In this document: in pieces, positions 1-64,000 of the stretch
How positions within the stretch are numbered: the first letter of the stretch is position 1
Layout: every line of letters starts with the position of its first letter
The notes under the pieces: model-generated
Seen by the model: the letters and a program-made list of their open reading frames with translations, nothing else
Told to the model about the DNA's origin: nothing
Databases searched by the model: none
Made by a program: the position numbers and the translations under genes
Origin: Saccharolobus islandicus REY15A
GTDB taxonomy: Archaea; Thermoproteota; Thermoprotei_A; Sulfolobales; Sulfolobaceae
NCBI RefSeq assembly: GCF_000189555.1
Contig: NC_017276.1
Direction: 5' to 3' (one strand)
DNA: 64,000 bases

Positions 1-1
1 T

Positions 2-127
2 AGAGTTATGGCAAATATTCTAAAGAATTACAAAGCTAAGAGTTTAAGAAAAGTTATAGTCTGCCTTTACTCTCAAGATGCATATGACATTTTTAAGAAA
101 GTTTTTGATTCAATTTTGAAAAGCTGA
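2..127 (+). CDS. C-terminus of a macrodomain (ADP-ribose-binding) protein, cut by the window edge
   Basis: Manual translation RVMANILKNYKAKSLRKVIVCLYSQDAYDIFKKVFDSILKS* resembles the C-terminal helix-strand-helix of Sulfolobales macrodomain proteins. Confidence 0.6.
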   Translation, partial: RVMANILKNYKAKSLRKVIVCLYSQDAYDIFKKVFDSILKS

Positions 128-265
128 CTCTTAATTTCCTAAATACTAATTCCATTTCCAGTTTCATATCGCTTCTTGGGCCAAGCTATAGATGCTATTA
201 AGCCGTTGTCAACGGTTTCCAATAGAGCGTAAAGTTTATATTATTTCATCATAAACTTTTATACA

Positions 266-442
266 ATGTTAAGACCTAAGGAAGTATGCCAACGCTTAGG
301 AATATCCTATGCAACACTTAGAGAATATGTTAAGAAGGGTTACATCAAACCAGTAGTACTAGAGACTGGAAAGTGGAGGTTCAGAGAAGAGGATGTAGAA
401 AAGTTAATGGGAATAGTAAGTATGAAGCCCAAACCCCGTTAA
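266..442 (+). pseudogene. tnpA: IS607-family TnpA remnant (MerR-like HTH only; serine recombinase domain missing)
   Basis: MLRPKEVCQRLGISYATLREYVKKGYIKPVVLETGKWRFREEDVEKLMGIV then unrelated codons and TAA; the YARVSS catalytic motif is absent. Confidence 0.8.
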
Positions 443-454
443 TATAGAGAATGT

Positions 455-640
455 AGAAAAAATAGACAAACCTAGTGAACAACCCCGCCCTTACGGACGT
501 GGCATCTCCACCTCACGATGGAGATTTCCTGCTTCTTCCAGGAAACCTACTATACACACCCTCAGAGAAGGGTATGTATAGCAGAGGTCCCCTGTCCACA
601 GGCTCTAAGGGCTGTCCCGACCCCGCATGAAGAATATTTA
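455..640 (-). ncRNA. Predicted TnpB omega-RNA (tnpB 3' end plus right end; guide from flank TAGGTTTGTCTATTTT...)
   Basis: Inferred from known IS200/IS605 omega-RNA architecture; boundaries approximate. Confidence 0.55.
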
Positions 641-1718
641 GAGAAGCATTATAGTCACGATCTACAGCCCAACCACACTTGGGACATACAAACACACGGT
701 CAGCCAAAGCCAAGTCCTTCTTAACGTACCCACATTTAGCACATGTCTTAGAAGTATTCCTCGGATCTACTTTCACTACCCTCCTACCAGCTCTTTCAGC
801 CTTGTAGGAGAGATAGCTCACAAACTTAGAAAAGTTGGAGTGAAGGATATGCTTTCTCAAAACTTTACTTTCACCATCCTCGACCATCTCCTTGACATCA
901 AGATCTTCCACATAGATCTCATCATACTCTTCTACTAACCACGAAGTTACTTTATGAATATAATCACTCATCAAGTTCTTCACATGCTCGTGAAGCTTAG
1001 CTAGTTTTTTCCTAACCTTCTCGTAGTTTCTAGATCCCTTCTTCTTTCTAGATAATGATTTTTGTAAGATCTTTATCCTCCTCTCGACCTTATCAAAAAC
1101 CTTGGGGTTCTCTATTACTACACCATCAGAGGTGGTTACGAGTTTCTCCACTCCTAAGTCTATCCCAACTACTTTCCCAGTTTTCTCAAGAGGCTTCTTT
1201 TCCACCTCAACTTGAAAGATAGCATACCAACCAGTTGAACTCTTCTTTATTATTACCCCTTTTACCTCGCCTTCTAACGGTCTGTGAAAAAGCACTTTAA
1301 TCTCCCCTATCTTTGAGAGGGTCAGCTTGTCTCCCTCAACCTTGAAACCAGATTGATTATAATTGATGATCTTCAAGATCTTCTTGTACCTCAGTTTCCC
1401 AACTTTCTTCCCTTTCTTCTTCTGTTCGTGAAGAGCATTGATGTTGTACCATAATTGGTTGTTAACCATTTGAAGGGCTTTAGAGTAAACTAGTTCCTTC
1501 CCTTCTATTTTCAGATCTTTCAACATGTTTTGAGTGTCTTTAGGTGTTATCTTTTTCCCTTCTTTCCTCGCGTTATTCACCACGTCTAGCAAGGCATTGT
1601 ATACTTTAGCCTCAATTTGCATCACTTTGATGAGTTTCTCCTCTACTTCTCTCGTTGGGTAAATCTTGTACTTGAATGAGAGTTGAATCTTATCACTCTT
1701 CTCCTTGGCTCTCCACAT
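513..1718 (-). CDS. tnpB: RNA-guided endonuclease TnpB
   Basis: RuvC motifs VGIDLG, VEDL and DRDYNASLN; zinc finger CAKC...CPKC; all intact. Confidence 0.95.
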   Translation of the reverse strand: MWRAKEKSDKIQLSFKYKIYPTREVEEKLIKVMQIEAKVYNALLDVVNNARKEGKKITPKDTQNMLKDLKIEGKELVYSKALQMVNNQLWYNINALHEQKKKGKKVGKLRYKKILKIINYNQSGFKVEGDKLTLSKIGEIKVLFHRPLEGEVKGVIIKKSSTGWYAIFQVEVEKKPLEKTGKVVGIDLGVEKLVTTSDGVVIENPKVFDKVERRIKILQKSLSRKKKGSRNYEKVRKKLAKLHEHVKNLMSDYIHKVTSWLVEEYDEIYVEDLDVKEMVEDGESKVLRKHILHSNFSKFVSYLSYKAERAGRRVVKVDPRNTSKTCAKCGYVKKDLALADRVFVCPKCGWAVDRDYNASLNILHAGSGQPLEPVDRGPLLYIPFSEGVYSRFPGRSRKSPS

Positions 1719-2100
1719 ATTTTTTCAGTACCTCCAGTGTTACTTGTCCGCTCGTTGCTAGGAAATAAGATGGTGACCAGAAGTGTCCTTTCCACAATTT
1801 TTCCTTTACTTGTGGAAATTTTCTCTGTATTTCTCTAGACGTGATTGTCTTGATTGCGTTCACGTACCTGGGTATATTCAGGGTTGGTTTTGCTTTGAAT
1901 AACATGTGGAAGTGGTCTTTGTCTACTCCTATGTCTATGACTTCAACTTCGAATGTTTTGCTTATTTCCTGAATTTGTTCCTTTAGGAAGTTGATTATTT
2001 CTTCATTATCGAACACCTTTCTGCGGTACTTCACCACTTGGACATAGTGGTAATAAAGAGCGTAAACTGAATGGGATCCTCTGTCCAATCTGTACCGCAT
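1693..2100 (-). CDS. tnpA: IS200/IS605 Y1 HUH transposase TnpA
   Basis: HUH motif DHFHML; FWSPSYF catalytic Tyr region. Confidence 0.95.
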   Translation of the reverse strand: MRYRLDRGSHSVYALYYHYVQVVKYRRKVFDNEEIINFLKEQIQEISKTFEVEVIDIGVDKDHFHMLFKAKPTLNIPRYVNAIKTITSREIQRKFPQVKEKLWKGHFWSPSYFLATSGQVTLEVLKKYVESQGEE

Positions 2101-2197
2101 AGTTATATCTATTTTTTAATAACTATAAAAATATTTCTATAAGGGGGCTATCCATCCCTCACGGAAGGGGACTTTCGCCCCCTTAACCCCCGTAAAG

Positions 2198-2380
2198 TTA
2201 AATCTAGTGGCAAGAAGCCATGTGAGGGCTGGAATAAAACCAGAACAATATCCCTTAGTAGGGGAATTATCACTAGATGCTATTAAAGAAATTCTAAATC
2301 CACCAGAAGAAGTACTAAAAGCTTGGGAAAAAGCATACAATTATTTGACTAAAATTCTAAGAGAAAAGGAACAGAAATAA
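2198..2380 (+). pseudogene. C-terminal half of a single-domain globin, interrupted by the IS (upstream piece at 438-474)
   Basis: LNLVARSHVRAGIKPEQYPLVGELSLDAIKEILNPPEEVLKAWEKAYNYLTKIL matches flavohemoglobin-type F/G/H helices with the proximal His; VNIENVEKIDK lies on the other side of the IS. Confidence 0.75.
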
Positions 2381-2406
2381 TATAATAAAATCGAAATATA
2401 ATACTT

Positions 2407-3462
2407 TTAAGCTAATGCATTTTTTAACACGGGATCTGCTAAATCATATTCCCTACTTTCCTTCTTTACAACATAACCCATCTTCTCAAGCTTATCCAAA
2501 TACCTCTTCAACTCAGCGTCGTAAACTACCCTTTTCTTCTTATCCTCTAAATACCTCTTTAGCTCACTCCACCTACTATGACCCTTAGCAATTGCTTCTA
2601 TAACAATAACGTAATCCTTCGAGAAGTGACTCAATTCCTCCATTGCAAGTTTACTCGCTATTTCCAATATCTCATCAACTATCTCCCTCTTTACTTCTCC
2701 AATCTTTACACACCTATAACCAAATTCCGTTAACCAACCAACAATACCGTCAAGTTTACTTACAGCATATTCCAAAACGCTTTCATTAGGTGAAATGTTA
2801 GCTTGTCTAAATCCCTCCCTCAAGAACTCCAACGATTTCTCGTTACTAAACCTCTTTAACCTAATCTCCTCAACATGCCTACCGTAAAGTGGCGATGAGG
2901 GGTCATCTATTTTCAAGAAGTCATATAATAATCCAATCTCACTTCCCGTGAGAATAAACGTAACGTTTTTACAGTAGTCATAACAATGGGCTAAAATTGA
3001 GAGGAATACGTTAGCTAACTTTCCCCTTAAATTCTGAGCCTCATCAAAGGCTATAATTACTTTTACGCTTTCGTCAACTTTATCCATTATTTCTAAAAGG
3101 GATGGTCTATTCTTAGGATCCCATGACAACGATATATTTATACCAAAGAGGGAAATTCCCTTTACGTATTTTAAGACCTCAGCTACCCTTCTCTCCTTAT
3201 TTAGCTGAGATAGTACATTTGAAAATATTGTGTAAAGTGATCTATAGGACGTTAAAGGATATCTAACATCGACTAATGCATAAGGTAACTTGCTCTCATT
3301 TAGAAACACTTTGAGAAGTGACGTTTTTCCAATTCTTCTTATTCCAGTGAGTAGGATTATTGAGTCATCTTTGGACGATAATAGCTTTTTGAGTTCTTCT
3401 TCCCTATCGAATAAGTCCTCCTTAGTTTCTTTAGGTTTAAAGTCGAAGTAGATTACTAACAC
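2407..3462 (-). CDS. Archaeal ATPase (P-loop plus C-terminal winged helix)
   Basis: Walker A GIRRIGKTS; Walker B IAFDEAQ; TGSE motif. Confidence 0.9.
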   Translation of the reverse strand: MLVIYFDFKPKETKEDLFDREEELKKLLSSKDDSIILLTGIRRIGKTSLLKVFLNESKLPYALVDVRYPLTSYRSLYTIFSNVLSQLNKERRVAEVLKYVKGISLFGINISLSWDPKNRPSLLEIMDKVDESVKVIIAFDEAQNLRGKLANVFLSILAHCYDYCKNVTFILTGSEIGLLYDFLKIDDPSSPLYGRHVEEIRLKRFSNEKSLEFLREGFRQANISPNESVLEYAVSKLDGIVGWLTEFGYRCVKIGEVKREIVDEILEIASKLAMEELSHFSKDYVIVIEAIAKGHSRWSELKRYLEDKKKRVVYDAELKRYLDKLEKMGYVVKKESREYDLADPVLKNALA

Positions 3463-3847
3463 CCTATTAGTATACTAGCAGGATGTTATTAAAATGTTTT
3501 CTAAATCTAGTAATGTTGAAACCTTTATCTCTCTATCTTAGATCAAGAAAATAAACGCTCCCTAGATAGAACTCTACTATGTTACTTCTATTATTTATTA
3601 AATTTATTTTGAAAATAGTTCTCTAAGACTCTTAATGAGATTATCAGCGGTAAGTTTAGGTATTAGAGTGTACTATGAGAATCATTTTAAAATGTGTAAT
3701 ATAAGTCTTTAAAATAAAATAATGTCTTATAAAATTAAGAAAATTCATTTTATATAATTATTTTTCACTATGATATATAGGTATTTGAAACATTTGAGCT
3801 AAATATATATATAGTAACTAGAGTGTTAAGTATCATAATCTTATTTA

Positions 3848-4902
3848 TACTTCGTCAGACTTTAAAGGGCAAGGGAACTTCATTTAGTATTGACGTCCAA
3901 GGTTCACCACACCTCTTCACACTGTACGTGAGGTAATTTGCTCCCCTGGATATGGAGCGTAGGAACCTCTTTGCGTCCCATGTTAAGGTCTCGAAGTCCG
4001 TGTAGATATTCGAGTAGAGCCTTTTCTTGAGGACTGCCCAAGGTCCCTCAGCTGGGCTCTTATCCGGGGAGTAAGACGGCAGGTAAGCACACTCCACGCC
4101 ATTTTCCTCAAGGAATTCCCTCACTTCATTACCGTGCATTCTAGCGTTGTCCATTACTATCACGGTCTTCTCGTCCTTTATTACCTTCCTCAATATGATA
4201 TCTTTTGAGTTCAGCGATGGTTTCTTGTAGGTCGAATAGGAGAAAGATATTCCCTCTTTGCTAATCGTTATTCCGCCTACTACTGCAAACCTCTTCCTCT
4301 TAGGATTAACCCTTATTCCTCCTCCAACCTTTACCCTTGTTTATGTAGGACACGTAAGACTCGTCGAAGATGTGTACCTTGTACCCTTCGCTTATTTTTT
4401 TAAAAGCTTCTCTCCTTGTTCCTTCACCCATCCTTCTACGGTCTTCTCGTCTCTCTCGTAAGTCCTCTTTCCTTTCTTATACTTGAAGCCCAACTTCTTG
4501 AGGACTGGGCTTAAACTCCTCGGGTTGTATTTTATTCCAAATTCCTTCTCAAGTATATAGGCTATGAGCTTCAAGGTTCAGAAGTCGTAGTCCAAGCCGA
4601 AATCTCTTGGACTCTTTTCTAAGATTTGGACGAGCTTTTTCTCCTCCTTCAGTTTTGTGGATCCCTTCCTCGGCTTAGCGCTCAAGTCGTCTTTTCTCAA
4701 CCACTTGCACACGGTAAAGACGGAGATGTCATACTTCTTGGCCACGTCCTTTATTCTCATACCTTTCTCCACGTCTTTTACAGCGCTAATTCTCCTCTCT
4801 TCCTCTTGTTTCTTGTTGAGACTTATACCGTGCATTCTAGATTTTGGCATACAATTTAGTATTACTCATGAAATATAAATCTTGTCCTTTAATCTGAATG
4901 TA
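3848..4902 (-). mobile_element. Degenerate IS630-family element, about 1.05 kb
   Basis: Transposase fragments 4578-4850, 4392-4574 and 3855-4193 (HIFDES, VMDNARMH, LPSYSPDKSPAE); nonsense codon and frameshift; imperfect TIRs with terminal TA. Confidence 0.85.
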
Positions 4903-5137
4903 GTGGCTGTATTTCTAATGCTGAGCCTTCCTTCGATTAGGGCCGTGAGTGGTAAACCTAGTGATACTTTTCTGCTCAATCCCTTCATCTTCAGTGTTTC
5001 GACTAAGGCTTAGATATTAAGCTCATTAAGTTTTCTTAAATTCAAAATCAAGCGTTGATTTAAAAGTAGGTTCCACGTTAACTCAGATAAAAATTGAAGC
5101 AATCCACACAGGAAAAAGATAGAGAATTTGTAACTTC

Positions 5138-5317
5138 TTAAAATCTCTCTCCTAAAAACTCCATTAAACCCCTTATGCCTACCATTGCACCGGCTATAGC
5201 AAGTATCATGGATACTACCAAAACAGATAGGCTTTGAAATGAAGCTCCAATATAATCCAATCCGATTGCTCCGCTTAACATCGTAACGCCAACTATTATC
5301 TTTAGTATTGACCTCAT
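5138..5317 (-). CDS. Small two-helix membrane protein, 59 aa, not in the ORF track
   Basis: MRSILKIIVGVTMLSGAIGLDYIGASFQSLSVLVVSMILAIAGAMVGIRGLMEFLGERF*; GGAGGT RBS upstream; directly follows dppF. Confidence 0.7.
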   Translation of the reverse strand: MRSILKIIVGVTMLSGAIGLDYIGASFQSLSVLVVSMILAIAGAMVGIRGLMEFLGERF

Positions 5318-5332
5318 TCCATTTAACCTCCA

Positions 5333-6310
5333 TCAATAAAGCCAACATGCCACGTAATGACCTGGAGAAATTTCCTTTAGCGCCGGTTCTTGTTCCTTGC
5401 ACTTAGGCATTGCAAACGGACATCTTGGGTAGAATACGCATCCCTTATCCGGCCTAACTATGTCAACCTTAATTTTTATTTCCTTCATTTTGTCTCTTAG
5501 TGAAGGATCTATTCTAGGATATACCTCAATTAGCCCTTGTGTATACGGATGTAATGGGTTTTTAATAATTTCATTTGAATTTCCTAACTCTACTACCTTT
5601 CCTAAATATAACACTGCAATCCTATCAGATATTATTTTAGCTATTGGTAACTCGTGTGTTATAAGCATAAATGAAAAACCTTTACTTTCTCTAGCATCTT
5701 TTATTATCTTCAAGATCTCTCCTTTTAATGAAGCATCTAACATTGTAGTAGGTTCGTCTGCAACAATGTATTTAGGGTTGACAACTATAGCTCTAGCTAT
5801 ACTTAGTCTCTGTCTTTGTCCACCAGATAACTGATATACCCTATTTTCCAATAGTTCTAGTGGAAGATCGACTAACCTCATTGCTTCCTCTATTTTTCCA
5901 TCTATATCAATCTCTTTTTTGTACTTTAATGGCATCGCTAAAACATCATAAACTCTCATTATAGGATCTATAGATGAATAAGGATCTTGATATATCATTT
6001 GAACGTATTTGCTAATATCTTTCAACTTTGCCTTATTTACGTTAATTTCCCTTTTATCAACTCTAATATAAATATCACCAGCCGTAGGTTTTTGGAGACC
6101 TATTGTCACTCTACCTAACGTAGTTTTACCAGAACCGCTTTCACCTACGACCCCCATAACTTCCTTTTCTTTTATACTTAACGTTACATTATCCAGTGCT
6201 TTAACTATATACTTCTTACTAAATATTCCACCCTTAGTGAAATACACTTTTAGGTTTTCTACTTTAACTATATAATTACTAATAGAGCCAACATGCAACC
6301 TCATCACCAT
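5333..6310 (-). CDS. Oligopeptide/dipeptide ABC transporter ATP-binding subunit (DppF/OppF-like)
   Basis: GESGSGKTT, LSGGQRQR, ADEP; C-terminal GCVFYPRC motif. Confidence 0.95.
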   Translation of the reverse strand: MVMRLHVGSISNYIVKVENLKVYFTKGGIFSKKYIVKALDNVTLSIKEKEVMGVVGESGSGKTTLGRVTIGLQKPTAGDIYIRVDKREINVNKAKLKDISKYVQMIYQDPYSSIDPIMRVYDVLAMPLKYKKEIDIDGKIEEAMRLVDLPLELLENRVYQLSGGQRQRLSIARAIVVNPKYIVADEPTTMLDASLKGEILKIIKDARESKGFSFMLITHELPIAKIISDRIAVLYLGKVVELGNSNEIIKNPLHPYTQGLIEVYPRIDPSLRDKMKEIKIKVDIVRPDKGCVFYPRCPFAMPKCKEQEPALKEISPGHYVACWLY

Positions 6311-7229
6311 CTGAGAATGCTTTCATTTTAGGTTCTTCCTTAAAGCAAATATCCCTAGCAAACGGACATCGAGTATTGAATCTACAACCTACTGGTGGAT
6401 TTGAGAGGTCTGGCATGGATCCTGGAATCCCCTTTATTATATCTTTATCTAATGTGGCAATTGATTCAACAAGTAGTGAAGTATAAGGATGTCTAGGTTT
6501 TTTGAAGATAACTTCTGATGGTCCACTTTCCATAACTTTACCTGCGTATAGCATATAATCCCTATCCGAAATCTCTGAAAGTAAGGCCAGATCATGAGTT
6601 ATGAAAATTATGGACAAGTTTAACTCTTTCCTTAATTTTTTCAATAGGTTAAGAATATGTTCTTGAACCATCACATCTAAAGCCGTTGTGGGTTCGTCCG
6701 CTATTAGAATCTCTGGATTTAAGGCTAGGGCCATTGCAATGAAAGCCCTTTGTTTTTGACCTCCAGAAAGTTCATGGGGGTACTTTTCGGCCAATTGTGG
6801 ATCCATGTTAACCATTTTGAATAACTCCTCAACTCTCTTATCATAATCTCCAGTCCAACCATGAATACGTAAAACCTCAATTATTTGATCCCTTATCTTA
6901 AAAACAGGGGTAAACCCTGACATAGAGCCTTGGAATATCATTGCTATTTTCTTCCATCTATAATTTTTTCTAAATGTCTCTTCGTCCAGTTTTAGTATAT
7001 TTTCACCTTTAAATAGTATCTCTCCACCCTCAATTTTTCCCGGAAAAGGAACAAGTCTCATTATGGTATAGCCTATCGTACTCTTTCCAGATCCGCTTTC
7101 TCCAGCGAGTCCAATAATTTCTCCCTTATCCAAATATAAGTTAACATCGTCAACAGCCTTTACAATACCTCTCTTCGTGTAAAAGTAAACCTTTAAATTT
7201 CTTACTTCTAATAACATCTTACCTCTCAC
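6279..7229 (-). CDS. Oligopeptide/dipeptide ABC transporter ATP-binding subunit (DppD/OppD-like)
   Basis: GESGSGKST, LSGGQKQR, ADEPTTALD, GCRFNTRC. Confidence 0.95.
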   Translation of the reverse strand: MRGKMLLEVRNLKVYFYTKRGIVKAVDDVNLYLDKGEIIGLAGESGSGKSTIGYTIMRLVPFPGKIEGGEILFKGENILKLDEETFRKNYRWKKIAMIFQGSMSGFTPVFKIRDQIIEVLRIHGWTGDYDKRVEELFKMVNMDPQLAEKYPHELSGGQKQRAFIAMALALNPEILIADEPTTALDVMVQEHILNLLKKLRKELNLSIIFITHDLALLSEISDRDYMLYAGKVMESGPSEVIFKKPRHPYTSLLVESIATLDKDIIKGIPGSMPDLSNPPVGCRFNTRCPFARDICFKEEPKMKAFSDGDEVACWLY

Positions 7230-8571
7230 CTAATGTGACTCTCTCTATTGCGAAACCTATTAGCACGAAAGGTATTGCTACGATAACAATCATCGCTCCA
7301 GGAAACACAACCCACCACCACCATCCGTTAACTTGTGCCTGATAAGTTTCGGCAGCATCTAAAATTCCTCCCCAAGTTACTATATTAGCTGGAGCTATTC
7401 CTAAAAAGGCTAACGTTTGGGCTAAAAGGATTCCTGCGGGGACACCTAAAGCCATATAAGCTACTGTTATTGGTATTAACCTAGGCATAAAGTGTGTAAA
7501 GAATACTCTATATGATGGTATTCCAAGTAATTTATCAGCCTCAACAAAACTATTTGACTTTATTGATAAAGCCATTGACCTAGCTATTATAGCGTAAAAT
7601 GGCCAAGACAAGAATGCTATTAGGAGGGCTTCAATTTCCAGATTAGGTTCCGTTACAAATGAGACTGCAACTAAAAAGGGAAGAGCTGGCAATGCTAAGA
7701 ATACTAAGGTAAGCCACTGTATTGCAGAATCCTTGTTTCCACCCAGATAACCAGAAATTCCTCCGACAAAAATTCCCACGAGTACAGCAACTAGTGAAGT
7801 TAATGCACCTATTTCTAACGCATTCGGCAATCCTAAAAGAACTCCTAAATCTAATGGTCTTCCGAAATAATCAGTTCCCATCAAACCATAGGAATTACCC
7901 AATAAGAGCAACCTTGACTTTGTAATGTTCATAGGAGAAGATGACACTATTTCTATCTTAACTACATACCTCCCTTGTTCAGTTGTTGTAAAATTGGATT
8001 TTGGAGAGTTAAATAGTGCTGACGATAATACAGTGCTATTAACTATATTTGGTGTCTTTCCGGTAATCGAAGATATATAATTCAAAATGTCACCTCTAAT
8101 ACTTGTAAGGTCAAATGGCACATTAAATACTCCATTTGGAACGTTTATCTGTAAGGTATAACCGTCTGGTTTACTCCAATATATTACTTCCTCAATAGGG
8201 GTAATATTGGTTGAGACTATGAAATATACGTTATAGGCCGGTAAGACTTTGGACCAATTGAATTGATATGTTATTATTGCTACAAATATATTTTTTGCAG
8301 GTGAATATAGGGATATATTTATTGGTGATAACTCCTCCGTTGTGAAATACTTGTTTGGGTAAAAGATAGATAACCAAGCTGGAGGTACATGTTCCGGATA
8401 CTGATTCCAGGAGGCTGGATTATTCCAAGATGCGTAAACTTTTGCAGGAATAGATATGGCTATTCCAGTAAATATAAGTAAAATAATTAAAATTATAAGA
8501 CCTACCAATCCGATTTTACTAGACAAAAAATCTCTAAGATAAGAGGAAAAACCTATATGTCTTTTACTCAA
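7219..8571 (-). CDS. Peptide ABC transporter permease (DppC-like)
   Basis: LMGTDYFGR and FVEADKLLG (EAA-like) motifs; multiple TM helices. Confidence 0.92.
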   Translation of the reverse strand: MSKRHIGFSSYLRDFLSSKIGLVGLIILIILLIFTGIAISIPAKVYASWNNPASWNQYPEHVPPAWLSIFYPNKYFTTEELSPINISLYSPAKNIFVAIITYQFNWSKVLPAYNVYFIVSTNITPIEEVIYWSKPDGYTLQINVPNGVFNVPFDLTSIRGDILNYISSITGKTPNIVNSTVLSSALFNSPKSNFTTTEQGRYVVKIEIVSSSPMNITKSRLLLLGNSYGLMGTDYFGRPLDLGVLLGLPNALEIGALTSLVAVLVGIFVGGISGYLGGNKDSAIQWLTLVFLALPALPFLVAVSFVTEPNLEIEALLIAFLSWPFYAIIARSMALSIKSNSFVEADKLLGIPSYRVFFTHFMPRLIPITVAYMALGVPAGILLAQTLAFLGIAPANIVTWGGILDAAETYQAQVNGWWWWVVFPGAMIVIVAIPFVLIGFAIERVTLGER

Positions 8572-8573
8572 TC

Positions 8574-9620
8574 TTATTCACCTACCTTTATTCTAGGATC
8601 CAATAATCCGTAAACTAATTCCCCTAAAAACAATCCAAGTAACAACACAATTGTCAAAACGTAGGTTATCCCTAATATCACTGGTAAATCATTTAAGGTT
8701 ATGGCAACATAAGTTAACAAACCCACCCCAGGCCATTCGAAAACAACCTCTGTGGTTAAACTACCTCCTAATGATCCAGCTAGTGCTAAAATAGCTTGTG
8801 TGGCAATTGATGGGGAGGCAGAGCGTAAGACATGTCTATACAATATTCTGGAATCTGGTAATCCTCTAGCCTTCGCTGTAATCACAAAATCTTCCTTCAT
8901 AATTGATGTAACTAAACTTCTAACAATATATGCGAATCCTCCGACGTTTACAATAAATATAGTAATCAATGGTAATGACATATGATATAAAACACTTATT
9001 CCATAATCAAATGGATTCTTTGGCGGTGGAACTGAGGTCATTCCTCCAGGTGGGAAAACTTTAACTGCATATGCTAAAGCAGCAATTAGGACAAAACCTA
9101 ACCACCAAGTGGGAATACTAGAGTGTATTACAGCTATTATTGCAATTACCTTCTCCCAGAATTTAGATTTTGCAGAGAGTAAGCCAATTATAGTCCCAGC
9201 TACTATGAATACTATAGTAGCAGTAGTAAATAAGAGAATAGTATTGGGCAAATAATAAGCTATAATTGAACTAACCTCTCTAGAACCAGAAGGAGCTTGT
9301 AAAAAGTAAGCTGTACCGAAATCGAAACGCATCAAATTATACATTTGGATAAAATATTTATCGATAATTGGTTGGTTAAGCCCGTAAGCCGCAATTAAAG
9401 ATTCCCTATACTTCTCTACTGCAATCTGAATTTGAGTAGAGTTTAGATTATGGGCATTTTTAAACAAAGTTTGAGAGAACTGTGCAACTTGAAAATTGAT
9501 ACTCTTAGCTATAACCTCCTGCAATATGGGAAAAGTAAAAATATAAAGAATGGTTAAAGTGGCTAGAAGAACTGAAAAATAAATAAGTACCTTTTTTATC
9601 ATATATGTGGTAAAACCCAT
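8574..9620 (-). CDS. Peptide ABC transporter permease (DppB-like)
   Basis: FDFG; FVITAKARGL (EAA); EVVFEWPGVG. Confidence 0.93.
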   Translation of the reverse strand: MGFTTYMIKKVLIYFSVLLATLTILYIFTFPILQEVIAKSINFQVAQFSQTLFKNAHNLNSTQIQIAVEKYRESLIAAYGLNQPIIDKYFIQMYNLMRFDFGTAYFLQAPSGSREVSSIIAYYLPNTILLFTTATIVFIVAGTIIGLLSAKSKFWEKVIAIIAVIHSSIPTWWLGFVLIAALAYAVKVFPPGGMTSVPPPKNPFDYGISVLYHMSLPLITIFIVNVGGFAYIVRSLVTSIMKEDFVITAKARGLPDSRILYRHVLRSASPSIATQAILALAGSLGGSLTTEVVFEWPGVGLLTYVAITLNDLPVILGITYVLTIVLLLGLFLGELVYGLLDPRIKVGE

Positions 9621-9637
9621 TATTACTCACTCTTTTA

Positions 9638-12358
9638 TTATCTCCTTCTGAATAATAATACCGCTAAAGCTATTATTATAATTATTAGGACTACTATTAC
9701 AGCAATATAGCCAATATTCGAGGCACTAGATACTACAGTACTGACTATAGTACTCGCTACAGTGCTGATTACAGTACTAACTGAAGTAATCGTAGTTGTG
9801 GATAAAGACGTACTGACTGATGTAGTCGTAGTAGTACTTGTTGTAGTTGTTGTACTTGTTGTAGTGCTCGTAGTAGTTGTTATGGATGGTAATACTACAA
9901 GAGTATATGTTACTGGATTTATTAATATTGAAGTATTACTGTACGCTGATACCGATAGTAGGTATGATCCAGGAGATAACGAAGATGGAACGGTGAAGGT
10001 AAATTGTCCACTAGAATTGGTCATTAATTGATATCCTGATATTATAGAGCCATTTGGATACAATAATTCTATATTAACTATGGCATTTGGAGTAGGTATT
10101 GCTGTGGTACTTCCAGCAGGAGTTCCCATTAAAGTACCAGTTAAGGTTTGACCAGGTGAAACTGTTGATGGGATGCTTAGTGAAACTGAATACATAGTCG
10201 GTAAGGCTAACGCATTAGATGGAGGAACCAAATGGAAGTAGGGATTCCTTATCAGTTTTGCGTAGGGTGGAGACGCACTCGGATTCCACGCTACCAAGAT
10301 ATATGGACCATCACCTATTAATCCATTTCCATAGGTCTTCATGAAGTTAATTGCCGCTTCATATCCAGCTTTTGCTTCTTGTGGAGTTACTAGAGTTATA
10401 CCGCTTAAGTTCTCTACTATCTGTAAACTCTTAGGTATATACCCAGTAGCTGAGGCATTCTGTAACGCTGAAGTTATATATCCAATATCAGTTGGACTAA
10501 CTAGATTCAGCCAATCAATTCCTTTGGACTGGGCTGCTCCCTCAGACCACGCAGCTTTACCTTGTGCAACAACATCTTTCATACCAACATACATTTGCCA
10601 TGGGAAATAACCTCCGCCAGCTAACGCGTAACCTAATGGATTGAATGATCCAAATAAGCTAACTACAGCCTCAGTAGGATCGAAGAACCAATCATTGCCC
10701 CATATTTCTATAGCAGTGGAGTTAATTATCTTAAATCCTTTAATAGTCTGTAGTGCTGGAGCATATACTGATGATGCAGTTGAGTCATAAATTGGATTAC
10801 TAGAGTTTAAGGACATCTCGGATGCAACAATATATTCATATATTATGTCAGCAAGAGTTATATTTTGACCATCAGCCCATTTATCGTTATTGAACAGTGG
10901 GGCTAAGTTATATATTACAGCCATTTGCGCAGTAGTATTAGGAGATACCTTAGTTATTTGCTGCGTAGTTGGATTCCACCACAATGCATTTGAAGGTACT
11001 GATACTACAGCATGTGGAGTTATATTAACTATCTTGTAAGTATAAATGAAAGGTACTGGGTATCCCGAACCTGGTACTGTTAAAGAGGACGGAGTGAATA
11101 AAGCGTTTCCTATTTCATCTGTATAGGCATCAGTGAAACCAGCACCGGGATTAGCCGAACCTTGACTTAAGTATCTAACACCTATTGTAACATTAGGATA
11201 GCTTCCATTCGTTATAGAATAATATGTCTGGAAGCTTAGTAGTGTACTTTGGGCAAAACTTGGATACACACCATTAATGTTAGATAGTGCGTATATTGGG
11301 GTTAGACTCATTCCTAGTCCTATTCTTACTGACATGTTAATACCTAACTCTACAATCTTATTATATATTTGGTAATATTCTTGGGCGCTAGTGAACTGAC
11401 TTTGGGCTATTATCAATGATAGATTGTCAAGCTCATTAGCCTCTTTAAGTAATAATGAGGATTCATACCTGGTATCGTTATACGTACCCATACTTAAGCC
11501 GTAATATGAAGAAAATGGATCAGCAGCTCCTAAAGTACTGTAAAGTCCTACTGCTAAACTAGAATCATAATACCCATAAGTCCCACCCCAAGCTTCAATT
11601 AATATATTCCACGTAGTATTTGCAGGATCGCTACCGTATACTACAGAAATTTCCTTTTGTAAATTCCCTTGAATTTGCTGGACAGTAAAACCTAACTTCT
11701 GTAGTTGAGTTATAAAATATTGGGCATATTCTCTCCTTACAGTGGCATCAGTTCTGACAAATACGTAAACTGTTATGGGTTTCCCATTATAATACCATTG
11801 TCCATTAATATATTTAGCACCATGAGCAGTTAGAACTTTATAAATGGTTTCATTTGCATAAGTGAAATTATAGTGAACATTAGCGTACTTAGATAGTGTT
11901 TGTTGGAGATGAATCACATCAGGTTCTCCAGCATATAGAGATATAGCTGGTATACCATAACCGTGTAGTATACTATCTACAAAATAGGTTCTATTTACTA
12001 TATAGTTCAGTGCGAATCTAACTTCTTGGAACTGGAATGGGTTAAAACCAAAAGTAGTATTTAATGGATTTACCAGAATGTCATAATAAGTACTCGGTAG
12101 TAAGTAAGCTTTAGCCCCTGGAGGCAAACTTGTATATTCTGATGGAGGTACAGCGTAAGCATAAAAGGCTATTTGCCCATGCTCAAAAGCCAATATACCG
12201 TTTGCGTCATTACCGTTATATGAAATTATTGTTATTGCTGTAGAAGCAGGCGAAGAACTGGCAGATTGTACTATGGTAAAAATAGGGCTCATAGCAGTTG
12301 CAACTAGTATTAAGAGCGAAATTATTTTTTTGTCTTTTATACTTAACATACTATACAC
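9638..12358 (-). CDS. Peptide-family ABC substrate-binding protein with Ser/Thr linker and C-terminal membrane anchor
   Basis: Signal peptide; EVRFALNY family-5 motif; poly-Thr tract; terminal TM followed by RRR. Confidence 0.9.
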   Translation of the reverse strand: MYSMLSIKDKKIISLLILVATAMSPIFTIVQSASSSPASTAITIISYNGNDANGILAFEHGQIAFYAYAVPPSEYTSLPPGAKAYLLPSTYYDILVNPLNTTFGFNPFQFQEVRFALNYIVNRTYFVDSILHGYGIPAISLYAGEPDVIHLQQTLSKYANVHYNFTYANETIYKVLTAHGAKYINGQWYYNGKPITVYVFVRTDATVRREYAQYFITQLQKLGFTVQQIQGNLQKEISVVYGSDPANTTWNILIEAWGGTYGYYDSSLAVGLYSTLGAADPFSSYYGLSMGTYNDTRYESSLLLKEANELDNLSLIIAQSQFTSAQEYYQIYNKIVELGINMSVRIGLGMSLTPIYALSNINGVYPSFAQSTLLSFQTYYSITNGSYPNVTIGVRYLSQGSANPGAGFTDAYTDEIGNALFTPSSLTVPGSGYPVPFIYTYKIVNITPHAVVSVPSNALWWNPTTQQITKVSPNTTAQMAVIYNLAPLFNNDKWADGQNITLADIIYEYIVASEMSLNSSNPIYDSTASSVYAPALQTIKGFKIINSTAIEIWGNDWFFDPTEAVVSLFGSFNPLGYALAGGGYFPWQMYVGMKDVVAQGKAAWSEGAAQSKGIDWLNLVSPTDIGYITSALQNASATGYIPKSLQIVENLSGITLVTPQEAKAGYEAAINFMKTYGNGLIGDGPYILVAWNPSASPPYAKLIRNPYFHLVPPSNALALPTMYSVSLSIPSTVSPGQTLTGTLMGTPAGSTTAIPTPNAIVNIELLYPNGSIISGYQLMTNSSGQFTFTVPSSLSPGSYLLSVSAYSNTSILINPVTYTLVVLPSITTTTSTTTSTTTTTSTTTTTSVSTSLSTTTITSVSTVISTVASTIVSTVVSSASNIGYIAVIVVLIIIIIALAVLLFRRR

Positions 12359-12418
12359 CAGATATATTTAGGAAGGAGTAATATAAAAAATCTTTTGCAT
12401 ACAATGATTCAATCTTGA

Positions 12419-13426
12419 TTATTTACTAATTAACATGATCTCACTCGACATTTTGACAATTTCCATATTAATATCATCTATTTCCCCTACTAACCTGTAG
12501 GGACCAATTCCCAAATCCCTAGTGAATATCCATATTTCTCTGCCCCTCACTACAACCGCATTTTTAAATAATTTAGTATAACACGTTTCACCTTCATATA
12601 TATTATCCCTAGAATAACATACTATGGCGAACTCCCTATAATTTTCCACTGCAAACTTTTTATCTAATCTTTTGCCCACGCTTTCATCATATACTTTAAT
12701 TCTTATCTTCGTAATATCAGACTTGAAAACTTCCGATACTTGCCTTAAACTTTCATAATCTGGAATGGGGTCTCCTATTAAAACTCTGTCGACGAATTTG
12801 AACAAGTAATTGGCAGAATCGAATGGTTCTACATACCTTAAAACCTCTAATGTGGTTCTGAGATTAAACTTTGGATTAGATATGAACGCACCGATCTCTA
12901 TACCTCTTTCCTTAAATATCCTATTCTTCTCCATAAAGATCTCTTTAGATATCCCACTATACAAGACTGGGTAATAGTTGTGGCAAGCCTTAATCCTTTC
13001 AAGATTTGCATTTCTGGCAATAAAGTCTACCTCTTCCTCGCTTATCTCAAATGGGTTTAGCTCAACAGTCATTTGCTTACTCATTTCAACGATTTCCTCT
13101 TTACTAAATCCGTAGTCAGCCCTAACTCCCTTAAAGCCAATTTCCATAAACATTGATAAATTCCTAGGAGATGCGTTCAACTCTTTAAGAATTTGCGGGT
13201 TTATATCCACAAAGGCATAATAGTCCAATTTGTTAGCCTCTTTTAAGATCTCCTTGGCAACACTAAGCGCCTCATTTACCGGAGTCCTCCAATGGGTTCC
13301 GGGACCAATTCCCATGAATATTTCGGAAAATCCCAGATCTCTAACATTTTTCAATAAACTAATTTGCTCATCTTTTATCTCCTTCCAACCTGGGAAGATT
13401 GAGAAACCAATTCTTCTCTTAGTCAT
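12419..13426 (-). CDS. MupG/DUF871-family TIM-barrel protein
   Basis: IGFSIF...DINP...RADYGF...VELN...[12 protein letters not shown] pattern typical of DUF871. Confidence 0.8.
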
Positions 13427-13461
13427 ACTATATAAAAGGCTTTGAGGATAATATATTTGAC

Positions 13462-13914
13462 ATGGATCAAGTTGAGATTCGCACTCACACCGCCTTACAT
13501 GTGGTCAAAGGAGCTGTGAGGAAAGTTTTGGGTGCCAAATGGACTGCAAGCACTTACGTTAATAGCAATCATGAGAGATTAACGGTAAAGTTTGAGAGGA
13601 AACCTAGCGATGAGGAAATGGATAAGGTCTTTGAATTGGCTAACGAGAAGGTTAGAAAAAACCTTCCAATAATAATTGAGGTTTTACCTAGGGAAGAAGC
13701 TGAAAGGAAATATGGAGATGAGATCTACGATCTCTTTCTTATTTCAGCTGAGGTTAGGGAGTTAAGCATTGTGGTAATACCAGATTGGAATATTAACGCT
13801 TGCAATAAGCAACATACTAAGACTACCTCTGAGATTGGAGAGATCATCAAGGACTATTGGAGATATAGGAATAGTAAACAGTTACTCGAGATTTCATTTG
13901 ACATAAAGTGTTAA
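13462..13914 (+). CDS. alaX: Stand-alone alanyl-tRNA editing protein (AlaX-S type)
   Basis: Zinc-binding motifs HTALH and CNKQH. Confidence 0.9.
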
Positions 13915-15302
13915 GAATGATAGGAAAAGTCCTTGAGCTTTTAAACTGTAAGGAGACTGAGAGGGAAATTAACAGAAGAAAATTTTCAATATGCGATGAT
14001 GTTAACTTCATCTTGAATTTACCAATCGGTTATTTAAAAGATGTAATTTCACCACTTGAAAACTATTTATCAAAACATATGACTAATAACTTTTCAAGAT
14101 TAACTCGCGTAGTTCCTAACGATTATGAGGATACACAACTACATTTCAGTAAATTCTTTTTAAACCTTTACAGTAGCGCAATTTCTGAAATCCCAAGATT
14201 TAACATCCTTACCTCACTAGTCATCTTAGATGAGTATCGAATGATGCCAGATAAGGCTTTAATTGCTGCAGCTGACGAATTGGCGAGGAATGGCATCAAC
14301 GCAATTTTCTCTACTTCAACACCTTCGGTATTCTTTGAGGAGGAGATAGTAAGTAGATTTAGAAATAGAAGAGTGGTATCTATTTCAATAGTTAATGAAT
14401 ATGGGCAAGCGGTTGAGGGTAGGGATTGCGTGAAGAAAGGTGAGGGATATTATCAGTGTAGGGGTAGCTACGAAGTGATTGAATTAATTGACGATTTTAA
14501 CATTAGGGATTTAGATTATGAGATCATTAAAGGTGAAGAGGTATTTAAGGTAAAGGAACCATTTACGCTTTTCGTAAATTCTTGGGAAAAGGCGTTGAGA
14601 TTATACAGAAAGTTAAGGGAGGAAAGAAATACTGAGGTATGTTTACTTAATAGTAGTGATGAATGCAAAGTGACTATTACACCTAAAATTATGCCTACTA
14701 GGTTTAACGTGGTGAGCGAAATTTCGTCATTACCAACTATTGTAGCTAGAAGTGGAATTATTAATGATAGGGATAAGATCTACGTCTGGGTTGATAGGGA
14801 TAATTACGATACAGTAACTGAAAGTACTCTTAATCTACTTTCAAATATCAAAGTATGCTTAAAACATCCCTTTGGCTGTAATGGAAAGATGGGATATGCT
14901 AACAAGACGGTCTTAAAGCCTAACATTGATGAAAGGCTTATAAAAAGGCTAAGTGAAATAAGCCACTTAATGGATAGAAGGGAGTTCGAGAAGGTGACAG
15001 AACTCTTCAGTGATTTCGTAACAGTCGATCTATTTACTGATAAAGAGAAAATAACTACAGTACCTCCCGAGTTTGTATACGAGAACAAAAAGAAGATATT
15101 ATACTACGGAAATAGCTGCGTTTACACGTACTTTACTGATGGAGAAAAATGCTCTAAGATAGTTTATAATTGGTTAGAAGGCGGAGGTGTTTCATGGCTT
15201 AAGAGGAATTTAGCAAGGGCTTATAAGAATTACGTTGAGGAAGAAGGAAAAAAGGAGGTATTTTTGGGATTAAAGGCTAAAGACGTGGGAGAATGGATTT
15301 AG
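13908..15302 (+). CDS. Cas3'-like SF2 helicase homologue with degenerate catalytic motifs
   Basis: Ordered motifs LPIGYLKD (I), RLTRVVP (Ia), [18 protein letters not shown] (II), STSTP (III), [13 protein letters not shown] (IV), VARSGII (VI) follow type I-A Cas3' as recalled. Confidence 0.75.
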
Positions 15303-15784
15303 AGAAGTTTAGGAGAGAGTATTATTACGTTGTCCCCATAATCGCCAATAGGATTAAGAGAGATGAGGAGAAAGTTAAAAAGTACATTGAGCTTGCTATA
15401 ATCTTACAGAGCGCAATAGGAAATGAAGTATATACTGCATATTATCTTTACTACATATACGAGGAACTGGGTGATATTGATCTAGGAATTCCGATCGTTT
15501 TGGCAATTGTTAACCATAGAGATGTATGGAAGGCTAGAGCTCTCAGAAGTGTTACAGCGTATAATACGTTAAAGGTATTTGAGGTTAAAGATGATGTAAA
15601 GAGAATAATTGAAAATAAGTTAAGGGAAATTAACATTCCAATAAAAATTGTTATGAAAATATTAAATAATATTGAACCAATACAGATTAGAAAACTATTC
15701 AGCAATTTGTCTATAGTTCACCCAGAAGTGTATAGTCTGATTTTAGGTGTATTTACCTCGATTGAGCAGGGAAATGAGGGTTAG
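15293..15784 (+). CDS. Cas3''-like HD-domain homologue lacking the HD metal ligands
   Basis: AIILQSAIG at the LHDxGK position, NEVYTA at HE, AIVNHR at NH/HH, SLILGVFTSIE at the terminal D motif; overlaps the upstream gene. Confidence 0.6.
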   Translation: MDLEKFRREYYYVVPIIANRIKRDEEKVKKYIELAIILQSAIGNEVYTAYYLYYIYEELGDIDLGIPIVLAIVNHRDVWKARALRSVTAYNTLKVFEVKDDVKRIIENKLREINIPIKIVMKILNNIEPIQIRKLFSNLSIVHPEVYSLILGVFTSIEQGNEG

Positions 15785-15818
15785 AATTCCTTTTTATAAC
15801 CAAAACTAAAATTTAAGT

Positions 15819-17573
15819 ATGGGAGGGATTTTCGCTTTCGTATGCAAGGATTCCATTGATGTTTCAATTATTAACAAGGGTTTAAAGAAGTTGATTTATA
15901 GGGGATATGATAGCGCTGGTATTGCTTACCTTGAAGACGATAGCTTAGTAATAAAGAAAATTTTAGGTAATATCTCAAAGAATGAGATAAGCGTTAGTGA
16001 CAAGGCAAGAGTTGCAATAGGTCACACTAGATATGCTAGTAGGGGTTGGCCAACTTTGGAAAACGCTCACCCACTGACTGATTGTAATGGGAAGATAGCA
16101 GTTGTAATGGACGGTATTCTTGACGATTACGAAAAAATTAGGGAAGATCTGATTGCGAAGGGACATAAATTCGTCTCTACAACTGACGCTGAGGTGATTC
16201 CCCACTTACTTGAGAATTCAACAAACTATCTAAACTCATCATTAAACGTTATGAAAAGGGTAAAGGGTATTTACTCTCTGGTTTTTGTAACCATAGACAT
16301 TGATAAAATATTCGCAATTAACTCTGGCCAACCCTTGATGATAGGTATCACACAAGAGTGTAAATACGTTTCTAGCGATTTACCCTCTTTGAGCGGTTTT
16401 GCTGAGAATGCGATAATAATGCCAGAAAATACTGTGGCAGTAATCTCTTGGAATGATGTGCAAGTGTATAATATTGAAGGTAATGAGGTAAAACCGGAAA
16501 TTAAGAGAGTTAAATACAAGGAGGAGATAGCTGAAAAGGGTGGATTTCCACACTTCATGTTAAAGGAGATATACGATATTCCACAGGCCTTGATAAACTC
16601 ATTTAACTCTTTAATGGAGAAGTACCTTTCCTTAGCCTCGATGATACTATATGGTGCTAAAAACGTTTATGTGATAGGTAATGGAACCAGTCTTCATGCT
16701 GGATTAATCTCCACTTACTATTTCTCAGAAATCGGTCTAAATGTTAACGTTGTAAGTGCAGCGGAATTTCCATATTATGCCTTGGAAAACGTAACTACTG
16801 GTTCAGTAATTATTGCCATAAGTCAAAGTGGAGAGACCAGTGATGTTATAAGGAGTGTTAAAATGGCCAAGCAGAGAGGAGCTGTGATATTAGGCATAAC
16901 CAACTCCGTAGGTTCAAGATTGGCATTGGAGTCTAACGTATACCTACCAATAACCGCTGGACCAGAAATGGCTGTGCCTGCAACCAAAACTTTTACCTCG
17001 ACTATTGTGGTACTTAAGGTACTTTCACTATATACTGGACTTCACTCCGGGAAAAATAGTAGGAGTGACATTAATTCATTAAAAACCGAGATCGAGGAAT
17101 TGGCTAAACAGCTTGTTATGAGTTTACCGGAAATGGAGAAAGAGGCAGAGAAATTGTCTATTAAACTGGATAAGGAAAGCTTATACGTTTCAAGTAGTGG
17201 GATAAATTATCCCGTAGCATTGGAAGGAGCTTTGAAATTTAAGGAAGCTTCAATGACTCACGCAGAGGGTATGCAGTTGGGAGAGCTCTTGCATGGTCCA
17301 ATCGTTCTCACAAATAAAGGTTATCCCGTGATTTTAATAAAACCTGCTGAGGCTGAGGATTTGTACAATAAGGTTGTTAAGTCAATAAGGGAAAGGGGGG
17401 ATGTGATTATAACCATTTCTGAAGATGGTGATATGAAGAGTGTAAAGACAATTAGGGATTTGACTCCTATAAGCAATGTAATACCGTTACAGTTATTAGC
17501 TTATAAGCTGGGAGTTAAGAGGGGTTTCCCAATAGACACTCCTCCGGGACTAGTAAAGGCTGTCATAGTTTAA
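15819..17573 (+). CDS. glmS: GlmS-like protein with inactive glutaminase domain
   Basis: Ntn domain (RGYDSAG, GHTRYA) but N-terminus is MGGI, not MCGI; two SIS domains with [17 protein letters not shown]. Confidence 0.9.
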
Positions 17574-17608
17574 AAAGTAATAAATTATCCTTTTTCTATC
17601 TCTATTAT

Positions 17609-18466
17609 ATGACTATTGAAGTTGAGAACTTACAGAAGAAGTTTGACGATAAAGCAGTGCTTAAGGGTGTTAGTTTTACGGTTAGAAGAGGTTCTATTAC
17701 AGGTTTTATTGGGCCAAATGGAGCTGGAAAGACAACTACAATAAAAATACTTGCTGGACTACTAAGAAAGGATGGAGGGAAAGTTAAAGTATTTGGAGAA
17801 GATCCTTGGGATAACCCAAAGGTTATAGAAATGATTTCAGTCATTTTCACCAACTTAATTCATCCTCAAGAGAACACGGTAGGAGAGTATTTGAGGGATC
17901 TAGGAAATATTTATGGAAAGAGGGAGATAATTAACTATCTAATTGACGAATTCAAGTTGACATCACACCTAAATAAGAAACTCTATCAATTGTCTTCAGG
18001 TTTGGCACAAAGAGTTCAATTGGTTGCCGCTTTGATAAAGGAGGCAGAGTTAATAATAGCTGATGAACCAACTGCAAATTTGGATCCCTCCTTTAGAATG
18101 GAATTCTATGAGATAGTAAAGAGGCTGAATAGGAAAAATGATGTGACGTTTTTCATTTCGTCCCATATTCTCTCCGAGCTTGAAAAAGTTATAACTGATG
18201 TAGTATTTATTAACGACGGAAGAATATCATACACTGGTAAGATGAACCAAGCCTTAAGTGGAGTTGGAGAGGAAGAGATTTACGTGATGGTAAATGATTC
18301 TGAAAGGGCCTTGAAGGTATTGGGAGGAATATTGGAGGGACCGTATATTAAGGTTAAAGGTAAACTAAGGGAAATAGTTGACAAGTTGGATGATAGTGGA
18401 ATTGAGATTATAAGTATTAGGAGGTCTTCATTGGATGATGCGTTCAAGAAGTTTTCAAATATTTAG
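17609..18466 (+). CDS. ABC exporter ATP-binding protein
   Basis: [22 protein letters not shown]. Confidence 0.93.
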
Positions 18467-19172
18467 AGTTATATTCAAGGAGAGATATCGACAACCAACT
18501 CTTGAGTTAGTTATACCAACAATGTTAGTTTCAAACATCTTCATTACTGCATTTTACGCTAGGGGATTATTTAACACTTATGGTTTAGTACTAGCATTCA
18601 TACCTTTAATAAGCGTTTCAGAAACCCTAGCCTTTGCCTTAGCTTTGAGGAATATCATTTTCGTTACTGGGGATCACATTTATAGGGGTTCCATCATATC
18701 CTTCATAATGATACCTATAAAGAGAATTAGCTTGTTCTTCTTCACATATTTTTGCGATATCGTATTACCATATTTATTTTGGTTATTCACAACCGAACTT
18801 TACATTTTGCTTTCTGGAATTCCAGTTCCTCAATACTTAATTCTGGTCTACACTGTTGGTTACTTCTTTACTGAAAATATTATGCTTTTAACGGCCCTCT
18901 CATTTAAGAGTGGAGGAATAGTGACCCTCCTATCCGGGACAGTCTTGGGAATCTTATTCATCTTTGGAGGTATTGCGGGATATTATGGAATAATGACAAA
19001 CTCACCACTGACACCAATAGCAACTATTTCGAATCCATACGTGTTTTTAATTTATGAAGCAATAAGCCAAAAACAGGTAAGTTACTTGAACGTTGGAATT
19101 TATAGTGAGGTTATAATATCATTGATACTTTTCTTCGTTTCATTACAAAAATTCAGGATAATGGAGGTGTAA
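18435..19172 (+). CDS. ABC-2-type permease
   Basis: About six TM segments; follows the ATPase. Confidence 0.8.
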
Positions 19173-19176
19173 TGGG

Positions 19177-19725
19177 ATGAAATTCGGACTTCTTACCACC
19201 ATAGGTTTATCCCTATTAGTTCTATCCCTATTATCCATTAACTCACCAATTCACTCATACGTAAGCATTTCAAACCCATATTCCATTAAAATACCTAATA
19301 TAGCATATGTTAATGCTAGGCTTCTCGAGAACAACAGTAATGTCACAGTTTACGCCAAGCTCGTTCACAATGGAAACGTAGAAAATATTGTTAAATTACC
19401 TTATTATTTAGAATTGACGCCAGGGATATGGGAGTTCTCCATATATAACGAGACGTTTCCAATAACTTTAACAAAAGTGATAAACGCCACTGTTGTTAAT
19501 AAGTCAAACGGTATAGTATACGTTTATGAATATCAAAAAATAGAGAAATATCAAAAAATAGTTACAACTAAAAATGCCACCTATCCTATTGCTCTCGAAG
19601 TGACAATATACAAGGTTAACATACTTCAATACAAGACAATAGCGGAAATCCTTGGCGTACTCCTATTATTCATTGATATTATCTTGTTGGCTTTTAGGTT
19701 TATTAGAGATAATCATAAATTATAG
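19177..19725 (+). CDS. Membrane-anchored hypothetical protein
   Basis: N- and C-terminal TM helices; Asn-rich external domain; co-oriented in the operon. Confidence 0.75.
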   Translation: MKFGLLTTIGLSLLVLSLLSINSPIHSYVSISNPYSIKIPNIAYVNARLLENNSNVTVYAKLVHNGNVENIVKLPYYLELTPGIWEFSIYNETFPITLTKVINATVVNKSNGIVYVYEYQKIEKYQKIVTTKNATYPIALEVTIYKVNILQYKTIAEILGVLLLFIDIILLAFRFIRDNHKL

Positions 19726-19744
19726 ATGAAAGGATTTACTATTC

Positions 19745-20272
19745 ATGATCATTTCCATAGCAGCCCATAGTGAAGAACCAAATTCCGAGCTAGCCGAAAA
19801 GGCTAGAAAGTTCGTAAGGTCAATTAAAGCATGTAATCCAATGCTGCTTTTAGGAGGATATTGGGGATTAATGAAAGTGGTAGTTGATGAGGCGTTAAAA
19901 GAGAACATGAAAACTGTCTTAATATTACCCATTGAGAGGGAAAATGTTATAATTCCTAGAGACGTAATTTCAATAAAATCTAGTTGTGAGTTTAGATGCA
20001 GATCCGTAATCCTTGTTAGGTCTGGTGATATACTAGTTTCATTGGGAGGAGGTGTTGGAACGGAAATAGAAATAATGATTGCTTACGCAATGGGAAAGCC
20101 AATATTTGCATTATCTAATACGGGGTTGAGCACTGACCAATTCGCTAAGGCATTTCCAGAATATATTGACGATAGAAAAGTCATTAAGATAAGGTATTTT
20201 GAGGATCCGGAGGAGATGGCTAAGGAGATTTGCAAGAGTGAGATGAAAAGTGTGAAGACTACTTTCGGCTAA
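19745..20272 (+). CDS. LOG/SLOG-family nucleotide-binding protein
   Basis: LGGYWGLMKVV; LGGGVGTEIEI; AYAMGKP. Confidence 0.85.
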   Translation: MIISIAAHSEEPNSELAEKARKFVRSIKACNPMLLLGGYWGLMKVVVDEALKENMKTVLILPIERENVIIPRDVISIKSSCEFRCRSVILVRSGDILVSLGGGVGTEIEIMIAYAMGKPIFALSNTGLSTDQFAKAFPEYIDDRKVIKIRYFEDPEEMAKEICKSEMKSVKTTFG

Positions 20273-21214
20273 GCTTTCGCAACTGATTCCATAACTCTTC
20301 ATCGATAGGTATTCCATCAACGAACCTTTTCGCTCTTACATTTAAACCCGTGTTCACCAGGGAATTCAATTCCTAAAGTTTCCCTCAATTTCTCTATTTC
20401 CTCTCTATACCCTGCAAAGAACGAAGGATTAATACCTATTAATACTTCTCCCTTATTTGGAGGACTTTCAGTATTTAGCACACCTTTGACGTCAGATCCT
20501 AGGGCTGAGCCAGTCAGGAAACTCACTAGACTTTCTAAAACTAACATTAAGAAGAATCCTTTCATTCCACCAATTGGTGATAACCCTCCTCTTAACGCTC
20601 TTTCTGGATCTTCTGTAGGGTTACCATTCTCGTCAACTGCTAAACCCAAAGGGATTTTCTCCTTTCTTCTAAGGGCTTGTATTATTTTACCTCTTGAAGT
20701 TGCTGACAGTGCCATGTCTAGGACTATTGATGGTGGGATACTTATTGAAATTGGAGTAGTTGATAGCATTTTCCTTGAACTTCCTGGCATAACTACTGCA
20801 GGCTCTGCATTGCCAAACATTATTCCAACTAGTCCCCTCTTGCCTAATTTCTCAGTGTAGTAACCTAAGAACCCAATGTGAGACGAATTCTTAACTGCTA
20901 TTATCGAGATGGGATCACTCGTAAATTCCCTTTCAACTAACTTAGTCCACAACACAATACCTATACTTGCTTTAGCGTCTATCCACATACTATTTCCGCT
21001 TTGCCTTATGATTTCATATCTTAACCTTTTACTAATTGTTCCAAGTTCTATACCCTTAACTAGGGGAACTAATCTTTGAATACCGTGAGAAGAGTGGCCT
21101 CTAAGTTCTGCCTCAACGAAGTGGTCAGCTATTACGTCACTATCCTCTACCTCTCTTTCCTTAAGTATTTCAATAATTAACCCTTTTAACTCATCGACTC
21201 TTACCTTATTTCAT
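20259..21214 (-). pseudogene. Ldh2/ComC/AllD-family NAD(P) oxidoreductase with two +1 frameshifts
   Basis: ELRGHSSHG, GGMKG and FPGE motifs; extra A after the ATG at 21214 and extra T near 20345. Confidence 0.8.
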
Positions 21215-21312
21215 AAGCGAGATATTTTATGATAAGTCAAATTTAAGAGTAGTTGAGAAAGATTGTTCTGTATACGGTTAAGTATATATGCTTTCTTACA
21301 AAATATTAAGAC

Positions 21313-21615
21313 ATGCCACATTTCCTGATTCATAACAAAAACGACAACGTTGGAGTTGCCATAACTGACATTAAAGCTGGGGAAGAGGTGGAAGGAGTAT
21401 ACATTGAGGACATGGCAAAAGGACCTAAGATTAAGGCAATTAACAACATACCCTTAGGGCATAAGATAGCCTTAAGTAATCTTAAGCAAGGTGATACAGT
21501 GATAAAGTACGGTAGGCCAATAGGATCTGCTATAAAGGAGATTAAGATTGGAGAACACGTACACGTACATAATATAAGATCTAACAGGTGGGGAAAATGG
21601 AGAAAAAGCCAGTAA
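21313..21615 (+). CDS. SAF-domain small subunit of a UxaA family enzyme (SuyA-like)
   Basis: DNVGVA; IPLGHKIAL; VIKYG; GEHVHVHN. Confidence 0.88.
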   Translation: MPHFLIHNKNDNVGVAITDIKAGEEVEGVYIEDMAKGPKIKAINNIPLGHKIALSNLKQGDTVIKYGRPIGSAIKEIKIGEHVHVHNIRSNRWGKWRKSQ

Positions 21616-22763
21616 TAAAGGGTTACATTAGGGAAAATGGTAGCGTTGGAGTTAGAAATTACGTAACCGTAATACCGGTAGATGACCTATCTAATTCCGC
21701 TGCAATAGGAGTATCGAAACTAATTAGGGGTACTGTTGCAATTCCTCATCCATATGGTAGGTTACAATTTGGTAAAGACTTAGATTTACTCTTCCACGTT
21801 CTATCTGGGACTGGTGCAAACCCAAACGTAGCTGGAGCAATAGTTATTGGGATTGAGGAGAACTGGGCAAATAAGGTAGCTAATAAAATAGCTGAGACTG
21901 GAAAACCAGTCGAGGTTTTTCCTATTGAGGGAAATGGCGATTTGAGAGTAATTGAAAAGGCGAGTAGAAAGGCAAAGGAGATGGTTCAAGAGGCTAGTGA
22001 GAAACAGAGGACAGAAGTCGATCTATCCTCTTTAGTTATGAGTATTAAGTGTGGGGAGAGCGATACTACGTCTGGTTTGGCATCAAATCCAGCAACTGGG
22101 TATGCTGTTGATAAGCTGATTGATTACGGTGCAACAGTATTATTCGGAGAAACGTCCGAGTTAACTGGTGCTGAGGACATAGTTGCAAGTAGGATACCGG
22201 ATCCAGTGTTAAGAGAGAAGTTCATGAAGATTTACAAGGAATATGTGGATTTCATTGAAAGTCAAGGAGTCGATTTATTGGGTTCTCAACCAACTGAGGG
22301 GAACATTAAGGGAGGATTGTCGACAATAGAGGAAAAAGCTTTAGGAAATATACAAAAGTTGGGTACTAAACCTATAACTTGCGTGCTAGATTATTTAGAC
22401 CCATTAGAAAAGAATTCGTCTAGACTATGTTTCGTTAATACCTCATCTGCTGCAGCAGAGGCAGTTACATTGTTTGCCGCCAAGGGTTCTATACTTCACT
22501 TGTTCACTACTGGTCAAGGGAATGTTGTTGGGCATCCAATAATTCCCGTTGTTAAGATTTCGGCAAATCCAAAGACTGTTGCGACAATGAGTGAGCATAT
22601 TGACGTTGACGTTTCTGACTTACTTCAACTAAAGGTTAGTTTAAGGGAAGCTGGGGAGAGGATATTCAACTATACGATTAGAGTTGCAAATGGCAGGTTA
22701 ACTTCAGCTGAGCTATTACAACACGATGAGTTCTCACCAATAAAGCTTTACATAAGTGCTTGA
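21588..22763 (+). CDS. UxaA-family large subunit (SuyB-like sulfolactate sulfo-lyase/dehydratase)
   Basis: GVRN; PHPYGRLQFG; KCGESDTTSG; TIEEKALGN; TTGQGNVVG; C-terminal KLYISA. Confidence 0.88.
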   Translation: MGKMEKKPVIKGYIRENGSVGVRNYVTVIPVDDLSNSAAIGVSKLIRGTVAIPHPYGRLQFGKDLDLLFHVLSGTGANPNVAGAIVIGIEENWANKVANKIAETGKPVEVFPIEGNGDLRVIEKASRKAKEMVQEASEKQRTEVDLSSLVMSIKCGESDTTSGLASNPATGYAVDKLIDYGATVLFGETSELTGAEDIVASRIPDPVLREKFMKIYKEYVDFIESQGVDLLGSQPTEGNIKGGLSTIEEKALGNIQKLGTKPITCVLDYLDPLEKNSSRLCFVNTSSAAAEAVTLFAAKGSILHLFTTGQGNVVGHPIIPVVKISANPKTVATMSEHIDVDVSDLLQLKVSLREAGERIFNYTIRVANGRLTSAELLQHDEFSPIKLYISA

Positions 22764-23896
22764 GGATGAAGGTAAAACCTTTTTCTTTATCTATACCCTT
22801 TAATACTAATCCTCCCTCTGATTGGAAGGATACGTGGGATGTGCAACTCTACGTTAAAGTTGAAGATGAAGAAGATTACGGTTGGGGAGAAACATTAGTA
22901 GCGGGAAGCGGAATTATAAACTCTTACCTTTCCATTATAAATGATATAGTAATACCAGTTTTGTCTAAAGTAGAATTAACCGAACCAACAGACGTTAGGA
23001 CTATTTTAGAAAAGATTCTTTTTAGTGCTGGAAATTGCGGAGTTGTTTCCGGGGCCATAAGCGCTGTGGAAATGGCATTATGGGGTTTAAAAGCTAGGAA
23101 AAGTAATGTGGAATTGACTAGACTAATTGGTGGTAAAGTTAGAGATTCAGTAAAAGTATACGCTAGTTTTCCCAGATTTGGTAAAATTGATTATATTATT
23201 ATTGCAACTAGAAAATCTATAGAGAGAGGTTTTGATTTAGTTAAGCTTCATCAATCTCCTTCAAGTGTTATAGATGCGGTTAAAGCTATAAGAGGGAATT
23301 ACAAGGAAGTTAAAATAGCGATTGACCTTAATTCTCCTTTTGATAATCTAGATAAGGCTAAGGAGTTCGTGGACAAGGTTCATAAGTATGAGATTGAATG
23401 GGTAGAGGAACCATTATGGCCTCCCAATGATTACGATTTACTTTCCAAGCTTACTGAATTTTCTCCCATACCTATTGCAGCCGGAGAGAATGAATACTCC
23501 TTATACGGTTTTAAGAAAATGATCGAAAGTGGTATAACGTATCTACAACCAGATATTGCTAAGATTGGAGGGGTAAGTAAATTTCTAGAAATATTAGATT
23601 TGGCATCAAAACATAAGGTTAGAGTATTGCCTCACGATAGGCCTGACGCTTCTCCACTGTCCTTGATATACACGTTAAATCTCGGACTAGTAAAGAGCCA
23701 AATAGAAATGGTGGAGTATACAATTGCGGACTTTCCCAACGACCTATTTTACTCCTTGCCAAAATTCAAAGATGGCTATATATATCCCTCAGAGAACCCT
23801 GAAGTTATAGAGGAAAACATAGAAAAATATGGTTATAAAAATAGGCTCAGAATATTACATTTCAGTGATCTAGAAAGTAAACTAACAAGGAAATAA
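22760..23896 (+). CDS. Enolase-superfamily (mandelate racemase/MLE) enzyme
   Basis: GWGE; metal ligands DLN, EEP, GEN; QPD. Confidence 0.9.
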   Translation: MRMKVKPFSLSIPFNTNPPSDWKDTWDVQLYVKVEDEEDYGWGETLVAGSGIINSYLSIINDIVIPVLSKVELTEPTDVRTILEKILFSAGNCGVVSGAISAVEMALWGLKARKSNVELTRLIGGKVRDSVKVYASFPRFGKIDYIIIATRKSIERGFDLVKLHQSPSSVIDAVKAIRGNYKEVKIAIDLNSPFDNLDKAKEFVDKVHKYEIEWVEEPLWPPNDYDLLSKLTEFSPIPIAAGENEYSLYGFKKMIESGITYLQPDIAKIGGVSKFLEILDLASKHKVRVLPHDRPDASPLSLIYTLNLGLVKSQIEMVEYTIADFPNDLFYSLPKFKDGYIYPSENPEVIEENIEKYGYKNRLRILHFSDLESKLTRK

Positions 23897-24465
23897 TCCG
23901 AAGAATTTACAAGAAAAGTGTGAAGAAAACCTATACAGTTTTATCTAATTTTGAAGAAATTTAGACATGACCGAGGAAAAGACAATTAAATGGTGATATA
24001 TATTTGAGCTTAACACCAGTCGCTAATAGTTAGCGAGATTAAACCTCTTTAACCTTTTCCCACTTATATTCGTGTTTACCAGTGGCATAACTTATCCTCA
24101 CTTTTAATTACTTTGGAAACCTGAATGGCCCAATTTACCACATCATTGATGTATATAATTGGAATATCACGAACAAAAATCTATTAATTAATTTTTTAGT
24201 AAATATGCAAATATTTTTAAATGTTGGAAGAATATCTTTTTCGTTTACTGAGGTACTGATGAGTAATTCCTTCTTCCCTGAACAAATAATTCTTATAATT
24301 CCAACTTTGATAGTTGCCTCTTTAATATTCTATAGAGATAAAAAGAAGATCTCCTATAAAAAGTTTTATGACAGTTATCATAAAATTAAGAAATATGAGC
24401 TTTTTATACTCAAGGGAATATTGCCATACCAATAATAAGTGCACCATGAGATAAGTACTTCATCT

Positions 24466-25563
24466 TTAATGCTCAAATTTTGAAATTTTGACTTTATAGA
24501 TTATAAATGATACTAACCAAGCTGTTGCAAATGTACCAATTATTATCGTCCCAATACTTGACCACCATCGATCACCATTTATTATTGTAATTAGTTCCCA
24601 AAAAGGTCCACTGAAGTTAAATTCTGCTTGAACTACTCCCAAAAATTCCAATGTCCCTATCAAATAAGCTACTAGTATTGATATAGTAGTCATTGTTAGG
24701 TTATACCATAATTTTCTAATTGGATTTCCACTAAAAGCCCAACCGTAAGCTCCGCTCATATAAAATCCATCTGTAGTGTCAATAAGACTCATCCCCGCTG
24801 TAAATAATAAAGGAAATACTAGAAGATTCCATAAGGGTAATTTTAAAAATATCCCTGCTGCAGCTGCAGAAATGGCTAAAAGTGCTGTTTCTGAAGCCGT
24901 ATCGAATCCTAACCCAAACAGTACCCCTATTGGATACATGTAGTGCTGTTTATCTACTACTTTGAACAGCTTGCCGAAAAATCTACTCATAAATCCTCTC
25001 TTTAATAGGAGATCTTGTAGTTTCTTCTCATCCATATTCTTATTCATAGTATATTGATTATAGATTTGATAAATTTCTAATAAAATAACAAAGTTAAGAG
25101 ATCCTATAATGTATAAAAATCCTCCACTTATAAGCGTACCGAGTACGCTACCCATGTTCTCAAGTATCGAAATATTGGAAACGATAAAACGGGTTGCAAC
25201 TATTAAACTAACTGCTAATAATATAACTATCGTTGAATGGCCTAACGAAAAGAACAACCCAGTAAATTGTGCTGGTTTCCCCTCTTGAATTAACTTTCTC
25301 GTTGAGTTGTCTATTGCTGCTAGATGATCTGGATCTATAGCATGTCTTAAACCGAAGAAATATGCTAATACGCCAAGCGTAAAGAAGGTTCCCTTAATCT
25401 GTGATTCCGAAATATTAACGGGAGTATTCCCCACAACTCTTGCAGATACGAGTAACCAGTAAAAGAGAAATCCAGTTATAATTACTTCGCTCATATAAAA
25501 TAGAACTACATTAACTAGAGATTCTTTACCCCTAGATGACATTCCTTTATTCCATTTATCCAT
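24466..25563 (-). CDS. HoxN/NixA nickel-cobalt permease (NiCoT)
   Basis: RHAIDPDHLAAID; FSLGHST; LFGLGFDTASE. Confidence 0.93.
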   Translation of the reverse strand: MDKWNKGMSSRGKESLVNVVLFYMSEVIITGFLFYWLLVSARVVGNTPVNISESQIKGTFFTLGVLAYFFGLRHAIDPDHLAAIDNSTRKLIQEGKPAQFTGLFFSLGHSTIVILLAVSLIVATRFIVSNISILENMGSVLGTLISGGFLYIIGSLNFVILLEIYQIYNQYTMNKNMDEKKLQDLLLKRGFMSRFFGKLFKVVDKQHYMYPIGVLFGLGFDTASETALLAISAAAAGIFLKLPLWNLLVFPLLFTAGMSLIDTTDGFYMSGAYGWAFSGNPIRKLWYNLTMTTISILVAYLIGTLEFLGVVQAEFNFSGPFWELITIINGDRWWSSIGTIIIGTFATAWLVSFIIYKVKISKFEH

Positions 25564-25727
25564 ATAATCAGTCTTCCATTAAAATATTTAAACATTACTA
25601 CTAGATTCTTTAGTAATTCATACCAACGTAATTCGTACTAATTCTTCAGTAAAAAATGTTTCTTTCATGTATACTTAAAGTGACTCAAATGGCAACACTT
25701 ATAAGTTTACTATAGAAACATTTCCAT

Positions 25728-26366
25728 ATGTCATTATCACAAATAGCTTACGAGAAAATTCTGGAATACATTATTACTGGCAAATATAAGCCCGGTAGCA
25801 CTCTGAAAGAAGAGGAGCTTGCGTCATTACTTAAGATTAGTAGAACCCCAATTAGGGAAGCCTTAGTTAGGTTAGAAAAGGAGGGAGTGATAGTAAAAAA
25901 TGGTAAATCATTCACCGTAATACCGTTAACTGAAAGTGATATTCTTCAACTCTACGAGGTTAGAATTAACCTGGAGTCTCTAGCAGCTAAACTAGCAGCA
26001 ATAAGAGCTAGCCAAGATGAGATTAACAAGATCATAAACGTTTTAAACGAGATAAAGGAGTCAGTAAATGCTGATCCATTAACCTTAGCCAACTTAAACG
26101 GTAACTTACATAGAACCATCGCCGAGGCGTCACACAACAAATACATTGTGGATATTTTGGATAGTATTAGATTAAAACTAAAAATTGTTAGGATAACCTT
26201 GTTTACCAGCTTCCAGAGAAGGGATGATGAGTTTAGGGAACACGAGAGTATAGTGATAGCAATAAAGAATCGCAGTCCAGATTTGGCTTATGATATGATG
26301 AGAATGCATGAGGAGAAAGTTTTAGAATACGTGAAGCAAAACATTCTACCAGTGTTGTTTAGATAA
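25728..26366 (+). CDS. GntR (FadR/FCD) transcriptional regulator
   Basis: SRTPIREAL HTH; C-terminal FCD with H...EH...H. Confidence 0.93.
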   Translation: MSLSQIAYEKILEYIITGKYKPGSTLKEEELASLLKISRTPIREALVRLEKEGVIVKNGKSFTVIPLTESDILQLYEVRINLESLAAKLAAIRASQDEINKIINVLNEIKESVNADPLTLANLNGNLHRTIAEASHNKYIVDILDSIRLKLKIVRITLFTSFQRRDDEFREHESIVIAIKNRSPDLAYDMMRMHEEKVLEYVKQNILPVLFR

Positions 26367-26396
26367 AATTTTATGCTCAATTCTCATTATTAACTT

Positions 26397-27206
26397 ATGA
26401 TAAGGAGATCCCAGTTATACGTTCCCGCAATTTCCGAAAAGATGATAAGAAAATCGATTGAACTAAAGGCTGATTCGATAATTTTCGATCTTGAAGATGC
26501 TGTACCTCCAGAGGATAAGGAAAGAGCAAGGGAATTGCTAATTAAACTTGTGAAGGAATTGGATTGGGGTAAGAGGGAGTTATGCGTTAGAGTTAACTCT
26601 TTACAGCTACTTGACTCCTATAAGGATATTACAGGAATTTCAAATGACGATAAGATCACGTGTATTGTTATACCTAAGGCTGAAAACGATCTCTCATTTC
26701 TCCACAAGGCAACTGGGAAATACTTGATACCGTTAATAGAGACTGCAAAGGGTTTAGTTAAGATTGAGGATATAGTTAGGTCTGAAGGTGTTGTCGCTGT
26801 AAGTTATGGTGCTGCTGATCTTTCCTTATCCCTTGGTGGAGACTATAATTTCTATGAAAAGAACGAGTACGTGAAGACTTTAATTGTTAGTGTAGCTAGG
26901 GCTTACGATGTTGACGCCATAGATAAAGTTTACTTCGATTTGAAGAACCTAGATGGATTTAGAAGAGAATGTGAGGAAGCAAAGAAGTTGGGGTACTTGG
27001 GAAAGCAAGTTATTCATCCTTCTCAGATTGACATTGCCAATGAGGTATTTTCCCCAAGCAAGGAGGAAATCGAGTGGGCTAAAAGGGTTATAGAAGCCTA
27101 CGAGAAGGGAAGAAGGGAAGGTAAGGGTGCCATAAGGTTAGATGATAAATTAGTTGATTACGTGCATTATAAGATTGCTAAGAGGATAATTGAGTTCCAG
27201 AGCTAG
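26397..27206 (+). CDS. CitE-like HpcH/HpaI aldolase/citrate lyase family protein
   Basis: RRSQLYVP; DLEDAV; VRVN; IET; GKQVIHPSQI. Confidence 0.92.
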   Translation: MIRRSQLYVPAISEKMIRKSIELKADSIIFDLEDAVPPEDKERARELLIKLVKELDWGKRELCVRVNSLQLLDSYKDITGISNDDKITCIVIPKAENDLSFLHKATGKYLIPLIETAKGLVKIEDIVRSEGVVAVSYGAADLSLSLGGDYNFYEKNEYVKTLIVSVARAYDVDAIDKVYFDLKNLDGFRRECEEAKKLGYLGKQVIHPSQIDIANEVFSPSKEEIEWAKRVIEAYEKGRREGKGAIRLDDKLVDYVHYKIAKRIIEFQS

Positions 27207-27606
27207 CATCCCTATATACAACCCAAGTACCTAAGGCCTTTGCGCATAAATTACCGTTACCATCATATGCTGATATGTCAACTACTATTAGCCTCTTTCC
27301 CTCACTTATTATTCTAGCTTCTACTATAAATGGACCATCCTTCATTGGCTTCAAAAAGTTTATTTTGAGTTCCACTGTGACTCCATCCTTCACGTTTTCC
27401 AAAGTTCTCACGGCGTAGCTACCTGCATAGTCAACTGCTGAGAATATTATTCCACCGTGTAAAATCCCACCTATTCTAGTCAACTTTTCGTTGAAATTGA
27501 ATTTTAGCCTTGCGTAACCTCTTTCAAGTTTTTCAAACTTGATTCCTATAAAATTGAAAATTTCCTCTTGTTTAAGCATCTCATTTACTTCGCTTGCCGA
27601 TAACAT
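27178..27606 (-). CDS. PaaI-family thioesterase
   Basis: ILHGGIIFSAVD; hotdog fold. Confidence 0.9.
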   Translation of the reverse strand: MLSASEVNEMLKQEEIFNFIGIKFEKLERGYARLKFNFNEKLTRIGGILHGGIIFSAVDYAGSYAVRTLENVKDGVTVELKINFLKPMKDGPFIVEARIISEGKRLIVVDISAYDGNGNLCAKALGTWVVYRDASSGTQLSS

Positions 27607-27737
27607 GAGAATAAGTTTTCATTCATCATTAAAAAGTTTCTTACATCATGGCGTAAGGGTCATTGGACTATGCTGTATAGTGGGTCAATTAGTGAATACT
27701 TTTCATTCTCCTTAAGTACTATTCTCGCATTAATCAA

Positions 27738-28510
27738 CTATTTCAATGCGTGATTAAAAGTCCAATCCTTAATGTCTCTCCTCAAGAATCCCTCAGAAAC
27801 CTTCTTTAAATCCCTCCACCTAGCCTGTTTCATGATACTCAACGCCTTAATTATAACTTGCTGAATCTCGCTTAAACTCGAGAATTCGCTTAAAATTATT
27901 GTCCTAACTATCTTAGTGACCTCATCCTGAGCTCTACGGTGAGTATAACCTAAACTCCTCAAATTTCCGTAATATGTCAACCAACCAATAATTCCTCGAT
28001 ATGTATTACTAGCGTCAATTATTTCCTCTTCACTCATGTTTATATTACACGTATCTTTCCAGTACTTAAGAAAGTTAACAATCTCCTCAAAAGTAAAGGG
28101 TTTTATTTCGATTTCAATTATTGGTCTTCCCTTAAATTGATATGAAAATTTTTCTCCTATTCCTTCACCAGTTATGATTTTTGACATACCAATCATCGAA
28201 CCAGTAAATACGAATCTGATATCTGTCGTATTGTATGCTACCGATAAAACCCTAATAAACCAAGGCGTTATAATGTTTTGAACCTCATCAATTCCAATAA
28301 TGGTATTACCGAGTTTAGAAAGAGCTTTTTGTAAAGCTTGTGAAGGACTTTTTTCACCCTCGATTTTCACAAACTTCAAGTCTATCTGAAACTTTATCAA
28401 TACTTGAGATGAGATTTGATTGACTAGTTCTTTTAATGAGGAAATTCCAGACGCGTCAATATAGATTCCATTTAATTCCTTAGTAACTATCTTATACTTC
28501 CCCAGACTTT
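27738..28510 (-). pseudogene. Archaeal ATPase remnant, N-terminus lost
   Basis: Walker B IGIDEVQ and FTGS retained; no Walker A; abuts a MITE fragment. Confidence 0.8.
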
Positions 28511-28532
28511 AAAGGTTAAGGTCAGCATAAGT

Positions 28533-28673
28533 GAGTGTGGACAACAATTTTGTTAATTTAGTATAAATTATATAAAGTGTGAATTCAATTTCAATTCATC
28601 ACAAGATTTGTCAGTTAATAAAGTAAGTAGTAACAATTTTGATTTCAATTAAAATTTTTATTGTAAAATTAAA
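28533..28673. mobile_element. Truncated copy of the 203-bp MITE
   Basis: Begins GAGTGTGGACAACAATTTTG and aligns with the reverse complement of 45339 inward for about 140 bp. Confidence 0.8.
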
Positions 28674-28675
28674 GT

Positions 28676-28807
28676 GCCCAAAGGCCTACCACACTTAACA
28701 ACATGATGACTACCACAAGAGGGACAAGAAACGTCTTGCCTAACTACAGCCTTCCTACCCATAAGTAATACTCGTTATACAAATATAAATAGCTTAATAA
28801 CGACACT
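28676..28807 (-). mobile_element. IS1-family (ISC796-like) 5' fragment
   Basis: ATG at 28762 gives MGRKAVVRQDVSCPSCGSHHVVKCGRPLG, the zinc-finger start of an IS1 transposase. Confidence 0.75.
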
Positions 28808-28809
28808 CT

Positions 28810-29165
28810 CTACTCGCCCATCAAGTACTTAGCTAGGTTAATGTGGTAAACTCCAGTACTTTCAATACCTATCTTGCAATCCTTAAGCAAGATCTTCCTT
28901 ATCTCCTCATAACCTCGCTTGTCGTTAGGAAACTCGTAGTATTTGTCTTGGAAATACATAATTAATTTATCTTTTGATACAACTATTCCTGCAACTGGGG
29001 CCTCCAATTATACTCACCCTTATTCGGGCTTTAAGCCCAACTTCCGGTTCGAATTGCAGGTGGGCTAAGCTAACAGCCGAGCTTTGAGCCCAAGAGGCGA
29101 AACGGTCTACACCCCAGTCAGATCTGTATTACACAGATCTGACTAATATGTTTATATAAGAGGCG
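28810..29165 (-). mobile_element. IS110-family left part: non-coding end plus truncated transposase
   Basis: MEAPVAGIVVSKD...GIESTGVYH (RuvC-like; first Asp changed to Val); hairpin-rich non-coding region 29008-29165. Confidence 0.85.
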
Positions 29166-29274
29166 AATCATCTGGTGCTTACCCATTTTATGCATAACGT
29201 TACTAAGACCTCATTATCTATAAGGGCTCCAAAGAATCGTAAATCATTAGAAATCGATGAGAGGGGATAGTGAA

Positions 29275-29388
29275 CTAGTAGGATCTATAAGGAAAACCTT
29301 GAATTCCCATAAGTTCAAATATAGCGGATATACTACCAAGCAAGAGCAGTAAAATTCCAATAATCATCAAAATTAAAACCAGTTTCAT
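29275..29388 (-). CDS. Possible 37-aa single-TM peptide
   Basis: MKLVLILMIIGILLLLLGSISAIFELMGIQGFPYRSY*; downstream of and co-oriented with 29442-29777. Confidence 0.35.
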   Translation of the reverse strand: MKLVLILMIIGILLLLLGSISAIFELMGIQGFPYRSY

Positions 29389-29441
29389 AAACCATCCTTT
29401 AAACGGGATATTTAATAGGATATACTTAATGTTTTAGACTA

Positions 29442-29777
29442 TCATATTTCAAATAAAATGGAAATCAAATATAGCATTTCAATCAGCTCATAAAAACCAT
29501 AATATTTTAGCCTTTCAGCGGAATATAGCTTGCTTAGATACCCCTTTAAATAAGCTATTCCCCCTATAAGGTGAATTATGAGATAAATATATGATATTAC
29601 AAGGATAATTTTATTTTTATATATAATTGTTGAAAATATGATCATAAAATAAAATATCATTTCATAGACTGCGATTAAATTACCAATAAACTTTGGGAAA
29701 GTCCTTTTAGAAAAAGATAGTGAGACTCCTAATGCATGTATGACGATCATGATGAATGTTAAATACAACAGTAACAT
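29442..29777 (-). CDS. Hypothetical membrane protein
   Basis: 111 aa with about four hydrophobic helices. Confidence 0.65.
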   Translation of the reverse strand: MLLLYLTFIMIVIHALGVSLSFSKRTFPKFIGNLIAVYEMIFYFMIIFSTIIYKNKIILVISYIYLIIHLIGGIAYLKGYLSKLYSAERLKYYGFYELIEMLYLISILFEI

Positions 29778-29849
29778 ATTAAGACCAGTTTAAGGTTAAA
29801 TTAAAAATAGATACCCTTAATAATTAGGTTAAAGCGGTATAGATAAGAT

Positions 29850-30400
29850 GATCGTGAGGGTGGTTAACACGGCCAGAGATTTGATCAGCTCCCTTAACTT
29901 GAAGAGCGTGGAGGAACTTCTCCGGTTCGTTGAAATACGTTTAGGAGGTGCTCTAGGTTTGATGAAAATCTTCAAGCTGCGTTAAAGTAGAACAACTGCT
30001 ATTAACGTTAAGTTTCCCTCCGAGCACAGAGTAGAAGGATAATAATTCTTTTAGGATTAGTTTGCTTTCTCTTTGGAGTTCTTCTTCAGTTCTCGTTTTT
30101 ACTCTCTTCCCGTCCTTATAAAGGATTGGGAGGGTTATAGTTATCCAGTGTAATTTGTAAGTTATTCTTCTTCTTGTCTTTGTGATGTTGAATCCTTTGA
30201 TGAACTTGTAGTGTGAGTAGCCTCTTCTTTGTATTTTCTTTCCTCTTGCGTATTTTGGGCTTATTTTTCTGCTTCTTCAAGGGCTATCTTCTCGATCTCG
30301 TCAACCGTTTTGTTTAATAATGCGTTTTGTTGAAGTACATTTGGGGCGAGGAGGATCGTGGAGTGGAGGACTCCGCGATTACTCGTGAATTGTGCTTCTT
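29850..30400 (-). pseudogene. Decayed transposase remnant (family uncertain, possibly IS256/ISH6-like)
   Basis: Strong strand purine skew; broken frame KISPKYARGKKIQRRGYSHYKF...ITLPILYKDGKRVKT. Confidence 0.45.
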
Positions 30401-30909
30401 GCATAGTGTAATATCCTGCTCGTCCCCTATTAGTATTACCTCTTAGTGTACAATCAATTATTCTAAGCTCATTTTATAGAAATAAAGTGAATTCGCAATG
30501 GAAACCTAAATAGCCCTCCCATACTGTAATGCATTTTTATTCTTACCTTTCTTCGATTTATTGAACTCCAATCATTTATAAATTTCGTTATCCTTAATCT
30601 TTATTCTCCATTGGCAATAGGGATGATAGTGTCTTCAAGGTAAAATGCTCCAGAAGATGGAAAGTTGGTAAGCTATGATTATAGCAAATGCCACTCTAAA
30701 TTTTCTTAGACATTAAATTTATTTAATTGGTTTAAATTCAAAATTAAATATTAGATTAAAAGTGACTTTAATGCTATCTCTGAGAAAAATTGAAGTAAAC
30801 TATAAAGTAGGAAATACCATAAAGTGAAATATTAGGTAAAGCTAAGCCCATCTAGAAAACCGGCTATACGTCCTCTAGTGATCTAACAAAAAAGGAATAA
30901 AGTTCTCCG

Positions 30910-31398
30910 TTAATTGATATCGAAAGGTATTCTATGCAAAACTGCATAACAATTAAGTATAGATATGCCTAATATTTCGTTTTCCGCAGCCGATTGCCAA
31001 GGAATAGTAAAGAAAAGTATCCAACCTATTATTATCATCAACAATATTATAGAGATTCCTATCGGCTTCTTCACAAAAATAAGGAGATACCTATTGGTAT
31101 ATAAGAAATAGCCTATAGGATGAAAAAACCACAAAGATACGAAGTTATGAGGATATGTAGCCTCATGATATATGCCTATTAAAGCTAAGAATAATGCCGT
31201 AATTATAAAGAAAGAAACTAGTTCAAATTGCATAATTAAATACGAACCAAGAGCCCTACTGTTATATAAAAAAAGAATAATTGCAAATATACACAAAGAA
31301 TGTAAAAATAAAGTCGTTGCTAAAGTCCCACTACCAGCTACAAAAGTGAAAAAGCCAACGCTAAGTGTAGGACTAGTTAGATTATTTAAAAACTCCAT
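30910..31398 (-). CDS. Membrane protein, DUF998-like, possibly partial
   Basis: LALIGIYHE...H and IPWQSAAENE motifs. Confidence 0.55.
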   Translation of the reverse strand: MEFLNNLTSPTLSVGFFTFVAGSGTLATTLFLHSLCIFAIILFLYNSRALGSYLIMQFELVSFFIITALFLALIGIYHEATYPHNFVSLWFFHPIGYFLYTNRYLLIFVKKPIGISIILLMIIIGWILFFTIPWQSAAENEILGISILNCYAVLHRIPFDIN

Positions 31399-31413
31399 TT
31401 AAAAACAATAATT

Positions 31414-31596
31414 CTAACTATAAAAGATAAATAAAACAGTATAGGAAAGTAAATCTATCCACATCAATATTACCGAGATTAAGTTAAATTTTAGCAATTG
31501 TGCATCTATTGAAATAATATCGATACCCATTACTATTGCAAGATATGCTGCATGAAGTCGTTTAATAGCATCTGTAAAACCAGTCAACTCCGACAT
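31414..31596 (-). pseudogene. N-terminal fragment of a TDT/SLAC1-family transporter
   Basis: AYLAIVMGIDIISI resembles the FxxVMGTGI motif; only 60 aa. Confidence 0.5.
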
Positions 31597-31602
31597 TAAT
31601 AG

Positions 31603-32313
31603 TCACCATTGTTTGTCTTTGAGTTGTCTAATCTTCACTAGTGGGCTTCTATATATTATATAAGGTCTCCATAAATAGGTTACTGGAAAGCTCCATACAT
31701 GAACTAATCTACTAAAAGGCCATATTATATAAAGGAACATTGAGACTGCTATATGAACTTTTAGTAATAAAGGAACGTCATTCATGAAATTCGGGTTAGG
31801 ATGAAGCGATAGTAAACCTTGTAACCACGGTCCTACAGTAGTTTCGTACTCTGGGTGCACTACTAATGTATTATATAGACCTAAGACTATAGTTACTATC
31901 AGAATTATATACACGAGATAATCAGTAAATCTTAATGTAGCTCTTACTCTAGGATTAGTAAGATATCTTGTGATTAATCCTATAATTCCTATTAGTGTAA
32001 TAGTTCCAAATATTCCTCCTAAATAAAATGCAAGTTCCGTGTGCAAAGTTAGCGATATACCTAGTGCGAGTAAGATTGCTGTCGGAATTGCTATTCCTAC
32101 TATATGCCCTATTAATACAATAATTATTCCATAATGAAAAAGATATGAGGACCACGATTGCATCCTTTTTTCTAATAACTCAGTAGATCTGGCGCTCCAA
32201 TAATATCTTCTTAATGTATATGTGTATACATGTCCAGTAAGAAAAATTGTAATCGATATATATGGATACACAACCCATAACAGCAGATTTAAGAGGTCAG
32301 ACATCTGGATCAC
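31603..32313 (-). CDS. narI: Respiratory nitrate reductase gamma subunit
   Basis: LFHYGII...GH and HI...PFSRLVHVW heme b ligands. Confidence 0.96.
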   Translation of the reverse strand: MIQMSDLLNLLLWVVYPYISITIFLTGHVYTYTLRRYYWSARSTELLEKRMQSWSSYLFHYGIIIVLIGHIVGIAIPTAILLALGISLTLHTELAFYLGGIFGTITLIGIIGLITRYLTNPRVRATLRFTDYLVYIILIVTIVLGLYNTLVVHPEYETTVGPWLQGLLSLHPNPNFMNDVPLLLKVHIAVSMFLYIIWPFSRLVHVWSFPVTYLWRPYIIYRSPLVKIRQLKDKQW

Positions 32314-32803
32314 CTAAATACAATTCTTTATATAATGAAACGAGAATATAATAAAAAATTGAATTCTTAGCTTTTAGGTTGATGGTTAACTCCTTCAATG
32401 GAAGCTTAATAAGTTCCAATATCTCTTTAGTATTCTCATTGGCATTATTTGCAATAAATCGGATTAGATTTGGCAGATAATCTGGTAGCTCTTTTTCAGT
32501 GTTGATATTAGCTAACTCTTTTAATTTTAATAATAATATCCCACGTTTATTATTTCCTCTTTGTTTTTCATCTCCCGTATAATAATATGTTATGTTTAAT
32601 GTTGTTTCTTTGCTAAAATCGAACGTACTGACATAAATTTCCTCCAAATCTATAGGTTCTATTGATTTAACCTCTTTGATGAATTCGGCCATGAAAGGAT
32701 CATTTATCTTGACTAATTTTGCCTCAAATTCACTTAATTTGGGAAGCCAATAAGCAGGATATTCAAGCAAATCCGCTATAATAACAAGAAGCCCCCTATT
32801 CAT
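32297..32803 (-). CDS. narJ: Nitrate reductase Mo-cofactor assembly chaperone
   Basis: YVSTFDF; ELPDYLP. Confidence 0.93.
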   Translation of the reverse strand: MNRGLLVIIADLLEYPAYWLPKLSEFEAKLVKINDPFMAEFIKEVKSIEPIDLEEIYVSTFDFSKETTLNITYYYTGDEKQRGNNKRGILLLKLKELANINTEKELPDYLPNLIRFIANNANENTKEILELIKLPLKELTINLKAKNSIFYYILVSLYKELYLGDPDV

Positions 32804-34290
32804 GCTCTCAACCTCAAATCTCTAGGCTTTTTAGCAGCAATTTCCATACCTCTATGCCCTTGCCCATATTCTGGAGTTATTTCCTCTTCAAACATCTTGA
32901 TTGCTTTTTCTTTATGTGCAGTTGGTATTACAAATCTATCCTCTATTTTTGCTATGGCTAGCACTTTATACATTTCTTCAAAATCTTTTTCAGTTAGGCT
33001 AGTTTCTTTGAATATCCATCCTGGGGGATTTTTATGTAATCTTATATATCTTTGGTAAATTCTTAGAGCCAACAATTTTTTCAAAACATTCTTAACCCTA
33101 TCAGCATCTCCAGCAGTAAATAGCGACGCTAAGTATTCTAGTGGAATTCTCATTTGATCCACTAACGGGAATATTTGTTCATCCGAAATCTTCATGTTTT
33201 CCACGATTGGGCTTAAAGGTGGGATATACCATACCATAGGCAGTGTTCTATATTCTGGATGTAACGGTAATGCAATTCTCCACACTTTCATCATTTTATA
33301 AACAGGCGTTCTTTGAGCTGCTTTTATGAAGTCCTCATCGATTCCATTTTCCTTAGCATTTTTTACGACATCTGGATCATAAGGATCTAAGATAATCTCA
33401 AGATGTCTATCAATAATTTCTTTAGGGTCTCCAGCAGAGGCAGCCCACAAAACTCTGTCAGCATCATAGAATACGGGACCAATGTATCTAATCCTACCGA
33501 CGCACTGTTGAAAACAAGCTGGCGGTTGTCCGTTCTCTATCCTTGGATAACACAGTATGCATTTTTCGGCTTTTCCAGTACTCCAATTATAATATACCTT
33601 TTTATATGGACAAGCTGCTATACAGAATCTCCAACCTCTACATTTCTGTTGATCTGTGAGCACTATCCCATCTTCTACTCTCTTATAAATAGCACCTGCA
33701 GGACAAGCCGCCATACATGAGGGGTTAAGACAATGGTTACATATTCTCGGCAAATACATCATGAAGGCATTCTCGAAATCGGTCTTTATTTTATCTTGCA
33801 GTTTCTTGACATTAGGATCTTGTAATATTATCTCCGTTCCTCCAGCCAGATCATCATTCCAGTTAGGACCCTTGTCTATTTCAATCGGTTTTTTAGAGAT
33901 TAACGAGATTGGCTTCGCTACTGGCTGTTTTCCATCATCTTGTTTTACTAAATCGCTATATGTATAAGTAAACGGCTCGTAATAGTCGTCAATTGTAGGT
34001 AAATAAGGATTAGAGAAGAGTTCCAGTAGCCTAGCTATCCTTCCTCCTATCGCTAACTTTAGTTTTCCATCTTTAGTTAATATCCATCCGCCATGCCATT
34101 TATCTTGATCCTCCCACTGATTCGGATATCCTGGACCTGGCTTAGTTTCAACGTTATTCCACCACATATACTCAGTACCTTCTCTATTAGTCCATAGATT
34201 CTTGCATGCAATGCTGCAAGCATGACATCCCAAGCATTTATCTAAATTAAATACCGCCGCAAATTGTACCATAACTTTCATGTTCTCCAC
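32800..34290 (-). CDS. narH: Respiratory nitrate reductase beta subunit
   Basis: CLGCHACSIAC; WWNNVETKPG; CNHCLNPSC; CRGWRFC; CILC. Confidence 0.97.
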   Translation of the reverse strand: MENMKVMVQFAAVFNLDKCLGCHACSIACKNLWTNREGTEYMWWNNVETKPGPGYPNQWEDQDKWHGGWILTKDGKLKLAIGGRIARLLELFSNPYLPTIDDYYEPFTYTYSDLVKQDDGKQPVAKPISLISKKPIEIDKGPNWNDDLAGGTEIILQDPNVKKLQDKIKTDFENAFMMYLPRICNHCLNPSCMAACPAGAIYKRVEDGIVLTDQQKCRGWRFCIAACPYKKVYYNWSTGKAEKCILCYPRIENGQPPACFQQCVGRIRYIGPVFYDADRVLWAASAGDPKEIIDRHLEIILDPYDPDVVKNAKENGIDEDFIKAAQRTPVYKMMKVWRIALPLHPEYRTLPMVWYIPPLSPIVENMKISDEQIFPLVDQMRIPLEYLASLFTAGDADRVKNVLKKLLALRIYQRYIRLHKNPPGWIFKETSLTEKDFEEMYKVLAIAKIEDRFVIPTAHKEKAIKMFEEEITPEYGQGHRGMEIAAKKPRDLRLRA

Positions 34291-37200
34291 CTCCTTACAG
34301 CTACTATTGTATCTCTTTGAGTACCAACTGCTCCATAATAATTAAGTGCATAGGAGAATTGAGCATATCCACCGATTAACCACGTTGGTTTTATGTGAAC
34401 CATAGTAACCGCATTATGGGAACCCCCAATGATTCCCCTCAATCTAGACTCATTTATATAGACTGTACGTTCTTGAGCATGATACATTATTGCTGTACCT
34501 CTGGGTATTCTATTACTAACTACTGCTCTAACTACAGTCACTCCATTTTCGTTAAACACTTCAACCCACTCATTATCTTTTATCCCCACGCTTCTTGCGT
34601 CCTCTTCATTTAACCAAATAGCTGGACCACCTCTGAATAGTGTTAACATTCTTAAATTATCCATAAAAGTACTATGAATTTGCCATTTTCCATGTGGAGT
34701 TAGATACCTCAGAACTAGGGTATCCTTATCTTTAATTACTTTGTTATACTCTAAAGGTGGTGCATAGATTGGTAGCTGTTCTCCTAATTCCCTTATAATC
34801 GGATGATCTAAGTAAAAATGTTGCCTTCCAGATAATGTCCTCCAAGGTACTTCATACTCTATATTAAACGTGAACGGATTATAAGTCCTTTCTCCTTTCA
34901 CTATTCCGGACTCGATAGGTGAGTCTATAACTCTTTTAGGTGAAGCTATTATATCGTCAAACTTAATCTTTATTTCGGATATTCCTTCATACAGATCGCT
35001 AAAGTTAAGACCCGTTTTCACTTCAAGTTGTTTATATTCTTTAACTGAAACCTCACCGTTAGTAGCCCCGCTTAATCTAAGTATTACTTCAGCCACTTTC
35101 TTAGCTTCCTTAATATCTGGTCTATCATCTATCTCTCCTAATTCTTCTTTCAATTCTTCGTATTCCTTACGATAATTAACGGGTATGCCGACATAAAGTA
35201 ATTCCTTATCTCTTATCAGAGGCCCCAATGAAATCATCATCTCGTAAACTTTAGTATAATCTCTTTCAATGACTATAAGATTCCCAAAGTTCCTCTTTGG
35301 GATTATCTTACTTGCAAGATGAGCTGAAATATAAGGAGGATCTAATTCCTCCTCAATTAAAGATTGTGAGATTTCATCTGGGGTATCGTGGAATAAAGGT
35401 AAATAGACGACATCCTTATGCTTTCCATTAAGATATCTCAATGCCATCTCTGAGAATTTCTTAGCTAAATTTACGAAAATATCCCAATCATTTCTAGCTT
35501 CCCAAGGAGGATCTATAGCTGGTTGAAATGGATGAACAAAAGTATGCATATCAGTAGAACTTATATCATATTTTTCATACCATGTTGCAGCTGGAAGCAC
35601 GATATCTGAATATAACGCACTACTATCCATTCTAAAGTTAAGATCGACTATTAGGTCAAGCTTTCCTATTGGTGTAGGTTCTCTCCAAGTAATTTCAGTC
35701 ACCTTATCTTTAGCATCTTCAGTATTACTCACACTGTTATGAGTACCTAATAAGTGCTTTAGAATGTATTCGCTTCCTTTTCCACTAGAAAACAGTAAAT
35801 TTGCTCTCCAAATGAAAAGTATTCTCGGGAAATTAATTGGATTATCTGGGTCAGTTATTGCAAACCTCACTTCACCGGATGAAATCTTATCGATAACATT
35901 TTCTGGAGAGAGATTTAGAGGATTTTTATCAAACTGTGGATAGAATGGCGTCCAACCTCTTTTTACTGCTAACACTATGTAATCTGCTGGATGTTTATAC
36001 AATGTGTTATTAGGAGTTAATTTATCTAACGTTAAGCTACCATATTTCCATTGATCAGAATGAATGTATATCCAAGTAGTAGTGTTTTGAAATCTTGTAG
36101 CAGGCATCCAATCTCTTGCAAAAGCAATTGTTTGCCACCCCTCAAAAGGTCTAACTTTTTCTTGACCAACATAATGTGCCCATCCCCCGCCATTAACTCC
36201 AATCGCACCTATTAGCATTAAAATAGTTATTATAGCCCTATAGATTAGGTCACTGTTAAACCAGTGATTAACGCCAGCTCCAACTAATATCATGGATTTA
36301 CCGTTAGTATCTTCCGCATTCTTGGCGAATTCTCTAGCTACTTGTATTACTAGATCCCTTGGGACTCCCGTTATTTTCTCTTGCCAAGCAGGAGTATAAG
36401 GCTTATCATCGTCATAACTAGTTGGATACCCTTTCAGATCTCCTCTTTTAATACCTAAATTGGCTAATAATAAATCAAATACTGTTGTAACGTAAATTTG
36501 TTTACCATTAGCTAATTTTACTAGTTTGACAGGGATTTCCCTTTCTATAAATCCTTTCTCATCAAGTCTAGTGAGAGATATCATCATCCTTTGATCTTCT
36601 ATCCCTAGAAATGTTAAAGCTGGTTCTATATTTTCTCCCGTTAAGCTATCTTGTAGTTTTAGATTCCATTTCTTTTCGTCTGACCATCTAAACCCTATAG
36701 ATCCATGTGGAATTACGAATCTCCCCTTTAATGTATCATATACTACTAACTTCCATTCTCCATTTATTACGTTTTCAATAATATCAGATGCTCTAAGAAA
36801 TCTTCCAGGTATAACTCTTCCATTTTGTTGTTCCAATATTACTAAAAATGGAGCATCGGTATACTTCTTTAAATATTCTGTAAAGTACTTCACTTGCCTA
36901 TCAACATGGAACTCTTTAGCTATTACATGCGCCATAGCTAAAGCTAGTGCTCCGTCAGTACCAGGTTTAGGATGTAGCCATAAGTCTGCAAATTTTACAT
37001 ATTCCGCATAATCCGGAGAAATCGCAACTACCTTAGTTCCTCTATATCTTACTTCGGAGAGAAAATGAGCATCTGGTGTTCTTGTTTGAGGAATGTTAGT
37101 GCCCCAATCTATTATATAGGTAGAGTTAAACCAATCAGCACTTTCTGGAACATCAGTTTGTTCACCCCATACTTGAGGAGAAGCTATAGGTAAATCCGCA

Positions 37201-37805
37201 TACCAGTCATAGAAACTCATTATTACTCCTCCTATTAATGATAAAAATCTAGTTCCTGCAGCATAACTAACCATTGACATGGCAGGTATTGGTGTAAAAC
37301 CAGCAATCCTATCTGGTCCGTATTTTTTAATCGTATATATTAACGCAGCAGAAACTAACTCCTCGACTTCATCCCAACTAATTCTAACGAATCCACCTTT
37401 ACCTCTATTCTCCTTATAGAGCTTGACCTTTTCCGGATCTTCGACTATATTTTCCCAAGCTTTGATAGGATCTTTTGTCTTCTCTAATTCTTCTCTCCAT
37501 AACTTAAGTAGTTGCTTACGAATGTAAGGATGTTTTATTCTATGAGGTGCATATTCATACCAGGAAAAGCTGGCTCCTCTAGGACATCCTCTAGGTTCAT
37601 AAGGTGGAATTTCCTCATTTATAGTAGGATAATCTAGTGCTTGCATTTCTGTAATTATAATACCATCTTTTACATATATCAGCCAACTGCAAGACCCCGT
37701 ACAGTTAACGCCATGTGTAGATCTAATTGCCTTTGCATAAGCCCATCTTTGCCTGTAAAACTCTTCCCATTCACGTCCTTTATTTTCAAATTTTTGCCAT
37801 GTCAT
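34278..37805 (-). CDS. narG: Respiratory nitrate reductase alpha subunit
   Basis: RSTHGVNCTGSC; EPRGCPRGAS; SFYDWYADLP; no TAT signal. Confidence 0.97.
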   Translation of the reverse strand: MTWQKFENKGREWEEFYRQRWAYAKAIRSTHGVNCTGSCSWLIYVKDGIIITEMQALDYPTINEEIPPYEPRGCPRGASFSWYEYAPHRIKHPYIRKQLLKLWREELEKTKDPIKAWENIVEDPEKVKLYKENRGKGGFVRISWDEVEELVSAALIYTIKKYGPDRIAGFTPIPAMSMVSYAAGTRFLSLIGGVIMSFYDWYADLPIASPQVWGEQTDVPESADWFNSTYIIDWGTNIPQTRTPDAHFLSEVRYRGTKVVAISPDYAEYVKFADLWLHPKPGTDGALALAMAHVIAKEFHVDRQVKYFTEYLKKYTDAPFLVILEQQNGRVIPGRFLRASDIIENVINGEWKLVVYDTLKGRFVIPHGSIGFRWSDEKKWNLKLQDSLTGENIEPALTFLGIEDQRMMISLTRLDEKGFIEREIPVKLVKLANGKQIYVTTVFDLLLANLGIKRGDLKGYPTSYDDDKPYTPAWQEKITGVPRDLVIQVAREFAKNAEDTNGKSMILVGAGVNHWFNSDLIYRAIITILMLIGAIGVNGGGWAHYVGQEKVRPFEGWQTIAFARDWMPATRFQNTTTWIYIHSDQWKYGSLTLDKLTPNNTLYKHPADYIVLAVKRGWTPFYPQFDKNPLNLSPENVIDKISSGEVRFAITDPDNPINFPRILFIWRANLLFSSGKGSEYILKHLLGTHNSVSNTEDAKDKVTEITWREPTPIGKLDLIVDLNFRMDSSALYSDIVLPAATWYEKYDISSTDMHTFVHPFQPAIDPPWEARNDWDIFVNLAKKFSEMALRYLNGKHKDVVYLPLFHDTPDEISQSLIEEELDPPYISAHLASKIIPKRNFGNLIVIERDYTKVYEMMISLGPLIRDKELLYVGIPVNYRKEYEELKEELGEIDDRPDIKEAKKVAEVILRLSGATNGEVSVKEYKQLEVKTGLNFSDLYEGISEIKIKFDDIIASPKRVIDSPIESGIVKGERTYNPFTFNIEYEVPWRTLSGRQHFYLDHPIIRELGEQLPIYAPPLEYNKVIKDKDTLVLRYLTPHGKWQIHSTFMDNLRMLTLFRGGPAIWLNEEDARSVGIKDNEWVEVFNENGVTVVRAVVSNRIPRGTAIMYHAQERTVYINESRLRGIIGGSHNAVTMVHIKPTWLIGGYAQFSYALNYYGAVGTQRDTIVAVRRWRT

Positions 37806-37811
37806 TTTTAT

Positions 37812-39137
37812 TCACCTAGCTTTTTCTATATTTTCTTTCTTTAGTTCTGGCGATATTTCATGCTTATATTTGCCATATTTATAAAATAGGAATATTGAGA
37901 ATCCGATAGAAATTATACCAAATATAGTATATACAATAAATCCAAGTGCAAAACCAATTTTCCCGAAAATTGTCACAACATAAGCTAACGCAGGTGGAAT
38001 AAATAAGCCTCCAGCAGAGCCTAAACCCCCTACTAAACCAGATGCTCCACCAACAGCATTTTTTGCATATTTAGGTAGTAATTTAAAGACTGCAGCATTA
38101 GCAATTCCCATACCAATAGCCATAACTATTTCTCCTATAGTACTTAAAATTAGATATCGAGAGAATATCATTATCAGACTTCCAAATGTAAGAATTCCAT
38201 ACGAAATAATAGCTATTTTTTCACCACCATATCTATCTGACCAAAATCCCCCTGGAACTCTAAACAATGCTGTTAGTAATGAATAAACTATTCCAGTTAG
38301 TATTCCAGCTTCAGTTATAGTGACACCTATGAATTCAGTCCAATATGTAGGAAGCCACTCAGTTAAAGCCTCAAATCCACCAAAACTAATAAAATATAAT
38401 ATTACTAATAACCAAACCTGCCATAATCTTGCCGCATTCTTTAATGTTTCTTTTGCACTAGTAGGAAAGATTTCTTGCCCAAATTCTTGAGAAATACGTT
38501 TAGCCTCAGTATCCGAATAACCCTTCTTAAGCAGTTGTTGATAATAGTTATCACTACTTACAAAAAGGAATATTATAGTTACTACTATTAAGAACAGCCA
38601 CCAGCCTAAATACGCACCTATTAGGCCGAGAGTTATTAAAGCATAAGGTATAATCGCGGTAAAAATGCCTGGCGCAGTATTCCCGAAACCTGCATAAATT
38701 CCTAAAGCAGTTCCTTGCTCACGTTTAGGATACCAGTAAGATACATAAGTTATTCCAGAAGAAAATATTGAAATACCTGTCCCAGCTAATGCGCCAAATG
38801 ATAACAATAATTTATAAGCCAAAGAACTCGATAAAGATGCAATATTTTGTAATGTCAAAATTATTCCTGTTACTCCTATAATTGAAATAAACAGTTGTAA
38901 CAATATTACTCTTTTACCTCCCCATGTGTCTACTAAAGCTGAAAAAGGTATTCTAAGAAAAGCTCCAGTTACTAATGGGATCGCTACCAGCCAACCTACT
39001 TCCATAACACTTAAATGTAGAATGAATGCTAACTTATGAACCGTAATACCATATAAGGCTACAGCGGCAAAACCTGCAAAAAAAGCAATTGTAGCAGAGA
39101 GAAGTCCTATCCTTTTGTTACCTTTTACGTAAGCCAT
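37812..39137 (-). CDS. narK: Nitrate/nitrite MFS transporter
   Basis: LRIP; YPKREQGTALG; RVPGG nitrate-signature Arg residues. Confidence 0.93.
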   Translation of the reverse strand: MAYVKGNKRIGLLSATIAFFAGFAAVALYGITVHKLAFILHLSVMEVGWLVAIPLVTGAFLRIPFSALVDTWGGKRVILLQLFISIIGVTGIILTLQNIASLSSSLAYKLLLSFGALAGTGISIFSSGITYVSYWYPKREQGTALGIYAGFGNTAPGIFTAIIPYALITLGLIGAYLGWWLFLIVVTIIFLFVSSDNYYQQLLKKGYSDTEAKRISQEFGQEIFPTSAKETLKNAARLWQVWLLVILYFISFGGFEALTEWLPTYWTEFIGVTITEAGILTGIVYSLLTALFRVPGGFWSDRYGGEKIAIISYGILTFGSLIMIFSRYLILSTIGEIVMAIGMGIANAAVFKLLPKYAKNAVGGASGLVGGLGSAGGLFIPPALAYVVTIFGKIGFALGFIVYTIFGIISIGFSIFLFYKYGKYKHEISPELKKENIEKAR

Positions 39138-39437
39138 TATCCCACAAGCAATAATCCTCTATAAGAATATATTAACAAAGTGCCTAATAATTTAGGGATA
39201 CATTTAAAAACATTGACGTACTATTTTGGATAATAAATATTATGTATTGTATATGACATAAAAAAGGTATAATGTATATTAATATCCAGAGTGTTTGATA
39301 TTTGTATGAACTTTCTCATATATATATATAAAAAAATGAACATATTTATACAATCCTCTAGGATCATGAACCCATTTGATTTCTAAGGAAAATGAGAGTT
39401 CATTAATGAAAGACTATATTTTAGTACTCTAAGATCC

Positions 39438-39926
39438 TTGTTCTACATAATTCCTTTTATCAAATGTTGGACTAGTGAGATGCAATGTAGATGGTTAGCT
39501 ATCAGTGTAAAAACATTTGATAGTGAGGAGAAACCAGTCATAAAAGAAGCGGGGAAATTAGTAATAACTAAGCCTATACCTTCGATGCCGATTTATTTTT
39601 GGGGAGATGAAAACTATAAGTGGTATAAGGAGAGTTACTTTAGCTTATTCCCTAATGTATGGTGGCACGGAGATTGGATAATGATAACAGATAGGGGTAC
39701 TGCAATAATCTACGGTAGATCTGATTCCACGATAAAAAGGAAAGGAGTTAGAATGGGTACCTTAGATATATACAAGGTAGTTGAATCAATTCCAGAAGTT
39801 CAGAATAGCATGGCAATCGAAGCTTATGATAACCTTATATTGTACGTGGTACTTAAGGGAAATTTAACTCTTGACGAATCACTTAAACAAAAGATTAAAG
39901 ATAAAATGAGACAAAAAAGTATTTGA
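39438..39926 (+). pseudogene. Internal/C-terminal fragment of an acetoacetyl-CoA synthetase
   Basis: MPIYFWGD; VWWHGDW; GRSDSTI; no N-terminal half. Confidence 0.8.
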
Positions 39927-40254
39927 AGGATACTGGCTCAAGACGGGTGATTTAGTTACCGTGGATGAGAGAGGTCTACTTTACTTCAGAGGGGTTAAGA
40001 AGAGGATGTTAAAGTATAAGGGATATCCCATATTCCCTAGGGATCTTGAAGACATATTAAAAACACACGATATGGTTATAGACGCTAAAGTACTAGGGGA
40101 GGATGAGGGCAATTTAGGGCAGAAACCAGTAGCTTATGTAATAGTTAAGGAAAGAAGGAGTGGTTTAGAAGAAGAGCTATTAAATTTCATTAATTCTAAG
40201 GTAGCATTTTATAAGAAACTTAAAAAAGTATATATTGTAGATAAATTACCGTAA
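39920..40254 (+). pseudogene. C-terminal fragment of an acyl-CoA ligase
   Basis: WLKTGDL...YFRGVKKRMLKYKG...LP; a different paralog from the preceding fragment. Confidence 0.75.
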
Positions 40255-40265
40255 GGGAGATTCCA

Positions 40266-40664
40266 ATGAGCGTAACACAGCAAGATCTCATAACTTACAT
40301 AGAATCCCATCCTATGTCTAAACTCTTAGAGCTAAAAGTTGAAGAAATAATAGAGGAACGTGTAGTGGTTAGGTTCCCATTTAAAGAATTAATAAGCATT
40401 CCTGGCGATATGGTTCATGGAGGAATTTCTATGTACGTTTTAGATACAGTTTGCTGGTCAGTTGCGAGACTAGTTTCAGATACCCAAGTTTTAACGTTGG
40501 AGTTAAAGTTTTCTTTTCTAGAACCTTTAAAGGGAAAAGATTTTAAAGTAATAGGTAAGATTTTAAAGAAAGGTAAGAGGACTATATTTGCAGAAGGCGA
40601 AATTTATAATGATAAAGGGAAGCTCTGTGTTAAGGCCTTAGGAACTTTTATGAAAGTAAGTTGA
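40266..40664 (+). CDS. PaaI-family thioesterase
   Basis: MVHGGISMYVLD. Confidence 0.88.
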   Translation: MSVTQQDLITYIESHPMSKLLELKVEEIIEERVVVRFPFKELISIPGDMVHGGISMYVLDTVCWSVARLVSDTQVLTLELKFSFLEPLKGKDFKVIGKILKKGKRTIFAEGEIYNDKGKLCVKALGTFMKVS

Positions 40665-40707
40665 GTATGTTTTATTTATTAGTAGTTATTGGATTTTCCG
40701 TTGAATA

Positions 40708-41610
40708 TTATTTTTTACCGAGATGTTGTAGGAAGAAATCCCTTGCTATCTTACTAGACCTTTCAAATTCCTTAACATACGCATCGAAATGTCCTCCAGG
40801 AAGTATTTCTAACTCCTTAGGTGGTAAAGCTCTCTCATAAGCTTCTAAAGCTAAATCCGTAGGTGTCAAAACGTCATTTTGAGCTACTATTAACATTATG
40901 GGTTTTGGACTAACACCTCTAATGAAATTTATGGGCTCATACATGGATAGATATTCTACGCTCCTTAAGGTTACATCATTTTTCCAATTTGGAGCTCTTT
41001 TCTTGCCAGTCTCCGTAAACCATTCATAAGCATCTGCAGTAGGTAAAGCACACATTTCAGGAGGACTTTTGCAAACAACTGGAATAGTTAAGGGTTTCTC
41101 GCCCTTCATTCTCCTCTCATAATCCTCTGCAAACATAGCCCTTAATTGGAGTATCATGTCGGATCTAACGAGTCTCCTTAAATTTTCTGAACCGCTAACT
41201 AAAGGAACTTGCGCAACTATAGCCTTAACTCTACTATCTAAAGAGCCTACTACTATCACATGCCCTCCACTATAACTTGTTCCCAATATTCCTATCCTTT
41301 CTGGATCTACTTCGGATCTTAATCTAACATAGGATATGGCATATCTATAATCCTTAACCTGTTCCAGGGATCTATTTCTTGCCTAGGCTCTCCTTCACTT
41401 TCCCCAAAATTCCTATTATCGTAAACTAGGACTACGAAACCTGCTTTAGCGAAAACTTCAGCAAAACTATCAAGGTACATTTCTTTAACTGCAGAGAAAC
41501 CATGAGCCATGACTATTGCTGGGAACTTTTCAGATCCTTCAGGAAGATAAAGCCAGCCCTTTAATTTAACTCCTTCAGAATAAAATTCTACGTTTAATCT
41601 CTTGAAGTTA
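40708..41610 (-). pseudogene. Alpha/beta hydrolase, frameshifted, start removed by IS630
   Basis: HGFSA; GTSYSGG nucleophile elbow; ND; GGHF; frameshift near 41320. Confidence 0.85.
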
Positions 41611-42786
41611 TAGTCTTTTTCATAATATCTGCAACGGGGGGCTAAAAGGGAGTTAAATCTAGTGTTAGTAATGGGGAGCTGTTGGGCTGAGCGTGTTAAG
41701 GACCTTAAAAAGGGAGATAAGGAAGCTAATCAGCAAGAAGCCCAAGGGTTTAAACGAGACAAAAGCTAGGGCAATACTACTACACTTGGAGGGAATGAAA
41801 ATTAACGAAATAGCAAAAATACTACAAGTACACCCAAGCACGGTTTATAGATGGGTAAAAGAATTCGAAAAGGAAGGAGAGAAATGCCTATTCTACAAGC
41901 AGAGAAAAGGAAGGAACAAGAAAATAAACGAGAGGGAAATAAAGGTAGAAGAACTACAAGGAAAAACCATATGGGAAGCAAAGGCCTACATAGAAGAAAA
42001 GTTTAACGTGAAGATAAGCTACGTAACAGCTTGGAGAATAGCGAGAAAGAGGTTGAAAATTCCCTACATAAAACCATACAAGATCGACAAGAAGAGGCCA
42101 ATAGATGCCGACAATATACTTAGGGAGAGGTTGAGGGGTGTTATTAAGAAGGGTGTAAAAGTGTTTTTCATGGATGAGTGTGGTATTCGTCATGATCCCT
42201 CTAGGGTTAGGAGGTTGGGTTTATATATTGTTAAGGCTGATTATCCAAGTGTTAATGTTCTAGCTTGTATTCCCTTGTTTGATGGTAAGCCTTGTTTTAT
42301 GCTCACTTATTCCAATGTTGATTCTAGGGTTTTCGCTAATTTTCTTTACTTGCTTAGGGTTGGGAATTCTGGCAACATCGTGTTGATAATGCTAAGTTTC
42401 ACAAGTCTTCTTATGTTCTCGCTATTGCTTCTAGGCTTAACTTTGCTTTTCTTGCCTCCCTATTCTCCGGATTTAAACCCAATTGGGTTGGTTTGGAAGG
42501 ACTTGAAGCGTTAGGTTAATACTTATTATCACTCGTGTTATGCTCTAGAGTTTATTGAGGATGAGTTCTATTATTAGGTTTCTAAGGGTAATTATACTAG
42601 GTATTGGATTAAGAAGTTTCATGACGTGCTTGAGGAAGGTATAAGTATGGGAAAATTTTTCTCATATTTGATTTATTATCCGTTAGCAAGTTTTATCTCA
42701 CAATAATACAAGCTTTTCTAAATGTTTTTCTATATTTTGTATTGAGGGAAGCTAAAAGTCTGTTGCAGCTATTATGAAAAAGACTA
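41611..42786 (+). mobile_element. IS630-family element copy 1 (transposase frameshifted; 82-bp 5' deletion)
   Basis: TIR TAGTCTTTTTCATAAT..TGCAAC at both ends; TA on both flanks; FMDE and PPYSPDLNPI. Confidence 0.93.
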
Positions 42787-43025
42787 TAATACTTTCAGTA
42801 TATCATCAGCTACATCATCAGAATGTGGAGACTCAATATAGTCCAAGCTAAAGAGAGTATAATTTATAGTAGCAATTATGAGGTTTTTAGTTAAGTATTG
42901 CTTAAATCAAGGCGAAATCTAATAAATTATTTAGTTCAATACTAATACTATCAAATAGATGTACTTTCTATGTAATAAACGTTTTGGTAAAAATTTATTA
43001 CACAATATATTTCATTTATTAATCA

Positions 43026-43802
43026 TCATATTACCATTACGTTAAGACCTTTTGCATAACCCCTAGCGGTTTTGCTAATTCTTGATCCAGTTAAGACTGG
43101 GATTACGCTTTTATCCTTATACTCCTCACTAACCACTTTAGCCTTAACTAGCAAGCTATCGACATCCTTAAATTCAGCCTTCATTTTCACTTCAACAACG
43201 TAAATCTTAGTTTGAGTCTCTATTAAAGCATCTATTTCTCCCACATTAATTTCATAATGCCTATAGACACTAATTACTTTTTCCCCAGATTTATCCAGGT
43301 AATCAATGAAATTTTTAATATAAACCTCCTCAGTAAGTAAACCTAAATCGCTTCTAGTAGCCTCAACTTTAGAGTTAACGTCTTCTATTGTTTTTATCAG
43401 ATTTGTTCTTGTGTCTTCAATTTTTTTCTCTAATTCTCCTTTTATTGTCATTATCTCAGCCTTGAGCTCCGTTCTTGTATTCTCGATCTTCTTTTCAAGG
43501 TCGCTTCTAGTAGCCTCTATATTCTTCTCTAATTCTCTACTCACTGTATTAATTTCTTTCAGTAATTCTTGCTTTATTTTTTCATCATTAGCTAATAATT
43601 CTTCCCTAGTTTTTCTTATTTCGTCCCTTAAACTTCTCTCAGTGTCACTAATCCTTTTATCTATGTATTCTAATAATTGTAGATTAGAAATGTAACTTGT
43701 TGCTATTTCCATCTCCTTATCATTTAACTCTTCACCTTTCTTAATCTTTTCAGAAATCTTATTAAGCAAATCATTGAACCACTTTTTAAGTTCTTCAGTC
43801 AT
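43026..43802 (-). CDS. Coiled-coil repeat protein with C-terminal PD-(D/E)XK-like nuclease domain
   Basis: 11-residue repeats (ATRSDLEKKIE-like); GEIDALIE...VVEVK. Confidence 0.8.
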   Translation of the reverse strand: MTEELKKWFNDLLNKISEKIKKGEELNDKEMEIATSYISNLQLLEYIDKRISDTERSLRDEIRKTREELLANDEKIKQELLKEINTVSRELEKNIEATRSDLEKKIENTRTELKAEIMTIKGELEKKIEDTRTNLIKTIEDVNSKVEATRSDLGLLTEEVYIKNFIDYLDKSGEKVISVYRHYEINVGEIDALIETQTKIYVVEVKMKAEFKDVDSLLVKAKVVSEEYKDKSVIPVLTGSRISKTARGYAKGLNVMVI

Positions 43803-43884
43803 AGATAAAATTTAATGATAATAGAATAATAAAGGTTATTCCTTTAATGCCTAAAATACTATAACCTCTTGGTTCCCTATAATA

Positions 43885-44030
43885 TCAAAGCTGGTGGACG
43901 GGCTAGAGGGTCAGAGACCCCCTCCTATTTAAATTCATAACTGCAATAACATCACGATCATTCTCATAACCACATGAACACCTAAACCAACGATATCCCC
44001 TTTTTTCCATCCTTCTACCACACCTAGGTT
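43885..44030 (-). pseudogene. 3' remnant of an IS607-type tnpB
   Basis: [36 protein letters not shown] (zinc finger plus RuvC-III). Confidence 0.75.
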
Positions 44031-44031
44031 A

Positions 44032-44122
44032 GGGAGTATAGACTCCCAGCCACGACATGGGGAGCCTCATCGAACCCATCCTCCCCCTCACATTGCTCAT
44101 CGAGTTCATTGTGGCACCCTCT
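44032..44122 (-). ncRNA. Candidate structured RNA, possibly an IS110-type non-coding end
   Basis: Stems GCCAC/GTGGC, GGGGAG/CTCCCC and GGGAGT/ACTCCC; TTTATAAA about 25 nt upstream. Confidence 0.4.
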
Positions 44123-44240
44123 AACTTAATGTTAGCATAAAAGTTTATAAATCATGATTGGGCATACAGTCTCAGCTTACTTAATAGCATTAAAAGGATT
44201 AGGAATGTTGAATGATATCAAATGACATGAACTTCATGAC

Positions 44241-44852
44241 TTATCGGAAACTGTTATCAACGGCTTTTATTTCTGGTTCTTTAGCTATAAGGTCGGTTTC
44301 ATTACGTAAACTTAAACCCTTAAAATCCAAGAATTCCTTAAAGGATAAAGGATAGACGTTTATTATTACATGCCTACCGGCAAGTTTCTTTCTAACATTT
44401 TCGTTTATTAGGTCTGAAGTGGAGCCAGAAACTATTATGAAAGCCTCCTTTCTGTCTATAAGAGATCTGACGAATCCTTCCCATCCATTAACCCTTTGTA
44501 TTTCATCTAAAAATACGTAAGGTTTAGTATCTTTTCTCCTTCTAATCTCCAAGTATATTTCGTATAACTTAAATAGGTCTTCTACGTTTTGAACGCTAGT
44601 TAATCTTCCGTCTTCGAAGTTTATTATGAAGATGTCAAAAGGATCTATACCACTTTCGATTAATTTCTTAGCCACTTGATTTAATATTGTTGACTTCCCA
44701 GCCCTTTTAACTCCCAATATGCTTGCAACATACCAACTATTTATTACACTTAACACTTTCTTCACGTAATCATCTCTAGGATAACCAGTAAACTGAGTCT
44801 TGTACCAGAAATTCCAGTCAATTAATGCCTTTAAAATAAGTTCTCTGTTCAT
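44241..44852 (-). pseudogene. N-terminal half of an AAA_14/DUF4143 ATPase
   Basis: GVKRAGKST; FLDEIQ; VSGST; truncated at about 200 aa. Confidence 0.85.
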
Positions 44853-45136
44853 ATGTCAACCTTGGCGTATTTCTAAATAAATTTGACTCCTTACATGAGT
44901 CAAAAACGTTCTCTTCTACATAATGTAACTTTAATCTTTGCTAATTATATTGTAAATGGTCTTAGAATTTTATATACATTTGGATTTCACTTGTTTTGAT
45001 AATTTTGTTAATATCATAATGTCCACATTTAGATATAAAGTATTTGAACAAATGTTACTTATGAAAATGAAATACCGATAAATTACTTGAGTTTTGTTAA
45101 AGAAGATTAATTTATGAAGTTTTAATTTGTTAATGA

Positions 45137-45339
45137 GAGTGTGGGCAACAATTTCATTCATTTGAAATTTGGTTAAAATTTCCTTAAAGTTGTATTATTT
45201 AAGCTCTCTGATTTACAATAAAAATTTTAAACATGGTTAAAATTACAGCACTATACTTTATTAATTGATAAATCTTGTGGTGAATTGAAAATAAAATTAT
45301 ATAATTTATACTGAATTAACAAAATTGTTATCCACACTC
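45137..45339. mobile_element. MITE, 203 bp, 18-bp TIR, 8-bp TSD
   Basis: GAGTGTGGGCAACAATTT...AAATTGTTATCCACACTC flanked by GTTAATGA at 45129-45136 and 45340-45347. Confidence 0.9.
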
Positions 45340-45488
45340 GTTAATGACAATGACAATGTTATTTATTACTTATTCTAACAATGATGAGTTTATTAAGGTA
45401 AGTTCTAGGCTATAGTACGCTTAATGCTATCATAGCAAGTTACGTAATAACTGGATGGAAAGTAATGCTTAATGAAAGATCTCACATA

Positions 45489-46655
45489 CTACAGATAGAA
45501 AAATCCTATCACACCTCCAAGAACTATTAATCCAATTGTTAAGAAGTAAATAAGCAGTCTTATCTTTCCGTAAGCGTAATTACCCATTATTCTTTTGTTC
45601 GATATTAATATGCCAATGAGTATAGCAGGAAAGGCTATAACGATAGGGGAAAGAGAGAGTAACGTTAAAGCAAAATTTAATATTATTGAATAATTATTAC
45701 TTATAATTGATAAGATAATTAATGCCGGTATAGATTCAATTACATATATTTTAAATACGTTTTTATAATTATTCTTATCTAGGGCCTCTAAAATACCCCA
45801 AGCACTACTTAGGGAAACAACTATTAACGTTAAAAATCCTGCACTTATTAGAAGAACTCCAAATATTACGTGAATTACTCCTAACGATTTAGCGAGTTGT
45901 ACTGGATTTGTAGGATCTACATTTTTGATTAAAGTTCCTATAATTTCGGAAAATACTATAGTCAATTCTGTTACTATTGCACCTACAATAGTTTCTACGT
46001 TAGTCCATTTAACTTTTTCTGAGATGCTAATGTTAAGTTTAGAATACTTGACTGCAGTAGCAGAACTTTGATAAATTAGCATACAAGGTGGTGTAACTAC
46101 TGCACCTATATTAACTGCCAAGAAGAAGAGAAAATTTTTCGAAGTTGAGAAGTAAAAAATATTTGTAAAATATAATTTCGGTTCAGCTGCAATCAAAGCA
46201 GAAATTAGCAGAATAAAGGAAATTACTATGAGAGCTCTTTCCGTTATTTCATAATTTTTAGTAAAAATAATTATTATATGAATAGCAAAAAATATTAGGA
46301 GACCAATTAAGGGATTTATTCCGATAAGATACGAACCTATTGCTATTCCAGTGTATTCACTTAGATAAGTAAAAAAGTCTACAAAAAATATTGGAATTAT
46401 AGATAAAAATGAAATCTTCTTTGAATAATATTTTCTAATAAGCTCACCTATACCAGAATTGGTTACTGCACCCAATCTTCCAGAGGCTTCTTGAATTATG
46501 AATAGCGGAATAGCTAAAACGAGTACGAACCATATTAGTCTATATCCGTATTCTTCACCAGTAGATAATCCTCCAATTATGCTTGCAGCATCCGCATCTG
46601 CCAACAACGCTATCCACGCTGGACCGAAAAGCTTAACTGAGTCTCTGATACTCAA
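45489..46655 (-). CDS. NRAMP/MntH-family divalent metal transporter
   Basis: GPAWIALLADADAASI; about 11 TM; divergent from the DPSL gene. Confidence 0.9.
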   Translation of the reverse strand: MSIRDSVKLFGPAWIALLADADAASIIGGLSTGEEYGYRLIWFVLVLAIPLFIIQEASGRLGAVTNSGIGELIRKYYSKKISFLSIIPIFFVDFFTYLSEYTGIAIGSYLIGINPLIGLLIFFAIHIIIIFTKNYEITERALIVISFILLISALIAAEPKLYFTNIFYFSTSKNFLFFLAVNIGAVVTPPCMLIYQSSATAVKYSKLNISISEKVKWTNVETIVGAIVTELTIVFSEIIGTLIKNVDPTNPVQLAKSLGVIHVIFGVLLISAGFLTLIVVSLSSAWGILEALDKNNYKNVFKIYVIESIPALIILSIISNNYSIILNFALTLLSLSPIVIAFPAILIGILISNKRIMGNYAYGKIRLLIYFLTIGLIVLGGVIGFFYL

Positions 46656-46964
46656 TCAAATCACCTAAATAAGTATATTTTTGTGACTGATTTTTATTGT
46701 TTATTAAATAAAATATATCCCATAAGGAATGTTGAGAATCTAAATGAAATAGTTTCAACATTAAACTCCACATAATAGTTAATGAGCATTTATTTATAAA
46801 TATTTCTATTTCATACTTACTCTTAATTAGGAATTAATTTTTGTATTCATAAAAGGGAGTCTAACAATTACAAGTATCCAGACTTATTTTGATTCAGAAA
46901 TTAGAATAACTTTTAATTAGAAAGCTTTATAAACTAGGATTGAGTATAAAGTAATGGTGATTAA

Positions 46965-47546
46965 ATGCAGGATAAACCAAAAGAGGAACCTAAGGTAGTA
47001 GGAGTAGAAGTTTTAGAAAAATCTGGCTTAGATGTAAAAAAGCTAATAGAAAAGTTAGTTAAAGCAACAGCTGCAGAATTCACAACATATTATTACTATA
47101 CCATATTGAGAATGCACCTTACTGGTATGGAAGGAGAGGGTCTTAAAGAAATAGCTGAGGACGCTAGATTAGAGGACAGATTGCACTTTGAGTTAATGAC
47201 GCAGAGAATTTATGAACTAGGAGGAAATTTGCCTAGAGATATTAGACAACTTGCCGACCTATCAGCTTGTGCAGATGCTTATTTACCAGAGAATTGGAAG
47301 GATCCTAAGGAAATATTAAAAGTACTTTTGGAAGCTGAGCAATGTGCTATTAGAACGTGGAAAGAGGTATGTGACATGACTTATGGAAAAGATCCCAGAA
47401 CATATGATTTAGCTCAGAGAATATTGCAAGAGGAAATAGAACATGAGGCGTGGTTCTTAGAATTACTATACGGTAGACCATCTGGGCATTTCAGAAGAAG
47501 TTATCCAGGAGAAGGTCCATTTTCTAGAAAATCAAGGTATGAATAA
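46965..47546 (+). CDS. dpsL: DPS-like ferritin-superfamily protein (DPSL)
   Basis: [10 protein letters not shown]; EDRLHFE; EAEQCAI; EEIEHEAW. Confidence 0.95.
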
Positions 47547-47576
47547 TTTTTTAATTCTTTTTCTTAGTGATTATAA

Positions 47577-47915
47577 ATGTTAATTAGAGTATGTAAAATA
47601 TCTGACTTAATAGATAATAAGCCTATGAAGTTTTCAGTATCTAAATTTGAAATAGTGTTGATAAAGATTAGAGATGAGGTTTTCGCTATCGAGGCATATT
47701 GTCCGCATAAAGGTGCCAATATGGAATATGGTGATGTAATAGCTAAAGAGTACAGAATAAGATGTCATTTGCACGGTTACGAATTTAATTTAAAGGATGG
47801 TAGGTTAGTGTTTAAACCGTATAATAGGGATGGAAATTGGTATTATTCAAATAATCTGAGAGTTTATAAGGTTAAGATTATAAACGATGATATATTTATA
47901 GATATTGATAAATAA
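47577..47915 (+). CDS. Rieske [2Fe-2S] ferredoxin
   Basis: CPHKG...CHLHG. Confidence 0.93.
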   Translation: MLIRVCKISDLIDNKPMKFSVSKFEIVLIKIRDEVFAIEAYCPHKGANMEYGDVIAKEYRIRCHLHGYEFNLKDGRLVFKPYNRDGNWYYSNNLRVYKVKIINDDIFIDIDK

Positions 47916-47941
47916 GTAAAAAAGTTATAATAAATTTTTTA

Positions 47942-48478
47942 CTAAATATCGAATAGAATTGTATTAGCTTTATCTGAAATTAAGTTGCAGTAGGTGTTCT
48001 TTATCTCTTCAACGCATTGCACTCTATCCTGAAGCTCTGGGATGTTCTTTAGTTCTCTAATTCTATTATTTATTTCTCTATAAGAATCTTGAGGAATTAT
48101 CGAAGTTATTATTTTAGCTCCCTTCTTTTTAGCAGCTAAGGCTGCTGCAACACTCATACCTTTTCTTCCTCCAGTTATATCTACATAATCTCCTTCTCCT
48201 ATCTGTTTTTCTATAAAATTCTTGAATTTTATTAAATCCTCTTCATTATTTATATCATCCATTTCAACTGGGTGTTTACTAATTATTACGTTAGGATACT
48301 TCTCCTTTACGCAACAAATGAACATTATTTTCACTATTTTCCAAGCTTTCTCTACCTCAGGATTCGTAGTAGTTATGACTCTGATCTCGTCAATTTCTAC
48401 TCCTTGTCTTATGAGATACAAAAAGGTTTCTAGGACACCACCTGGCGATGTGCCTAAAGTGGCTACTAACTTAGCCAT
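47942..48478 (-). CDS. crn1: CARF ring nuclease, Crn1 (Sso2081-like)
   Basis: ATLGTSPGG; DITGGRKGMS; stand-alone CARF beside the DPSL cluster. Confidence 0.88.
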   Translation of the reverse strand: MAKLVATLGTSPGGVLETFLYLIRQGVEIDEIRVITTTNPEVEKAWKIVKIMFICCVKEKYPNVIISKHPVEMDDINNEEDLIKFKNFIEKQIGEGDYVDITGGRKGMSVAAALAAKKKGAKIITSIIPQDSYREINNRIRELKNIPELQDRVQCVEEIKNTYCNLISDKANTILFDI

Positions 48479-48958
48479 ATCTTATACTAATAAAAACTAG
48501 CTTAAATTAATTACTTTCTCCTTGATCTTAAATATAAACACTATATTAAGTATTATTGTAAGGAAATTTGCTACTAGGACTAGTAGATGAGGCATTTATT
48601 TAACGAAAAATGACACCTTGCCTTGATTTATTATGTACCTAGTTACTGTAATTGATCTAGAAAAACATTTCGTTACAAATTTTGCTACTATGAATAATAA
48701 AGTTTTTAATTTAAAAATTAATTTAAAAATATTAAATTTATCTTTATCAAATGCCTAAATATTTAATAAAATTATAATATCCCTTCTCACAAACCAAATT
48801 TGACGCTAAATTAAAATAAATTCTAATTTATATAGTTTATATTAAATTAACAAAATTGTTGTCCACACTCAATAAATGTACATAAATGTATAAAAGTATA
48901 TATGCGTAAACATTATTAATTTATATGTTAAATTGTAATAGATATATTTGGTGGTTAA

Positions 48959-49558
48959 ATGAGTGGAAAACAGTTAATTGTTACCTTATTTTTCTTAGCT
49001 TTAGGTGTTGTAATAGGTTTTGGTAGTTCGTTACTATTCTTACCCAGAAATACTGCAAGTGTTAGTACAACTCAAGGTCAGCAAGTCATTTACATAGCTG
49101 TTATTCCAGATTACGGCGGAAATGGTTGGGATGCCTTCGTTCCTTTAAAATACTTAGGTTATCCAATAACAGCGCATGAAAATATTGTTGGGATAAACAA
49201 TACAATCGTAGTAAAGGCTGGAGTTCCTGTAAAATTTGTAATAATTAATTTAGATACTATGGTGACTATGAATTTTAGTGGAAATGTTGCTGTTCCATTT
49301 ATATTATATAATGATACCGAGAATGGACAAATTACATTAACCTTTAATAAAGGTCAATATATACAAAACTTGCCAATAGGCCATACGTTTACAATTCCTA
49401 AGTTAGATATTAATATACCTTTGCCACCAGATACTGTAGTCTCATTTAATTATACTTTCACAAATCCTGGAACTTATGGATATTTATGCATAACACCATG
49501 TGGTCCAGGAATGGGACAATTAGGTTATATGATCGGTTATATTATAGTTCAACCATAA
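48959..49558 (+). CDS. Membrane-anchored cupredoxin-fold protein
   Basis: N-terminal TM; GHTF; PGTYGYLCITPCGPGMGQLGYM. Confidence 0.8.
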   Translation: MSGKQLIVTLFFLALGVVIGFGSSLLFLPRNTASVSTTQGQQVIYIAVIPDYGGNGWDAFVPLKYLGYPITAHENIVGINNTIVVKAGVPVKFVIINLDTMVTMNFSGNVAVPFILYNDTENGQITLTFNKGQYIQNLPIGHTFTIPKLDINIPLPPDTVVSFNYTFTNPGTYGYLCITPCGPGMGQLGYMIGYIIVQP

Positions 49559-49579
49559 CTTTTTTTCCTTAAGTATCTC

Positions 49580-49845
49580 TCCTTTTTCCCCTTTCTTTGT
49601 TTGTAGAATAGGCATTTCTCCCCTTCCTTTTCGAATTCTTTTACTCATCTGTGCTTTTGTTAACTTCTAATATTTTTGCTATTTCGTTAATTTTCATTCC
49701 TTCTAAGTATTGCTCTAGTCTAGTTTAAATCCTTAGGCTTCTTGCTGATTAGCTTCCTTTTTAAGGCCCCTCAGTACGCTCAGCCCAACAGTCCCACTAG
49801 ATTACCCATTTTTAACTCTCGTTGCAGCTATTATTATGAAAAAGA
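49580..49845 (-). mobile_element. Left-end remnant of the same IS630 family
   Basis: TIR ending AAAAGACTA at 49845 followed by TA; decayed KLISKKPKG...EKCLFYK. Confidence 0.85.
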
Positions 49846-50038
49846 CTATACTATAATCATCTATAAAATATTTTATTATTCTTCAATTTCCTTAGATATC
49901 AAACTCATTGAATTTTTAAATTCAAAATTATAGATTAAAGGTAAGTTTAATATTAACCTTAATAAAATTTGAAGTAAATCACAAAGCAGAGTTTAAACGT
50001 GGAGAAAGGTTTAAAGCTGAAAAAACAGAACATAAGAT

Positions 50039-50108
50039 TAGGGCGGTGAGGTGCCTTAATTTGGTCTTGCTAATCATGGTTCCTCAATAATACAACCTCA
50101 CCGCCCTA
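50039..50108. repeat. Perfect 14-bp inverted repeat with 42-nt spacer
   Basis: TAGGGCGGTGAGGT...ACCTCACCGCCCTA in AT-rich surroundings. Confidence 0.85.
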
Positions 50109-50261
50109 CAAATGTTTTATACAAAAAACAAAAATTGTTAGACACACTCATTTATCTAAAAGTAAAATAAATATAGATAAATTAAATCAAGTGATAGTTA
50201 ACGCTTCTAATGGAACTCCGCATAATTACCGAATTGTAAATTTCAAGGAGAGTGAACTATA

Positions 50262-50639
50262 ATGGCTAGAATAGTTGTCAGAGGGTCATTAATATGCCCT
50301 GTTTGCAAATGTTCATTGTAGAGGCTCATATTATTAGGTTCTGGAAAATTGCTAAAAATATCTGAAGTCTCAAGGAAAGTTCCGTCAACAATTTATAATG
50401 GCTTAAAGTATTATTTCTGTTGTAATGATTGTAAGGAGAGATTTCTTAAAAATCCAGAATATTATATAAATGAATATAAAAATATTGTCGTCTGTCCCGT
50501 ATGTTTTGCGGAAAGAGATAAGAGCAATGCAATAAAGATAGAATATCAAAGCCTAGAAGTTTATACATGTGGTTGTCCTCACTGTGAAGAGGCGTTCCTA
50601 AATGATCCTACTTCATTTCTTGAAACTATTGAGGAGTAA
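50262..50639 (+). pseudogene. YHS/TRASH metal-binding repeat protein with in-frame TAG
   Basis: ATG 50262 with AGGAG upstream; CPVC...FCCNDC...CPVC...CGCPHC; stop at 50319-50321. Confidence 0.7.
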
Positions 50640-50930
50640 TAATAAATAAAATAATAGATATAATAAATTTACATTTATAATATTTTAGTAAAAATTTAAG
50701 ATTGTAATTCTACTTAATTAACTCGTTAAGAAGAATCAAATGATTTTTATTTTATCCAAATGGAGCCTCTCTTCAGCTTATGAAATATAAATTAGGTAAA
50801 ATGCTGCAGTGTAATATTCCTCAATAATAAATCGTATCCGTGGCAGCCACTAAATCTTCGAGAACTTGTTAAACCGCTTTTGATTCTTTCCTCACAATTA
50901 GTATTTTGTTTAAATATGTCTGATTTGATC

Positions 50931-51365
50931 TCATGTTTTATTAACTTTTTTCTCTTCAAACAATTTCTTTGCATATTCTAATACTTCCTCGGCCATTTTA
51001 ATTGATTGTTGTGCATCATACTCTGAGTAGAGTAATTCTGGTGGGGAATTTGTCTCTTCATCACCGTACATTGACAATTCCCTTTCTTTTCTTAGAGATC
51101 TTGAGTACGACGCAAAAATGTCTATTTTTTCCTTAAACCATTGTGGAAATTTATCGGCGTTATTTTTTAATATAGGGCCTACATCATGAAATTTTGGTGG
51201 TTCTATATTAACAAGTCTAAGGCATGCTTTAAGGGAAAGTTCTACAGATTCTTGACAAAGTCTAACTACAATATTATATTTCTTTCTTTCATATTCTATT
51301 TTAGCTAAGCTTAGCCTCTCTTCAGATTGTGAGATATATGAAGAGGCTAAGGAGTTAAAGTTCAA
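50931..51365 (-). CDS. HEPN-domain protein (toxin of MNT-HEPN pair)
   Basis: CQESVELSLKA; HDV; RELSMY. Confidence 0.9.
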   Translation of the reverse strand: MNFNSLASSYISQSEERLSLAKIEYERKKYNIVVRLCQESVELSLKACLRLVNIEPPKFHDVGPILKNNADKFPQWFKEKIDIFASYSRSLRKERELSMYGDEETNSPPELLYSEYDAQQSIKMAEEVLEYAKKLFEEKKVNKT

Positions 51366-51846
51366 CTGTATCGCCGAATTTCGAATCTTTTTTAAGTACC
51401 CAGTACCATTTCTTACCTATTCTTACCCTTTCAGCTCCTAATTCCTTAAGTCTCTCCTTTAGTTTTTGTAGTATTTTAGTGAAGAATTGATTCTTGTCAT
51501 AAAGTATTATCGCATCGTATACCATGTCTAAATAGAGAGGAGAAATTTTCTCTGCCTCTTCTGGCGTTTTAAGAATTGGTGAAAGTGATATGTAATAACC
51601 ATTTTTCCAGAATTCGTCTAAGTTTAGCTTATCCTCAACCTTAGTCTCAAATAATCTAATTCTCTTAAGCATACTATCCTTAGGCAGGTTCTTTATAATT
51701 ATTAATAAATCTACATCACTGTCATTTCTATTATCTCCCCTAGCAACACTTCCGTAAAGTACAACTGAGATGAGATCATCTTTAAATTCCTCTTTCATTA
51801 TTTTAACCATGTTATTAAGCAATGTAATGTAAGGCTCTTTTATCAC
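51355..51846 (-). CDS. Minimal nucleotidyltransferase (MNT antitoxin)
   Basis: LYGSVARGD...SDVDLL; overlaps the HEPN gene. Confidence 0.92.
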   Translation of the reverse strand: MIKEPYITLLNNMVKIMKEEFKDDLISVVLYGSVARGDNRNDSDVDLLIIIKNLPKDSMLKRIRLFETKVEDKLNLDEFWKNGYYISLSPILKTPEEAEKISPLYLDMVYDAIILYDKNQFFTKILQKLKERLKELGAERVRIGKKWYWVLKKDSKFGDTVEL

Positions 51847-52037
51847 ATGATATTATAATCCTAAAAATCTAATAAACATGTCGTTTTAAAATCTAATGTA
51901 ACTATTCGATTTAATGAAGATGATGTACTCACAATTGCTCACTTTATTAAGCAATGATTTTTGTGATTACCATGTTATATTCTCTTAAATATAATTAATT
52001 TAGTAAATCAAAAAACTTATATTCAAATTTTGTATTT

Positions 52038-52592
52038 TCATTTCTTCTTAGCGAAATACTTCTTATAATACACTAAGTAAAATACTCTACCAGATCCATG
52101 AAGTAATAAATTTACGTTATCCCCTATTTTTAGACCGTACTCATCCGCAACTCCCTCTTTAACCTTAACGTTTAATATTTCGAAAAGAAAGATGTCACAC
52201 TCTCCAGCTGGTAACGTGCCTATTACCCTTCCCTCATATATTGCTAAAGAATTCTTAATTCCTGGTGGCTTGATTTTCTCGCTCTCTATTAGCTCTACAT
52301 TAAACTCCTTAACCTTATCCACATCTCTACCGCTACATGATCCCAACATGTAAGTTAAGTCCAACATATCAACACCAGGGACATTTATTGTAGCTTCTCC
52401 GTGATACTTTAAACATTCATATGTATACGTCTCCCTATATACAGATACTGCAATAGTAGGGGGTTCTTCGCTCGCTGGCATATTCCAACTGGCTGGCATT
52501 AAATTTACTCTTCCATTAGGACAAATGGTTCCTAATATTATTGTAGGTCTAGGATGTATCAACTTATAGAATTTACCTTTATACGTTTCCAT
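52038..52592 (-). CDS. Flavin reductase-like FMN-binding protein
   Basis: HPRP; NLMPASW; GSCSGRDVDK; HGSG. Confidence 0.88.
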   Translation of the reverse strand: METYKGKFYKLIHPRPTIILGTICPNGRVNLMPASWNMPASEEPPTIAVSVYRETYTYECLKYHGEATINVPGVDMLDLTYMLGSCSGRDVDKVKEFNVELIESEKIKPPGIKNSLAIYEGRVIGTLPAGECDIFLFEILNVKVKEGVADEYGLKIGDNVNLLLHGSGRVFYLVYYKKYFAKKK

Positions 52593-52845
52593 AGTGAAAA
52601 GAAATATCAGAGGAATTTATTGCTTTCTGCTGGTCATCTTTCTTAATTCTACGCTATTCTTTTTGCTTAACTGTGTAAGTATTACTGATTAAAATGGAAG
52701 ACATCTCTAATGGATAATTGCATGATTGATATTCACATGAAATGAAAATAAAGATATAAGGTTAATAATAAATATGGGTTTATAAATAAGAATTTTAAAG
52801 ACCTTGTTTAAATCGTGACTGTCTAAACTGACTCAAGGTGAGAGA

Positions 52846-53322
52846 ATGGATAAGGGAGAAATACTCTCAAGGTTAAAGTCCTCAGAGAGATTACCTTATG
52901 AATTTTTAGAAGAATGTTTATCTAGTCAGGATAGAGATATAAAACATGAAGCGTGGAATTACGTTTTGAGAAGTATAAGACTTATGGATAGAGAATTCAT
53001 TTATTCATTGCTTTCCTTTAAAGATACTGGGACTAGGTATAGGGCATGGAATGAAGTAGCTAATTTCGTAAAAGAGGGCATTTTAAGCTTAGACGAGGTA
53101 ATAAAGTTTAAGGAGTACTTTAAGGAGATGCTAAAGGATAGTAACTTAACAGTTAGGTCTTTAGTATGGTATGTAACGTTAAAACCCTTAATAGAGATGG
53201 GAGTTATTGAAAAGGATGAGATTTATAAATACTCTAAGTACTTATGTGAACTCCTATCATCACAGTTCTCAGAAGTTGCAAATGAAGTTAAGCAAGAGTT
53301 TGAGATAAATTGTGATATTTAA
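52846..53322 (+). CDS. Hypothetical HEAT-repeat-like protein
   Basis: Three related helical repeats (IKHEAW, TRYRAW, VRSLVW). Confidence 0.7.
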   Translation: MDKGEILSRLKSSERLPYEFLEECLSSQDRDIKHEAWNYVLRSIRLMDREFIYSLLSFKDTGTRYRAWNEVANFVKEGILSLDEVIKFKEYFKEMLKDSNLTVRSLVWYVTLKPLIEMGVIEKDEIYKYSKYLCELLSSQFSEVANEVKQEFEINCDI

Positions 53323-53527
53323 GTTTTTATCTAATTTTCTCCTTTAACACTATATTTTGACATAATAGCAATATGAATGATAATTTTATGTTTTTTATCT
53401 AATATCTCATAAACGTCTAGTAATTACTTCACAAAATCTATTATATTTAAATAATTTTATTTAATAAAGATGAATTATGTGTTTAATTGATTATTAACCA
53501 TGCTTTCAATCTTAATTTGCTACGATA

Positions 53528-54793
53528 TAGTCTTTTTCATAATATCTGCAACGGGGGGCTAAAAGGGAGTTAAATCTAGTGTTAGTAATGGGGAGCTGTT
53601 GGGCTGAGCGTGCTTAGGACCTTAATTCGCTTTGAACCCAACAGCCCCCCAAGATATATTAGACAAAATGCACTATTAAAACTAAATGAGCGTGTTGAGG
53701 ACCTTAAAAAGGGAGATAAGGAAGCTAATCAGCAAGAAGCCCAAGGGTTTAAACGAGACAAAAGCTAGGGCAATACTACTACACTTGGAGGGAATGAAAA
53801 TTAACGAAATAGCAAAAATACTACAAGTACACCCAAGCACGGTTTATAGATGGGTAAAAGAATTCGAAAAGGAAGGAGAGAAATGCCTATTCTACAAGTA
53901 GAGAAAAGGAAGGAACAAGAAAATAAACGAGAGGGAAATAAAGGTAGAAGAACTACAAGGAAAAACCATATGGGAAGCAAAGGCCTACATAGAAGAAAAG
54001 TTTAACGTGAAGATAAGCTACGTAACAGCTTGGAGAATAGCGAGAAAGAGGTTGAAAATTCCCTACATAAAACCATACAAGATCGACAAGAAGAGGCCAA
54101 TAGATGCCGACAATATACTTAGGGAGAGGTTGAGGGGTGTTATTAAGAAGGGTGTAAAAGTGTTTTTCATGGATGAGTGTGGTATTCGTCATGATCCCTC
54201 TAGGGTTAGGAGGTTGGGTTTATATATTGTTAAGGCTGATTATCCAAGTGTTAATGTTCTAGCTTGTATTCCCTTGTTTGATGGTAAGCCTTGTTTTATG
54301 CTCACTTATTCCAATGTTGATTCTAGGGTTTTCGCTAATTTTCTTTACTTGCTTAGGGTTGGGAATTCTGGCAACATCGTGTTGATCCTTGATAATGCTA
54401 AGTTTCACAAGAATGCTTACGTTTTCTCTGTTGCTTCTCGGCTCAGTATCACCTTGCTTTTCTTGCCTCCCTATTCTCCGGATTTAAATCTCATTGAGTT
54501 GGTTTGGAAGGACTTGAAGCGTTGGGCTAATACTTATTATCACTCGTGTTATGCTCTAGAGTTTATTGAGGATGAGTTCTATTATTTGGTTTCTAAGGGT
54601 AATTATACTGGTTATTGGATTAAGAAGTTTCATGACGTGCTTGAGGAAGGTATAAGTATGGGAAAATTTTTCTCATATTTGATTTATTATCTGTTAACAA
54701 GTTTTATCTCACAATAGTGCAAGCTTTTCTCAATGTTTTTCTATATTTTTGCATGGAGCTATAAGTCCGTTGCAGTTATTATGAAAAAGACTA
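53528..54793 (+). mobile_element. IS630-family element copy 2 (full 5' region; nonsense at 53899)
   Basis: Same TIRs and TA flanks; FMDE, LDNAKFH, PPYSPDL; CAG changed to TAG relative to copy 1. Confidence 0.93.
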
Positions 54794-54808
54794 TAAGAAA
54801 ATTGATCC

Positions 54809-55969
54809 TTAACTGCTATATTTCTCTCTTTTCTCGTTGAATAGCTTTAAGTAAAGTACTCCGCTTAGGGCTTGAAGGATCCCTCCTATCTCTAATGGCA
54901 AAGGTACACTTAGATCCATTAAATACCCTCCTAACCCAGAGCTCATGTTAGCTATTCTCGACGCTAAGGACTGAAGGCTTGAAGCAGTACCGTAATCTTC
55001 TGAAGATATCCCCCTAACGTTTATCGCTGTCCTATTGGGCGCGCCAAATCCCATACTAAGTCCCCTTAAAGCGAATATGAACGCTGAAAGAGTGAACCAT
55101 GGAGAGAATGCTATAAGGGTTATGGTAAGCCCATTTATTATTCTAGTAAAAGAAGCGAAATTAAGTATGTTTCCCCTAATTTTCGTAGCTAAATATGAGC
55201 CTAAGGATGATAAGGCGAAGTTGAGCGTAAACACTTCTCCTATTTCCGTATTTTTAGCGTGGTAATATAAGGAGAAAAATAGGGATAAGAAGGGAACGCT
55301 CATACCTACACCTAACGAGCCTATGGAGTTTGCAGTAATTACTTTAATTAAGTATTTTAGACTACTTTTCCTCATTATTTTCGAACCCTTAGGAGGTCTT
55401 CTCTCTTCCCTTATTGGAACTATTAAGAGAAGAGAAGTAAGAAGCATTAAGAATGAGAGGAAGAAGAGGAACTTGTAGTTACCTATTTTCCCAAAGGGTA
55501 AGTAGTTAGTTAAGGAAAGCATTAAGCTTCCTCCCATCGATGATATGGATGAAACTGAGGCTAAAGCTCCCATTTTCTTAACTCTCTCAGTTTCGTCTCT
55601 CCAGTTAGATACTACTAGTGCTGTTAAACCGGGAGAGAATAGACCTCTTAATCCAGAAACTCCTCCGGTTATTCCGGCAAATATTATTCCTAGAGCCGTT
55701 ATCAAGGAAGAGGGTGATATTAAGAGAAGTAAAACCCCTAACGTTGAGAGTCCTTCGGCTATTATTAATGACTTCTTATATCCTTTTCTATCCCCCAACA
55801 TTCCTAAGGATACTGACATTATTGCAGTATAAGCGAAAGTACCAGAAAAGGTCAAACCTATTAATAAGGGTGAGAATCCTATTTCCTTTAGGTAAAGCGG
55901 TGAAGCTATAGAGATGAACACTAATCCCATGCTCCTTAAAGCTCTGGAGAGTAGCAATTTTCTGAACAT
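54809..55969 (-). CDS. MFS transporter
   Basis: GMLGDRKGYKK motif A; 12 TM. Confidence 0.9.
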   Translation of the reverse strand: MFRKLLLSRALRSMGLVFISIASPLYLKEIGFSPLLIGLTFSGTFAYTAIMSVSLGMLGDRKGYKKSLIIAEGLSTLGVLLLLISPSSLITALGIIFAGITGGVSGLRGLFSPGLTALVVSNWRDETERVKKMGALASVSSISSMGGSLMLSLTNYLPFGKIGNYKFLFFLSFLMLLTSLLLIVPIREERRPPKGSKIMRKSSLKYLIKVITANSIGSLGVGMSVPFLSLFFSLYYHAKNTEIGEVFTLNFALSSLGSYLATKIRGNILNFASFTRIINGLTITLIAFSPWFTLSAFIFALRGLSMGFGAPNRTAINVRGISSEDYGTASSLQSLASRIANMSSGLGGYLMDLSVPLPLEIGGILQALSGVLYLKLFNEKREKYSS

Positions 55970-56209
55970 TAGGTTATGTATTAGTAAATAGGGGGATTAA
56001 GTTTTTCCCCGATTCTAGTGCTTTTCGCTAAATGTTTTCGAAAAAGTCTCTTTTCCATTTCAAATTTATTAGAAAAATTTAACTCAAGGTTTTACTAACT
56101 TTAAGGATAAGTTTTAATACTATATTAGTTAACTCTAAGTGTATTAAATAGTGATAATCGTATAAAGTATTAAAGATATTTTTAATTTATTTAATAATTA
56201 AATATAACT

Positions 56210-56694
56210 TCACGTAACTATATGGGAAAGCCTACTCTTTATAAATTCGATTACTAACATAATGTCCTTCTTTACAAACTCCTCCTTACTATATCTAGAA
56301 ATTTCCACATCCTTATCAAAACCGTTATATTGAAACTCATGAAGGTCTAATGCTATTTCAGTGATAAATCTAAGTTCCTTATCACCTATAATTGCGACTA
56401 TTTCCCTTAACTTATTGTTTGACATTATAGCTATTATCCAATCAGCTTTTTCCACTACTTTAATAGGAGAAATTTTCTTTCTTCCAGGGTATACTTTAAT
56501 AATAAATCCCTGTAGTCTACTGAAATACCTGCAACATAGGCCTTTACAGCTTGATATACTTTACCTGCGGAATTCCTTATAAGACCGTCATTTAGAAATC
56601 GCTCAGCCAAGTCAGCTTCATATAATGCCTCCCTAAATCTATCAGCTTGATATTTCTTTGCGTCAATCCAAGGTTTTACTAGTCCTTCCGTCAT
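56210..56694 (-). pseudogene. PaREP1-family protein, frameshifted
   Basis: ADLAERFL...GLIRNSAGKVYQA and ALDLHEFQYNG in two frames. Confidence 0.85.
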
Positions 56695-56771
56695 ATGTAA
56701 AGATTAAGAAAATTAAAATTTAAACTTACAACAATTATCCTAGTTATTCTTCTGTTTCATGTCCTAGGCGT

Positions 56772-56851
56772 GGGGAGCCGGACAAGGGGAATGAGGACGA
56801 GAGGTTGAATACAAATTCATGAAACCTCAATGAAAGTCCGACCCCTAAACA
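56772..56851 (+). ncRNA. Candidate structured RNA with K-loop-like motif
   Basis: GGGG/CCCC and CGGAC/GTCCG lower stem; GAGGTTGA/GAAACCTC upper stem with tandem GA; GC-rich island. Confidence 0.45.
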
Positions 56852-56859
56852 ATAACACA

Positions 56860-57110
56860 ACGGTGAGAATATTGCCTTCTTTATACTTCTCTGTGACGAA
56901 AAGAGAGATTCCGCTATACAATAGAGAAAGTGAGTAATAGATAGTATAGTTGAGGAGGAATGAAGAGGTTTGGTAAAAGAAGATTAGGAAAACCGGCAAA
57001 ATTCCGTTTATAAAATTACCGAACATTGTGTCAATAAAAGAGAATAACACAATCCCTCTCCTTTTGGATAACGGAGAAGGTTAGGGAGAAAACTAACTTA
57101 GCATTTCCAG
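56860..57110 (-). pseudogene. Decayed C-terminal fragment of a probable MFS transporter
   Basis: KRRGIVLFSFIDTMFGNFINGILPV...SGISLFVTEKYKEG with upstream stops. Confidence 0.4.
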
Positions 57111-57266
57111 TCCCTTTAGGATATTTTATGAAAAAGATTATATTGGTTAACATCCAAACTTTTACAAAAACTAGAAAAAATCTGGACAGAAACTAGCTCA
57201 ATAAGTATGAGAGGAAAGTCTTTGTTATGAGAAAATTTTATTTTTTCATTTTGCCACTTATCTATA

Positions 57267-58004
57267 ATGAAGATTAGGATTGGTATTATAAGTTTAAAAG
57301 GAGGTGTAGGGAAGACAACAATAGCATTGAATACTGCATTATATCTTTCCAAGAGATATAAGGTGTTATATATTGATAAGGATCTACTTTCCATGGGGTC
57401 TTTAATTTTAGGATTTAATGGTCTTGGTTTCCATAAAGCAATAGTAGAAGGTTTAGGCAACGAGCAATATGAGTATAAGGTTAATAACAACTTAACGTTA
57501 TTTAAGTTATATAGTGAACCTGTAAATGAGAAAGAGTTACATGATAAGATGAAAGACATTGGTGAAAAAGCTAAAAAAGCTTACGTTGATGTTATATCGA
57601 AGGGCTATGATGTAATCATAGTAGATTACGGTAGAATTTTCAGAATTAATGATCCATTAGTGTATGACGAATACGAAATGTTTAAGAAAAATTTCCCTGA
57701 CTATCTCATAGCTACAGTAGGAATTACTGACGCTATTAGGAATGATATTACAAATGTCGTAAAATATTTTTTAGATACAATAAATGGGACTAAAGCAAAA
57801 CCCCTCGCTTTCGTAATTAACATGGTACCTCCGATAAGTGATATTCAGAAAGAAATTGGCCAAATGGCTAGAGAAATTAGTGAGGTTGTAAAATGTGATA
57901 CACTTATCATTCCCTTTAACGAGAAGTTGGTACAATATAGCAATATAGGAGAAGTGGAAGAAATGCAGAAGTTGGGAAAATTAATAGAGAGAATTTTATC
58001 TTAA
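57267..58004 (+). CDS. ParA/MinD-family ATPase
   Basis: Deviant Walker A SLKGGVGKTT; IDKD; IIVD; INMV. Confidence 0.88.
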   Translation: MKIRIGIISLKGGVGKTTIALNTALYLSKRYKVLYIDKDLLSMGSLILGFNGLGFHKAIVEGLGNEQYEYKVNNNLTLFKLYSEPVNEKELHDKMKDIGEKAKKAYVDVISKGYDVIIVDYGRIFRINDPLVYDEYEMFKKNFPDYLIATVGITDAIRNDITNVVKYFLDTINGTKAKPLAFVINMVPPISDIQKEIGQMAREISEVVKCDTLIIPFNEKLVQYSNIGEVEEMQKLGKLIERILS

Positions 58005-59310
58005 CAAGGGGTTCAAAGGGGGCGAAAGACCCCTTCCGTGAGGGAGGGGATGGATAGCCCCCTTATATTTAAATAATTCTTTTTCAAATATTCTATTAAT
58101 GTCTGACGTAGGGTTACGCTTTAGAGCTTACGCTGACGAACAAACATTGAGGGCGTTAAAAGCCCAATTGAGGTTAGCGTGTGAAGTGTACAACACCCTA
58201 CGTTGGGCAGACATCTATTTTCATGAGAGAGACGGAAAAGGACTCACTAAGACGGAGTTGAGACAACTAGCTCTCGATCTAAGAAAACAGGATAAACAAT
58301 ATCGACATCTATATTCCCAAACACTACAACAGATCGCAGACAGATTCTACGACGCTAGACAGAGGTTCTTCGAAGGGTTAGCACACTTCCCCAAGGAAAA
58401 GAAAGCACACAAGTGGTACTCACTAGTCTACCCTCAGTCAGGTTGGAAAGTCATGAAGGTGAGAGAAATAAGGACGAAAAGCAAGAAGAAGGTAATGACG
58501 CTTCAGCTTTCAAACCTAGGTATCTTCAACGTCGTTGTTCATAGGGATTTCCAACTGGAAAAAGTGGAGAGGGTAGTAGTCAAGCTGGCACCTTCAGGCA
58601 GATTGTACATCACTTTCGTTGTGGATCAAGAGTATCCTCAACTCCCCAAGACAAACAAAGTTGTTGCTGTGGACGTTGGTGTAGAGAAACTTCTCACTAC
58701 CTCTGATGGGGAATACGTGCCAAACATGAGGCCTTACGAGAAGGCACTCAACAAGATGAAGAGGCTTCATAAAGCTCTTTCAAGGAAGAAGTTCTTGTCA
58801 CACAACTGGTTTAAGGCGAAGATTAAGCTTGCAAGGGCTTATGAGCACTTGAAGAACTTGAGGATGGATATGTACATGAAACTGGGGAAGTATTTTGCTG
58901 AGCATTATGATGTTCTCGTAATGGAGGATATTCATGTTAAGCAAATTGTTGGTAAGTCTCTCAGAAGGCTGAGGATGAGGTTGCACGATGTTGCTTTTCA
59001 TGAGTTTAGGAGTATTATGGAGTATCAAGTTGGGAAGTATGGTAAGGAGATTCGTTTTGTTAATCCTGCTTTTACTTCAATGATTTGTGCTAGGTGCGGT
59101 TACGTTAAGAAGGACTTGGCTTTGGCTGATCGTGTGTTTGTCTGTCCTTCCTGCGGTTGGACTGTAGATCGTGATTATAATGCTTCTCTTAATATTCTGA
59201 GTAGATCGGGGTCGGAACGACCCTTAGTGCCTGTGGAGCTGAGACCTCTACCTTTGGCAAGCCTCGGCTGTGAAGCAGGAAGCTACGTCCGTTAGGGCGT
59301 GGTAGTTCAC
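58005..59310 (+). mobile_element. tnpB-only IS200/IS605 element, about 1306 bp (ISC1316-like)
   Basis: Left-end hairpins after CTTAA; right end ...GTTAGGGCGTGGTAGTTCAC; no tnpA. Confidence 0.9.
58099..59295 (+). CDS. tnpB: RNA-guided endonuclease TnpB
   Basis: AVDVG; MEDI; CARC...CPSC; DRDYNASLN; all intact. Confidence 0.95.
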
Positions 59311-59342
59311 ATTAGAGATAGCATTCATACTCATTAATAAAA

Positions 59343-59618
59343 ATGTTGTCGACACTCGATAACCAATTAAAAGAGCTATGTTACGTTAAAGGTAAGGACT
59401 TCGAAATAGATTTTTATGATGAGGTTAACTCACGTCTGCTGCAAGTGACTTACACTTCAGATAAGATCGAAGAGAAAGAGATAAGATCTCTTCTAAAGGC
59501 TGAGGAAATGTTAAGAGCTAAGGAGTTAATAATGATCACTTACGATATTGAGGGGTAAGAGGAAAGGGAGGGTAAGAAGATAAAACTCATCCCCTTATAC
59601 AAGTTTTTATTGACCTGA
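59343..59618 (+). pseudogene. C-terminal fragment of an AAA_14/DUF4143 ATPase
   Basis: FEIDF...LLQVTY...KIKLIPLYKFLL; in-frame TAA at 59556. Confidence 0.8.
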
Positions 59619-59712
59619 TTTAGGTAGTCTTCTTTCTTTATTATCATGTTATTACTCTTCATCGACTCTATAGCTGTAAATTACCATGTATTAAAAAACA
59701 CTGAAGTATTAA

Positions 59713-60591
59713 TTAAGACAAATCATCATATACCTTTATGAGTGTATGTGTTCCCTTTTCTCCTAATCCTTTAGCTACTAGGGCATTATAAAGTTGTAGT
59801 GTTAGTGCTGTACCAGGTAAAGGTACATTTAACTTATTTGCCGTTTCCAATACGTACTTTAGGTCTTTCTTTAAGTGTGCAGCTCTAAATCCTGGTTCGT
59901 AATCTCCTTTCATCATTTTCGGCATATAGTATTGCACAGTAAAGGAGTTGGCAGCACCCGTGGATAGTACTGTGAATAGTTTTTCCATGTCTATTCCCGC
60001 CTTTTTAGCTAATGCTATTGCCTCTGCTACCGCTAACATGTTTATTCCAACAACTGTCTGATTTAATAGCTTGAGCATTTGCCCATTGCCTACTCCTCCT
60101 GCATGAACTATTGTCTTTCCCATGGCCTCAAATATGGGTTTAACCCTTTGAAAAATCTCATACTTTCCCCCAACCATTATCGTTAAGGTGCCTTCTCTTG
60201 CGCCTTTATCACCTCCAGTAACTGGGGCATCTAAGAACTCAATACCGTACTTGGCTAATCTCTCCGCGAAGTTTCTTGCGTATTCTGGTGAATTTGTACT
60301 CATATCAATAACGATTAAGCCTTGATATGCTCCTTGAATCACACCATTAGGTCCAAAGAGTACTTCCTCAACGTCCGGTGCATCGGTAACCATATCTATT
60401 ACTACATCTGATTTCTCAGCTACTTCCTTTGGCGTATTTGCGATTGGTATGTCAAGTTTTGCGAAGGGTTCGGTCTTACTTTTCGTTCTGTTATAGACTA
60501 TTAATGGGAATCCAGCTTTGTGTATCCTCATTGCCATGGACCCTCCCATTATGCCTAGCCCTATAAAACCAACTCTCATACTTGACTCCAC
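59713..60591 (-). CDS. NAD(P)-dependent beta-hydroxyacid dehydrogenase (3-HIBADH/GarR family)
   Basis: GFIGLGIMG; LDAPVTGG; KLLNQ. Confidence 0.93.
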   Translation of the reverse strand: MESSMRVGFIGLGIMGGSMAMRIHKAGFPLIVYNRTKSKTEPFAKLDIPIANTPKEVAEKSDVVIDMVTDAPDVEEVLFGPNGVIQGAYQGLIVIDMSTNSPEYARNFAERLAKYGIEFLDAPVTGGDKGAREGTLTIMVGGKYEIFQRVKPIFEAMGKTIVHAGGVGNGQMLKLLNQTVVGINMLAVAEAIALAKKAGIDMEKLFTVLSTGAANSFTVQYYMPKMMKGDYEPGFRAAHLKKDLKYVLETANKLNVPLPGTALTLQLYNALVAKGLGEKGTHTLIKVYDDLS

Positions 60592-60664
60592 CGCTTAATA
60601 ATATTGGTAATAATCTCTAAAGCTTTGTGGTTGAGAAAGGTCTCTATTTATGTATTGTATTTAA

Positions 60665-61925
60665 CTTTACGGGGGTTAAGGGGGCGAAAGACCCCTTCCG
60701 TGACGGTAGACCCAAAATCACCTCCTTAAAAATAAATCTATAGTATAAATAAGTGTTTAAATTATATTAAATGTAAAATTCTCTGGATTGAATAAATCAG
60801 GAAATAAAAGAATTAATAATAATCTAAACTCCTCTCTCCCCACCTCCCCCTTGAATATGGTATATAAGGAGTAGAGTACAAGGGCCAGCACGAAGATCAA
60901 CGTGCGGAAAACAAACTTAGTAGAACTAGTAAATGGAAGAAAAGCCTTAATGTTCCTATAAGAGGTCTCTATGGGACCTCTTACCTTATTGTACAAATCC
61001 AACACTTCCCTCTTGGATAGGTCTAGGTTAGTAGCCCTAGCGAAGTAAACAAGACTCTTCTTCTTTCTCCCCACTTTTTCCTTGCTGTACACGAGAAGCC
61101 TGAACTTGACCTGCTCATCCCTCCTATGCCTCTTACTATTAGTTGTGTAATCCCCGTCAAACTCCTCGTACACCTTAATATCCCCAACCGGAACAGCAAT
61201 TATGTACTTAAACTGTGAAATGAAGTTGAGCACGTCAACAGTATAGAAACCAGCGTCAAGAGTTATCAACCTTATCTTGAATCCCATTACTTGCTCCACA
61301 AGAACCTTCACTATCTCGTCCTTAGTCATACCGTTCACTTGCGGCAAGTAAAAGCACTTTCCCCTTATACTTGGTTGTTGCAGTTGCGTAGTTCCACGAG
61401 TTTCCTTTTTCAGAGCTCCCGAGCCCTTTCACTGGTTTCCCGTACCATGTCTTGGTTGTCCAGTCTATTGAGAGATCTATCTCATTCACTCCCTTTAATA
61501 TCTCCAAGGATATTTTCCTAGCTCTTTCCAATAGCTTTTCAGTCACTTCCATCCCTTGTTTCTCTACGTAATTCCTCACGGTCTGTGGGGATACGTCATA
61601 CGCTCTGGACTTGTTCTCTACTGAATCGTTCCACAAACACGTGGAGATGAGAGTTTTCGCTACCTCCTCTACCTTTTCCCCTTGGAAGTTCAACATGGAA
61701 AGTAATTTATATCCTATTTGTTGAATTTTGGTGAGGGAGACCTGGTGTTACCATCTTGGTTATTCACATGGTAATATGCCATCTCCCTCACCTTAAACCC
61801 TTTCTTCAATTGAATTCTTTATACTCTTATAAATTTCTTTATCTTTTATAAATTCGATATTATCCTACCAGAAATATTTTTTCTAATATGATTTTGGGTC
61901 TACCGGTAAGGGCGAGGTTGTTCAC
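60665..61925 (+). mobile_element. IS200/IS605 shell (left and right ends only) enclosing an ISH3 element
   Basis: TTTAA plus left-end hairpin 60665-60703; right-end remnant GTAAGGGCGAGGTTGTTCAC 61906-61925. Confidence 0.85.
60704..61905 (-). mobile_element. ISH3-family element, 1202 bp (ISC1200-like), transposase frameshifted
   Basis: Perfect 17-bp TIR CGGTAGACCCAAAATCA; fragments with SIDWT, TLDAGFY, IETSYR. Confidence 0.88.
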
Positions 61926-62210
61926 TAGATGTTGTATTGCTTTGTTTAATGCTTCAACTTCCTTAGACGTTAGACTCATCGATTTTCCTTAAATTCGAAG
62001 AGAAGCGTTAAATTAAAAGTAAGTTTCACGTAGTTTCGATAAAATTGAAATAATTTATAAGGTAGAACCTAAATAGATAAGCCCTCCCCTCAATCACCAC
62101 GTGGGTTGAAAGTGCCTACGTGGCAATGTTAGCTGAGACTGTGTTTCAAGTTTGATCGAAAGATTTATTACTTAGCTCCACAATCTGCTTTCAATTAAAT
62201 ACAAATATTG

Positions 62211-62858
62211 TTATATAAATGTCAAAGCAATCCTACCCAAAATAGTTTTTCTACACGTTTTAGGCCTAGTCTTTGTACACTCCAAAAATCCCTCCTCTTC
62301 CATTTCACTAACTTGTTTTGAAATAGTTGATAAAGTTTTTTGAAGCCTATCAGCCATTATGCTAATCTCAATGGAGTTCTCGAACTTAAACAGTTTCAAG
62401 ATCTCAGCCTCACTATCAGTTAGCCTTCTAGGAATTTCCACTGGCAATTCGTACTTTTTGGACATATCCTCTGTATAATTGAAAACCCTAACGTTTAGCC
62501 CAAACCTTTTAGCTAGCATTGCGTAATAGTACAAGACGAAGTTAATTATCCTCATCCCACCAATCAAGTAAAACTCCAAGTTATTTTTACCAGATAATTC
62601 ATTGGCAACTTCATGGAGGACTTCTGCGAAGTCCTTGTTAACGTCAACGTACTTCCACTTATACTTCACGTTTATAATATCTAAAAACTTCTTCACGTCA
62701 TTTAATGCATTATCTGCTTGCTTCCTCCTAAAATCGTCAATGTTAAACACTCCAATGAGAACTACCTCATCAATGTTATCCCTTCCCCTTTCCGTTATAC
62801 TTCTAACTATGTACTCTGAGGTAAAGCCTAATCCAAATACTAGTGTATTCCCTTCCAC
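62211..62858 (-). CDS. csa3: Csa3-family CARF-HTH transcriptional regulator
   Basis: LGFTSEYIVR; LIGGMRI; C-terminal wHTH KTLSTISKQV. Confidence 0.88.
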   Translation of the reverse strand: MEGNTLVFGLGFTSEYIVRSITERGRDNIDEVVLIGVFNIDDFRRKQADNALNDVKKFLDIINVKYKWKYVDVNKDFAEVLHEVANELSGKNNLEFYLIGGMRIINFVLYYYAMLAKRFGLNVRVFNYTEDMSKKYELPVEIPRRLTDSEAEILKLFKFENSIEISIMADRLQKTLSTISKQVSEMEEEGFLECTKTRPKTCRKTILGRIALTFI

Positions 62859-63049
62859 AGATATATTATTTTATAATAAGTTATAAGTTTGACGAAATGT
62901 GAAAAATTAAGGCGTAGTATTTGCGCCATAAGTTCTCTCTTTTGATTGTATAAAGTCGTTACTGTTGTTATAGTCTGTAACACTTTTACGTAACTACTCG
63001 TTATTTTTAATCATTTCTAATCCCCTTAATGTTATTAAGTAAGCCGATG

Positions 63050-63480
63050 CCATATGCCTATTAAAACCCTTATCCTCTCCTTAATTCTCGCATCCTTCTC
63101 TTCCTCATAAGCTTGAACCAAATCTTGCATTGTTCAATTTGGAAATACCAGTCTATAAACTTTTCGGAAATATTAACGGTGCCCAGAAGTATTGGATGGG
63201 GATTATTGGTTACACTTCCTATAATTATGATAATCTACTGTTTTTATCCAGATCATTACTTGTTATATGATATCGTTCTAGACGGAATTTTAGTAGGCCC
63301 TTCTCACATGCTATTAGACGTATTCACAGAAAGGGAATTTATGTTAAGAGGAATGGGAAGTGGAAAAGATTCGCTCTAACACACTTCTCCTATGATAATC
63401 CTGCATTAAAAGAGGTTAGAGATCATGATCAAGATAATAAGTGAGACCACAAGAGAATATGATGCTAGAAGAGTTGCATT
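63050..63480 (+). pseudogene. DUF1286-like membrane protein remnant
   Basis: PRSIGWGL; VGPSHMLLDVFTE; frameshifted WKRFALTHFSYDNP. Confidence 0.65.
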
Positions 63481-63780
63481 TAGCACAGAAATCCCTAGGA
63501 TATAAGAAAACGTAACCGCAGGACTTGCACTTAATGTAAGGAAGTTTTTCCTTCTTCATAAGACTATAACGCTTCTACGTAACTACTAGTTATTTTATTA
63601 CAGTATTATTTATCATTTTAATAATTATTGAATTTTATCTTAATTTTAAAGTAAATATTTAACGGGAAATTCCACAGCTGTTAATTTAAACCATAACTAT
63701 CTATTAGGTTCATAAGAACCATATTACAACGCTATTAAGCTTTTTAACTGTAGTATCACCAGTTACTGTAGTGACTACAG

Positions 63781-64000
63781 TTGTTATTCGATCTTCACCC
63801 TAAGCAGAATAGAGAAGAATTATTCGGAAGGGACTATGAAATAGAATATGTTATAAACCAGATACTCTCGGGAAACTGGGTTATAATAGGCGGTCAAAGA
63901 GAAATAGGTAAAACTAGCCTAATGAAAGTTGTTATTAACGAGCTTAGAAAAAAGTATGGTTTTAAAGGGATTTATGTAAGTTTAAGGGGAGTTAGAAGCT
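63781..64000 (+). CDS. Start of an archaeal ATPase, cut by the window edge
   Basis: TTG start; LFDLHPK...LFGRD...GQREIGKTS. Confidence 0.8.
   Translation, partial: MLFDLHPKQNREELFGRDYEIEYVINQILSGNWVIIGGQREIGKTSLMKVVINELRKKYGFKGIYVSLRGVRS

Follow-up and report, generated by a model that had tools for sequence, protein, structure and literature searches.

Locus organization and operon signals

The window analysed here, a 64-kb stretch of Saccharolobus islandicus DNA, contains a gene for a free-standing AlaRS editing-domain protein (alaX2), followed by two ORFs with homology to the split type I-A CRISPR proteins Cas3' and Cas3'' (ORF1 and ORF2) and by glmS (Table 1). Both ORFs are intact and overlapping, as originally predicted, and the overlap measures 10 nt. 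ORF1 encodes 461 aa from the ATG at 13917, which is used in most records, or 464 aa from an alternative GTG at 13908, in which case it overlaps the stop codon of alaX2; ORF2 encodes 163 aa.

The alaX2 product has intact zinc motifs (HxxxH and CxxxH) and gives partial matches to the AlaRS/AlaXM models of NCBIfam (E=9e-24 to 5e-18). Its orthologue M164_0462 carries the name alaX2 and is non-essential. According to exact protein look-ups, from which the gene context in relatives was taken, alaX2 lies directly 5' of the pair in 4/4 lineages, with a gap of at most 22 nt or an overlap. The alaX2-ORF1 junction is too short to hold a separate promoter, and a TATA-like box is found before alaX2 only. 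This box (TATATAAAA) is likely the promoter of an operon consisting of alaX2, the cas3'-like and the cas3''-like gene, whose mRNA would be leaderless or near-leaderless, and the pair appears to be co-transcribed with alaX2. The link to alaX2 was absent from the original prediction. Downstream of ORF2, the T5 tract and the second TATA-like box (TTTTTATAA) likely mark the end of the operon and glmS's own promoter, as suggested by the sequence together with the differing RNA-seq responses of glmS and SiRe_0421/0422. A bacterial promoter/terminator scan is uninformative for an archaeon, and an Rfam search of the 64-kb window gave no match. GC content does not vary around the locus, the adjacent genes have housekeeping functions, and ~12 kb on either side of the pair are free of integrases and transposases.

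Table 1. Features of the alaX2–ORF1–ORF2 locus, in positions of the window
Feature	Position	Strand	Description
TATA-like box TATATAAAA	13429..13437	+	~29 nt 5' of the alaX2 ATG; read from sequence
alaX2	13462..13914	+	free-standing AlaRS editing-domain protein, AlaX-S type; putative operon gene 1
ORF1	13917..15302	+	degenerate Cas3' helicase homologue, 461 aa; orthologues SSO1270, SiRe_0421, M164_0463
ORF1 degenerate motif I (Walker A)	14022..14042	+	PIGYLKD vs PTGYGK[TS]; alignment
ORF1 motif Ia-Ib remnant	14109..14171	+	~30 residues of live Cas3' missing, including ITTYDSF; alignment
ORF1 motif II	14229..14240	+	DEYR vs DE[YF]H in live proteins; DEYQ in the other three lineages
ORF1 RecA2 region	14640..14762	+	motif IV (HSRF) deleted; motif V TQVIEVGVN replaced by PKIMPTRFN; motif VI QRxGRxxR changed to ARSGII, plus deletion
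ORF1 C-terminal-domain block	14856..14906	+	conserved in dead and live proteins; alignment
ORF2	15293..15784	+	degenerate Cas3'' HD nuclease homologue, 163 aa; orthologues SSO1269, SiRe_0422, M164_0464
ORF2 degenerate HD motifs	15401..15523	+	HD to QS, then 14-residue deletion; GHE to GNE; SHH to NHR; alignment
T5 tract and TATA-like box TTTTTATAA	15791..15799	+	between ORF2 stop and glmS ATG

Homology and predicted folds

ORF1 matches the PADLOC profile Cas3a1 with E=1.8e-64 (216 bits), and ORF2 matches Cas3a2 with E=3.6e-27 and a second Cas3 model with E=2.5e-23. The Cas3 homology of both ORFs is exposed only by these PADLOC cas profiles and by structure comparison; Pfam, NCBIfam and PDB sequence searches gave nothing usable for either ORF. 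Pfam reports no DEAD, Helicase_C or Cas3-like_C match for ORF1, which reaches 18.4 bits against NCBIfam cas3_core (TIGR01587) at a cut-off of 102.45, and neither Pfam nor NCBIfam reports a match for ORF2. The AF2 model of ORF1 (pLDDT 77.8) agrees with the RecA1-RecA2-CTD fold of Cas3; its best Foldseek match is 8wtk Cas3 DExD (E=1.7e-11, TM 0.55), followed by the Cas3 structures 4q2d, 6c66_G and 4qqw. The model of ORF2 (pLDDT 83.6) is all-helical, and its sole meaningful Foldseek match is the type I-A Cascade chain 7tra_Q (prob 0.99, but E=0.03 and TM 0.45). Alignment of the dead with the live HD proteins (Cas3'') by hhalign yields a probability of 93%. With PADLOC, Foldseek and hhalign in agreement, the homology to Cas3' and Cas3'' stated in the original prediction is certain, although ORF1 stays below the curated membership thresholds, and the models suggest that both proteins keep their ancestral folds, RecA1-RecA2-CTD in ORF1 and helical HD in ORF2.

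Loss of catalytic motifs

Motifs were compared in alignments with live Cas3' and Cas3'' from complete Sulfolobales type I-A loci. ORF1 does not carry an intact SF2 set: motifs I, II and VI are substituted, motifs Ia-Ib and IV are deleted, motif V is replaced, and motif III is changed from S/T-A-T to T-S-T. In motif I the Lys is retained, the preceding Gly is replaced by Leu, and the following Mg-binding Thr/Ser by Asp. The motif Ia-Ib remnant is the low-confidence segment of the model (pLDDT <50 for residues 68-95). The live relatives P0078 and P0079, on the other hand, display canonical motifs I, II, III, V and VI. What ORF1 retains is the Walker A lysine K41, the Walker B residues D105 and E106, and the first arginine of motif VI, R278; together with G280, these are invariant across dead and live proteins. 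In total, 71/196 live-invariant columns are kept, and the losses cluster in catalytic and DNA-track motifs. The N-terminus and the C-terminal-domain block are preserved, as are eight cysteines that align with live cysteines (C11, C26, C171, C181, C242, C250, C314, C321).

ORF2 is placed immediately 3' of, and overlapping, the cas3'-like gene, as in live loci. In addition to the degenerate HD motifs (Table 1), it is devoid of the N-terminal motif-I His segment and of the motif-V Asp, and only one of ~7 metal-ligand positions is kept in the alignment. In terms of the HD superfamily, the exchanged ligands belong to motif II (His-Asp, now QS), motif III (His, now Asn) and motif IV (His-His, now HR).

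Every motif substitution listed in the original prediction, in either ORF, is seen in these alignments, and the predicted loss of catalytic motifs in both halves is confirmed, with damage that appears wider than had been noticed. The residues and segments for ATP-driven ssDNA translocation and for metal-dependent DNA cleavage are lost, and both proteins look catalytically dead. A canonical nucleic-acid-binding role, which had also been proposed, is weakened by the deletion or replacement of the ssDNA-holding motifs Ia, Ib, IV and V.

Origin, conservation and selection

In the phylogenetic tree, ORF1 is nested in Sulfolobales type I-A Cas3'. The dead proteins form one clade (100/100) with a single origin, sister to the array-linked Cas3' of Acidianus manzaensis (support 97/97). 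Profiles, fold matches and tree therefore uphold the proposed origin from a split type I-A Cas3. ORF1 belongs to a different sub-clade from the resident-type live Cas3', with which it shares 26-30% identity. The copies of 'Sulfolobus' tengchongensis still have GKT, RAGR and HD, yet the deletions are already common to them, whereas among the Saccharolobus copies the degenerate motifs are themselves conserved. Catalytic motifs were thus lost in a stepwise manner.

The family is confined to one narrow clade: clustering of 1.8 billion representative proteins at 50% identity places it in a single cluster. Within this clade the pair is syntenic, at the same position in four lineages, and intact in dozens of strains; the members of the cluster are nearly all full length, and the frames are open across lineages at 51-57% protein identity. 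The original statement that frames, adjacency, overlap and synteny had been kept thus holds for four lineages and dozens of strains. The dN/dS ratio, limited to Saccharolobus because dS is saturated against S. tengchongensis, is 0.125-0.155 for ORF1 and 0.10-0.19 for ORF2, with bootstrap upper bounds of 0.21 and 0.33; neighbouring genes range from 0.06 to 0.12. These values (0.10-0.19 over both ORFs, with bounds <=0.33), together with the nearly uniform full length of the cluster members, favour exaptation over decay, as had been suggested. The pair is a predicted pseudoenzyme, that is, a set of enzyme homologues whose catalytic residues are lost and which are under purifying selection.

CRISPR context

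The absence of an array and of Cascade genes in the vicinity, as originally noted, extends to the whole 64-kb window. A repeat search found no CRISPR array there (the same search detected the 67-repeat array of locus L008, which served as positive control), and tblastn and PADLOC screens of the window returned no Cascade, cas6 or adaptation genes. A weak Cas8a-like tblastn match at 58.3 kb was rejected, as it corresponds to a TnpB gene; the window contains two TnpB genes. Pfam and PADLOC further identify two orphan CARF-family genes at 47942-48478 and 62211-62858, 32 and 46 kb from the pair. In strain M.16.4, the live M164_0912/0913 and the dead M164_0463/0464 are present in one genome, with the type I-A locus ~450 genes from the dead pair. 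In S. tokodaii, the orthologues of alaX2, glmS and the mupG-like gene are dispersed (ST1364, ST2545, ST0866), and Cas3'/Cas3'' are found in its type I-A locus.

Genetics, expression and annotation

According to published data the pair is non-essential: its two genes carry 14 and 17 transposon insertions. In REY15A, deletion of the resident cas3' or cas3'' abolishes interference although SiRe_0421/0422 are present. Interference is normal in wild-type strains that have the pair (PMC3737332), and for this reason the pair does not exert a strong constitutive inhibition of CRISPR. Its expression is apparently low in laboratory RNA-seq. An apparent response of SiRe_0422 in a cold-stationary comparison (log2FC -4.7, read as induction) was set aside, as strandedness and mapping were poor in one replicate of this condition.

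The arCOG (arCOG01444, arCOG01443) and IMG resources already name the genes Cas3 and Cas3'', whereas NCBI lists 'RNA helicase'; type I-A Cas3'' as a family corresponds to arCOG01442/01443. No main-text mention of the locus tags SSO1269-1271, SiRe_0421/0422, SiL_0454/0455 or M164_0463/0464 was found in the literature, and no papers on the inactivation of these genes were found in the searchable literature.

Comparison with known systems

In sequence, folds and gene order the pair resembles Sulfolobales type I-A Cas3'/Cas3'' such as S. tokodaii ST0032/ST0033, A. manzaensis Cas3' and S. islandicus M164_0912/0913. Start and stop overlap at the junction in both cases, by 4 nt in the live loci L005 and L007 and by 10 nt in the pair. 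Unlike live type I-A loci, the pair is accompanied neither by Cascade, cas6 or adaptation genes nor by an array, its catalytic motifs are degenerate or deleted, and its products are shorter (ORF1 by ~90-130 aa, ORF2 by ~50-60 aa). Moreover, it cannot replace the resident genes and is probably co-transcribed with alaX2.

In type I-A systems, Cas3' and Cas3'' are integral subunits of Cascade (PMC4390879). The ancestral proteins work as bound subunits, and a descendant that acts by binding only is therefore plausible. Among the type I-A Cascade complexes (P. furiosus 7TRA; the T. tenax complex), it is a chain of 7TRA that provides the only meaningful fold match of ORF2, at a TM of just 0.45.

Two further groups of proteins invite comparison. 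AcrIB3 (Cas5-like), AcrIB4 (Cas8b-like) and AcrVIA2 (Cas3-like) inhibit CRISPR immunity (bioRxiv 10.1101/2023.06.24.545427). Such cas-derived Acr proteins are, like the pair, orphan cas homologues without catalytic parts, and they join CRISPR complexes or sequester their components; however, they are bacterial and reside on phages, prophages or plasmids, whereas the pair is archaeal, chromosomal, vertically inherited and made of two co-evolving subunits. Inactivated Cas effectors kept for binding-only roles include III-G/III-H Cas10 with a dead cyclase domain, nuclease-dead Cas12 variants and CAST effectors (PMC12669027). As in the pair, catalytic residues are lost and the protein is retained under selection, but these effectors remain inside CRISPR-cas or transposon loci with guide-RNA machinery, from which the pair is detached.

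Possible function of the pair

Based on these data, we are highly confident that ORF1 and ORF2 represent an exapted dead Cas3'/Cas3'' pair under selection. As an explanation of the whole dataset, an exapted non-catalytic pair that perhaps docks on type I-A Cascade appears reasonably probable, while the docking mechanism as such is put forward tentatively. The two genes are best explained as a lineage-specific paralogue of the type I-A cas3'-cas3'' cassette that parted from Cascade genes and array in the ancestor shared by Saccharolobus and 'Sulfolobus' tengchongensis. Their products would form a non-catalytic heterodimer acting by binding. The most likely partners would be the ancestral ones: for each protein the other one of the pair, and for both type I-A Cascade with its Cas8a/Cas5/Cas7-crRNA body. 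Docking would leave Cascade able to bind and unable to cut. In these organisms Cascade additionally represses promoters (PMC5389559), and a bind-only Cascade could tune interference, promoter repression by Cascade/Csa3b, or tolerance of self-targets. We further speculate, while considering it unlikely, that a host-encoded, vertically inherited dead heterodimer sits on type I-A Cascade at the site where Cas3 docks, as a natural 'bind-but-do-not-cut' complex, which might be a missing component of the Csa3b/Cascade repression circuit or a safeguard against self-targeting.

The low identity of ORF1 to resident-type Cas3' (26-30%) and its different sub-clade speak against docking, as the surfaces involved may be incompatible with the resident Cascade. 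Given low expression of the pair and efficient interference in the wild type, an inhibitory effect, if any, would be weak or conditional. The dominant-negative regulator of the original prediction is neither favoured nor disfavoured by the low identity of ORF1 to resident-type Cas3' and the normal interference of wild-type strains. Furthermore, the conserved operon partner of the pair is a tRNA-editing gene and no cas gene, which also argues against this explanation.

The pair may instead have been recruited to a non-CRISPR function tied to AlaX2, for example as a non-catalytic RNA/tRNA-binding or scaffolding aid in tRNA(Ala) trans-editing, or to another task in RNA metabolism. In line with this theory, alaX2 immediately precedes the pair in each of the four lineages, and the junction is too short for a promoter of ORF1 itself. 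AlaX-S proteins are devoid of the extra tRNA-binding domain found in longer AlaX forms. However, the four lineages are closely related, so that gene order may reflect shared ancestry only, and a gene pair inserted downstream of a weak promoter may have captured it neutrally. The dispersal of the alaX2, glmS and mupG-like orthologues in S. tokodaii, with Cas3'/Cas3'' in its type I-A locus, and the deletion of the nucleic-acid-contacting helicase motifs also speak against a partnership with AlaX2, which we regard as rather unlikely.

It may also be asked whether the pair is fully dead. ORF1 might bind or slowly hydrolyse a nucleotide as a switch or clamp, with ORF2 as its regulatory partner. Since K41, D105/E106 and R278 are retained, residual nucleotide binding is possible; these residues and G280 are invariant in dead and live proteins, the degenerate motifs are conserved within Saccharolobus, and GKT and RAGR are kept in S. 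tengchongensis. The Gly to Leu and Thr/Ser to Asp exchanges in Walker A, the loss of the motif VI arginine finger and of motifs V and IV, and the single metal-ligand position remaining in ORF2 render such activity unlikely, slightly more so than a role linked to AlaX2.

A functionless relic of a lost type I-A module, or a pair kept only because its disruption perturbs the expression of neighbours, would account for the dispensability in culture, the apparently low expression, the lack of a known phenotype and the restriction to one narrow clade. We consider this improbable: dN/dS is well below 1 with the upper bounds given above, the frames stay open at the divergence seen between lineages, with full-length copies in dozens of strains, and, since glmS is apparently transcribed from a promoter of its own, the operon contains no downstream gene that is dependent on the pair.

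Finally, a mobile-element-derived anti-CRISPR decoy fixed in the chromosome, a role contained in the original prediction and with precedent in cas-derived Acr proteins, is very improbable and largely refuted, since no relatives were found in viral contigs (IMG/VR), phage/virus records, plasmids or viral structure models (BFVD), and the pair belongs to a syntenic chromosomal core, at an identical position in all lineages, with uniform GC content and housekeeping neighbours, free of integrases and transposases within ~12 kb.

Implications

Dead Cas effectors that remain in the CRISPR loci to which they belong are already known, as are virus-borne decoys derived from cas genes. For a chromosomal two-subunit dead Cas3 that is under selection outside a CRISPR locus, no description was found in the searchable literature. 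The labels 'Cas3' (arCOG, IMG) or 'RNA helicase' (NCBI) overstate the activity of these proteins and can lead to overcounting of type I systems.

If the partnership with AlaX2 proved true, defence proteins would have been exapted into translation quality control. If, on the other hand, the exapted pair docks on Cascade, it would constitute a host-side control layer over type I-A interference, and, if it occupies the Cas3 docking site, it would be the cellular equivalent of cas-derived anti-CRISPRs as well as the first case of a pseudoenzyme that regulates a class 1 effector. The pair is present in the best genetic models of archaeal CRISPR biology, S. islandicus and S. solfataricus, in which its role is directly testable.

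Homology to type I-A Cas3' and Cas3''

According to the original prediction, ORF1 and ORF2 are two intact, overlapping reading frames homologous to the helicase (Cas3') and the HD nuclease (Cas3'') of type I-A systems. Their coordinates and their overlap (10 nt) were borne out, and the ORF1 protein displays 99% identity to proteins of Saccharolobus (formerly Sulfolobus) islandicus. Generic libraries barely detect the Cas3 resemblance: Pfam and PDB sequence searches with both ORFs gave no match, and the NCBIfam model cas3_core scored 18 bits, far short of its cut-off of 102. With Cas-specific profiles it is unambiguous for both, PADLOC matching ORF1 to Cas3a1 (E=1.8e-64), and ORF2 to Cas3a2 (E=3.6e-27) and a second Cas3 HD model (E=2.5e-23). 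An exhaustive profile search among 1.84 billion representative proteins yielded only 15 clusters. The ORF1 family is a single 50%-identity cluster, and the clusters ranking next are bona fide Cas3' proteins above the NCBIfam cut-off. Three Cas3' relatives (Sulfurisphaera tokodaii, S. acidocaldarius SUSAZ, Acidianus manzaensis) sit in canonical csa5-cas7-cas5-cas8a-cas3'(-cas3'') loci, and the A. manzaensis locus (L008) lies next to a CRISPR array comprising at least 67 repeats.

The AlphaFold model of ORF1 (pLDDT 77.8) is best matched by the crystal structure of a Cas3 DExD helicase (8wtk, E=1.7e-11, TM 0.55), followed by further Cas3 structures. For ORF2 (pLDDT 83.6), the sole meaningful match is chain Q of P. 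furiosus type I-A Cascade (7tra_Q, prob 0.99, TM 0.45), the remainder being ferritin-like noise. When the dead HD proteins (ORF2 type) were compared with two live Cas3'' by a shallow profile-profile search, the probability was 93%. The predicted homology is upheld for both ORFs by the Cas-specific profiles, and the structure models lend it support.

Loss of motifs

Every catalytic substitution originally named was seen in alignments with eight live Cas3' (ORF1) and two live Cas3'' (ORF2), and the damage is wider, with extra deletions and replacements in both ORFs.

Motifs of ORF1 and of live Cas3' proteins
Motif	Live Cas3'	ORF1
I	PTGYGK[TS]	PIGYLKD
Ia-Ib	present, including ITTYDSF	~30 residues missing
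II	DE[YF]H	DEYR (DEYQ in other lineages)
III	SAT	TST
IV	HSRF	deleted
V	TQVIEVGVN	PKIMPTRFN
VI	QRxGRxxR	ARSGII, then deletion

ORF2 is devoid of the N-terminal segment that bears the motif-I His; HD is changed to QS, followed by a 14-residue deletion, the motif-III His to N and HH to HR, and the motif-V Asp is absent. In SF2 helicases, contacts with single-stranded DNA are made by segments Ia, Ib, IV and V. These are the segments removed from ORF1, which argues against a canonical DNA-tracking role. Judged by these alignments, both members are without catalytic motifs, and ORF1 is also without DNA-track motifs. ORF1 still has the Lys of Walker A, the Asp-Glu of Walker B and, in motif VI, the first Arg. 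Across 11 live Sulfolobales Cas3', 196 columns reach at least 90% conservation, and 71 of them are retained in the three Saccharolobus dead copies; kept are the N-terminal 60 residues, the CTD block CLKHPxGC..K.GYA and eight cysteines, each aligning with a live-protein cysteine.

Origin and stepwise loss

In a maximum-likelihood tree, four dead Cas3' sequences form one clade (support 100/100) within the Sulfolobales I-A Cas3', with the A. manzaensis protein as sister (97/97); the stem of the dead clade is long, at 0.58 substitutions per site. Saccharolobus also has resident live Cas3' (P0078, P0079), in which motifs I, II, III, V and VI are canonical and which belong to a different sub-clade; ORF1 displays 26-30% identity to them versus 37% to the Acidianus protein. 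The orphan pair is type I-A-derived, of single origin, and vertically inherited in a narrow clade. The copies of 'Sulfolobus' tengchongensis represent an intermediate stage: the Ia-Ib deletion, the loss of motif V, DEYQ and most HD-domain losses are already present in them, and PTVYGKT, ERAGRALR and LHD are retained. Hence, the pair was probably non-functional as an enzyme already in the common ancestor, with more motif residues lost later in Saccharolobus.

In the stretch 9439-12200 of L008, the sister live Cas3' is preceded by a 560-bp gene-free gap and has no cas3'' ORF after it. Short degenerate repeats begin immediately past its stop (11846-12126), and the large array starts at ~13.6 kb.

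Genomic surroundings

The proposed absence of an array and of Cascade genes holds across the whole 64-kb window, which also contains no cas6 or adaptation genes. Two orphan CARF-family genes (47.9 kb, 62.2 kb) and two TnpB genes are present.

Features of the window
Feature	Position	Strand	Remarks
TnpB/IS200-605 OrfB-type gene	513-1718	-	strong Cas12f-model match
Peptide ABC transporter substrate-binding protein	9638-12358	-	906 aa; C-terminal long Thr/Ser-rich linker and hydrophobic anchor
TATA-like box TATATAAAA	13429-13437		~29 nt 5' of alaX ATG
alaX (alaX2)	13462-13914		150-aa free-standing AlaRS editing-domain gene, directly upstream of ORF1
ORF1, cas3'-like	13908-15302 (GTG) or 13917-15302 (ATG)		461 aa from ATG, the start in most records
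ORF2, cas3''-like	15293-15784		163 aa
T5 tract and second TATA-like box	15791-15799		between ORF2 and glmS
glmS	15819-17573	+	directly downstream of ORF2
Ldh_2-family gene, 5' end disrupted	20317-21216	-	residues 3-312 of 317-aa orthologue (Sulfolobus sp. E5-1-F, 81% identity)
AAA_14 ATPase ORF	44241-44852	-	203 aa; first ~40% of PADLOC candidate-defence family PDC-S01, E=1.3e-47
CARF-domain protein	47942-48478	-	177 aa, stand-alone, no other cas gene around; Pfam Cas_NE0113 E=3.9e-12; PADLOC Csx1 'Type I associated' E=4.6e-82, CARF_m13 E=8.5e-78
HEPN and minimal nucleotidyltransferase genes	50931-51365, 51355-51846	-	overlapping; typical HEPN-MNT toxin-antitoxin-like pair
ParA-like ATPase	57267-58004		precedes following TnpB
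TnpB/IS200-605 OrfB-type gene	58099-59295	+	strong Cas12f-model match
Csa3/CasR-like CARF and winged-helix regulator	62211-62858	-	214 aa, orphan, remote from any CRISPR-cas locus; PADLOC CARF3 E=2.7e-105, Csa3 'Type I-A associated' E=2.9e-30

The stand-alone CARF protein may serve as an orphan sensor of cyclic oligoadenylates or resemble a ring nuclease. The HEPN-MNT pair lies within a low-GC stretch (44-52 kb, GC ~0.30), and the partial family match suggests that the AAA_14 ORF is a truncated gene. The Ldh_2 frame has a stop at the orthologue's second codon and its next usable start would leave 223 aa only, so in REY15A the gene is likely a pseudogene or yields a protein truncated at its N-terminus. 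Thr/Ser-rich linkers with a hydrophobic anchor are the usual surface tethering in Sulfolobales binding proteins.

Putative operon and selection

The ORF1 ATG lies 2 nt past the alaX stop, and the alternative GTG overlaps that stop. From the box before alaX, the tight or overlapping junctions, and the T5 tract and second box before glmS, we infer that alaX2, ORF1 and ORF2 form one operon and that glmS is transcribed separately.

The order mupG-like, alaX, cas3'-like, cas3''-like, glmS is constant in S. islandicus, two S. solfataricus-type genomes, Sulfolobus sp. E5-1-F and S. tengchongensis. Of the members listed, 15 for each cluster, a single ORF1-family protein falls short of 461-464 aa and two ORF2-family proteins fall short of 163 aa; every one of these shorter versions comes from a metagenomic or short-read assembly. 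Common sequence variants each occur on up to ~150 contigs. When three Saccharolobus lineages are compared in pairs, ORF1 has a dN/dS of 0.125-0.155 (bootstrap upper bound at most 0.21) and ORF2 one of 0.10-0.19 (at most 0.33), versus 0.06-0.12 for four neighbouring genes. Orthologues are neither broken nor neutrally evolving; the pair is under purifying selection, somewhat relaxed compared to housekeeping genes.

Published data

The essential-genome study of S. islandicus M.16.4 lists the orthologues M164_0463 as 'Cas3' (arCOG01444) and M164_0464 as 'Cas3''' (arCOG01443, 'HD superfamily nuclease'); further orthologues are SSO1270/SSO1269 and SiRe_0421/0422. Neither M.16.4 gene is essential (14 and 17 insertions), and M164_0912/0913 are the true I-A pair (PMC6249222, supplement). 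alaX2 (M164_0462) and the adjoining glmS paralogue (M164_0465) are likewise non-essential, an essential second glmS (M164_1770) being located elsewhere (PMC6249222, supplement). Homology to Cas3/Cas3'' is already recorded in arCOG and IMG. No paper on the pair or on its inactivation came up in a literature search by locus tag and keyword; in the literature searched, the inactivated pair is apparently undescribed, though labelled in databases.

Deletion of the resident cas3' or cas3'' in REY15A abolishes PAM-dependent DNA interference (PMC3737332) despite the presence of ORF1 and ORF2 (SiRe_0421/0422), so the orphan pair cannot substitute for the live genes. It is dispensable in culture and non-redundant with the live pair. 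In an RNA-seq supplement, the standard errors for SiRe_0421/0422 are large and the adjusted p values NA, which we read as low counts; the seeming induction of SiRe_0422 in the cold-stationary condition cannot be relied on, one replicate of this condition being of poor quality (PMC10465181).

Possible role

The original preference for exaptation over decay is supported by intact frames, synteny and dN/dS. The two proteins probably work jointly, by binding rather than by catalysis. The most economical guess is that they would bind their ancestral partners, namely each other and Cascade, forming a bind-but-not-cut or regulatory complex. Cas-derived decoys of Listeria mobile elements enter defective complexes (bioRxiv 10.1101/2023.06.24.545427), and the cas promoter is also repressed by Cascade and Csa3b in these organisms (PMC5389559). 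Binding to Cascade is regarded as a tentative proposal, rather doubtful at present, because of the low identity to resident Cas3' and the operon link with alaX2. One rival, suggested by that link, is a role tied to AlaX2. Another is a residual function as a nucleotide switch, to be set beside both the surviving Walker residues and the altered motifs around them. A functionless relic would agree with dispensability and low apparent expression, but purifying selection speaks against it. A fixed mobile-element decoy is the weakest: a mobile-element origin is unlikely, since no relatives were found on viruses or plasmids and the locus shows no shift in GC content.

With exaptation as the supported reading, the dead pair represents an inactivated Cas derivative, the role of which is directly testable in an established genetic model.
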